Numbered from the stretch's first letter, positions 1-44,542 are shown. The stretch: 44,542 nucleotides of DNA from Terriglobia bacterium (GCA_041483755.1 JBGPGF010000001.1:1-44542); one strand, 5' to 3'. Translations and numbers: made by a program. Notes: a model not told the origin generated them from the letters alone.

Positions 1-969
1 AACGACACTTTCCCCACGGCCATGCACATTGCCGCGGCGGACCAAACCGCGCGGCGCCTGCTGCCGGCCATCGGGAAATTGCATGATGCGCTGGACGCCA
101 AGGCGCGCGAGTTCATGGGCATCGTCAAAATCGGCCGCACGCACCTGCAGGATGCCACGCCGCTCACGCTGGGGCAGGAATTTTCCGGCTGGGTGAGTTT
201 GCTGGATCGCGACAGCGCGCGCGTGTTCATCGCCCTGGACGACCTCTACGATCTGGCCATTGGGGGCACGGCGGTGGGCACCGGATTGAATGCACACCCG
301 GAATTTGCCGAACGCGCCGCGAAAAAGATTGCCGAGCTTTCCGGGCTGCCGTTTCGCTCGCATCCGAACAAGTTCGCCGCGCTTTCCGCGCACGACGAAA
401 TTGTGTTTGCCAGCGGCGCGCTGAAGACTCTCGCTGCGTCGCTGATGAAAATCGCGAACGACGTGCGCTGGCTGGGCTCCGGGCCGCGCTGCGGCCTGGG
501 CGAGCTGACGCTGCCGGAAAACGAGCCGGGCTCCTCGATCATGCCGGGCAAGGTGAACCCCACGCAGTGCGAGGCGCTGACCATGGTCGCCGTGCAGGTG
601 ATGGGCAACGACGCCGCTATCGGCTTTGCCGGCTCGCAGGGGAATTTCGAGCTGAACGTCTTCAAGCCCGTGATGATCTTTAATTACCTGCATTCGGTCG
701 AGCTGTTGGCCGATTCCTGCAACAGCTTCGTGGACCACTGCGTCCAGGGGATTGAAGTGAACCGCGAGCGGCTGGACCACTACGTGAAGAATTCGCTGAT
801 GCTGGTCACCGCGCTATCGCCAAAGATTGGTTATGACAAAGCGGCGAAAGCCGCGCACACAGCGCACCACGAAAAGCTGAGCCTCCGCGAGGCCGTCATC
901 AAGCTGGGCTACCTGACGGGCGCGGAGTTTGATGCGATGGTGCGGCCGGAAGACATGACGCATCCTTGA
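1..969 (+). CDS. fumC: Class II fumarate hydratase, 5'-truncated by the window edge
   Basis: Frame is open from base 1 ([12 protein letters not shown]); contains [10 protein letters not shown] and the fumarate lyase signature [15 protein letters not shown]. Confidence 0.96.
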
Positions 970-983
970 GGAGCGGACAACGG

Positions 984-1481
984 ATGCGAAAGTGGTGGAA
1001 GAGAATCAGGCTGTGGGTGCTGGTGCTGCTGGTATTGGCGCAGTTCGTCCCCTTGAAGAGAACGAATCCACCATTCGATCCGGCGAAGACGATTTACGCG
1101 CTGCATGCGGTTCCGGCCAACGTGCAAGCCGTTTTCCAGCGCTCCTGCAAGGATTGTCACTCGAACGAAACGCACTGGCCGTGGTACAGCCACGTCGCGC
1201 CGGTTTCGTGGGTGGTGGTTCACGACGTGAACGAAGCGCGGCGAATGATGAATCTTTCCGAGTGGGGCGCTTATCCGGAACGAAAAAAGAGAAGCCGGCT
1301 GGAAGCCATCTGCGAGCAGATGGACAGCGGAGAAATGCCCGACTCGAAATACACGCTGATACACCGCGATGCGCGGCTCACGGAGGAAGAGCGCAAGGCT
1401 GTGTGCGCCTGGGCGGACGCCACGCGCAAAGTCCTGGCCGCCGCGCCGGCCGGAGCACTCGCACGTCCAGCCGCGAAGTGA
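984..1481 (+). CDS. Haem-binding domain cytochrome c protein
   Basis: N-terminal membrane anchor, CKDCH haem motif followed by SNETHWPWYS, distal MP motif; GGAG RBS upstream of ATG 984. Confidence 0.85.
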   Translation: MRKWWKRIRLWVLVLLVLAQFVPLKRTNPPFDPAKTIYALHAVPANVQAVFQRSCKDCHSNETHWPWYSHVAPVSWVVVHDVNEARRMMNLSEWGAYPERKKRSRLEAICEQMDSGEMPDSKYTLIHRDARLTEEERKAVCAWADATRKVLAAAPAGALARPAAK

Positions 1482-1483
1482 CG

Positions 1484-2107
1484 ATGCGCGCCGCGATATT
1501 CCAGACGCTTGGCGCGGCCCTGATGCTCTTGCTTTTTCTCACCTCCGCAACTCTATTGGGTGCGGGGCCGCAAGCAGAGAACAAGCGGGCCTACTCAGGT
1601 GGAATAACCTTCGTCACTGACGGCGGCATCCCGAAGGGACCGTGTTTGCGCGTGGCCGGGCGGCTGACCACGCCGGGATTCTTTGACGGCCTGAAGCGCG
1701 TGGACGATTCGCGCGGCACGCAATTCCGCCGCGGGAACTTGCCAGTGACACACTTCCCCCGACAGATGCTGCTGCAACTCACGATTCAGGACATGCTCTG
1801 CCCGCCCGAATTTCGCAGCGAAGGCGGCCCGGTTTACTTGACGCGCGAAGATATGAGCACGATGCGGCTCTCGTTTTTCTGGAAACGCGGACTGGAGCTG
1901 CGCCCGGCCGGCGGCGCCGAACAAAACTCCGCCGTCGAGTTGCGCGAACCCTATGCAAAGGATCTCGCCGATTCACTGCCGAAACGATTTATCTGGTCGT
2001 ATGAATTTGTGGTGCCGAGCGCGGGCGTTCCACTCACTGACCACCTGGTGATCGTTTTGCGCCAAGCGGACGGCCACATCGTTGCGCGCGTTGCCGCGCG
2101 GCTCTAG
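1484..2107 (+). CDS. Hypothetical exported protein
   Basis: ATG 2 nt after the previous stop; signal-peptide-like N-terminus MRAAIFQTLGAALMLLLFLTSATLLGA. Confidence 0.7.
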   Translation: MRAAIFQTLGAALMLLLFLTSATLLGAGPQAENKRAYSGGITFVTDGGIPKGPCLRVAGRLTTPGFFDGLKRVDDSRGTQFRRGNLPVTHFPRQMLLQLTIQDMLCPPEFRSEGGPVYLTREDMSTMRLSFFWKRGLELRPAGGAEQNSAVELREPYAKDLADSLPKRFIWSYEFVVPSAGVPLTDHLVIVLRQADGHIVARVAARL

Positions 2108-2123
2108 CGCCCTTTTGCCGCCC

Positions 2124-2762
2124 CTAGGGCGTGAGGCGGTTCATGGTTAGGTAGTTTTGCGGGGGGAGGCCGAAGGCGTTGGCGATGCGATTGAAGAAGG
2201 CGAACATCGCGGTGACGTAAACGGCTTCGGCAATCTGCTCCTCTTTCCAGCCGGCGTCGCGGAGGCGCTGCACGTCCCCGGCCGTCGTGGTGTGGGAAGC
2301 GATCGTGACTTTCTCCGCATACTCGAGGAGGAGGCGCTCGGCATCGGTGACGCCGGCTTCGCCGAGCTTGCCATCGAAGATGGCTTTGACGCACTGCTCG
2401 CTGGCGCCTTGCTGCCGCAGGAAAAAGGCGTGGCTGTCCAGACAGTAGGGGCAGCGGTTGAGTTGCGAGACGTGGCTGGCAAGCATCTCCTTGTGCTTCA
2501 CGGAGAGATGCCCTTCCGAGAAGTGGATGGTATCGGAAAACTCCACGGTCTGGCGGAGGAAGTCCGGCCGGTATCCAAAACATTTCAGGATGCCGGGCAC
2601 GCGCTGCCGTTTCGACCGCGCGCGCCAGAAATCAAAGGCCGCCGCCAAATCTCCGGTGGCTTCGGCGTCCTCGATGAGTTTGATTTTTGTGGCAGTGACG
2701 ACCGCCGGTCCGGCCTGTGCGTCGCCGGAATTTCGCGAAACATTCCCTGGATTTTCAGTCAT
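2124..2762 (-). CDS. AhpD/carboxymuconolactone decarboxylase family, peroxidase-related enzyme
   Basis: KEMLASHVSQLNRCPYCLDSH and FAFFNRIANAFG motifs; start 2762 chosen for the upstream AGGAG. Confidence 0.88.
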   Translation of the reverse strand: MTENPGNVSRNSGDAQAGPAVVTATKIKLIEDAEATGDLAAAFDFWRARSKRQRVPGILKCFGYRPDFLRQTVEFSDTIHFSEGHLSVKHKEMLASHVSQLNRCPYCLDSHAFFLRQQGASEQCVKAIFDGKLGEAGVTDAERLLLEYAEKVTIASHTTTAGDVQRLRDAGWKEEQIAEAVYVTAMFAFFNRIANAFGLPPQNYLTMNRLTP

Positions 2763-2826
2763 GGTGGCACTCCTTTTCAAAGTCAATTTCCGGATACCGG
2801 CTTCCGCACTTCCGTGACCTCAAGAT

Positions 2827-4173
2827 TCAAGCGCGCCCCAGTTTCAGGATGCTATAGACGGGCACACCGGCCAAGACGACCACGCATCCCAGCAGCGCTT
2901 CCCGCGGGCTGCGCACACCCAAAAGAAAAAGGAGCACGGCGACCATGGCCAGAAACGCGAGCGGCGTGAACGGATAGCCCGGAGTTGGAATGGCGGACTC
3001 GCCTTCTTGCCGCTTGCGCCGCAACACAAACAAGCCCGCCACGGTGAGCCCCAAAAATACAACCGATACGAAAATGATGTAAGCGATGATCTGCTGAAAG
3101 GAACCGAGTACAACCAGGAGCGAGGCGACAATCCCCTGCACGGCAATGGCGGTCGAGGGGGTGCCATACCGGGGATGGGTGCGCGCGACGGCCGCGAGGA
3201 AAAGGCCGTCATTGGCCATCGCATAGTACACGCGCGGCGCGGACATGATCAACGCCGCCAGGCTGCCGAGGATGCAAACAATCACGATGGCGGCAAATGC
3301 AATTCCACCGGCCGGCCCAAAGAGCACTTCGCCGGCCTGCGCCACGAAGGCCTCGTCCGAAGTGACTTTCTCGAGCGGAACGAGATAGAGAAACACGCCG
3401 CTGACCAGAATGTAGACGCCGGTAACGGCAATTACGCCGAAGACCAGCGCGCGCGGCAACGTTCGTGACGGATTGCGAACTTCGCCGGCAATCTTGGTGA
3501 CGTCCCACCAGCCGCCGAAAGAAAAGAACGCGCCAACCATGGCGGCACCCAGCGCGGGCGCCAGCGGCAGCGAACCCGGGCGTTGCGTCACAAAGGGAAC
3601 GAAGTTGGACCACGAGCCCAGACGGAACACGATGGCCCAGACGGTCAGCAATCCCAGGACACCGAGCTTCAGCCAGGTCATCCAGCGCATGAAGCCCGCG
3701 CTCCATCGAGTGCTGAGGATGTTCAGGAAGCACAGCGATCCGATCACCAGGATGGCCGTGAGCTTGGTCAGAAAAGGGGGCAGGTGAATGATGTGAGCGG
3801 CGTAGCCGGCCATGCCGACGGCCAACGCCGCCGTGATGCCGGGATCCATCACCAGCATGCACATCCAACCGTAGAGAAAGGCGATCCGCCGCCCAAGACT
3901 CTCGCGGAGGTAAACGTAGCCGCCACCGGCGCGGGGAAAACGCCCAGCGAGCTCTCCATAGCAGAGAGCGCCGCTCAGCGTCATCCCGCCCACGGCGAGC
4001 CAGACGATCAGCAGCCAGAAAGGCGAGCCCAGCGATTTGGCCATGCCCGCCGGTGTAAGAAAGATGCCGACGGCGATGGCCTCGCCCGCGACGGCCGCAG
4101 CCGCCGATCCAAGAGCCAATTCGCGGCGAAGACCCGGTCCTCCCGGCGCCGCGGCTTCCGTATTCGCGCTCAT
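2827..4173 (-). CDS. APC family amino acid permease
   Basis: About 12 hydrophobic segments; GIFLTP, ELAGRFPRAGGGYVY, GEVRNPSRTLPRA motifs. Confidence 0.93.
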   Translation of the reverse strand: MSANTEAAAPGGPGLRRELALGSAAAAVAGEAIAVGIFLTPAGMAKSLGSPFWLLIVWLAVGGMTLSGALCYGELAGRFPRAGGGYVYLRESLGRRIAFLYGWMCMLVMDPGITAALAVGMAGYAAHIIHLPPFLTKLTAILVIGSLCFLNILSTRWSAGFMRWMTWLKLGVLGLLTVWAIVFRLGSWSNFVPFVTQRPGSLPLAPALGAAMVGAFFSFGGWWDVTKIAGEVRNPSRTLPRALVFGVIAVTGVYILVSGVFLYLVPLEKVTSDEAFVAQAGEVLFGPAGGIAFAAIVIVCILGSLAALIMSAPRVYYAMANDGLFLAAVARTHPRYGTPSTAIAVQGIVASLLVVLGSFQQIIAYIIFVSVVFLGLTVAGLFVLRRKRQEGESAIPTPGYPFTPLAFLAMVAVLLFLLGVRSPREALLGCVVVLAGVPVYSILKLGRA

Positions 4174-7152
4174 TTAGAACGTTAGCTTAGCCCCAAGTTG
4201 GAAGGCGCGCGGTCCGCCGGAGCCGAATACGCCACCCGCGGTGCGCACCGGCTGCCCGAAATTGGGCCCCAGCGTGTTGGAAAAGCCGGAGTAGTTGGCA
4301 ACCGATACACCGAGAATGTTGGTCACGTTGAACAGGTTGAAGGCTTCCGCGAGTGCCTGGATGGTGCAGCGCTCGCGCACATGGAAATCCTTCGACACGC
4401 GCAGATCGAAGGAGTTGAAGCTGTCATTGAAACGCGCGCCGGGGTTCACCAAGGGCAGCTGATCGTCCACCGCGCGTTGCAGATTCAGCGTGGTGATCGC
4501 CGAATTCAGCTCCGCGCCCGTATGAAACACGCGCCCGCCGGCATTGCGTCCCAGTTCCGGGACGCGCGAGCTGCCGTCGGGAAGCAGAATGTCCATGGGC
4601 ACGCCGGAGGCGATGGTCCAGAGCGGAGAAATGCGGAACCCATAGGGCAAATCGACGACGCCCGCCAGCACCAGGCGGTGACGCTGGTCGTTGGGCGCCG
4701 GACCGTATTCCCGCCGCAGATCGTTGGGATCAATGGGCCCGTTGGAAAAGGGGATCTGGTCGTCGTTGGCGTAGTTCAGCGATTTCGAGAGCGTGTAGGC
4801 AGTGTGGAACTGGTAGCGCTGCGCGAAGCGATGATCCACGGTGAGGAGCAGCCCATCGTAGTGCGTATTGACGCTGGACTCGAGATTTTTCACCACGTCC
4901 GGTCCGCCCACCACGGGATTGAAGACCGTGCCGATGGCCCGCCCGATGATGAAATGCGTGCCCAAATCGTGAATGCCGTCGGCTCGCACAACCCAGTTCG
5001 GCAGGAACTGCCACTGAATTCCGAGGTCGAACTGCTGCACTTCGGGGTTTTGCATGCGGTTGTCAATGATGTTGATGCCCCCAGCCCCCGCGCCGGGGAA
5101 AATGAATCCGGTGAAGGGATTGTTAAAGGTTGGCGCGCCAGTGACGAAGTGGCCGGTCGAATCCAGGAATATGGGAATCCCCATCGGGTCTCTGGTCACA
5201 TTGCCCGCCCGCACTTCGATGGGAAGAGCGCGTCCATCGAGGCCGCGCTCGAGCGAAACGATTTCCAGCGTGATGCGGTCATAATAGATTCCGTACCCGC
5301 CGTGCAGGCTGAACTTGCCGGCCTTGGTGGCCCAGTTGAATCCGACGCGGGGCGCGAAGTTATTCGCATCCTTGTGCCGATTTCCTTGCAGGAACGAAGT
5401 CACCAGGGGATTGATCTGGCTGTAATGTCCTAAATCTTTTACATCGGTATCAATCTCATACCGCAGGCCCAGGTTCAGAGTGAACTGGGGATGCAGGTGC
5501 CAGTCGTCCTGGGCGTAGGCGGCAACGTGGTTGTTATCGGCGCTCGGAATCACGAGCGGCTGAGTGGGAAAAGCACTGCGCAGCGACACCGCGAAAAGCA
5601 AATCATTGTCGTTCACTATTCCGTCGCCGCTGCGATCGAAATCCGGGAAATCCTCGACCATGATGATGCGACCGGTCTGGAAGACGCCCAGATTGAAATC
5701 GGCGTCAATGCGCTGAAAGTCGCCCCCAAAATGAAAGTTGTGCTGGCCGTGGACCCAATCCAGGCCCTCCGACCATTCCAACCGGTTTTGACGCGTCTGC
5801 TGCGGCACACGGAAGGACGTTCCATCGGTCAGACTGGGAAAATCAAGTTCCGGCCCCGCCGTGATGGGATCGGTGTTGTTGATGAAGTTGTTCACGCTGA
5901 AGCTGGCGCGGTTCACAAGCGTGGGGCTCAGAACGCGCGTCCACGAAGCCCACAGGGCCTGGAAGTTATTCTTGGCGTCCTGGCGTTCCGAAGCCGAGCC
6001 GAGTGCGGTAGAAAAGCTGCTGCCGGTCGTCGCATCCTGCCGCTGGACCGAGTAGCGCAGGTTGAGGGTGTTCTGGTTCGATATCTGCCAGTCGCCACGA
6101 ATCGTTCCCAGAAGATCTTTCGCCGGTGCGGCAGCAAAACTCTTCAGGATCGTTCCTTGCAGAGTGGCGGCGTTGAACTGCCGCGTGCCGACTTGCACTC
6201 CACCCAGCTCATCGCGGTACTCGAAAGCGCCATACCACCAGGCTTTGCTGCGGACCAACGGCCCGCCGAGCGTGCCCGAATACTGCTGGCGGCGAAAAGG
6301 CGGCGTTACACCCGCGCCGGGATCGAGCGTCGCGGGCAGAGCCTGCAAACGCTTGTCGCGTTCGTAGAACGAAGCCGAGCCATGCAGGTCATTGGTCCCC
6401 GCTTTGGTCACGACGTTGACCACGGACGATCCGGAGCGGCCCACTTCCGCGGAAAAACGGTTCGTGGCGATCTGGAACTCCTGCACGGCGTCCTCAGGAA
6501 CGTTGAGGAGCATGCCACCCACCACGTCGTCGTTATCGTCGGCGCCGTCGATGGTTACGTTGCCGCCACGGCCCATCTGGCCCGCGGAGGAAATGACCAC
6601 GGTGCTGGCTTTCGTGGGATCGAAATTGGGCGCAGGAGAATTGCCCGGCATCAGAAGGGCCAGTTCCAGGAAATTGCGGCCATTGAGGGGAAGGTTGTCG
6701 ATTTGCCGCAAGCTAATGACGCCGTCCACGACCGAAGAGACGGTGTTCACCGGCGGCGTGTTGTCCGTGTCGTCGATCACGATCTTTTCCACTTGTGCCG
6801 CCAGGCGCAAATGGATTCTCAAATCGGTCTGCTGCCCGACTTCCAGGCGCACTTGTCTCACAAACGGCGCAAACCCGCTCGCTTCGACGCGGACTTCGTA
6901 CAAGCCGGGCGCCAGGTTATTCAAGACGAAGAGTCCCGCCGCACCGCTCAACGTTGTCCGCCGCAGGCCGGTCGCTTTGTGCTCTGCGCTTGCGCTCGCG
7001 CCGCTCACCACGGCCCCTTGTGGGTCGGTCACATCACCAGAGAGGACCGCCGTCCCCAACTCTTGCGCTCGGGCCGACCGGGCCAGAGCGGCAATGAGCA
7101 GCACGATCGAGATTTGTATTCCCAAGGACACAACAATTCGCCGTAGACGCAC
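4174..7152 (-). CDS. TonB-dependent receptor, Oar-like, with N-terminal carboxypeptidase-regulatory-like domain
   Basis: Signal peptide, LSGDVTDPQGAVV, LPLNGRNFLEL, AVQEFQI, C-terminal PRAFQLGAKLTF ending in Phe. Confidence 0.95.
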   Translation of the reverse strand: MRLRRIVVSLGIQISIVLLIAALARSARAQELGTAVLSGDVTDPQGAVVSGASASAEHKATGLRRTTLSGAAGLFVLNNLAPGLYEVRVEASGFAPFVRQVRLEVGQQTDLRIHLRLAAQVEKIVIDDTDNTPPVNTVSSVVDGVISLRQIDNLPLNGRNFLELALLMPGNSPAPNFDPTKASTVVISSAGQMGRGGNVTIDGADDNDDVVGGMLLNVPEDAVQEFQIATNRFSAEVGRSGSSVVNVVTKAGTNDLHGSASFYERDKRLQALPATLDPGAGVTPPFRRQQYSGTLGGPLVRSKAWWYGAFEYRDELGGVQVGTRQFNAATLQGTILKSFAAAPAKDLLGTIRGDWQISNQNTLNLRYSVQRQDATTGSSFSTALGSASERQDAKNNFQALWASWTRVLSPTLVNRASFSVNNFINNTDPITAGPELDFPSLTDGTSFRVPQQTRQNRLEWSEGLDWVHGQHNFHFGGDFQRIDADFNLGVFQTGRIIMVEDFPDFDRSGDGIVNDNDLLFAVSLRSAFPTQPLVIPSADNNHVAAYAQDDWHLHPQFTLNLGLRYEIDTDVKDLGHYSQINPLVTSFLQGNRHKDANNFAPRVGFNWATKAGKFSLHGGYGIYYDRITLEIVSLERGLDGRALPIEVRAGNVTRDPMGIPIFLDSTGHFVTGAPTFNNPFTGFIFPGAGAGGINIIDNRMQNPEVQQFDLGIQWQFLPNWVVRADGIHDLGTHFIIGRAIGTVFNPVVGGPDVVKNLESSVNTHYDGLLLTVDHRFAQRYQFHTAYTLSKSLNYANDDQIPFSNGPIDPNDLRREYGPAPNDQRHRLVLAGVVDLPYGFRISPLWTIASGVPMDILLPDGSSRVPELGRNAGGRVFHTGAELNSAITTLNLQRAVDDQLPLVNPGARFNDSFNSFDLRVSKDFHVRERCTIQALAEAFNLFNVTNILGVSVANYSGFSNTLGPNFGQPVRTAGGVFGSGGPRAFQLGAKLTF

Positions 7153-7227
7153 AGGTGTGCTCCTCTACAACGCAATTTGAAATGCAAACCGGGGTAAACG
7201 AAAACCGGCGTGAACAGAAATCAGCCG

Positions 7228-7605
7228 CTACTTGCCGGTGGTTAGCGGTTCTATTTTTTCAATGACGATGGCCATGGAACCGCCGCGTTGATAGACCTTT
7301 CCAGTCGCAGAAACTTTTTGCGCGGCGTAAGGGACAAGCTTTTCGTTCTGCCCGGTGGAGGGCATCGTGTCCGCAATGGGCCAATAGATGTTGCCATCGT
7401 CCGACAGAATGACGAGCGAAGAACCAGCATGCGCGCAGGATAGAGCGCATTCCTTGCTGACGGGCTTGTCAATTCCCTTGGTGAAGGCGCAGGCGGAGTC
7501 CAGGACGTAACCCTTCACGGTTGCCGTCATCTCGCCAGCCGCCCATAGGGCTGCGGCCAAAAACAACGGAAGAGCCAGTTTCACGGCAGTGCTAGCCACT
7601 TTCAT
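7228..7605 (-). CDS. Small exported Cys-containing hypothetical protein
   Basis: Signal peptide; DSAC...ECALSC pattern; GAGGAG RBS; first gene of the minus-strand operon. Confidence 0.8.
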   Translation of the reverse strand: MKVASTAVKLALPLFLAAALWAAGEMTATVKGYVLDSACAFTKGIDKPVSKECALSCAHAGSSLVILSDDGNIYWPIADTMPSTGQNEKLVPYAAQKVSATGKVYQRGGSMAIVIEKIEPLTTGK

Positions 7606-7818
7606 TTGTCATTCTCCTCTTTCCTAAGAGATTCCCCCTCGACGGGAAGAGCCCGAAAGATTGCCCTCTAAAACAATCCCGGCCGGGGGGTGAATCCGGC
7701 CGGGCGAACTATACGAGTGGCTGACTACCGATTCTAGTGTGCCTCAGAGCGCAGGGGGCACGCGGCTGAGACCTTCATTCAAAGTGGCCCCACTCTACGG
7801 GCACCGCCGAAGCAGCGC

Positions 7819-7838
7819 AATACTAGTAAAATACTAGT
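7819..7838. promoter_or_regulatory. Candidate operator: tandem AATACTAGT repeats with 11-bp period
   Basis: AATACTAGT-AA-AATACTAGT, each with an ACTAGT palindrome, between the TonB operon and the divergent XRE regulator. Confidence 0.5.
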
Positions 7839-8120
7839 GAGACACTCCGCCAATTCATCGGCAAGTAATTCCCGCTAAACGGGCTGCAACCTATTGAATA
7901 TGCATGGTTTACGCCGTGTCCGGAGCTCCGGCCTTCCAAAGAGAATGGCTGCTACTTGGCCAGGCGGCCGGCAATTGCGGGCCGTTGCACACCGCCCGAC
8001 GCAGGCGTGGTGACGGCAGTGAAAACGGGCGGGGGCTGCAAGCCATATTGACCCATCCGTGCTCTATCGCGTTATACTATACTGCATCTAACTGGGTAGT
8101 GATTCCCTTTTCGGAGATGG

Positions 8121-8717
8121 GTGAGTTCGATGGTCTCGCAAGACTTGAAGGAATCGTTGGATCGCTATTGCCTTGGAGAGAAACTCCATCACCTTCGGCT
8201 GCGCAAGAAACTGGGCCTCGCCGAATTGAGCCGCTCCACGGGCCTTTCTCCCGCCATGCTGTCGAAGCTCGAGAACGGCAAGCTCTATCCCACTCTGCCC
8301 ACGTTGATGCGTATCGCCACGGCTTTCAGCGTCGGGTTCAGCTATTTCTTTTCGGAGGAAAAAGACCGGCGCAGTTGCGCCATCGCCCGGAAAAAGGACC
8401 GCATCCGTTTTCCCGAGGACCCCAGCATCTCCGAGATCGCGTACGAGTTCGAGTCCCTCGACTTTCCGGCCATCGAGCGCAGATTCAACACCTATCTTGC
8501 GGAATTCCGCGGCGTCCGCCCGGACCGCATCCGGCTACATCAGCATCCCGGCGTGGAATTCATCTACGTGGTGCGGGGCAGGCTGAACCTGCGCATCGGC
8601 TCGGTGGATGAAGTGCTGGAGACGGGAGACTCGATCCATTTCGATTCCCAGATTCCGCACGGTTACATGCGCGCCGGACCGCAGCCGTGCTCGGCCATTG
8701 TGGTTACCACCGGATGA
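8121..8717 (+). CDS. XRE-family HTH transcriptional regulator with C-terminal cupin (PuuR-like architecture)
   Basis: LAELSRSTGLSPAMLSKLENGKLYP HTH; HQHPGVEFIYV and GDSIHFDSQIPHGY cupin motifs; start could be ATG 8130. Confidence 0.93.
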   Translation: MSSMVSQDLKESLDRYCLGEKLHHLRLRKKLGLAELSRSTGLSPAMLSKLENGKLYPTLPTLMRIATAFSVGFSYFFSEEKDRRSCAIARKKDRIRFPEDPSISEIAYEFESLDFPAIERRFNTYLAEFRGVRPDRIRLHQHPGVEFIYVVRGRLNLRIGSVDEVLETGDSIHFDSQIPHGYMRAGPQPCSAIVVTTG

Positions 8718-8738
8718 CGCGTTAAGATATCAGCCGGC

Positions 8739-9344
8739 ATGAAAAAGCACTACGTTCTGCTGGCGCTCATCCTCCTGATCGCGGCGGCCGCGTGGCTCGC
8801 CTCGCAGTTCCTGCACGGCGGCCTGAGCGCCCGCGCCACTCCGACTTCCGCGGAAATCGCCGTCGCCCGGCGCGTGCGGCATCTTGCGATTCCCGCTGGC
8901 GCGCGCGCGACGCTGAATCCGGCCCCGGAGTCGCCGGAAGTCTTGCGCGCAGGCATGATGCATTTCGCCGATCACTGCGCCCTCTGCCACGCCAATGACG
9001 GCAGCGGCGGCACGTCCATCGGCCAGGGGCTTTTCCCCAAGCCGCCCGACTTGCGCCTCCCACGGACGCAAGACCTATCCGACGGCGAGATGTTCTGGAT
9101 CATCGAGAATGGAGTACGCTTCACCGGCATGCCGGCCTTCGGAACGCCGGGCCACGCCGAGCAGAGCTGGCACCTCGTGCGCTTCATCCGCCGCCTGCCG
9201 AAGCTGCCGATGGAAGAACTGATCGAGATGCAACGCAACAATCCCAGGAGCGCGGCAGAATTTGAGGAAGAAAGAGAAGGGGAAGATTTTCTGCGCGAGG
9301 GAGCTGCCGCGCCGCAGCCGGAATCCAAGCATCATCATCACTGA
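8739..9344 (+). CDS. Membrane-anchored c-type cytochrome
   Basis: CALCH haem motif, PKPPDL, GVRFTGMPAF, His-rich C-terminus. Confidence 0.9.
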   Translation: MKKHYVLLALILLIAAAAWLASQFLHGGLSARATPTSAEIAVARRVRHLAIPAGARATLNPAPESPEVLRAGMMHFADHCALCHANDGSGGTSIGQGLFPKPPDLRLPRTQDLSDGEMFWIIENGVRFTGMPAFGTPGHAEQSWHLVRFIRRLPKLPMEELIEMQRNNPRSAAEFEEEREGEDFLREGAAAPQPESKHHHH

Positions 9345-9396
9345 ATCCGCCGTATCAAGGACGAATGCGCCCTGACGCCGGCACGCGGGAGGTTTT

Positions 9397-9729
9397 ATGA
9401 AACGTGGTCTCTTGTTCCTGTTCGCGCTCCTGTTTGTCGGCGGCGGGATAGCCATGGCTCATGGCGACGAGAAGCATGTTCTCGGCACGGTTGAAAAAAT
9501 CAGCGCTGATTCCGTCACCGTGAAAACCGCCGATGGCCAGCGCGTCGAAGTGAAACTCACGCCGGTGACCGTATTCTTGAAGAGCGGCCACGCCGCAAAG
9601 TGGCAGGATTTATCCGTGGGCGTCCGCGTGGTCATTCATGCGACGCCGAAAGGCGCGACGCTCGAAGCCCGCGAGGTGAAGTTCGGTCCGCCTCCAACGC
9701 CCGCGCACGCCGCGAAGCCGCAATCCTAG
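9397..9729 (+). CDS. Small exported OB-fold-like protein (DUF5666-like)
   Basis: Signal peptide ending AMA, then HGDEKHVLGTV; DLSVGVRVVIHA; GGAGG RBS. Confidence 0.75.
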   Translation: MKRGLLFLFALLFVGGGIAMAHGDEKHVLGTVEKISADSVTVKTADGQRVEVKLTPVTVFLKSGHAAKWQDLSVGVRVVIHATPKGATLEAREVKFGPPPTPAHAAKPQS

Positions 9730-9736
9730 CGGCTGC

Positions 9737-10837
9737 CTAGTGCACAACGTGGCATGAATGCGTTTTCACCACGAGCCAGACTTCGCGGCCAGTGGCAAGC
9801 TCCAGGCTGCGGCAGGCTCCCGGCGTGAGATGCACGGTGAACGCCGAGCCGCAATCCACTTGCGCGACGACCAGCGTTCCGCGCGTCTCTAGCGATTGAA
9901 TTCGTCCGGGCAAGATATTGCGCGCGCTCAACCCGACAGGCCGTTGCGCCGCCAGCAAGATGTCACCGGCGCGAATCGCCAGGCGCACGCGATCCCCCGC
10001 CGCGGCTCTTCCCAGGGGCACCTCGAGTTCCGCGCCGCCTGCGAGCCGGGCGCGCATCACGCCGTCTTGACCACGCAGTTCCGCAATCACTGCGTCGAGA
10101 ATATTTTCGAAGCCCGCGGCTTGCGCCAGTGCATGCCGCCGCGGCGCGTCGAGGACATCGCGCGGCGCTCCCGTGGCAATGACGCGTCCTTTGTCCAGCA
10201 CAACCACGCGCTCGCCTAGCGCGTCCACCTCTTCGCGGCTGTGGGTGACGTAGAGAATCGGCAAGCGCCGCGCCGCATTCCACACGCGCAAGTCATCCAC
10301 GATCGCGGATTTCACGTCCGCGTCGAGCGCCGAGAGCGGCTCATCGAGAAGCAGCACGCGCGGTGCCGTAACCAATGCACGGGCCAGCGCTACGCGCTGC
10401 CGCTCGCCGCCGGAGAGCTCTCCCGGCTTGCGGCCGGCGAGCGCACCTACTCGAAATGTTTCCAGGATTTCCGCCACGCGCGCGCGGCGGTCGTCTTTCC
10501 CCAAATGGGCAATGCCATAGCCGGTGTTTTCGGCGACCGTCAAGTGCGGGAAGAGCGCGGGTGATTGGAAGAGATACGCTACCTGTCGTTTCTGCGGCGG
10601 CAGATTCGTTCCCACGGCGGAATCAAAGAGCGCAAACTCGCCGGCGGCAATTCGTCCGGCGCCGGGACGCGTCAATCCGGCGATGCAATCGAGCAGCGTG
10701 GATTTGCCCGCGCCGGAGGGGCCGAAGAGAATCGTGATCCCCGGCGGCGCTTCGACCTTGACATCGAGCGCGAAGGGCGGCCCACCCGCGCCGCGAAAAT
10801 CCTTGCGGACGCGCGCGACGAGCGAAGGGATTGTCAT
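9737..10837 (-). CDS. modC: Molybdate ABC transporter ATP-binding protein
   Basis: Walker A GPSGAGKS, LSGGERQRVA, LLLDEP, C-terminal TOBE (SARN); ATGA overlap with the modB stop. Confidence 0.93.
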   Translation of the reverse strand: MTIPSLVARVRKDFRGAGGPPFALDVKVEAPPGITILFGPSGAGKSTLLDCIAGLTRPGAGRIAAGEFALFDSAVGTNLPPQKRQVAYLFQSPALFPHLTVAENTGYGIAHLGKDDRRARVAEILETFRVGALAGRKPGELSGGERQRVALARALVTAPRVLLLDEPLSALDADVKSAIVDDLRVWNAARRLPILYVTHSREEVDALGERVVVLDKGRVIATGAPRDVLDAPRRHALAQAAGFENILDAVIAELRGQDGVMRARLAGGAELEVPLGRAAAGDRVRLAIRAGDILLAAQRPVGLSARNILPGRIQSLETRGTLVVAQVDCGSAFTVHLTPGACRSLELATGREVWLVVKTHSCHVVH

Positions 10838-11520
10838 TGCGTGGTCCACGGCGCCCATCCGCGGCGCCCCGCGTGGCGATTCACGGCATAGACAGTACAA
10901 AGCGCCGTGAACGAAAGAATGAGCAGCACCAACGCCATGCGATTCGCTTGGGTGTATTCGAACGCCTGCACGGAATCGTAGATGGCGATGGAAACCGTGC
11001 GCGTCACTCCTGGAAGATTCCCGCCGACCATCAACACGACGCCGAATTCGCCCAGCGTATGCGCGAAGCTCAGCACAAACGCCGTGACCAATCCCGGGAA
11101 GGAGAGGGGGAGCACGATGCGGAAGAAAGTTCGCAGCGGCGAGGCGCCGAGAATCGCCGACGCCTGCCGCAGCTTGGGGTCCACGCCGCGAAACGCGCCG
11201 ACCAGCGGCTGCACGGCAAACGGCAAGCTATAAAGCAGCGATGCGAGGACTAGTCCTCCAAACGTGAAGGCAAGCCCGTGGCCGAAAACAGATTGCCACA
11301 GGCGGCCCAGGGGGCTTCGCGGGCCCATCGCCACAAGCGCGTAAAACCCCAGCACCGTCGGCGGCAAGACCAGCGGCAAAGTCACCACGGCTTCGATCAG
11401 GAAGCGCCCGCGCCAGCGTCCATAGGCCAGCCACGCCGCCAGCGGCAAACTGATCGTCAAGAGCACCAGCGACACCACAGCCGCAAGGCGCAGCGACAAC
11501 AGGAGTGCGGGAAAGTTCAT
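10834..11520 (-). CDS. modB: Molybdate ABC transporter permease
   Basis: LPLVLPPTVLGFY and FAHTLGEFGVVLMVGGNLPG motifs. Confidence 0.96.
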   Translation of the reverse strand: MNFPALLLSLRLAAVVSLVLLTISLPLAAWLAYGRWRGRFLIEAVVTLPLVLPPTVLGFYALVAMGPRSPLGRLWQSVFGHGLAFTFGGLVLASLLYSLPFAVQPLVGAFRGVDPKLRQASAILGASPLRTFFRIVLPLSFPGLVTAFVLSFAHTLGEFGVVLMVGGNLPGVTRTVSIAIYDSVQAFEYTQANRMALVLLILSFTALCTVYAVNRHAGRRGWAPWTTQ

Positions 11521-12332
11521 TTCGGGCTCGCGGACTTGGGCTGGTCCTGCGCGCCACTCGCCTGTGGGACGGCAAAGCCGTATTTCTCCAAGATGGATCG
11601 CCCGGCAGCGCTCTTTACGAACTCGAGGAACGCCCGCGCCGCTTCCTTCTTCGCGGAGGCCTTCAGCACGACGGCTCCCTGCTCGATGGGCGGATGCGTG
11701 TTCGCCGGAATGAGCCAGACTGTGCCCTTGTCTTTCAGCGCCGGCGAAGACGCGAGTGACAGCGCAAGAATCCCCGCCTGCGCGTTGCCTGATTCGACGA
11801 ACTGGGCGGCCTGCGAAATATTTTCACCATAGACCAGCTTTGCTTCGACCTTTTCGTAGATGCCCGCGCTCTTCAGCGCCGCGACCGCCGCGCGCCCGTA
11901 TGGCGCGTGCTGCGGATTGGCGATGGCGATCTTCTGCACCGCGGGATCGAGCAGCGCGTTCCAGCCGCGCTTCGGCAAATCCACCGGCGAGGCTACGGGA
12001 ACCCAGATGACAATTTGTCCCACGGCGTAGTTGTAGAGAGTCTTCGGCTCAGCCAGTCCCGCCGCTTCAAGCTTTCGCGGATAATCAATATCCGCGGAGA
12101 AAAAGAGATCAAATGGCGCGCCATTCTGAATCTGCGCGAAGAAATTGCCCGAGGAGCCGTACGTCGCGCTCACCTTGTGACCGGTCTGCGCCTCGAATTG
12201 CGCCGCAATATCCTCCAAGGCGAATTTCAAATCCGATGCGGCAGCGACGGTGATCTTCTCTGCGTGCGCAGCTTGGGCGGCCAACAACCAGGCGAGAGTC
12301 AGCATCAAGAGCAGATTCGTTCGACTTTTCAC
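11517..12332 (-). CDS. modA: Molybdate ABC transporter substrate-binding protein
   Basis: Signal peptide; VAAASDL, GSSG, GAPFDLFFSAD, APYGRAA, GENISQ motifs. Confidence 0.96.
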   Translation of the reverse strand: MKSRTNLLLMLTLAWLLAAQAAHAEKITVAAASDLKFALEDIAAQFEAQTGHKVSATYGSSGNFFAQIQNGAPFDLFFSADIDYPRKLEAAGLAEPKTLYNYAVGQIVIWVPVASPVDLPKRGWNALLDPAVQKIAIANPQHAPYGRAAVAALKSAGIYEKVEAKLVYGENISQAAQFVESGNAQAGILALSLASSPALKDKGTVWLIPANTHPPIEQGAVVLKASAKKEAARAFLEFVKSAAGRSILEKYGFAVPQASGAQDQPKSASPK

Positions 12333-12361
12333 GAGTCACCAGCCACGAGTCACGCTCCTGC

Positions 12362-12778
12362 TCACATCCGCAAGATCATGACTTCCGTGGCCTTGACCAG
12401 GGCCGCGGCGCGCTCGCCGGGCTTGAGCCGCATTTCCCGCGCCGCATCGGCGGTGATGATGGCGGTGATACGCTGCTCGCCGATCGCCAGGGTCACCTGC
12501 GCCAGCAAGCCTTCGATCTTCAACGCGACCACGCGCCCGATGAGCTGATTCCGCCCGCTGATCTGCCGGAAGCCTCCACGCCGCTTCTTCAGGTCGCCGC
12601 GCTCCAGTTTCTTTGGAATCAGCCGGTCAATCTCGCTCTCCGGCACGCGGTGGTGCCCGCCGGGCGTCTTGGCCGTGCGCAGCTTCTTCTTGTAGATCCA
12701 CTGTTTCAGCGTCGGGTAGCTGATCCCCAGGATTTTCGCCGCTTCCCGCGGCGACAGAAGCCGTGCAGACATCTTCAT
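12362..12778 (-). CDS. Molybdate-responsive regulator (excisionase-type HTH plus TOBE domain)
   Basis: LSPREAAKILGISYPTLKQWI HTH, TPGGHHR, ISGRNQL TOBE; heads the mod operon. Confidence 0.9.
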   Translation of the reverse strand: MKMSARLLSPREAAKILGISYPTLKQWIYKKKLRTAKTPGGHHRVPESEIDRLIPKKLERGDLKKRRGGFRQISGRNQLIGRVVALKIEGLLAQVTLAIGEQRITAIITADAAREMRLKPGERAAALVKATEVMILRM

Positions 12779-12888
12779 GCCTCTCTTCGTAAAATGTGGA
12801 ACAGCATAATAGTACGATTCTATTCGTCATTACAATACGATTATATATCTTTAGTGGGCAGATGGAAGACCTCTTTACGGAGCGCCTT

Positions 12889-13118
12889 CTAGGCGAGGTC
12901 CAGAAGTTCCAAGTACCGCTCCCGGCTGATGCGGGCGGTGCGCAACACGTTCTTGATTATGAAAACCGGCAGCTCGTCGTAGCGCGGAACAACCAAGGGC
13001 CGCAGGATTCCTTCCTTGCTGAAAATCATATGATCGCTCGCTCGCGAACTAGGACAAATCCGTCCAGCTCCAGAACGCGGACCAATTTGCGCCAGGGAGT
13101 GGGGATGATTCGGGACAT
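12889..13118 (-). pseudogene. hicA: HicA-family mRNA interferase toxin, frameshifted
   Basis: MSRIIPTPWRKLVRVLELDGFVLVRER, then in the shifted frame DHMIFSKEGILRPLVVPRYDELPVFIIKNVLRTARISRERYLELLDLA*; span 230 nt, one short of a whole number of codons. Confidence 0.82.
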
Positions 13119-13130
13119 CGCACCGCCCCG

Positions 13131-13439
13131 CTAAGCAGCGGGGAGCGTCAGGCGGATTCTTTCGCGCGCGAGGATCGGACGTGGCCGGTAAGTTTTCCCG
13201 CGCTGTTCAAACCCCGCCTCCGTCAAGATTTCTTCCAGGGTTCCCATGCGGGCCGCCTCCTCGATGAAGAGGGAAACAGCTTCGCGCAGGCGCGACTTGG
13301 CCTGGGTGGCCGTTCGCCCGCAACTGGAGACATCGAGTTCCGGCGTGTAGGCGACATGGGATCCCGTTTCTTTCCAAACCTGGACGCTAAGGGCGATGTC
13401 CCTTTCCCGGTGTTTTGCGGAGAAAACCGAGCTAGCCAT
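13131..13439 (-). CDS. hicB: HicB-family antitoxin
   Basis: VAYTPELDVSSCGRTATQAKSRLREAVSLFIE matches the HicB N-terminal pattern; directly upstream of the hicA-like frame. Confidence 0.85.
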   Translation of the reverse strand: MASSVFSAKHRERDIALSVQVWKETGSHVAYTPELDVSSCGRTATQAKSRLREAVSLFIEEAARMGTLEEILTEAGFEQRGKTYRPRPILARERIRLTLPAA

Positions 13440-13545
13440 ATGGTTATGGTAAGCCCCAGCGGATACGGGATCAAACGAGAATCGCTTCTGGATATCACAA
13501 ACACGGATCGCGCGGCGACGAGGGAAAGAATGGCATGCCGGAGTA

Positions 13546-16005
13546 TTAATTCCGCAGCGGCTTTCCGGTCTTGAGGGTGTGGGCGATGCGCTCCTGCGTT
13601 CTCTTCTCGCCACAGAGGGAGACGAACGCTTCGCGCTCGAGGTCGAGGATGTATTGCTCGCTGACTATTTGCGGCGCGGTCAGCGGGCCCCCGGCCAAAA
13701 TGTTGGCGAGCTTGCGCGCGACGTGGGCGTCGTAATCGGAAATGTATCCGCCGCGGAGCATCATGTGAACCGCCAGCTTGGCGCCGCTCAGAAATTGCTC
13801 GCCGAGGACGCGAATCTGCGTCGCGACAGCGCCTTCCGCGGGGCTGGCAGACGCCGGGCGGTATCCCGCGCGGGTCATCGCCAGGGCCACTTCCTTGGCA
13901 TCAGCGACCAAGCGGTCGCGGTTCATCGAGATTCCGTCTTCGCGGCGCAGAAAACCGAAGTCGCGGCACTCCTCGGCGCTCGTTCCGACCTTGGCCATGG
14001 CAATCGTTTCAAATACAGGCTTCAGCGCGTGAAATAGATCGAGGTCGAGTTCCGCAAACATGGAAGAGGACAGGCTGAAGCCTGTCCCACTGGTGACTCG
14101 TTCGTTTGCGCGAATGAGCATCTCTTTGGTTCCCCCGCCACCGGGAATCAGACCCACGCCCGTTTCGACGAGTCCGATGTAGGCCTCCGCCGCGGCCTGA
14201 ATCCGCGGCGCGTGCAAAGTAATCTCGCAGCCTCCACCGAGCGCCATGCCCTGCGGGGCGACGACGACGGGCTTTCGCGCATACTTGATGGCGAGATTCA
14301 CGTTCTGGAATTGGCGCACGGCGAGGTGCAGCTCGTCCCACTCCTGCTCCTGCGCGGCGACGAGAACCAGCATCAGGTTTGCGCCAACGCAAAAGTTCAC
14401 CGCCTGGTTGGCAATGACCATGGCGTCGAAATCGCTTTCGAGCCGCTTCAGCCCTTTGTGCATCATCGAAACCAGATCCGCGCCAATAGCATTCATCTTG
14501 GCGTGGAATTCGCAGCACACCACACCGTCGCCGAGGTCAATCAAGCTGGCGCCGGCGTTGCGCTCGATCTCCCGGCCGGCGTCTTTCAATGATTTCAGAA
14601 TTAGGACGCCCGCGGGCTCTTCGACGGGTTTCGCCGCGCCGCCAGCCAGATCGAAACAGCTCGTTTTGCCTTTTTCCGATTCGTAGAATGACGCGCGCCC
14701 CGACGACAGAAGCTTGGCGAGCACAGGCGGGAGCGCGCGGCCTTCTTTTTCCACTTGCGCCGCGAACGCGCGCACGCCAATCGTGTCCATCAACTCGAAG
14801 GGTCCCAGCTCCCATCCGAATCCCCAGCACATGGCGCGGTCCACGTCCACGATGCTGTCCGCGATTTCCGGCACGCGCCGCGCCGCGTAGAGGCACATCT
14901 CCGAAAGCGCGCCCCAAAGAAACTCCTGCGCTTTATCGCCCTTCTGCCCGGCCAGCACCGGTCCAACGAGCGCGCGCAGCCGCTCGCGCGTGTCCTCAAG
15001 CGTTTTGCCCATCTCGAGCGAAGCGTAGCGCGCCTTCTGCCGCGGCCGGTATTCCATGGTGTTCACATCGAGGGTCAGAATCTCTTTTTCGCCCGCACCC
15101 TTCACCTTCTTGTAAAAACCCTGCCCCGTTTTTTCGCCCAGCCAGCCGCGTTTCGCCATCTCTTCCACAAGCGCCGGCACGCGGTACATTTCACGCGACT
15201 CGTCATTGGGCACGTTTTCGTAGATGTTCTTCACGACGTTGATGAGCACGTCGAGTCCGACGATGTCCACGGTGCGGAACGTCGCGGATTTGGGCCAGCC
15301 GACCGCCGGGCCGGTGCAAGCGTCCACTTCCTCGACGGTCATACCGAGCGAAGCCATCAGCCGCAGCGCGTTCAGCATCGAAAATGTTCCAACGCGATTG
15401 GCGATGAAATTGGGCGTGTCCTTGGCGACGACGACGCCTTTGCCGAGGCGGCGGTCGCAGAATTCGCCGAGCGTCTCGATCACATCGGGCAGCGTCTTCG
15501 GTCCGGGAATCAGCTCGACGAGCTTCAAATAACGCGGCGGATTGAAGAAATGCGTGCCCGCCCAATGCTGCTGAAATTCTTCGGGCAGACCATCGGCGAT
15601 GAGGTGAATGGGCAAGCCGGACGTATTTGTCGTGACGATCGCGCCGGGCTTGCGGTGCTGCGCGACGCGCGCCAAAAGCCCGCGCTTGATTTCGAGCCTT
15701 TCCGCGACGGCTTCGATGATCCAGTCCGCTTCGGCGCAGCGCGCCAGGTCATCCTCGAAATTTCCGATGGCGATACGCTCGGCCAGCGGCGCATGGAAAA
15801 ACGCCGCGGGCCGCGACTTCTTTGCCGCCTCCAGCCCCGCGCGCACGATGCGATTTCTGTCTGCTGCGGGGGCACCAGGGGTCAAATCCGGCGGCACGAT
15901 ATCCAGGAGGAGGCACGGCAAGCCCGCGTTGGCGAAGTGCGCGGCGATGCGCGCGCCCATCGTTCCCGCCCCCAGAACCACCGCGCGTTCAATGCGCCGT
16001 TTCAT
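13546..16005 (-). CDS. fadN: 3-hydroxyacyl-CoA dehydrogenase / enoyl-CoA hydratase (FadN-like)
   Basis: GAGTMG Rossmann motif, [13 protein letters not shown], crotonase GMALGGGCE and [16 protein letters not shown]-terminal TGKPLRN. Confidence 0.92.
14068..14091 (-). repeat. GTGG-type REP-like palindrome inside fadN
   Basis: Minus strand reads AGTG-GGACAGGC-TTCA-GCCTGTCC, a perfect 8-bp stem. Confidence 0.55.
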
Positions 16006-16123
16006 GCGACACTCTCTCCTGCATTCTTGCGCCGAATGGCAGGTTACAGAAGCGGCATACCGCGGTCAAACGAAAACCTGCCCTTTCCCCTGCCACGTTA
16101 GAGTGCTATGGGAGTTGCAGCCG

Positions 16124-17008
16124 ATGCTCGGACGCAAGGTCACACAAACGCTGGACTGGATCCGCGGCGCCGCGGAGAAGGTGCGGACGTTTACCCATGG
16201 TGGAGAAGCCATCGCGGGGCAAGTGCAGCCTCGCGTGGGCGTGGCGCTCGCCGGTGGATTCGCGCGGGGAATTGCGCACATTGGCGTGTTGCGCGTATTG
16301 CGCGAAGCAGGCATTCCCATTGATTGCGTGGCGGGCACAAGCGTCGGCGCGCTGGTCGGCGCAGCTTTCTGCGCGGGCGTGCCTTTTGAAAAAATGGAAG
16401 AAATCGGGAAGGAGACGCACTTCGCCGATTTCGGACGTTGGACGCCGTCCTGGCTGGGCCTCGCCACCAATAAACGACTGGAAGGCTATCTCGAAAAATT
16501 CACGCCGGCGCGAACGTTTGAAGAGCTGACCACGCCGTTCGCCATTGCCGCAACGGATCTGAACGCCGGCTTGACGGTGTACTACACGCGCGGGCCGCTG
16601 GGGCCGCCGCTGCGGGGCTCGTGCGCCTATCCGGGTCTGTTCGTGCCCATCGAATACGAGGGCCGCACGCTGGTGGATGGTTTTCTGACCGCGGCCGTGC
16701 CGGTGGAAGGCGTTTTGATGCTCGGCGCGGACCTGGTGATCGCGGTCTATCTGGAAGCAGGCAACATTCAGAATCCACGCACGTTCACCGACGTGATCAG
16801 CCGTTCGTTCAATATTATCCAGAAGCACGCCGATCTGAGCTGGCGGCAGCAAACCGATGTCGTCATTGAGCCGGACGTCGCGCCCTTCGTGTGGGACGAC
16901 TTCACGCGCACGCCGGAAATGGTCGCCGCGGGCACCGCCGCCGCGCTCAAGGCGCTGCCGCAAATTCGCGCCAAGGTGGCCGCCTACGCCGTCGAGGCTG
17001 GAAAATAA
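16124..17008 (+). CDS. Patatin-like phospholipase
   Basis: GGFARG glycine-rich motif, GTSVG nucleophile elbow, LVDG catalytic Asp. Confidence 0.93.
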
Positions 17009-17014
17009 ATCTCT

Positions 17015-17058
17015 GGCGCGGCCCTTTATTCCTCAGGGTGAACAAGCAGCGCCCCTAC
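17015..17058. repeat. Degenerate GTAG-type REP-like element between convergent genes
   Basis: Minus strand begins GTAGGGGCGCTGCTTG; the partner arm GGCGC is separated by an internal CCCT...AGGG mini-hairpin. Confidence 0.4.
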
Positions 17059-17078
17059 AAGACGCGCGCCCCGCAAAA

Positions 17079-17348
17079 TCATTCGGGGCGCAAAATACGC
17101 GCCTCGACCGTAACCGGCTGGCCGTTGCCCTTGCCGCGCTGTGTGAGCCACGCGCCGAACGCCTCGGCGAAGCGTTCCGGCGTCACGCGGAAGCTTACTT
17201 CGACGCGGCCATCACCCAACGGGAGCGTGTCGTCAAATTCCACCGCATTCGTGAAATTCCTCATGCAGAAGGCGTCCAGCCACTCGAGCGGACACGCTTG
17301 CCGCTCCCCGCCAATCACCACGTCTACCGCCAGCTTCCGCGCGTACAT
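17079..17348 (-). CDS. Small hypothetical protein
   Basis: 89-aa ORF MYARKLAVDVVIGG...CPLEWLDAFCMRNFT filling the gap between patatin and rpmE. Confidence 0.7.
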   Translation of the reverse strand: MYARKLAVDVVIGGERQACPLEWLDAFCMRNFTNAVEFDDTLPLGDGRVEVSFRVTPERFAEAFGAWLTQRGKGNGQPVTVEARILRPE

Positions 17349-17494
17349 GCCGCCAGTATAGCGGACCGGACGCATTTGGCGCTGCGGCCGTTTTCGCGTA
17401 CAATTGCAGATTGCTTCGCGACCTAGCGACGCGGCTGTAGCTCCTGGCCTTGCCGGGGATGCCGCGCAGACCGGCCGCGACCGATGGGAGCCTC

Positions 17495-17728
17495 ATGAAG
17501 CCCGGCATTCACCCCGACTATCACGCTGTGACCGTGCACTGCGCCTGCGGGCACAATTTTCCAACTCGCTCGACGATCAAGGGCGATACCCTGCGCGTGG
17601 AAATCTGCTCGAATTGCCACCCGTTCTTCACCGGCAAGCAGAAGCTGCTGGACACCGCCGGCCGCGTGGAACGCTTCACCCGGAAGTACGCCGAAGCCAA
17701 GGCCAAAGCCGACGCGCTGAAGAAGTAG
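17495..17728 (+). CDS. rpmE: 50S ribosomal protein L31, zinc-ribbon type
   Basis: [12 protein letters not shown] and [19 protein letters not shown]. Confidence 0.98.
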
Positions 17729-17894
17729 CCCCGCTCTCTGGCAATGGCTGAGTTTCCGATATCCCGACTTACTCTAAGGCCCAAGGACAGATTCTCTCAC
17801 CAAGGAGTCAGCTTACGGTGAATACCCCTTGACGCTGGGGGCTGCCCGGAACAGAATCCTCCCAAATTGCCCACGGAAGGGAGGCTTTTCAAAC

Positions 17895-19013
17895 ATGCGC
17901 ACTCGCCAGGCTGACCGCATTCGCGTCGTTGTGTTTTTGCTTGTGCCTTTTCTCGCTGTCGCAGTCCAAGTGGCCGAAGGGCAGGAGCCGCAGAAGAGCC
18001 AGGCAGTTTACGTCCTTCGCCCGCACGACAAGTCGGTCGCGCTTCCCGACAAACTGGGAGGCCTTCCGGTGAAGATTGTCGATGCGATTCCTGATCCTCC
18101 CGCCGCCCGCTCAGAACCCTTGCGACCGGAGGAGCTACGTGCGGCGCTCACGCCATCCCCGGAACTCCAGATGACCGCGAAGGATCGCAAGCGCCTGGTC
18201 GAGATAAACCGCTCCCTGAGCATGATCCGGAAGTCGGGCGCGCCCGCGGCGGCTGCGCCTCTCTGCGGCAACCATGAAGTCATCGGCACGGTCCTTCCCG
18301 GCGTGCCGCTCCAACCCTCTGATACCGTCGGCACCTGGGTCACTATGCCCATCGCTGAAAATGGGATCCAGGGGCTCTCCGGTACGCTGTTCACGACGTT
18401 CTCGAATATCGCCGCCCAGACGCTCGAAGTCATCGGAAATTATGGAACCGGGAATGAAGCCCTGCTCTCCGTGTTCGACTGGTCATGTGTCGATGGGAAA
18501 CAAGGCTATTCGGTGGCGAACCCGAGCTGCGATTCCGATCATCCTTGGTTCGGGAAAAGCCAAGGGGACATTCCGTCACACTACAAGTTCTACTACTGGG
18601 ACTGCTGCAAATGGCAGAAGGCTTTCGCGCTAGCCAATAAATCGAGCTATGTGCATTTTGTGGTTAACCTGCCCTTCCCAGGCGGCCAAATCGTAGTCAC
18701 GGGATATCTGAATGAAGCCAAGATTCTGAACTGGGACACGTTGAAGTGGGACACGTATTACTCCCGCATCTTCCAGGATCGCGACTTGCAGCCTCCGCGT
18801 CCGTGGGGCCCGACCGCCTTCCTCGAGTTTGTCTCTAATTCTGGGTGTCCCGATGTCCCCCGGCTGGGCTTCCGCGAAGTGCGCTTTCTCTCTCCAGGCG
18901 CGCCGTGGACTCTTGCCGTTCCAGCAAACACAACCATGCGTTTTGACCTGCCTGACAATTACCGGTACTGTCTTTTCGATCCAAACCACACATGGTGCGT
19001 GTGCCCGAAATGA
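17895..19013 (+). CDS. Secreted Trp/Cys-rich hypothetical protein
   Basis: GGAGG RBS, signal peptide, long ORF with a beta-rich aromatic C-terminal region. Confidence 0.75.
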   Translation: MRTRQADRIRVVVFLLVPFLAVAVQVAEGQEPQKSQAVYVLRPHDKSVALPDKLGGLPVKIVDAIPDPPAARSEPLRPEELRAALTPSPELQMTAKDRKRLVEINRSLSMIRKSGAPAAAAPLCGNHEVIGTVLPGVPLQPSDTVGTWVTMPIAENGIQGLSGTLFTTFSNIAAQTLEVIGNYGTGNEALLSVFDWSCVDGKQGYSVANPSCDSDHPWFGKSQGDIPSHYKFYYWDCCKWQKAFALANKSSYVHFVVNLPFPGGQIVVTGYLNEAKILNWDTLKWDTYYSRIFQDRDLQPPRPWGPTAFLEFVSNSGCPDVPRLGFREVRFLSPGAPWTLAVPANTTMRFDLPDNYRYCLFDPNHTWCVCPK

Positions 19014-19112
19014 CCTGCCGCGACACCACCACACACTGACGTGCACCTGACAGCTGCCGTATCCTGGCGTTCGTTGCCGAAAGGAATGCGGGCAGGGTAG
19101 AATGAATCCAGT

Positions 19113-19199
19113 GCCCGAATGGCGGAATTGGCAGACGCGCCAGGTTCAGGACCTGGTTCTCGCAAGGGAGTGGAGGTTCGAGTCCTCTTTCGGGCACCA
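19113..19199 (+). tRNA. tRNA-Leu (anticodon CAG)
   Basis: Acceptor GCCCGAA/TTCGGGC+ACCA, anticodon arm CCAGG-TTCAGGA-CCTGG, long variable arm, TTCGAGT T-loop; upstream TTGCCG-N18-TAGAAT promoter-like site. Confidence 0.98.
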
Positions 19200-19264
19200 T
19201 AGTTTTTGACGGCAGTTCTTTTTCGATCTGCTTCTGAGCTTTCAGAGTGATTCCCATCCGTCCT

Positions 19265-19410
19265 TAACAGGTTGCTGAAAAGTGTTCTCGCGTCGTCATT
19301 CCGAGCGAAGCGAGGAATCTCTCTTCGAAGAGGATTCAAGAAAAAGAGAGATTCCTCGTCGCTCCGCTCCTCGGAATGACAGACGCAAGGGGTTTTTCAG
19401 CAACCTGCTA
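19265..19410. mobile_element. MITE-like element with nested inverted repeats, copy 1
   Basis: Terminal IR TA(A/G)CAGGTTGCTGAAAA at both ends; internal IR GTCATTCCGAG..CGAGGAATCT / AGATTCCTCG..CTCGGAATGAC; no transposase. Confidence 0.7.
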
Positions 19411-19451
19411 AAGGTTTCTTCGTGGTTCCATTCGGTGGATGGCGGGATTAC

Positions 19452-19560
19452 AAAAATGGGGAGGCGGGCAGGTCTTCCCGCCTCCCCGGCTTCCTCTTTC
19501 GAGGAAGAGTCCGGCTGACCTGACGGAGGGCGGCCAGCCGGGTGTGTGTTGGCCTGCTGA
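19452..19560 (-). ncRNA. Candidate small RNA: three hairpins ending in an intrinsic terminator
   Basis: Minus strand: 10-bp stem with a G-U pair and CCCUCC loop, 7-bp stem with GAAA tetraloop, 11-bp GC stem followed by AUUUUU; 5' end estimated. Confidence 0.55.
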
Positions 19561-19678
19561 ATCAAACCCAAGCCTTCGATGAAAGTTGCGCGTTAACGCC
19601 TCTCGGCGGCAAACATCCCCGAAACGCGCTACAATTCACGCGAAAACCGAGCGTCCCCCCAAGCAGAGCCGCGAAAAA

Positions 19679-22240
19679 ATGGCCAGCCACGGACAAGCAC
19701 AACCCGACGATGTCTTGCGCTTTCTGTCCGTTGCGGCGAATCCCGTCAGCACCAACCAGATCGCTGAGGCGTTGCATCTGGGCAAGGACGGGCGGCGTGC
19801 GCTGCACAAGATTCTCTCCAAACTAAAGAAACGCCGCGCCATTGAAGAACTCTCTGGCGGCCGCTACCAGCTCGCCCGACGGAAGAAAAAGGACGACCCA
19901 GCATCCCCGGCGCCTGCCGAACGGCAATCGCCGCAATCCTTTTCAGCGCGTTCCGCGGAGCGAGACGCCATCGCGGGACGCTTAATCCTTCACCGCGACG
20001 GCTACGGCTTTGTGGTGCCGGAGAAGCCGCTGCCGCAGGTCGAAGGCGACATCTTCATCGGCCGCGACGCGATCGAAGACGCCATGCACGGCGACCGCGT
20101 TCTTGTCCGCATCGAGCGCCGGAGCTTCCCGCCCGCCGCCGCGCGTGGGCGTTCCGCTCCCGGCGCGCTTCGCGCAGAAGGACGCATCGTTCGCGTCCTT
20201 GGCCGCGCGCACGCGTCTGTGGTTGGTCTTTTCCGCTACGGTGCGCGCGGAAACGCCGTCCTTCCCTACGATGCCCGGATGCAGCACGAGGTCGCGATTC
20301 CTCCAGGAGAAGAAGTCACTCCGCAGCTTCGCGAAAAGCTGGGCCTATCTTCAGACGCCGCGCCAGGCGCCCCGCGCAAGCGCGCGCCTCACCTGCCGGA
20401 GCTCGACGGCGCCGTCGTCAACGTAGAAATTCTCCACTACCCGCGCGGCGGCGCGGGCCCGACGGGGCGCGTGGTCGAAATCCTCGGCCGGCCGGGCGAG
20501 CTCGGCGTGGACATCGAAATCATCATTCGCAAGCACCATCTGCCTCACGCTTTCGCACCCGAAGCGATCGAAGAAGCGGAATGCGCCGCCCGACCGGTTT
20601 CCGCCGAAGCTCTGGCCGGCCGCGAGGATTTTCGCCACCTGCCGATTGTCACGATTGATGGGGAAACCGCGCGCGACTTCGACGACGCGGTTTACGTCGA
20701 GCGCCACGCCAATGGCAGCTGGCACCTCGCCGTGCACATCGCCGACGTGGCGCACTACGTTCGCGCGGGTTCGGTGCTCGACCGCGAAGCGCGGCTCCGC
20801 GGCACTTCCGTTTATTTCCCGGACCGCGCCGTGCCCATGCTGCCCGAAGTTCTTTCGAACGGTATCTGCTCGCTCAATCCGCGCGAAGATCGCTTCGTGA
20901 TGAGCGCGCTGATGGAATTCGGCGCCACGGGCGAGATGACCACCGCGCGGTTTACTTCCGGCGTTATCCGTTCCACCGAGCGCATGACCTACACGAACGT
21001 AAACAAAGTGCTCGAAGGCGACGCCGAGATTGCCGGGCGCTACGCCGCGCTGGCTCCGCGCTTCCGCGATATGAAGGAGCTTGCCCTGCTCCTGAATGCG
21101 CGCCGCAACGAGCACGGCTCGATTGATTTCGACCTGCCCGAACGCGTCATCGAGTTCGACGCCGAGCAGCGCATGACCGGCATCACGCGCAGCGAGCGCA
21201 ACATCGCTCATCGCCTCATCGAGGAATTCATGCTGGCCGCCAACCGCGCCGTCGCCGGCTATCTCGAAAAGCGCGGCATCGCCTCGCTCCATCGCGTGCA
21301 CGAACAGCCCGACGCCAAGAAAATCCTGGAGTTCGAAGAGCTGGCGCGCGCTTTTGGCTATTCGCTGGGCGTCGAGAATCTCTTCGAACGCGTCGTCACC
21401 GTCCGCCACGGAAAAACTCCGGCTCCAGCGCGTGGCGGACGCCCCGATTCCTACGGGCACGGCCGCGAGCGCGACATGCGCGTCGCGCTGCCCGGCTCCG
21501 CGGAAATTCGCATTACACCGCGCAATTACCAGAAGCTTTTGCAAAAGATCACTGGGAAGACCGAAGAGCGCATTGTCTCCTACCTGATGCTGCGTTCGCT
21601 CAAGCAAGCGCGCTACGCCGCCGACGCGCTCGGCCATTTCGCGCTGGGCTTTGACTGGTACACGCATTTTACTTCGCCCATTCGCCGCTATCCGGACCTC
21701 ATCGTCCACCGCATCCTCAAATGGGCGCTGGCGCATCAGGAGGCAGCGGCGCCATTGCCGTCGGAGGCAGGCCGCACGCCGCCCGGCACGGAAGCAGCGC
21801 TCTATCCGCGCGCGCAGCTCGAAGAGATGGCCGCCGAAACATCGGAATTGGAGCGCCGCGCCGACGGCGCCGAGCGCGAATTGATGGATTGGAAGACGGC
21901 GCAGTTCATGGAAGAACACCTCGGCGAGGAGTACGACGCGCTGATTATCTCGGTGCAGAAGTACGGCTGCTTCGTCGAGCTGTTCGAGGTTTTCGTCGAG
22001 GGATTGCTGCCCATCGGAGCGCTGGAGGAAGCGGCGGGCGGGCGCTGCATCTATCGGGAACGCGACCACGCCATTGTGGCGTTGCTCGAAGGCGGGCGCG
22101 GCGGTTCCCATTCACGTCGGCGTGCCGGCACAAAACCTACCGCGCTGGCCTGGCGGCTCGGCGACCGCGTGCGCGTCCGCGCCGAGCGCATTGACCCCAT
22201 GCGCCACCGCGTGGAATTCGCTATCGCGGCAAGCGGCTGA
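19679..22240 (+). CDS. rnr: Ribonuclease R
   Basis: N-terminal HTH, cold-shock domain HRDGYGFV, RNB motifs TIDGETARDFDDA and YTHFTSPIRRYPDL, C-terminal S1. Confidence 0.94.
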   Translation: MASHGQAQPDDVLRFLSVAANPVSTNQIAEALHLGKDGRRALHKILSKLKKRRAIEELSGGRYQLARRKKKDDPASPAPAERQSPQSFSARSAERDAIAGRLILHRDGYGFVVPEKPLPQVEGDIFIGRDAIEDAMHGDRVLVRIERRSFPPAAARGRSAPGALRAEGRIVRVLGRAHASVVGLFRYGARGNAVLPYDARMQHEVAIPPGEEVTPQLREKLGLSSDAAPGAPRKRAPHLPELDGAVVNVEILHYPRGGAGPTGRVVEILGRPGELGVDIEIIIRKHHLPHAFAPEAIEEAECAARPVSAEALAGREDFRHLPIVTIDGETARDFDDAVYVERHANGSWHLAVHIADVAHYVRAGSVLDREARLRGTSVYFPDRAVPMLPEVLSNGICSLNPREDRFVMSALMEFGATGEMTTARFTSGVIRSTERMTYTNVNKVLEGDAEIAGRYAALAPRFRDMKELALLLNARRNEHGSIDFDLPERVIEFDAEQRMTGITRSERNIAHRLIEEFMLAANRAVAGYLEKRGIASLHRVHEQPDAKKILEFEELARAFGYSLGVENLFERVVTVRHGKTPAPARGGRPDSYGHGRERDMRVALPGSAEIRITPRNYQKLLQKITGKTEERIVSYLMLRSLKQARYAADALGHFALGFDWYTHFTSPIRRYPDLIVHRILKWALAHQEAAAPLPSEAGRTPPGTEAALYPRAQLEEMAAETSELERRADGAERELMDWKTAQFMEEHLGEEYDALIISVQKYGCFVELFEVFVEGLLPIGALEEAAGGRCIYRERDHAIVALLEGGRGGSHSRRRAGTKPTALAWRLGDRVRVRAERIDPMRHRVEFAIAASG

Positions 22241-22261
22241 AATATCCGTGGAGAGCAGCGA

Positions 22262-24118
22262 TCACAAATCGTGGAGATCTCCGGTAGGAATCGCGACGCG
22301 CACGGCATTTAAGACCACAATCACATCTATAATTTCCTGCGTGATCGCTCCAGCGATCGGCGGCAGATAGCCAAACGCAGCCGCGATCATCCCAAGCATG
22401 CTGGCCACCATGCCGCCCAAGGCGCTTTGCAGGGCGATCCGGCGCATCCTTCGCCCGATGTGGATCAATTCATCGATTTTTTGAAGCGACGTTTCGAGTA
22501 CGACCGCATCCGCGGCTTCCGTGGTGATATCACTGTTCGAGCCGAAGGCCACGCCGACCGTGGCCGCCATCAACGCCGGTGCGTCGTTGATCCCGTCGCC
22601 CACGAAGAGAGTTTTGCTGACCGCGGTTTCTCTCTGAACGATAGCGACTTTTTCTTCCGGGCTTTTCCCGGCATGCACTTCCGTGATCCCCACGCTCTCC
22701 GCCAGGTAGCGGACCTCCGATTCGCGGTCCCCGGAGATCAGCAAGACGCGGCGAATGCCGTGCCGCGGCCGTAAATGCTGGATGAAGAGGCGAGAGTCCT
22801 TCCGCGGCGCGTCGTGAAAGCGCATTGTGGCGGCGTAGCGTTCGTCAATGAAGGCAACGCATTCCAGGCCGCCGGCCAACGGGGGCAGAGAGAGCCTCTT
22901 GTCCGCGATTTTGCCGCGGCCCGTGATCAGCACGGTGTGCCCGCCCACTGTTCCGCGCAAGCCTTCTCCGGGCCGTTCGCTCAGTTGATCCACTGCCGTC
23001 AGCGTTAGGCCCTCGTCCTTTGCCGCCGATACGATGGCGCCGGCGAGCGGGTGCTTGGAATACTGTTCCAGGCTGCCGGCCAGGCGCAGAACCTCCGCCC
23101 TATCATCGCCGGGAGCGCAGAGGACCTCCGTGAGTGTTGGCCGGCCGTAGGTGAGTGTTCCGGTCTTGTCGAAGATAAGCGTGCGGCAGGAATCGATCTG
23201 TTCCAAAATCGCGGGGTTCTTGATGATGATGGCGCGGCGCGCGGAGAGGGATATGGCCCCAATAACAGCCACCGGAATGCCGATTAGCAGAGGACATGGC
23301 GTGGCGACCACCACAACCGCCAGGAAACGATGTGCATCGCCCGCGATCAGGGCCGCGATCACACCCACGGCGAGTGCCAGCGGCGTGTACCAAGCCCCGA
23401 GCTGATCGCCCAATCTCCGCAGCCGCGGCCGCTGCTGCGCGGTTGCGCTCATCACCTGCATGATGCGCGCGTAGCGCGAATCAGCTGCCAGCTTCTCGGC
23501 TTGGATGACCAGCGCCGTGTCGCCATTGATGGCCCCGGAAATGACCTGTGAGCCGGGCGTCTTCGACATTTCGTAGGGCTCGCCGGTGAGGTAGGCCTCG
23601 TTCATCACGCCATGGCCTTCGATCACCGCGCCGTCCACAGGGCAGATTTCGTGCGGGTAAACCACGAGCACGTCGCCGATGCGGATGTCCTTGAGGCGCA
23701 CATCGGCGACCACCGAGCCCTGCCGGCTGTGCGCGATGCTGGGCATGCGCCGCGCGAGGGCGTCGAGGACTGACGAAGCTCGGACCTTCGCGAAGTGTTC
23801 GAGCGCCTCCCCACCGGAAAGCATCAGCACCACGATCGTCGCCACCAGATACTGCTGGAGCGCCACGGCCGTCAGGATCGAAACCCCAGCTAGAAGATCG
23901 GATCCGAATTCCTTTTGGAAAAGTTTTCGGCCGAGATTGAGGACCAGCGGCACTCCGCCGAGCAATAATGCCGCATAAAGGGGCAGAGGCGCCGCCCAAC
24001 GGGACAGGCCGGGGCCGTAGCGCAGCAGCAGGTGAAGGAAGATTGCAACGATGGTTGCAATCGCTACAAAAGCTTCCGTGGGGAGTTTCGATAAAACGAT
24101 TCTGCGGAACTTCGACAC
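22262..24118 (-). CDS. Heavy-metal P-type ATPase, subclass P1B-5
   Basis: [18 protein letters not shown]; TM motifs [18 protein letters not shown] and [18 protein letters not shown]. Confidence 0.92.
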
Positions 24119-24287
24119 AGGCGAGTGTACATCACATGGCGGAGATGAATTGCAAGGATCACCCTGCTTTTTCGAGGCGACGCAAGATGAAATTGACTTT
24201 CATTTCAGACAGGGAATTGCACTTGCCTTGCAACAGCGAAGGAAGCAAGATCCTCGAAACGGAGTCGCGCGGCCTGAGGTTCAAACG

Positions 24288-24848
24288 TTAGCGAGCTGGG
24301 GCACCGGCGGTGCGAATACTGAGAAGAATGCGCCGCAAGGGCCGGGTCAGGTGAGCTGCGGCGCGGACAAGCGCATACCACAACCGGCTGTGTGCGGAGA
24401 TTTGGGAGATGATCAGCCCCAGAGCGACCTGCTTCGGCGAGTCGAGATCAATCCGGCGGTTCCGGCGGTAGATCCGCACCACGCGTCCAAGGATTTCTTC
24501 GCCCTTCAAAAGGCCGTCTGGCCCCGGCTGGGCATCACCCTTGGCCAGAAACTGCGTTCCATTGAGTCCATCGCGCTTTTCGACCAAGCGATGGACGAAG
24601 AGGCGCTCGTCCCGCGCGAACAGCACGACGTCGCCGCAGCGCGCTGAATCCGCGGAGTTGCGCCGCACGAGCGCCACGTCGCCGGGGCGCACCCAGGGAA
24701 GCATGCTTGACCCGCGCACCCGTAGGCTCACGCGGCCGCGTTGCTGCAGGCGTTCGCGGATGCGCAGCGTGTCGCTGGCGCGGCGCTCGCCTTCCATGTT
24801 GCGTTCCGCCGGCCGGTTCTCGCTGCGCCGTTCTGTGGCTGCGTTCAC
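24288..24848 (-). CDS. S24/S26 family (signal peptidase I-like) peptidase
   Basis: GSSMLPWVRPGD, VHRL and AKGD motifs; GTG start with GGAG RBS. Confidence 0.85.
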   Translation of the reverse strand: MNAATERRSENRPAERNMEGERRASDTLRIRERLQQRGRVSLRVRGSSMLPWVRPGDVALVRRNSADSARCGDVVLFARDERLFVHRLVEKRDGLNGTQFLAKGDAQPGPDGLLKGEEILGRVVRIYRRNRRIDLDSPKQVALGLIISQISAHSRLWYALVRAAAHLTRPLRRILLSIRTAGAPAR

Positions 24849-24855
24849 TTGCTCC

Positions 24856-25332
24856 TCACGGCTGAAACTCGATGTTCTGCTGAGCCACAAGCTGTCCATC
24901 GAGGGAAATTTGTATAGCCCATTGCCCGGTCACTTCGCGCTGGACGATCCACGTTCCCGCGACGGGCACGAGCATGCTGGTTTGCGAACTTGCGTCCGGC
25001 ACATCGGCAAGGAACGCTACATTCCGCGTTTGGTACACGCCTCCGCCGGGTTCCATGATTTCGATCGTTCCCGTGTGCGTGCCTTCCGGAACGTGGCTCC
25101 AGTTGATCGTGATCGAAAGATCGCGCAGGCTGGCCAGTGAGTAGGCAGCCTCACTCGCGCAGCCGCCTTCGGTCTTGTTGCAGGCCATGACGGTTGCGGC
25201 AGGCTGCGGCGCAAGGAAAACGTTCCCTCCGCCAGCCGCCGCGCATCCCGTCAGACTCGCCGACGCCAGCGCCAGCAGCGCTAGCGCCGCCGCGGTTTCC
25301 CATCGTGATGTCCATGCGTGCCGCATCTTCAT
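24856..25332 (-). CDS. Lipoprotein of unknown function
   Basis: Hydrophobic signal with LTGC lipobox; beta-sandwich-like C-terminus. Confidence 0.78.
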   Translation of the reverse strand: MKMRHAWTSRWETAAALALLALASASLTGCAAAGGGNVFLAPQPAATVMACNKTEGGCASEAAYSLASLRDLSITINWSHVPEGTHTGTIEIMEPGGGVYQTRNVAFLADVPDASSQTSMLVPVAGTWIVQREVTGQWAIQISLDGQLVAQQNIEFQP

Positions 25333-25335
25333 TTC

Positions 25336-27627
25336 TCAGAAAGGAATCGTGAATCCATACGCGCGCTGATCGTTCGTCGTCGTCGAGACGTAAACGCGGT
25401 TCAACGCCAGGTCCAGCCCGGGGTCCCCCACCACCGCGGGGTAAAACGTATTGACCACGCGCTGTTTTCCGATCGTCCCGTCGGCCATGTTCAGCTCATC
25501 AATAAATCCATTGCCTGTCCCCACGTACACTTTCCCGTTCGGGACGGAAACCACCGGCGCCGAGGGCGACGTTATCGCCGGGCTGTCCCACACGCTCGTG
25601 AATGTATTCGTCGCCGCCGTGAATCTCACGGCGTGGACCTTTGTGCTGCCGCTGACCACGACGCGGAACGGCGAGACGTCGTCCACGATGTAGGGGAAAC
25701 CGCGAAGGGCGCCGTCGCCGACGTTGATCGAGCCCAGCGTCGCGCCGGAAACCGGATTGATCGCGTAGAGGATTCCGGCATTCGTCCCGACAAAGAGAAC
25801 ATCGCTCGAATAGGTGAGCGAAGGGCTGCTGTCTATATCCGTGCCGCCCAGGTTGGTTCCAAAGAGCACGGCGCCCGTAACGGGATTCAGCTTCCAGAGG
25901 TTGCGCTGCGCCGCGCCGGCGTTGCTGTGGCTGGTCACCCAAATAGCGTTGTGAATGTAGTCCACGGTCGGAGTCGAGCTGATGATGTCGAGGGCCGTGG
26001 TTGCTCCCGCGCTGCCGGTGTAAGTCCAGATGGTCGCGCCGGTATTGCCGTTCAGGCCGACGATGCGGTTTGCCGACGTGGTGCCGCCATTGCGTGTTCC
26101 GGCGACGACCAAATCATTCGCGAGAGTGAACCCGGCTCCACTGTACGTCTTCACCTGCACGGCCGCGCCGCCCTGAAAGAGATTCGCGGCGGCGCCGGTG
26201 GGATTCACGAGCCAAAGGATCTGCCCCGTCACCGTATCCACTGCGTAGATGAAGCCGTCCTGCGCGGTGACGTAAGCGGCCTGCTTAGCGATGGAAGCGT
26301 CGCCCGCATCCAACACGGGCGGCCGGCCGGAGATGATTCCTCCCAGCGCGACGGCCGGATAAATGCGAAGCCCGGAACTTGCATCCAGTCCAAAAAGCTG
26401 GTCGGTATCGGCGCCGATGTCCACCTGCGAACCCGGCACAAGCCCGGGCGCAGCCAGCGTGGTCGAATGGGTAGCCACCATCCACGCGGGCGCTTGCGTG
26501 CTCCCCGCCGGATTGGGCATGGCGCCCACTTCCGCCGTGTATGTGGAGCTGCCCTCGCGCGGCGCAGCGAGCCCCGCGGGGCTCGAGGTGTAGTTGAACA
26601 GCGTGTCGTAAAGAAACACTTTGTAGTAGTACATCGTCCCGTTCGTCAGTCCGCCGCAGGTATTGTCCGCGAAGCTTGTGCCCGCGCCGGTATAGACCAC
26701 CGTTCCGTTCCCGACGGTTGAACAGAGCGCGATCGAAGCGGGATTCGTGCCATCCGCCGGCGCCGAGCTTTTGTCCACCGGCGCGGTCGCGCGGCGCAGG
26801 ATCACGACGCCGACATACGGTTCGAGCAGCGTCGCACCCGGGAGAGCCGTCATGGTCGCCGGACTCGTCCAGTTCAGCGTGATCGAGCTGTTTCCCGGCG
26901 TCACCGTAAGATTCCGGACGTTTTGGAGGTAGTTGATGGTCAGCGAAGGCCGGTTGGCCGGAGTCGCGTCTTGCTTCGAGCTGAAGATCGTTGTCCGGAC
27001 CGTCCCACTGTTTTCCGTCTGGTCGCGGATGAGTGTGCCGAAATTCGCGGTGCTGTTGTACCAGCTCTGGACGTCCCGCGTGAGCGTCCAACTGATACTT
27101 GTGCCCGCGCTGGCCGTGGTGACGGCGGCAGTGCTGGTCACCATTCCGTAAAGGTCGCCCCCGGCTGCGCCCCAAGCCGTTCCCGATGCGCGGTTCGTCC
27201 AACTCGTGTTCGTTCCGTCCCAAAAGCTGGTGAGGAGGTACGCGCCATAGGTGCGGTTGTTTGTTGGCGCGGTAACCACGTGCAGCGTCAGCGTTGCGCT
27301 CTTGATCCCCGCATTGGGTAGGACCGAAAGGTCAAACAAGACCAAGGCTCGCCGCGCTTGGCCTGTCCGTGACTGAACCTGAAGAGTTGTCGCGCCGGCG
27401 TTTGTTCCTGCCGGGTTGTTTTGATCAATCCAGGTATCGGCTGCGCGAAGCTGGGCGTTCGAGCCCGCCTTCTGAATGACTACCTGCTCACGGGCGGAAA
27501 GAGGCGGTGACGCGAGGAGTTGAGCCACAAGAGCGCCAAAGCCGCAGAGTAGTGCGCCCCAAGACTCGCTCTTCCAATTTTGACGTTGTCCAAGCATGAC
27601 CGTGAGCCGAACTGAAACACCGACCAC
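25336..27627 (-). CDS. Secreted multidomain protein: DNRLRE-like domain, FN3-like domain, PQQ/BamB-type beta-propeller
   Basis: ADTWID, RRALVLFDLS and ANRPSLTI (DNRLRE-like); VTPGNSSITLNW and LTNGTMYYYKVF (FN3); repeated IYAVD..TG..W and SSP blades; start uncertain (27627 or 27597). Confidence 0.82.
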   Translation of the reverse strand: MVGVSVRLTVMLGQRQNWKSESWGALLCGFGALVAQLLASPPLSAREQVVIQKAGSNAQLRAADTWIDQNNPAGTNAGATTLQVQSRTGQARRALVLFDLSVLPNAGIKSATLTLHVVTAPTNNRTYGAYLLTSFWDGTNTSWTNRASGTAWGAAGGDLYGMVTSTAAVTTASAGTSISWTLTRDVQSWYNSTANFGTLIRDQTENSGTVRTTIFSSKQDATPANRPSLTINYLQNVRNLTVTPGNSSITLNWTSPATMTALPGATLLEPYVGVVILRRATAPVDKSSAPADGTNPASIALCSTVGNGTVVYTGAGTSFADNTCGGLTNGTMYYYKVFLYDTLFNYTSSPAGLAAPREGSSTYTAEVGAMPNPAGSTQAPAWMVATHSTTLAAPGLVPGSQVDIGADTDQLFGLDASSGLRIYPAVALGGIISGRPPVLDAGDASIAKQAAYVTAQDGFIYAVDTVTGQILWLVNPTGAAANLFQGGAAVQVKTYSGAGFTLANDLVVAGTRNGGTTSANRIVGLNGNTGATIWTYTGSAGATTALDIISSTPTVDYIHNAIWVTSHSNAGAAQRNLWKLNPVTGAVLFGTNLGGTDIDSSPSLTYSSDVLFVGTNAGILYAINPVSGATLGSINVGDGALRGFPYIVDDVSPFRVVVSGSTKVHAVRFTAATNTFTSVWDSPAITSPSAPVVSVPNGKVYVGTGNGFIDELNMADGTIGKQRVVNTFYPAVVGDPGLDLALNRVYVSTTTNDQRAYGFTIPF

Positions 27628-27814
27628 GAAGGCGTTCGCGAAGGGGACAGTTCATGCCTCTAGGGCTAGCCTGATGTTTCAGCTTGGGACGGTCAATGGG
27701 ACTAATGTACGTTTTTGCCCAAAAGGACAGTATCGGTGCGAGACAGTCACTGTACCTGTATGGCGGGAGAGCGGGAACTATTGGACGTTGTATAAGCTAT
27801 TGTATATTAACAAC

Positions 27815-27985
27815 TTACGAGCGCCTGGGGGCCGCGTTGCAGACTCCCCCCTGGCCAGGGAGCTTGCCGCAAGCCAGAGCTAGAGTCTCGTAGATCGGTT
27901 CGGACTGGACGCTCGGCTTCGAATAGGGCTTCTTGCCCGCTACGGAGCCCGAAGCGCCGGTGTCGGGTTTGTTTTCGTCAGACAT
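27815..27985 (-). CDS. Putative RiPP precursor peptide, 56 aa (not in ORF track)
   Basis: MSDENKPDTGASGSVAGKKPYSKPSVQSEPIYETLALACGKLPGQGGVCNAAPRRS*; starts 15 nt after the rSAM stop; YxxP leader motif typical of RRE-bound peptides. Confidence 0.85.
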   Translation of the reverse strand: MSDENKPDTGASGSVAGKKPYSKPSVQSEPIYETLALACGKLPGQGGVCNAAPRRS

Positions 27986-28000
27986 ACCTATCCATAATCC

Positions 28001-29206
28001 TTACACCAAACTGGGCTCGAGAGTACGAAGTTTTCCACACGGGGGTTCCGTTTCAGATAACGAGCGCCCGTTCTGCTGCAGATGCAGTGCACTCACTGGA
28101 TCGCTAACACCTGCCAGGCGTGCCTTCTGCTCGGCCAGTTCGCAAGCGCGTTCATAGGCACCGAGCAGGTCGCCGCCTTCCATCAACGCGAGTCCCGGGC
28201 AGCGTTCGCAGTACGCTCGTATCGTACAGGTCGAGCAGACCGGCATTTGGCTCTCGCGGACCGCGCGGACGCGCTTGAGAGCCGGCGAGCCCTCCCAGAT
28301 ATCGCGAAACCGATCGCGGCGCAGGTTGCCCGCAGCCATGGGCAACTGCACGCAGGGATACAGATCGCCATAGGGCGAGACGTAGCAACTGTTGTGTCCC
28401 GCGCTGCAGGGAATGTCCTCGTAGGCGCTGCTCTCGATCCCGCTCGATACGGCGCTGCCCAGCGCGGACACTGGGGCATCTGCCGCTGGGCTTGCCTGCG
28501 CGGCCGCAGCCGGAGCGCGGCACGGATTCAGCACCGGGTCCTGCAGGATTGTCATGAGCTGCCCGGTCGTGGCGCGCAGCGCCAGCGGGCCTTCGTTGCC
28601 GTCCATCATCGGCGTAATCGTCAGGTCGAAGACGTAGCCGACGCCGAGCCGCTCCGCCAGAGCCAGCACGCCGCGGTAATCCCCGAGGTTCTGCGTCATC
28701 AAGGGGCACGCGAACTTCACGAGGATTCCGGTGCGGAGGAGCAGCGGCACCGCCGCCAGCGTTCGTCCGAGCGATCCCGGTATTTTGGTGACCGCGTCGT
28801 GGACCGCGGGTTTGTCGCTGTACACGCTAATCTGCACGCGCCGCACGCCGAGTTCGTGCAGGTGCGCGGCACGCTCCGCCGTGATCAGCAGCGCGTTCGT
28901 CTTGAGGCTCACGTCGAAGTGCAGCCGCCGCGCCGCGTCCAGAATTTCGAATAGGTCCGGCCGGAGAAAAATTTCGCCGCCGCTGAAAGTCAGAAAGAGC
29001 GTTCCCGCGCCAGCCAGCTCTTCGAGTACGTGAAGAACTTCGGCCGTGGACAATTCTCCATGGTCCTCGTGGTCGAGATAGCAGTGCACGCACCGCTCGT
29101 TACAGCGATACGTCAGATCGAAATGAACGCTCAACGGCCTGTGCCGCCGCACGGTTCGTGCGATCAAGCGGTCCATCACCGGCGTCGGTGCCGCTGCTGT
29201 GCTCAT
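28001..29206 (-). CDS. Radical SAM/SPASM domain peptide maturase
   Basis: CNERCVHC (CxxxCxxC), SGGE, SPASM cysteines CSAG...YPC...CSTC...CERCPG...C. Confidence 0.95.
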   Translation of the reverse strand: MSTAAAPTPVMDRLIARTVRRHRPLSVHFDLTYRCNERCVHCYLDHEDHGELSTAEVLHVLEELAGAGTLFLTFSGGEIFLRPDLFEILDAARRLHFDVSLKTNALLITAERAAHLHELGVRRVQISVYSDKPAVHDAVTKIPGSLGRTLAAVPLLLRTGILVKFACPLMTQNLGDYRGVLALAERLGVGYVFDLTITPMMDGNEGPLALRATTGQLMTILQDPVLNPCRAPAAAAQASPAADAPVSALGSAVSSGIESSAYEDIPCSAGHNSCYVSPYGDLYPCVQLPMAAGNLRRDRFRDIWEGSPALKRVRAVRESQMPVCSTCTIRAYCERCPGLALMEGGDLLGAYERACELAEQKARLAGVSDPVSALHLQQNGRSLSETEPPCGKLRTLEPSLV

Positions 29207-29511
29207 CGCGAAGAATCTCCCGCGCTTCCATTCGCCGCCAGAACCACGAGCCGCTGCCCCGCGAGTTCCTCCAGAAGCGCTTCCGTGTCCGCGAGGGCGA
29301 TTTCGGAGGTTACGATGTACTCTGATCGCAGAAGCGCGGCGATCTCCGCCGCAGTGCGCTGACCGTCCACATGCTTCCAGATAAAGCTGCCCGTGTCGTT
29401 CAGCTCGTGCATGACGCTGTCGCCGGGAGAAATGATCACGGTCTCGCCGTCAATCTCCCGCCAGGCAAGCGCCGGATTCTTCTGCCACAGGGGCGCGGAA
29501 GGGCTGTTCAT
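29203..29511 (-). CDS. PqqD family protein (RiPP recognition element)
   Basis: AWREIDGETVI, LNDTGSFIWKHVDG, DTEALLEEL; ATGA overlaps on both sides. Confidence 0.93.
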   Translation of the reverse strand: MNSPSAPLWQKNPALAWREIDGETVIISPGDSVMHELNDTGSFIWKHVDGQRTAAEIAALLRSEYIVTSEIALADTEALLEELAGQRLVVLAANGSAGDSSR

Positions 29512-30287
29512 GCGGGAAGTACCTCCCAAAAGTTCTGGGTGCGCTGAAAATCCAAGTGATAGGACGGCACCTGTTCGACCGCCTGCGTTAGGATGTCGAG
29601 AAGGCGCCGATTGGCGCTTGTGTCCGTCGAGAAGAAAAGAACGTTGGGAAGGAGCGCGCGCAGCGCCTCCGCCGGACGCATGGCACGGACGCTATTGCGT
29701 GGCGACTGGATCAGCCGGAAGAAGCCCGCTACCGGCGCGCTGGTGTTGGAGCCGGCCGCGCGAAACTCTCCCCAAAACGGCGTGCCGTGGGCGCGCCATT
29801 GGCCTTCCTCATACCGCAACAGGGAAATCTCGTCTGTGAGCACGCTGCCGGCGGGCGCGAGTGACGCTACCGTGCTTTTGCCGGCGCCGGAGCGCCCTGC
29901 GAATACATATGCACGGCCCTGGCGCACGACCGTCGCGGCATGCAGCAGGAATCCGGTGCGCGGCAACAGCACCCATGACAAAAGGATCCTCAGCAACGTA
30001 TCGAGCGCGTAGGCATGCCGCACTCCGGAAAAGAACGCGCCGACTTTGTCGCACCGCAGGCTCGCCCCTTCAAATTGATAAGAAAAATCAGCGCTGTGCG
30101 GCAAGACAGGGGCCGGGGATTCAAACCGGATCGGATAGGCCGGCTCGACGGTTGCGCAAAACCCTTCGTACCGCTCCAGGCTTTGTGAGCGAAGGTCCTC
30201 TCCGGGAAAATGGAGCCGCATCGGCACGCAACCAATCGCTAAGTCCAATGGACGCGGCACAGCGCGGCCCGCATGGTCATCCAGCAC
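29508..30287 (-). CDS. HprK-related P-loop protein (ScmC-like)
   Basis: LLHAATV, GRSGAGKST, LTDE, AHGTPFWG; GTG start with AAAGGA RBS. Confidence 0.85.
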   Translation of the reverse strand: MLDDHAGRAVPRPLDLAIGCVPMRLHFPGEDLRSQSLERYEGFCATVEPAYPIRFESPAPVLPHSADFSYQFEGASLRCDKVGAFFSGVRHAYALDTLLRILLSWVLLPRTGFLLHAATVVRQGRAYVFAGRSGAGKSTVASLAPAGSVLTDEISLLRYEEGQWRAHGTPFWGEFRAAGSNTSAPVAGFFRLIQSPRNSVRAMRPAEALRALLPNVLFFSTDTSANRRLLDILTQAVEQVPSYHLDFQRTQNFWEVLPA

Positions 30288-30657
30288 GCCAGTTCCTTTC
30301 CTAATACGGCGCGTGACCGAGCCCTGGCGGGTAAGCAGGCGCGGTTCCCTTGCGCGATAACTCCAGGAAGCAACCCTGACCTAGTTTTGACTGCCCACCC
30401 ACGGTCAAGTCAAGCCGTTGTTTCAGGTGTTCCCTGAAAGCCAACAACCTGCCCACTATCCCTCGCAAAGGGAGCACATGGCGGAACACATAACTTGGCG
30501 CCGCGCGGCCAGGAACGCATCGGCCGGCCGTTGCAGGCGCCGGTAGTCCTTGACGGCTAGACGACCCGCCGAGTAATCTGTACAGCAATAAAATAGCCCA
30601 CAGTTATCGTTACTCATAGGTTCCCTCATGTTGCGGCATGGAGCACTCGGGGATGCA

Positions 30658-30786
30658 ATGGAAAAGCAAGAGAAGTTACCGTTGGGGGCTTATTGTTACG
30701 GCTTTGTCCCCGGGTTGCGCGGCTGGTCCTGCTGGCGCACAGCGGCAGTTCGGTCCCACCGGCGCGGGAGAAGAAGAATAATTTAG
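30658..30786 (+). pseudogene. Decayed paralogue of the secreted repeat-peptide gene
   Basis: Same position in the duplicated unit as 32307-32474; fragments MEK, GLLL, GLRG and LAHSGSSVPP are split across reading frames. Confidence 0.6.
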
Positions 30787-30825
30787 GTCCTGGCTGAGAT
30801 CGGGCCAGGCCTCTTTGTGATGGCA

Positions 30826-31965
30826 ATGCTTGGCCCGTTTGACTACGCGCTCTGGTTGGTGGGTTTTGCTGCAGAGCTGTGCGTTCCTCTCTTTGCTATC
30901 CGCCAAAGACAGTTCCTTCATTACTTCAGTTTGAATTTCTATTTCCTCGCGCTCGTAGCAAGCGAGATTCTGAGTTTCTTCATTCTCAAGACCTACGGCG
31001 TTGCCTCTCTCGAGTATCGCTACTTCTACTCCTATACGGATGTCCTGCTGACCGTCGTGCAGTTCGTGGCGATCATCGGCCTCTATCGGCACGTCTTTGA
31101 CGACATGGAAGCCGCCAAGTACATCCGAAGGCTGGCGGTTGTGGTCCTCAGTGTGATTTCCCTGGTTTCCTTCCTCATTGTTCAGGGAGAACGCTCGGCG
31201 CTCACGACGCGCTTCGCCATCGTACTCGGCCGGAACCTCTACTTCACGGGCATGCTGCTCACCTACATCCTCTGGGCCGCGATGTTCAAGCGGCGGGAAG
31301 CCCGCACCCGTCTCCTGTTGATCGTTACGGCCTTCGGAGTCTTCTTCGCGGGTTACGCGGTCACCTATGCTTTGCGTTTGCTGTTTCCCGGCCTGCCGGT
31401 GTGGCACGCCATTCCTCCTGTACTGGGCACCTTGCTCGCGCTCTCGCTGGCGTACACGTTTGCCAAAGTCCCCGAGGAGGAGCGCATCGCAACGCAACAT
31501 GCTGGAGGAGCCGAGGGCAGCCCGGCATGCAGCTCGAGTGTTCTCCTGAACGTCTCGCTGGTTCTTGCCGGGGGGATCGCCGCGGGGGCGCAGTTCTTTG
31601 TCTCGTATTGCCGCGTCTTCCTGCGCTCCGTGGCGGGGCGCCGGGTTTCGGACGACGTGCGAAGCCTGGCCCGGCTCGATGATTGTGAACCTTCGGCGGA
31701 TGCGCTTCCGCGGCTCTTCTCGCTCTTGGATGCGTGCCCTCCGGTCGCGGAGAAACGCCCCCACCATGTGCGCCTCGTGCGGTGGTATGGCACGATGATG
31801 AGATTCCTCGGCGGGCAATCCTTTTTCGCCCTGCGCTGGGGCCGTGCCTGGTTCCACCGGGAAGGGATGGCTTGCGCGCATTTTGCCGTCGTCACTCTCG
31901 ATGAGCGGATTTCCGCGATGCGCAACCTCTATGAACGCTACGTGACGAAAGTGGACCGCTCCTAA
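30826..31965 (+). CDS. 7TM protein fused to the partner domain (module copy 1)
   Basis: N-terminal ~225 aa paralogous to 32518-33213; C-terminal ~140 aa paralogous to 33210-33629. Confidence 0.85.
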   Translation: MLGPFDYALWLVGFAAELCVPLFAIRQRQFLHYFSLNFYFLALVASEILSFFILKTYGVASLEYRYFYSYTDVLLTVVQFVAIIGLYRHVFDDMEAAKYIRRLAVVVLSVISLVSFLIVQGERSALTTRFAIVLGRNLYFTGMLLTYILWAAMFKRREARTRLLLIVTAFGVFFAGYAVTYALRLLFPGLPVWHAIPPVLGTLLALSLAYTFAKVPEEERIATQHAGGAEGSPACSSSVLLNVSLVLAGGIAAGAQFFVSYCRVFLRSVAGRRVSDDVRSLARLDDCEPSADALPRLFSLLDACPPVAEKRPHHVRLVRWYGTMMRFLGGQSFFALRWGRAWFHREGMACAHFAVVTLDERISAMRNLYERYVTKVDRS

Positions 31966-32169
31966 CAGGTTGCGGAAAAAGGGTCTCCAGCCGTCATTCC
32001 GAGCGAAGCGAGGAATCCCTCTTTTCTTGGTGTGCAGTGCGGGAGCCGTGATGCGGCGGTGGAGGGCAGAAGAGAGATTCCTCGGCACGCAGCGTGCCTC
32101 GGAATGACGGCTCCGTGGCCACGCTTCACGCGGCATAACAGACAAGAGCACCTTTTCAACAAGCTGCCA
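31963..32169. mobile_element. MITE-like element with nested inverted repeats, copy 2 (degenerate)
   Basis: Left end TAACAGGTTGCGGAAAA supplies the stop of the upstream gene; same internal GTCATTCCGAGCGAAGCGAGGAATC / AGATTCCTCG..CTCGGAATGAC; right end TTTTCAACAAGCTG. Confidence 0.65.
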
Positions 32170-32242
32170 AAGACCAATGATCCTTGACGAGGTGGGTGCC
32201 CGCCGAGGAAACTTGATGTTAGCGGACTAACGCATATTAGCG

Positions 32243-32271
32243 TTGACCTATTATATACTAGTTTGTAATAT
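32243..32271 (+). promoter_or_regulatory. Sigma70-like promoter for the peptide gene
   Basis: TTGACC-N17-TAATAT with AT-rich spacer, ending 35 nt before the peptide ATG. Confidence 0.5.
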
Positions 32272-32306
32272 CCTCCTTGTTCCCACCGGGAACATAGGAG
32301 GATGTG

Positions 32307-32474
32307 ATGAAAAAGTGGCAAGCGATAGTAGTTCTGGGTCTGTTGCTCGTTGCAGCTTCGATGGGGTTGCGCGGACTTCTAGGCCCAGCGATGGGTGGTA
32401 GTCCGGTGCCGCCGTCGCCGTGGCTGGCGATGGGTGGCAGTCCGGTGCCGCCCTCACCTTGGGTAAATAGGTAG
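32307..32474 (+). CDS. Secreted 55-aa peptide with two tandem AMGGSPVPPSPW repeats (not in ORF track)
   Basis: AGGAGG RBS 5 nt before ATG; MKKWQAIVVLGLLLVAASMGLRGLLGP-AMGGSPVPPSPW-L-AMGGSPVPPSPW-VNR*; the DNA repeats differ only at synonymous positions. Confidence 0.9.
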   Translation: MKKWQAIVVLGLLLVAASMGLRGLLGPAMGGSPVPPSPWLAMGGSPVPPSPWVNR

Positions 32475-32517
32475 ATCGGTCCTGGCTGCTCGTGGGCCAG
32501 GCCTCTCCGAGAAGGCG

Positions 32518-33213
32518 ATGCTTGGCCCATTTGACTACGCGCTCTGGCTGGTGAGTTTTGCGGGAGACGTGTGCATTCTCGTCTGCGCGCTCCGCCGGAG
32601 ACAGTTTTTTCAGTACCTCAGTCTGAATGTATTTATCATTGCGTTGGCTGTGGACGAAGTCTTGCGCTTCACCGTGTTGAGAATGTATGGATTTGCGTCC
32701 ATTCAATACCGTTATCTGTACTATTACACGGACTCACTCCTAGTCGTTGTCATGTTTGTGGCGATCTCCGGTCTTTACCGGCACGTATTTAGGGATGCAG
32801 AAACCGCCAAGTACATCCGGGGTTGGGCCGTTGTGGTTCTTAGTGCGACTTCCCTGGTTTCTTTCCTGGTGATTCAAAGAGAACGGTCGGCGCTCACGAC
32901 GCGTTTCGTCGTTGAGCTCGGTCAAAACCTCTATTTCACCGGAGTGACCCTCACTTACATTTTGTGGCTGGCGATGTTCAAGCGCGGAGAGGCCCGCACG
33001 CGGATCGTTTTGATCGTCACCGCGTTCGGAGTTTTCTTTTCCGCCTATGCCGTCACCTATGCGCTTCGGGGACTGCTTCCGAATCTAGCGGTCTGGCATG
33101 TAATTCCTCCCCTGCTGGGCACGTGGCTCCCACTCTCGCTCGCCTACACGTTCGCCAAGGTTCCGGAGGAGGCGCGAATCGCGGCGCTCGATGCTCGCGG
33201 GACGCACTCGTGA
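32518..33213 (+). CDS. 7TM membrane protein of unknown function (module copy 2)
   Basis: Seven hydrophobic segments by eye, no soluble output domain; shares MLGPFDYALWLV, ERSALTTRF, IVTAFGVFF, LSLAYTFAKVPEE with copy 1. Confidence 0.88.
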   Translation: MLGPFDYALWLVSFAGDVCILVCALRRRQFFQYLSLNVFIIALAVDEVLRFTVLRMYGFASIQYRYLYYYTDSLLVVVMFVAISGLYRHVFRDAETAKYIRGWAVVVLSATSLVSFLVIQRERSALTTRFVVELGQNLYFTGVTLTYILWLAMFKRGEARTRIVLIVTAFGVFFSAYAVTYALRGLLPNLAVWHVIPPLLGTWLPLSLAYTFAKVPEEARIAALDARGTHS

Positions 33214-33629
33214 CCGCCGTATTCGTCATGGCCGTCAGTCTTGCGGCTCTGGCGCACTCTTTCATCTCCCATTGCCGGACCCTCCTGCGCGCGGTTGCAA
33301 ACATCCAGGTCTCCCAGAACGTTCGCACACTGAGCGGGCTGGACTTCGGCAGGACGGCGATGGAAGCCTTTTCCCGGCTGGCGCTGCTTCTTCAGTTGTG
33401 CACGCCCATGACGGCGGAGCGCACCCGGGAGCTCCGCTTTGTCCGGCTCTACTGCGCGTTTCTGAAGCTCGCGGGGCTGGTTCCCCCTCCCCTGCTGGGC
33501 CGCGAGCGGATCTGGCTCCAGCGCGAAGTGGCGGCTTGCGCGCATTTTGCCGCCGTGGCGCTGGATGAACGAATCTCACGCATCCGCCGCTTCTGCGAAC
33601 ATTCTCTTCCCGATACTCTTCGCCCATAG
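33210..33629 (+). CDS. Membrane-anchored partner protein, 139 aa (module copy 2)
   Basis: GTG start in a GTGA overlap with the upstream stop; N-terminal hydrophobic helix; shares CR, RL..LL..C.P and ACAHFA.V.LDERIS with the copy 1 C-terminus. Confidence 0.82.
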   Translation: MTAVFVMAVSLAALAHSFISHCRTLLRAVANIQVSQNVRTLSGLDFGRTAMEAFSRLALLLQLCTPMTAERTRELRFVRLYCAFLKLAGLVPPPLLGRERIWLQREVAACAHFAAVALDERISRIRRFCEHSLPDTLRP

Positions 33630-33747
33630 TCTTCGCGGCGCGTTTCGGAAGGCCCACCGCATTCTGCTATTCTGTATAGCTGGCAGGGCCACCGCATTCG
33701 GCTTAGGGCCCCGCGGCGGGACTTCGTTCAGAGAGGAGTATTCGTCC

Positions 33748-34866
33748 GTGAGTCCATCAACGCTTCACGACCGCGCCACCAAGCGCGTCCTCAACTTCAA
33801 CGCCGGGCCGGCGGCTCTGCCCCTTCCCGTTCTCGAACGCATCCGCGAAGAGCTTCTCGATTGCGGCGGCAGCGGCATGTCCGTGATGGAAATGAGCCAC
33901 CGCTCGGCGGAGTACGAAGCCATCCAGTCGCGCGCCGAACAGGAACTGCGCCGCCACATGGCCATTCCCGAAGACTACTCCGTATTGTTCCTCCAGGGCG
34001 GCGGCAGCCTGCAATTCGCCATGGTGCCCATGAACCTGTATGTCCCCGGCAAGCCCGTGGACGTCTTGCAGACCGGGATGTGGACCAGCAAGGCCATCGG
34101 CGAGCTGAAGAAAATCGCCGCGCACCGTTTGGCGGCTTCCACCGAGGCGGAGAAATTCACGCGCGTGCCCCGTGCGTCGGAAATCGCGCTCGACGCGAAC
34201 GCTTCCTACGTCCACATGGCGACTAACAACACAATCGAAGGCACGCAGTGGACAGCGATTCCGGACACCGGCGCCGTGCCTCTTGTCGCCGACATGTCTT
34301 CGGATATTCTCTCCCGCCCCATGGACGTCCGCCGTTTCGGCCTGATTTTCGCCGGCGCACAGAAAAATCTCGGCCCCTCCGGTGTAACGATTGTCATCGT
34401 TCGGCGCGACTTGCTGGAACGCGCCGACAAAAATCTTCCCGCCATCCTTCAGTACCGCACGCACGCTAAGGAGCGGTCGCTCTATCACACCCCGCCGACC
34501 TTCGCGGTTTACATTGTCGGATTGGTCCTCGAATGGATCGAAAAGGAGGGCGGCGTTGCAGCCATCGAAAAGCGCAACGCAAACAAAGCCAGGCTGCTTT
34601 ATGACGCGCTCGACGCGGGTGGCTTCTACACGTGTCCGGTTGAAAGGGAATCGCGTTCCCGCATGAACGTTGTCTTCCGCGTGGCCGGCGGAAACGAAAC
34701 CGTCGAGAAGCAATTCGTGCAGGAAGCGGCCGCGGCGGGATCGGTCGGCCTCGCCGGCCACCGCTCCGTCGGCGGCATCCGCGTCTCGCTTTATAACGCC
34801 GTCACCGTCGCCGCCGTCGAATCCCTCGCCGGCTTCATGAGCGAGTTCCAGCGCACTCGCGGCTGA
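33748..34866 (+). CDS. serC: Phosphoserine aminotransferase
   Basis: NFNAGPAALP, MSVMEMSHRS, GAQKNLGPSG (PLP Lys), GHRSVGGIRVSLYNA; GTG with GAGGAG RBS. Confidence 0.97.
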   Translation: MSPSTLHDRATKRVLNFNAGPAALPLPVLERIREELLDCGGSGMSVMEMSHRSAEYEAIQSRAEQELRRHMAIPEDYSVLFLQGGGSLQFAMVPMNLYVPGKPVDVLQTGMWTSKAIGELKKIAAHRLAASTEAEKFTRVPRASEIALDANASYVHMATNNTIEGTQWTAIPDTGAVPLVADMSSDILSRPMDVRRFGLIFAGAQKNLGPSGVTIVIVRRDLLERADKNLPAILQYRTHAKERSLYHTPPTFAVYIVGLVLEWIEKEGGVAAIEKRNANKARLLYDALDAGGFYTCPVERESRSRMNVVFRVAGGNETVEKQFVQEAAAAGSVGLAGHRSVGGIRVSLYNAVTVAAVESLAGFMSEFQRTRG

Positions 34867-34876
34867 CACGCAACCC

Positions 34877-34920
34877 AAAAAGAGAAGCCCCCGGCAAGTC
34901 AGAGTCTTGTCGGGGGCTTC
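34877..34920. terminator. Intrinsic terminator between convergent serC and pirin
   Basis: GAAGCCCCCGGCAAG / CTTGTCGGGGGCTTC stem; A-tract on the left gives a U-tract on the minus strand. Confidence 0.75.
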
Positions 34921-34980
34921 CCAGCAACCTCCGTCTAGCGCCGGCCTTACGACCGGCGCCTTTCTTCCAGGCTTGATGCT

Positions 34981-35679
34981 TCACGCCAGATCGAAGAGCA
35001 GCACCTCGGCCTTCTCCACACCTGTGAGTTCGACCACTTCTTCCCTGGAGAGAGCGGCACCGTCACCGGCCTCGAGTTCCTGCCCATTGAGCCGCACTCG
35101 TCCGCGCGCCACCTGCACCCAGGCGTGCCGATCTGGTTTCAACTCGTGCCGTGCCGATTCTCCCGCGCCGAGCACCGCGGCGTACAACTCATTGTCCTGA
35201 TGGATCGTCACCGAGCCTTCCCGGCCGTCCGGTGAAGCCATCAACCGCAGCCGCCCGCGCTTCTCCGCTTCCGAAAACGTCTTTTGCTCGTAGCCCGGCT
35301 TGATTCCCTTGCGCTTGGGCAGCATCCAGATCTGCAGCAGGTGCACGGGTTCCGTCTTGGAAGCATTGAATTCGCTATGCGTCACGCCGGTGCCCGCGCT
35401 CATCCGCTGCACTTCACCCGGCCGGATCACCGATCCGTTGCCCATGCTGTCGCGGTGCTCGAGCCCGCCCTCCAGCACATACGTCACAATCTCCATGTCG
35501 CGGTGGGGATGCGTGGGGAAGCCGCCCTGCGGCGCCACGCGGTCCTCGTTGATGACCCGCAGCGTGCGGAATTGCACGAATTTCGGGTCGTAGTAATCCG
35601 CAAACGAAAATGTGAAATGGCTGTCCAGCCAGCCGTGATCGGCATGGCCGCGCTCCTGGCTTCTGCGAATGTCCATCAT
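34981..35679 (-). CDS. Pirin family protein (YhhW-like)
   Basis: [43 protein letters not shown]. Confidence 0.96.
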
Positions 35680-35887
35680 GGTTCACCTCCCGAACGGTCA
35701 CGGGGCACAGTACTCGTTATAACGATAATTGTCAAGAGGCATTATTGCCCGCCTCGCTCCCCCGCCCCCGCCCTCCCTCATCCGCCCCTTTACCCCCCGT
35801 TCACCGCCATTTCCGCGCTCGCCGCTCTTGGTGTAAAGTGGTATCGTCGCCGGACGCGCGCAGCGCCCGGCGCCAAGGTCAGCAACC

Positions 35888-37228
35888 ATGAGCCCCGTTC
35901 TGCCCGCAACGCAAACGACGAAGTCAGAGGCGTCCACGATGCCCCGGGAAACGCTCACCATCACGGACAACCGCACGGGGAAGCAGTATGAGGTCCCCAT
36001 CACCCATGGCACCGTCCGGGCGATGGACCTCCGCCAAATCAAAGTAGAGCCGAAAGACTTCGGGATGGAGAGCTTCGACCCGGCCTTCAGCAACACGGCC
36101 TCTTGCGTCAGCCGGATTACTTACATTGACGGCGACGCAGGTATCCTTCGCTACCGTGGCTACCCCATTGAAGAGCTCGCGGAAAAAAGCACCTATTTGG
36201 AGACCGCCTATTTGCTCGTGTACGGCGAACTTCCCACAGCCGCCCAGCTTCAGGATTGGGCCTGGCACATCACGCACCACACTTTTGTCCACGAGAGCAT
36301 CAAGAAATTTCTCGACGGCTTCCATTACGACGCCCATCCCATGGGCATGCTCATTTCCACCATCGCCGCTCTCTCCACCTTTTATCCCGACGCCAAGGAC
36401 ATCTTCAATGCCGAGTCCCGCCGCAAGCAAACCTGGCGCCTCATCGGCAAAATGCCCACGCTCGCGGCGTTCGCCTATCGCCACAGCCTGGGCATGCCGT
36501 TCATTTACCCCGACAACGAGCTCAGCTATCCGGGCAATTTCCTGAACATGCTCTTCCGCACCTCCGAGGTGAAGTACAAGCCGAATCCCACCCTCGAGCG
36601 CGCGCTGGACATTCTCTTCATTCTCCATGCCGACCACGAGCAGAACTGTTCCACCAATACCATTCGCAGCGTCGGCAGCTCCCACGTAGATCCCTTCTCC
36701 GCCACGGCCGCAGCCACCGCCGCACTCTACGGCCCTCTCCACGGCGGCGCCAACGAGGAAGTCCTCCACATGCTCACGCAGATCGGCTCGGCCTCCAAGG
36801 TTCCCGACTTCATCAAACGCGTCAAAGCCGGCGAAACCAAGCTCATGGGCTTCGGCCATCGAATCTACAAGAATTACGATCCCCGCGCGCGTATCATCAA
36901 GCGCATCGCCGATGAGGTTTTCGCCCTCATGGGCAAGAATCCCCTCCTGGAAATCGCCCTCGAGTGCGAGCGCATAGCGCTCGAGGACGAGTACTTTGTG
37001 AAGCGCAAGCTCTACCCGAACGTGGATTTCTACACTGGGCTCATCTACCAATCCATGGGCTTCCCCATGTCCATGTTCCCGGTGCTCTTTGCCATCCCGC
37101 GCACTTCGGGCTGGATCTCGCAGTGGGAAGAGATGTTGCTCGATCCCGAGCAGAAGATCGCGCGGCCGCGCCAGGTCTATCTCGGCCGCGACACGCGCGG
37201 TTACGTGCCGATCGAGCAGCGCGGCTGA
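35888..37228 (+). CDS. gltA: Citrate synthase
   Basis: LRYRGYPI, HADHEQNCST, GPLHGGANE, MGFGHRIYK, YPNVDFY; start may be 35939. Confidence 0.97.
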   Translation: MSPVLPATQTTKSEASTMPRETLTITDNRTGKQYEVPITHGTVRAMDLRQIKVEPKDFGMESFDPAFSNTASCVSRITYIDGDAGILRYRGYPIEELAEKSTYLETAYLLVYGELPTAAQLQDWAWHITHHTFVHESIKKFLDGFHYDAHPMGMLISTIAALSTFYPDAKDIFNAESRRKQTWRLIGKMPTLAAFAYRHSLGMPFIYPDNELSYPGNFLNMLFRTSEVKYKPNPTLERALDILFILHADHEQNCSTNTIRSVGSSHVDPFSATAAATAALYGPLHGGANEEVLHMLTQIGSASKVPDFIKRVKAGETKLMGFGHRIYKNYDPRARIIKRIADEVFALMGKNPLLEIALECERIALEDEYFVKRKLYPNVDFYTGLIYQSMGFPMSMFPVLFAIPRTSGWISQWEEMLLDPEQKIARPRQVYLGRDTRGYVPIEQRG

Positions 37229-37469
37229 AGCACCGCTTGCGCCGGTTTGGCGGCTCGCCCCGGTGCAGGCGCGGCGAGGATTAGGTGAACGCCCCCGTCG
37301 ACGTTGCAGCTTGGGGAGCCGGCCGTGTCGCCGTACTTGCAGGACCTCCAGCGTCCGCACCCCCCTCCCGCCGCGGATCAGTAGCATAATTGTGCACCGC
37401 AGGTCGGAGAGTCACTCGACTTTCCGGTCCCACGGCGTATAGTCCTAAGAGGGTCAGACTGAGGGTTCA

Positions 37470-37871
37470 ATGGCTCAGATTCAGAATTCACCAACCACGA
37501 CCGGTGCCCGCAGGCGAAGCCAGCGCGTGCTCATGCAGGTTGGCGTGCTCATCCGCGGCGCCGATGCCGAAGGCAATGCCTTCGAAGAGCGCACCGATAC
37601 TCTGGCCATCAACGCCCACGGTGCCCTCATCCTTCTCAAAACCAAAGTCACCAGCGGGGCCTCCGTCCACATGCGCCACATGCGCACCGAGGAGGATCAG
37701 GAATGTAATGTGGTTTTCCTTGGACCCGTGCGCGCCGGTAAGTCCGAGGTCGGCCTCGAGTTTTCCTCACCGCGGCCCGGCTACTGGCGCGTAGCCTTCC
37801 CTCCCGAAGACTGGTCCCCCAAGCATCCCGAAGCTCGCACGGCGATTAGCCACCACCGCACACAAAAGTAA
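37470..37871 (+). CDS. PilZ domain protein
   Basis: RRSQR (RxxxR) and INAHG (D/NxSxxG-like) motifs, VGLEF. Confidence 0.8.
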   Translation: MAQIQNSPTTTGARRRSQRVLMQVGVLIRGADAEGNAFEERTDTLAINAHGALILLKTKVTSGASVHMRHMRTEEDQECNVVFLGPVRAGKSEVGLEFSSPRPGYWRVAFPPEDWSPKHPEARTAISHHRTQK

Positions 37872-37931
37872 GTAGTTCCGTAGGCGCAGTACCTCCGGCA
37901 GGTGTCCCGGCAGCGAAACCAAACCTCGACC

Positions 37932-39254
37932 CTAAATGAGGTTGATGTTTTTGGCGTGTTTCGTGAGCTCCTCGCGGAAATTGGGATGCGCGATGCTGAT
38001 GAGGGCGAGGGCGCGTTCGCGCGTGGACCTGCCGCGCAGGTTGACCATGCCGCATTCCGTTACGATGTATTCGACGTCCATGCGCGTGTCCGTGGCCATT
38101 TGAACGCGGGGTACGATGGCCGAGATGGCGCCGTTTTTTGCCGCGGACTTTAACGCGATAAACGATTTGCCGCCCTTCGCAAACGAAGCTCCCTTCACGA
38201 AGTCGAACTGCCCGCCGGAGCCGCTGTACTGGTGTCCGGCAATGAATTCGCCATTGACCTGGCCGTAGAGGTCGATCTCGACGGCGGTGTTCACGGAGAC
38301 GAGATTGTCATGCTGGGCGATGATGCGGATGTCGTTGACATAGGAGGAGGGGTAGCTTTCCATCGAAGGATTGTCATTCATGAAGTCGTACATCGCTCTG
38401 TCACCGAGGGCGAAGGTGAAGACGTGCTTGCGAGGATGCAGGGTTTTCTTGCGGCCGTTGGCGACGCCGCTGCGGATAAGATCCACAAAGGCCGGAGTGA
38501 ATAGCTCCGTATGGATGCCCAGGTCGTTGCGATTCGTCAGGAAGCTGGCCACGGCGTTGGGGAGGCTGCCGATGCCGAGCTGAATGGTCGCGCCATCGGG
38601 AATTTTTTCGGCAATGAGCTTTCCGATCGTGAGCGAATCGGGGTCTTGCGGACGTTCGGGCACTTCCGGCAGCGGAAAATCATTCTCAACGAGGGCGTGA
38701 ACTTCGGAAACGTGCACCAGGGAATCGCCGAACACGCGGGGCATGTTCTTATTCACTTCGACGATGACGCGGTCGGCGTGGCGGATGACGGTGGAGCTGT
38801 AATCGTTGGAAATGCCCAGGCTGAAATGACCGGAGGCGTCCATCGGGGAAACCGTGATAATGAACGTGTCCACGTGGTTGGATTCGGTGAGCGCGCGGGG
38901 AATCTGGCTGAAGTTGCAGGGAATGTAGCTAAGGTATTTGCGGCCCTCGGAAATGCCCTGCTTGATGACTTCACGGTCGGGCCCGCCGATAAAGAAATTG
39001 CGAGCGTCCATGCGCGCGAGGATGTCCGGGCGGATGAGGGATTCGGCCATGTACTTCATGGCGTGCTGGTAGATGAGGTGAAGATCGCGGAGCGAGCCGG
39101 CGCGGACGCGGTCGGCGACGGCGCGTGTCAGCGCGGCGGGCGCGCTGGCGGCGATGGAAACGCAGAGAACGCTGCCGTCCGGGATGGATTCAACCGCGGC
39201 AGTAGCCGTGGTGCGTTTGCGGGCGTATTCCGACTGCGGCGTCGAGATGGACAT
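37932..39254 (-). CDS. Acetyl-CoA hydrolase/transferase family (4-hydroxybutyrate CoA-transferase-like)
   Basis: IQLGIGSLP, DLGIHTE, SGSGGQFDF, RERALALISIAHP. Confidence 0.93.
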   Translation of the reverse strand: MSISTPQSEYARKRTTATAAVESIPDGSVLCVSIAASAPAALTRAVADRVRAGSLRDLHLIYQHAMKYMAESLIRPDILARMDARNFFIGGPDREVIKQGISEGRKYLSYIPCNFSQIPRALTESNHVDTFIITVSPMDASGHFSLGISNDYSSTVIRHADRVIVEVNKNMPRVFGDSLVHVSEVHALVENDFPLPEVPERPQDPDSLTIGKLIAEKIPDGATIQLGIGSLPNAVASFLTNRNDLGIHTELFTPAFVDLIRSGVANGRKKTLHPRKHVFTFALGDRAMYDFMNDNPSMESYPSSYVNDIRIIAQHDNLVSVNTAVEIDLYGQVNGEFIAGHQYSGSGGQFDFVKGASFAKGGKSFIALKSAAKNGAISAIVPRVQMATDTRMDVEYIVTECGMVNLRGRSTRERALALISIAHPNFREELTKHAKNINLI

Positions 39255-39479
39255 TTGAACCCTCTCCTGGAGCGTTGGATTCCGGAAGCATTCTTCGCGT
39301 CTGGCATGGCGGAAGTTCGCGGCCGTGAGACGCGCAGGAAGCCTATCCGGCGGCCACGTGGAGGGACGTGCACGTACCAGCTTGACCTAGAGTCGTAAGT
39401 TTTTCAAGTAGGTGTTCAGCGCCCGGCACTTTGCGTTCTGATTTGGCGCCCGCCTCGGGATTTCCATTCTATTCGGGGT

Positions 39480-41006
39480 TTACGCGCGAGCGGCCAGCGA
39501 ATCCGCGCGCACCCAGCCGTACTGCGTGTTGCTCGGCGCGGCCATCCCCGATTGCTTGTACATCTTGCGGAGTTTCTCCAGATAATCGCCAGGCATCGGA
39601 TTGCGCTTTGCTTCGGGATCCATTCCGTACACGCGAGCGGCGTTCAGTCCGAAGATCTGCCGTTTGACATCGTCGGTGAGCGGCTTCCAACCGAAGCGCT
39701 TCTGCAACTCCTCCGGCATTTCCAGCCGGCGGAAGGCTTCGATCTGCCATTGCGGCGAGCCCCACCAGACCGAATCCGTGCCCCAGAGAACGTGGTCCAC
39801 TCCGAACGCGTCAATAATCATGCCCATCACGTACGCGGCCAGAAGAGGGCTCGAGGAGACCATCAAGGCAAACGTGCTCCCCATTTCCATGTACACGTTC
39901 TTCACCTGCGGATTCTTCTTTTTCCACGCGCAGAGGTCCGACGTCCACGGAATGTAGGAATTTTTCTGGAAGCAGTCTTGCGCCGCGGGAAGCACTTCCT
40001 CTACATCGCGGAAACCGGAATGGTAGACCAGGAAATTCATGTTGGGGAAATCCAGCGCGGCGCGGGGGACGTCCATGGGACTCCACCGGTCCGGGTCGCC
40101 GGGAAAAGGAAGACCTTTGTGAAGGCAGATGTTCTTGATCCCATTCTTCCGCGCGAATTCCAGGGCCGGATACGTGACCTTCTCGTCGTCCATCCGCCAG
40201 CGCTCCACGCCCTTGGCCCGCGGCCAGCCGGTGTAGCCCTTCCACGCGTCCACCTTGATCTTTTCAAGCTGCGCGTGCATGTACTCCAGATTCTGCTGGC
40301 CAAGATCGGGCGAAAAATAGCCGTGGCTGATGACGCGCGGCGAACTCGTCAGTTCGTTGATCCAGGAACGCGTTTTATAGATCACATCCGGAGTGAGGAC
40401 GTCGGTGTCTTCCGAGTCGCCGGGCAGCGCGCTCAGTGCCACGACGTCCGTCTCGCTGTCCAGAAAGACTTCCCGGATGTAGTTTTCGAGTTCGATGTCC
40501 TCGAGTTTGGCCACCCGGTTTTTCAACGCGGGGTTCATTTCTCGCGCCTGTTCGCGCAGCGTAAGAATGGCTTTGAGAAAAAGCTGGTCCGGATGCGGCA
40601 CCTCGGCGGGCATGGCCACGTGATGCGTCTGCACGTCAAAGATGAAGTATTTCGTCTTGTTTGCGGCGGCCGCCGGGTCGCTGAGTTCGGCCGCGTCCAC
40701 GCGAAAACACTTTCCGTAAACCGTGTTCATGGCCGCAAACGCCAGCGCCATCCCGCACGAAGTGCGCAAGAACTGCCGCCGATCCACGCCGGCGAGGCGC
40801 GCCTGCCGCTCGGCTCCGGCGGTGATTTCGCGCTCCACGCGCTTCTGTTGCGGCGTTTGCGGCATGGGGAAAAACTCTTCGTTGGAGACGGCCTGCGTGG
40901 GGACGGGCAAAAACCGGCCCAGCCACGCATCCAGATCCGATTTCCGAATCCAGCCGTTGCGGGTCTTGGGTTTGTGAATGGATGGAGCCGTCTTGGCGTT
41001 GGACAT
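39480..41006 (-). CDS. Amidohydrolase_2 family protein
   Basis: FDVQTHH, CLHKG, VYHSG, LWGTDS, KRQIFGLNAARVY; GGAGGG RBS before MSNAK. Confidence 0.9.
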   Translation of the reverse strand: MSNAKTAPSIHKPKTRNGWIRKSDLDAWLGRFLPVPTQAVSNEEFFPMPQTPQQKRVEREITAGAERQARLAGVDRRQFLRTSCGMALAFAAMNTVYGKCFRVDAAELSDPAAAANKTKYFIFDVQTHHVAMPAEVPHPDQLFLKAILTLREQAREMNPALKNRVAKLEDIELENYIREVFLDSETDVVALSALPGDSEDTDVLTPDVIYKTRSWINELTSSPRVISHGYFSPDLGQQNLEYMHAQLEKIKVDAWKGYTGWPRAKGVERWRMDDEKVTYPALEFARKNGIKNICLHKGLPFPGDPDRWSPMDVPRAALDFPNMNFLVYHSGFRDVEEVLPAAQDCFQKNSYIPWTSDLCAWKKKNPQVKNVYMEMGSTFALMVSSSPLLAAYVMGMIIDAFGVDHVLWGTDSVWWGSPQWQIEAFRRLEMPEELQKRFGWKPLTDDVKRQIFGLNAARVYGMDPEAKRNPMPGDYLEKLRKMYKQSGMAAPSNTQYGWVRADSLAARA

Positions 41007-41145
41007 CTTGCCCTCCAGGAAAAACCGGCAGCTTGCGCAAACTATACTCGCGGAGGATTGCGCACACAACCTGTCGTGCGGAAGCATGCCCACCGATTCC
41101 GCCACGCCCGCCGAATGCTGGAAGCCAACCTCCTGGCTCCTAATG

Positions 41146-41182
41146 CAAGAGCCCCGTCCTTGCTCCATGGACGGGGCTCTTG
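41146..41182. terminator. Hairpin, probable terminator downstream of 41225-42127
   Basis: Perfect 14-bp stem CAAGAGCCCCGTCC / GGACGGGGCTCTTG; U-tract weak. Confidence 0.55.
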
Positions 41183-41224
41183 TCCACGCCAGGCGGCGCG
41201 GCGGTTTCAGTCGTCAGCTCGGGG

Positions 41225-42127
41225 TTATTGCTTTGGTTTCTTCGCGGCTTTCATCGGCATAGCCCCCTCAGCCATGGCTTTGTGTTTCGGGGCTGCCGCA
41301 GCCATGGCCTGTTTGGGATGCCAGAAGTCGGGCGCTACTTTGGCGATGTCTTCCATTGGATTGCTCAACTCCGGTGCCCACCGGTAGATGGCTGACTCAA
41401 TGCTTTCCACCGACTCCGCGTTCGTTTGCAGATACTTCTTGTAGCCTTCGTCGCCCAGGATGTCGTGCGCGGTCGGGTTCTTGTCGAAGCCTCCCAGCGA
41501 AGTCCGCAGGCCGGTAACATAGAAAACCGTGCCCTTGCCTCCCTCAACCACCTGGGAAACAAACACCGGCTGCGTATTGGCGGCCTTTTCGCCTGCTGCC
41601 TTGACATCCTTCAGCAACGCCTCGAAGTCGGCAACGTGTCCGGGCCGTACGCGCACCGAAGTGGTGCGTAGCACGCGAGATTCGCCGATGAGTTTCGCGT
41701 AGGCGGCCGCATCCGCGGGCGCTTTCCGGCTAAGGTCCCACCGGCGGCGGCGCAGCTCGCTTCGCGAGCTCACCAGACAGTTGTTCCAGTCGTTCAGCAT
41801 TTTTTCGCTGCCTTCTTTTCCGTAGGCTTTGTTAAGCGCACCCATGAAGGTTGCGCTGGCATTGTCGGCGTCCGCGTAGTCCTTTCGGATGCTCACAAAA
41901 ATGACGGTGTTGCCATCGCCGTACATGGTCTCCTCCGTCAGCCACTGGTCGCCCTTGTTGTTGCGATTGGCATCCACCATCTTTTTCGCCAGCGCGTTGA
42001 ACTCCGCGGTCTTCTCTGGTTTTACCTTGACGATGTAGATGTCCAGATAGTCTCCCTGTGCCTGGACGGCGGCAGGAATCGCCAGACACGCGGCGAGACC
42101 CAGAGCCCAAATTGTCTTCTTCAGCAT
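41225..42127 (-). CDS. Exported protein with two NIPSNAP-like alpha/beta repeats
   Basis: Signal peptide; two similar halves starting VKVKPEKTAEF and VRVRPGHVADFE. Confidence 0.72.
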   Translation of the reverse strand: MLKKTIWALGLAACLAIPAAVQAQGDYLDIYIVKVKPEKTAEFNALAKKMVDANRNNKGDQWLTEETMYGDGNTVIFVSIRKDYADADNASATFMGALNKAYGKEGSEKMLNDWNNCLVSSRSELRRRRWDLSRKAPADAAAYAKLIGESRVLRTTSVRVRPGHVADFEALLKDVKAAGEKAANTQPVFVSQVVEGGKGTVFYVTGLRTSLGGFDKNPTAHDILGDEGYKKYLQTNAESVESIESAIYRWAPELSNPMEDIAKVAPDFWHPKQAMAAAAPKHKAMAEGAMPMKAAKKPKQ

Positions 42128-42372
42128 GAATATCTCCTTTTCTTGGTCAGTATCGGGAAGGGCAAGCAGGCGGACTCTACACCCCGGGGACAGACCGGGT
42201 CAAGCAAGGTACGCCCAGCGAAACGTGGGCAGCCGGCCGTACAAGGCAACACCGATGGCTTACGTCCAAAACTATTTCCACGCTACGGTGTTGTATAACT
42301 AGAGGCGCCCGCCCGCGGCAACCGCTTTTGCGGAGTCGCCAGGCGAGAAAATAGCAGGAGAGGTCCCCGACG

Positions 42373-42789
42373 ATGAGAGCCGGCACACGCAGTTTCAAGA
42401 ATCGCGCCCTGCAAATTGCAGGGTTGCTTGCTGTATTAGTCTTTGCCGTTCCGCTTCTGGCGCAGGAGCCCGAGTGGTCTTTCTTGGGCGAGTCGCACCT
42501 GAACGGCGCCCGCGATCACGACCGCATCAGAATTCACCGCTCGCCCGAATCGTTCCGCGCGATCGAGTTTCGGGTCGCGGGCGGCAACGTGGAATTCGAT
42601 CGCATCAAAGTCCACTTCCGAAACGGCAACGCGGCGGACCGGCTGATGCACGTCCGGGTTTCTTCCGGCGGCAAGACCCGCGCCATCGATCTGCCCGGCA
42701 ACCGGCGCATCATCGAAAGCGTCGAAATCTGGTACCACCAGGACAACGGCAGAGACCTTCCCACGGTCAGCCTCTTCGGCCTCCGCTGA
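42373..42789 (+). CDS. Exported DUF2541-like protein
   Basis: Signal peptide; WSFLG, DHDRI, VHFRNG, TRAIDLPG.RRII motifs. Confidence 0.72.
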   Translation: MRAGTRSFKNRALQIAGLLAVLVFAVPLLAQEPEWSFLGESHLNGARDHDRIRIHRSPESFRAIEFRVAGGNVEFDRIKVHFRNGNAADRLMHVRVSSGGKTRAIDLPGNRRIIESVEIWYHQDNGRDLPTVSLFGLR

Positions 42790-42950
42790 CCATCCGCTTC
42801 CTCCAAGCCACTGAGAGTCGCTTCCCAGGCAATCCCTCACGCCCCGAAGTGCTTTGACAGACCCGCACGATTTGACTACAGTGCGCACAATTGTCCCCGG
42901 GGCAAGTCGCACGTCACCGAGGGTGGCGATTCCCGAAGGAGGGAACGGCA

Positions 42951-43400
42951 ATGAAAGCACGGTCAACTGTTTCTACATGGCTGAGGCGCATTCTGATTCT
43001 GATGGCCGTCTTGGTTCCTGCCAGCGCGGCCTTCGCTCAGGATGGAGACCAAGTCCCCACGGCGGCGTTGGGTGGATTGCTGATCGTGTTGCTCGTTGTT
43101 GGCTTGGCCGCTTATGTGTACATGGCTTTGGCCCTTCAGACGATCGCCAAGAAGACAAACACGGAAAATGACTGGTTTGCCTGGATTCCAATTCTGAATC
43201 TCATCCTGATGCTCAACGTTGCCAGGAAGCCTCTCTGGTGGATCGTGCTTTTCTTCATTCCCCTCGTCAACATCGTCATTGTAATCGTCGTTTGGATGGG
43301 GGTCGCGGAAGCTCGCGGCAAACCAAGCTGGTGGGGCGTTCTGATGATCGTTCCGGTGGTGAATCTGATCGTGCCCGGCTATTTGGCCTGGTCAGACTGA
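42951..43400 (+). CDS. DUF5684-like membrane protein
   Basis: WFAWIPILN, WWIVLFFIPLVNI, ARGKPSWWG; AGGAGG RBS. Confidence 0.78.
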   Translation: MKARSTVSTWLRRILILMAVLVPASAAFAQDGDQVPTAALGGLLIVLLVVGLAAYVYMALALQTIAKKTNTENDWFAWIPILNLILMLNVARKPLWWIVLFFIPLVNIVIVIVVWMGVAEARGKPSWWGVLMIVPVVNLIVPGYLAWSD

Positions 43401-43480
43401 TTTGCCGCTTCTGTCGCTCGCTTCGCGCACTTCCGCGCGATCCTGAAGATTTGGTTTCGTGACGTAACACCTTTACATTA

Positions 43481-43522
43481 GGCACATTCCTATGGCACAC
43501 TAGATAGGCACACGATGGCACC
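43481..43522 (+). promoter_or_regulatory. GGCACA direct repeats, probable vapBC operator
   Basis: GGCACA at 43481, 43494 and 43507 (13-bp period) plus GGCACC at 43517, overlapping TTTACA-N18-CACACT. Confidence 0.55.
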
Positions 43523-43799
43523 CGTTCGCACAAGGCGCGCCCATGTTCTCTTGCCCGAAGACCTCGTCCGCGAGATTGACGCCATGGTAGGTACGCGGGG
43601 GCGTAGCGCCTTCCTTGTCGAGACGGCTCGCGAGGCAGTCCGGCGGAAGAAGCTGCTGCGATTCCTGGAGAGCGACACCCCTGCCTGGAAAGATGCGGAT
43701 CATCCCGAACTTGCGCGCAGTGCCTCCGAGTTTGTCCGTGAGCTTCGACAGGAGAGCGAGGAGCGGCGCACGAGGAAGCAGCGGCGCGCGAAAAAATGA
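43515..43799 (+). CDS. vapB: RHH/CopG-type antitoxin
   Basis: RAHVLLPEDLVREID..RSAF ribbon-helix-helix; ATGA overlap with the PIN gene. Confidence 0.85.
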   Translation: MAPVRTRRAHVLLPEDLVREIDAMVGTRGRSAFLVETAREAVRRKKLLRFLESDTPAWKDADHPELARSASEFVRELRQESEERRTRKQRRAKK

Positions 43800-44179
43800 A
43801 GCTGCTGCTGGACACGTCGGTCCTGATTGATGTTCTACGCCTCAGGAACCAGCGCCGGGAATGGCTTGCCGAGCTTGTGCGAGACGGACATACCCTCTCA
43901 ACGACGACCCTCAACATCGCGGAGATTTACGCCGGCATGAGGCCCGCCGAGGAAGCCCGGACCGAAGCGCTTCTCGCCGGATTGGAGTTGTACGAGCTCA
44001 GTGCATTGAGCGCGCGACTGGCAGGCAAGCTGAAAAACGAGTGGGCCAGGAAGGGCCGCACGCTGACGCTCGCCGATACGATCGTAGCCGCCATCGCCAT
44101 TGAGCGCCGTTGCAGCTTGCTGACGGACAATCGCAAGGATTTTCCGATGCCGGAAGTAGAGTTCTGTCCGCTGCCGTGA
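43796..44179 (+). CDS. vapC: PIN domain toxin
   Basis: LLDTSVLID, AEIYAG, ADTIVAA, LLTDNRKDF acidic residues. Confidence 0.93.
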   Translation: MKLLLDTSVLIDVLRLRNQRREWLAELVRDGHTLSTTTLNIAEIYAGMRPAEEARTEALLAGLELYELSALSARLAGKLKNEWARKGRTLTLADTIVAAIAIERRCSLLTDNRKDFPMPEVEFCPLP

Positions 44180-44265
44180 GACGCGCAAGGCAGGCCCACG
44201 CTCTCGAATAGACCGAAGCCTCAAAACGCTGCCCTGCGTTGCTTGGTCCCGGAAAGAAGGATTCC

Positions 44266-44302
44266 AAAAACAAAAAGGGCCGCGGAGTGATCACGCGGCC
44301 CT
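44266..44302 (-). terminator. Intrinsic terminator downstream of the 16S rRNA gene
   Basis: Minus strand AGGGCCGCG-tgatcactc-CGCGGCCCT followed by TTTTGTTTTT. Confidence 0.8.
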
Positions 44303-44499
44303 AAGAACGCACTAATAGAATTGTCTTCTCTTTGACTCCGATACGATCTGCCAGAACCCGACGAAAACCGCGAAACTCGAACGTCCTGCCGTTGACCCGT
44401 GAGAGTCATTGGCAGCCCCTCGGATGCAGCAAGCTGCACCCAAGAGTGGGCAAGCTCTAAACCCTGTGTACATTAACAGGAGAGATTGCCGTTTTCTTT

Positions 44500-44542
44500 A
44501 GAAAGGAGGTGATCCAGCCGCAGGTTCTCCTACGGCTACCTT
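44500..44542 (-). rRNA. rrs: 16S rRNA, 3' end only
   Basis: Reverse complement AAGGTAGCCGTAGGAGAACCTGCGGCTGGATCACCTCCTTTCT is helix 45 plus the anti-Shine-Dalgarno. Confidence 0.97.

Follow-up and report, generated by a model that had tools for sequence, protein, structure and literature searches.

Peptide signalling loci of the agrBDCA, comCDE and comQXPA kind place a small peptide gene directly before the gene of a multi-pass membrane sensor, and combine lineage-specific peptides with a conserved operator upstream. The RRNPP systems (Rap-Phr, PlcR-PapR) instead pair the peptide with a cytoplasmic TPR receptor. In yeast, the alpha-factor precursor carries a signal peptide and several identical cores, and its receptor Ste2 has a seven-helix fold with the N terminus outside. 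Seven-transmembrane (7TM) sensor domains with a GPCR fold also occur in prokaryotes, on histidine kinases and diguanylate cyclases according to PMC13581589 (section 5), which also lists SLC51A (OST-alpha), with SLC51B (OST-beta) as its obligate partner, among GPCR-like folds.

The locus considered here is a three-gene unit in which a gene for a small proline-rich repeat peptide is followed by a 7TM gene and then by the gene of a predicted one-helix partner protein, and it resembles each of these systems in part. With agrBDCA, comCDE and comQXPA it shares the gene order, the lineage-specific peptides and the conserved upstream operator, but its locus encodes neither a kinase domain nor a response regulator and contains no gene dedicated to processing, its precursor is multi-core, and its host is a diderm. 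Unlike the RRNPP systems, it has a 7TM protein as the peptide's neighbour. The leader, the repeated cores and the predicted receptor fold recall the alpha-factor and Ste2, from which the unit differs in being bacterial, in holding ligand and receptor in one operon, in lacking dibasic sites and in having a single-pass partner in place of a G protein; no sequence similarity between the two was found. The likeness to the prokaryotic sensor domains (PMC13581589, section 5) is the GPCR-like 7TM fold, whereas the unit's 7TM protein stands alone (~230-265 aa), has a linked peptide and matches no Pfam 7TM family. OST-alpha/OST-beta (PMC13581589, section 5) likewise joins a GPCR-like 7TM protein to a single-pass partner, but is a eukaryotic solute transporter with no linked peptide and no sequence match to the unit. 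The trio is real and widespread, being kept together in many soil and sediment Acidobacteria, and is undescribed as far as searched: the open-access literature, judged by titles and abstract openings, yielded no description of it, nor did a peptide signalling system in Acidobacteria turn up there. On balance we think it probable that the unit is a peptide-signalling system made of a multi-core secreted peptide, a 7TM receptor and a non-enzymatic transducer.

The DNA analysed, hereafter the window, is a stretch of 44,542 nucleotides from a Terriglobia bacterium (GCA_041483755.1 JBGPGF010000001.1:1-44542), and it holds two homologous units with a spacing of 1692 nt. Their features are as follows.

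30550..30579, + strand: promoter-like element of unit 1 (TTGACG, 18 nt, TAATCT), read from the sequence and the unit alignment
30658..30797, + strand: peptide gene of unit 1, frameshifted, with the remnant of one core (three-frame translation, alignment to unit 2, contigs of three runs)
30789..30809, + strand: GC hairpin in the gap between peptide and 7TM genes of unit 1; counterpart in unit 2 at ~32478-32503
30826..31965, + strand: 7TM-partner fusion ORF of unit 1, 380 aa, 7TM to ~31518 and partner from ~31546
31966..32150, no strand: REP/MITE-like palindromic repeat between the units (inverted arms, genomic copies, very high summed contig depth)
32184-32213: unit 2 counterpart of the promoter-like element, with a weak -10 (unit alignment)
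32243..32271, + strand: match to a sigma-70-type promoter (TTGACC, 17 nt, TAATAT), where the proximal promoter of orthologues sits; 1 found against 0.9 expected by chance
32307..32474, + strand: peptide precursor of unit 2, 55 aa, signal-peptide-like leader and two Pro-rich cores
32518..33213, + strand: stand-alone 7TM protein of unit 2, 231 aa, predicted GPCR-like fold, N-out/C-in
33210..33629, + strand: partner of unit 2, 139 aa, N-terminal membrane helix and helical bundle, translationally coupled

The initial annotation had described a tandemly duplicated module, and much of that description stands: the units are homologous (their 7TM copies are 68% identical), both have the upstream element, the GC hairpin and the Cys-containing partner, and the MITE-like repeat that it placed between them does have inverted arms (31989-32003/32098-32112), and it recurs in partial form on 11 further contigs and at one more place on its own contig. 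Its picture of two working copies had to be given up, as only unit 2 (32307-33629) is intact. There, a basic-hydrophobic leader precedes two copies of MGGSPVPPSPW, and the 7TM and partner genes overlap by 4 nt. The leader and the single core of unit 1 are out of frame with each other, leaving no intact peptide ORF, and the 7TM gene has no stop ahead of the partner, so that a junction 28 nt longer is read through in frame. Contigs of three of four runs carry the same letters across the broken peptide gene, and contigs of those same three bridge the fusion junction without gaps; because they agree at both places, the breaks are not assembly errors, with the qualification that the run with the best coverage of them may be the source sample itself. 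Judged by sequence divergence between the units (7TM dN 0.21, dS 1.28; partner dN 0.56, dS 1.11), the duplication is old, and by its values the 7TM gene has been under purifying selection for most of the time since. Glu133, Gln136 and Pro205 of the 7TM protein are lost in unit 1 alone, and the two window copies deviate from the family consensus at 19 and 17 of 62 conserved sites, against an orthologue median of 3. Unit 1 is an old duplicate minus its peptide, and may be either an orphan receptor or a decaying gene; the tandem duplication itself is ordinary and incidental to the finding. A functional tie to the neighbouring radical-SAM cassette was considered and rejected, since that cassette is divergent, has a precursor-like ORF of its own and is absent from the recurring neighbours of orthologues.

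Named homologues belong to Ca. Acidiferrales. Relatives of the 7TM protein numbered 650 among 2098 candidates, and a profile search found the gene in 126 of the order's 151 genomes, mostly as a single copy. Across the phylum a narrow profile matched 5 of 301 genomes; within the class a broad one matched 82 of 151, and it also matched 3448 cluster representatives, the best 150 of which are all at most 426 aa long. Searches for longer or fused relatives returned one garbled 247-aa protein and then none, these being weak searches, the first of which overlooked the window's own fusion. The unit usually stands immediately before tilS-hpt-ftsH (16 of 20 loci; tilS in 67 of 80 in a larger set). This genome (G000) has tilS without the unit, and the branch that bears the window copies is long, so they look relocated. 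In a second clade (G000:C35 and three relatives) the order is an XRE-HTH gene, a small uncharacterised gene, peptide, 7TM and partner, and the first two of these genes stand beside 4 of the 51 distant loci as well. The main clade has no linked output domain, and no gene for a G protein, arrestin or response regulator is among the recurring neighbours of 20 loci.

The linkage of peptide and 7TM genes, which the initial annotation had put forward as a check, is borne out widely. Of the two outcomes that it had set as refutations, a general lack of the peptide ORF before homologous 7TM genes and a match to an unrelated characterised family, neither was observed. The close loci are the stronger matches of the order search (129 scored), of which 122, unit 2 included, had enough upstream DNA and a 7TM N terminus. 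An ORF with a leader, as judged by hydropathy and charge, and a Pro-rich region lies upstream of the 7TM gene in 116 of these 122, compared with 4/122 on the opposite strand and 2/114 downstream. The six loci scored without a peptide comprise three intact precursors overlooked by the pattern, one remnant and two second copies that have none. From other families 51 distant loci were picked; among the 48 with enough upstream DNA, 31 have such an ORF (about two of them look spurious) against 2/48 in the control, and 17 have none by the pattern used. The precursors, 46-131 aa long, match nothing above cut-off in Pfam, NCBIfam, the PDB sequences or the ESM Atlas. Exact core repeats occur in 87 of 119, and the core sequence varies by lineage on a fixed Pro scaffold (NTSGPMPPSPW, NGGAPAPPTPW and STGNPVPILPD are examples), with spacers that consist for the most part of Ala, single Lys/Arg or Ser.

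The peptide could also stay tethered to the membrane or in the periplasm as a built-in ligand, with the complex reporting envelope state, secretion or proteolysis within the same cell. The apparent single operon of ligand and receptor genes would fit this, as would the variable distance between hydrophobic stretch and first core, the lack of any conserved dibasic cleavage site between cores and the hindrance of the diderm outer membrane to exchange. However, several identical, lineage-specific cores whose spacers and copy number vary fit the release of many equal peptides, and Ala stands immediately before the core in 66 of 104 pattern matches; we regard a tethered ligand as unlikely.

The initial annotation was right that the 7TM protein carries no kinase, cyclase or DNA-binding domain, family scans having returned no enzyme or output domain, and its failure to assign either this protein or the partner to a characterised family was repeated in the searches. 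Neither has a match above cut-off in Pfam (for the 7TM protein, scans of 26 and 52 members), NCBIfam, the PDB sequences or the ESM Atlas, and the partner matches no TPR family. The ESM Atlas rows are Acidobacteriota clusters without a name, and the best row of the named-cluster search was 0.75. The protein is predicted to be GPCR-like in fold: its model (pLDDT 79.5) has seven helices, and the top structural matches are GPCR folds aligned over nearly the whole length, with Z from 15.1 down to 10.7, led by a designed GPCR-like fold (Z 15.1, rmsd 3.9, 210 aligned) and including LYCHOS (Z 13.3), GPR156 (12.5) and FZD1 (12.3). OST-alpha does not occur among the 50 structural matches listed. Foldseek also listed GPCRs and rhodopsins, none at E<=0.001. 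The fold by itself proves little, because Z values of 12-15 come close to those that helical bundles attain through a shared arrangement and because the GPCR-like fold is widespread in prokaryotes, non-sensors included (PMC13581589, section 5). The enrichment of Lys/Arg in loops 1, 3 and 5 and the C-tail predicts, by positive-inside counts, an N-out/C-in topology. Conserved residues in the outer halves of the helices, among them Gly58, Ser61, Tyr64/66/68/70, Gln136, Asn137, Phe140 and Tyr181, would suit a pocket for Pro-rich peptides. The GPCR class motifs DRY and NPxxY are absent from the conserved 7TM columns, and helix 7 has no conserved Lys (A1) of the retinal-binding kind.

The partner profile matches 114 of 124 close loci, and nine of the ten misses belong to one family, whose inspected loci carry a divergent downstream membrane protein. 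In 108 of 119 loci the partner start overlaps the 7TM stop (-4 or -1). Cys63-Pro65 and Cys109 (A3 numbering) are invariant, the model (pLDDT 91.5) is a membrane helix and a helical bundle, and the fold search returned generic helical bundles only (Z<8). Profile comparison of the partner between clades gave 44% (weak) and 2.6% (none). As a 7TM protein with a single-pass partner, the pair has the same two-part layout as OST-alpha and its obligate OST-beta, and might be a transporter or a dedicated export or import unit for the peptide; the tight translational coupling and the polar residues within the 7TM bundle would agree with this. Yet no transporter family was matched (the OST-alpha/TM184 profile had no match in the Pfam scans of 26 and 52 members), a Sec-type leader would make a dedicated exporter needless, and the soluble bundle of the partner is sizeable and conserved. 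We consider transport quite unlikely.

Proline-rich antimicrobial peptides, such as apidaecin, arise from repeat precursors, and this, together with the lineage-specific cores, is what a toxin of antimicrobial or kin-discriminating function, with the two membrane proteins as its immunity, would have in its favour. Such a role sits badly with a unit that is near-universal, mostly single-copy and at a housekeeping locus, with a post-leader region that is nearly uncharged (median net +1), and with orphan 7TM copies and a solo partner that exist without apparent need, and we think it very improbable. That the 7TM protein is an enzyme cutting or modifying the precursor in a RiPP-like pair is the reading to which we give least credence, for despite the gene adjacency and the conserved Asp/Glu72, Glu133, Asn137 and Tyr residues, none of the signatures of intramembrane proteases and CREST hydrolases (conserved His, GxGD, GxSG, HExxH) is among the conserved 7TM columns, and no protease family or solved relative was found by sequence.

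For the favoured reading of the 7TM protein as a peptide receptor, which the initial annotation had also proposed, the upstream linkage and the predicted N-out, GPCR-like fold are fitting, while the co-variation that it named as a check is not significant once kinship is considered. Across 97 complete loci, core distance followed the 7TM protein, with rho 0.375 for its outer and 0.296 for its inner half, more closely than it followed the partner (0.147), the partial values being 0.28, 0.14 and -0.13, respectively; the outer-minus-inner difference was equalled by 40 of 300 random column splits, and tests on independent pairs (5-8 pairs) gave no significance. Arg184 accompanies canonical cores (59/68 vs 7/29), these being raw counts with only 5 independent pairs and no significance. 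Co-variation of core and 7TM sequences is thus only suggestive, a hint. Co-folding of the 7TM protein with precursor residues 26-55 scored 0.09 against a mark of 0.32, which carries no weight either way.

The upstream regions of orthologues hold two sigma-70-type promoters and a palindrome, TRGTAC-N4-GTACYA, that scores 10 bits or more in 97 of the 118 regions against 2 shuffled ones, with a matrix built from those same 118 regions. In 80 regions the TTG of the -35 comes directly after it, and it is also present in 7 of 48 distant loci. An independent check comes from G000, where 13 of 15 strong sites lie outside long ORFs, compared with 23 of 169 for permuted matrices. There the palindromes precede genes for PilZ-like proteins, a Cache-HAMP-HD (HD-GYP) protein, a histidine kinase, TonB proteins and a HEAT-PilZ protein, and the same kinds of gene recur behind it in G096, G055 and G006. 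A subtilase gene lies behind one operator in G096, with no tblastn match in G000. A second site, GTGT..TTT.GACAC, occurs in 52 of the 118 upstream regions; in four of five genomes searched it is essentially unique to this promoter, and G000 lacks it. Both this site and the palindrome are missing from the window copies. Two other identities were tried and rejected: the palindrome is not a LexA (SOS) box, the best scores in G000 being 3.2 bits at the lexA locus and -1.6 bits at the recA locus, and for a structured RNA or riboswitch Rfam gave tRNAs alone in 13 loci and there was little or no consensus structure, so the upstream motifs are read as DNA sites.

Taken as a peptide-signalling system, the unit might work in the following manner. 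The small gene would give a secreted precursor exported by Sec, probably cut into several identical Pro-rich peptides, the first core usually after Ala and later ones after Trp/Tyr and a short spacer. The cores would bind the outer face of the 7TM protein, and its coupled partner, anchored in the membrane, would pass the change on to a regulator whose gene lies elsewhere. That regulator may be the reader of the palindrome, which would place palindrome-controlled genes under peptide control, with feedback. A broader version, which we offer tentatively and think somewhat unlikely, is a class-wide hormone-like circuit in which multi-core pheromones, stand-alone GPCR-fold receptors and a partner relay act through the TRGTAC-N4-GTACYA operator on their own operon and on a PilZ/HD-GYP/TonB/ECF-sigma regulon, as auto-inducing quorum sensing of the surface lifestyle in Terriglobia, with the second clade coupled to an XRE repressor.

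Acidobacteria rank with the most abundant bacteria of soils. If the signalling reading is true, a stand-alone, GPCR-shaped receptor whose lineage-specific ligand is genetically encoded would represent a new architecture for signalling in diderms, and would offer a simple system for learning how peptides are read by 7TM folds when no G protein is involved. Given that the ligand sequences can be read from genomes, the idea is testable with synthetic peptides, and synthetic cores might help to grow or steer Acidobacteria that are hard to culture.

Beyond the two window copies of the unit (Pro-rich repeat peptide, 7TM protein and predicted one-helix partner), further features are found in the window and elsewhere in the same genome:

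Window 19268-19325: additional, partial copy of the REP/MITE-like palindromic repeat that separates the two units
Window 24288-30287, minus strand: SynChlorMet-like cassette, divergent from the peptide-7TM unit, with genes for a ScmC/HprK-like kinase, PqqD, a radical SAM/SPASM protein, a DNRLRE/beta-propeller protein and an S24/S26 peptidase
Window 27815-27985: precursor-like ORF of this cassette, 56 aa, two Cys
Contig C35, 8522-11875: second-clade module (L284)
Contig C97, 4721-5122: solo partner homologue (L283), without 7TM or peptide gene
C57:8099, C82:5524, C141:2774, C153:2804, C210:102 and C54:8485: putative TRGTAC-N4-GTACYA regulon members

Orthologues of the peptide-7TM unit displayed no linkage to the SynChlorMet-like cassette. 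The C35 module comprises an XRE-HTH gene, a small convergent gene of unknown function, a peptide gene (60 aa, one ADGG-P-P-P core), the 7TM gene and the partner gene, an order repeated in loci L048, L050 and L052. Orphan 7TM copies, many of them divergent, also occur with neither peptide nor partner gene (L040-L046, L037, L083), and in a single 7TM homologue, P0181, a zinc finger of the anti-sigma type (zf-HC2, E 5.6e-6) lies at the N-terminus. In one family (L334, L331, L348, L349) each core holds two Cys, e.g. PMCPPSDPNAC, which suggests that these peptides may be disulfide-looped.

The TRGTAC-N4-GTACYA palindrome, typical upstream of orthologous units, also precedes genes at loci L250-L272. 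Together with those behind the six sites listed, these encode PilZ, HD-GYP, TonB, ECF-sigma-like, LuxR-type and subtilase proteins, and form a conserved putative regulon of one regulator.
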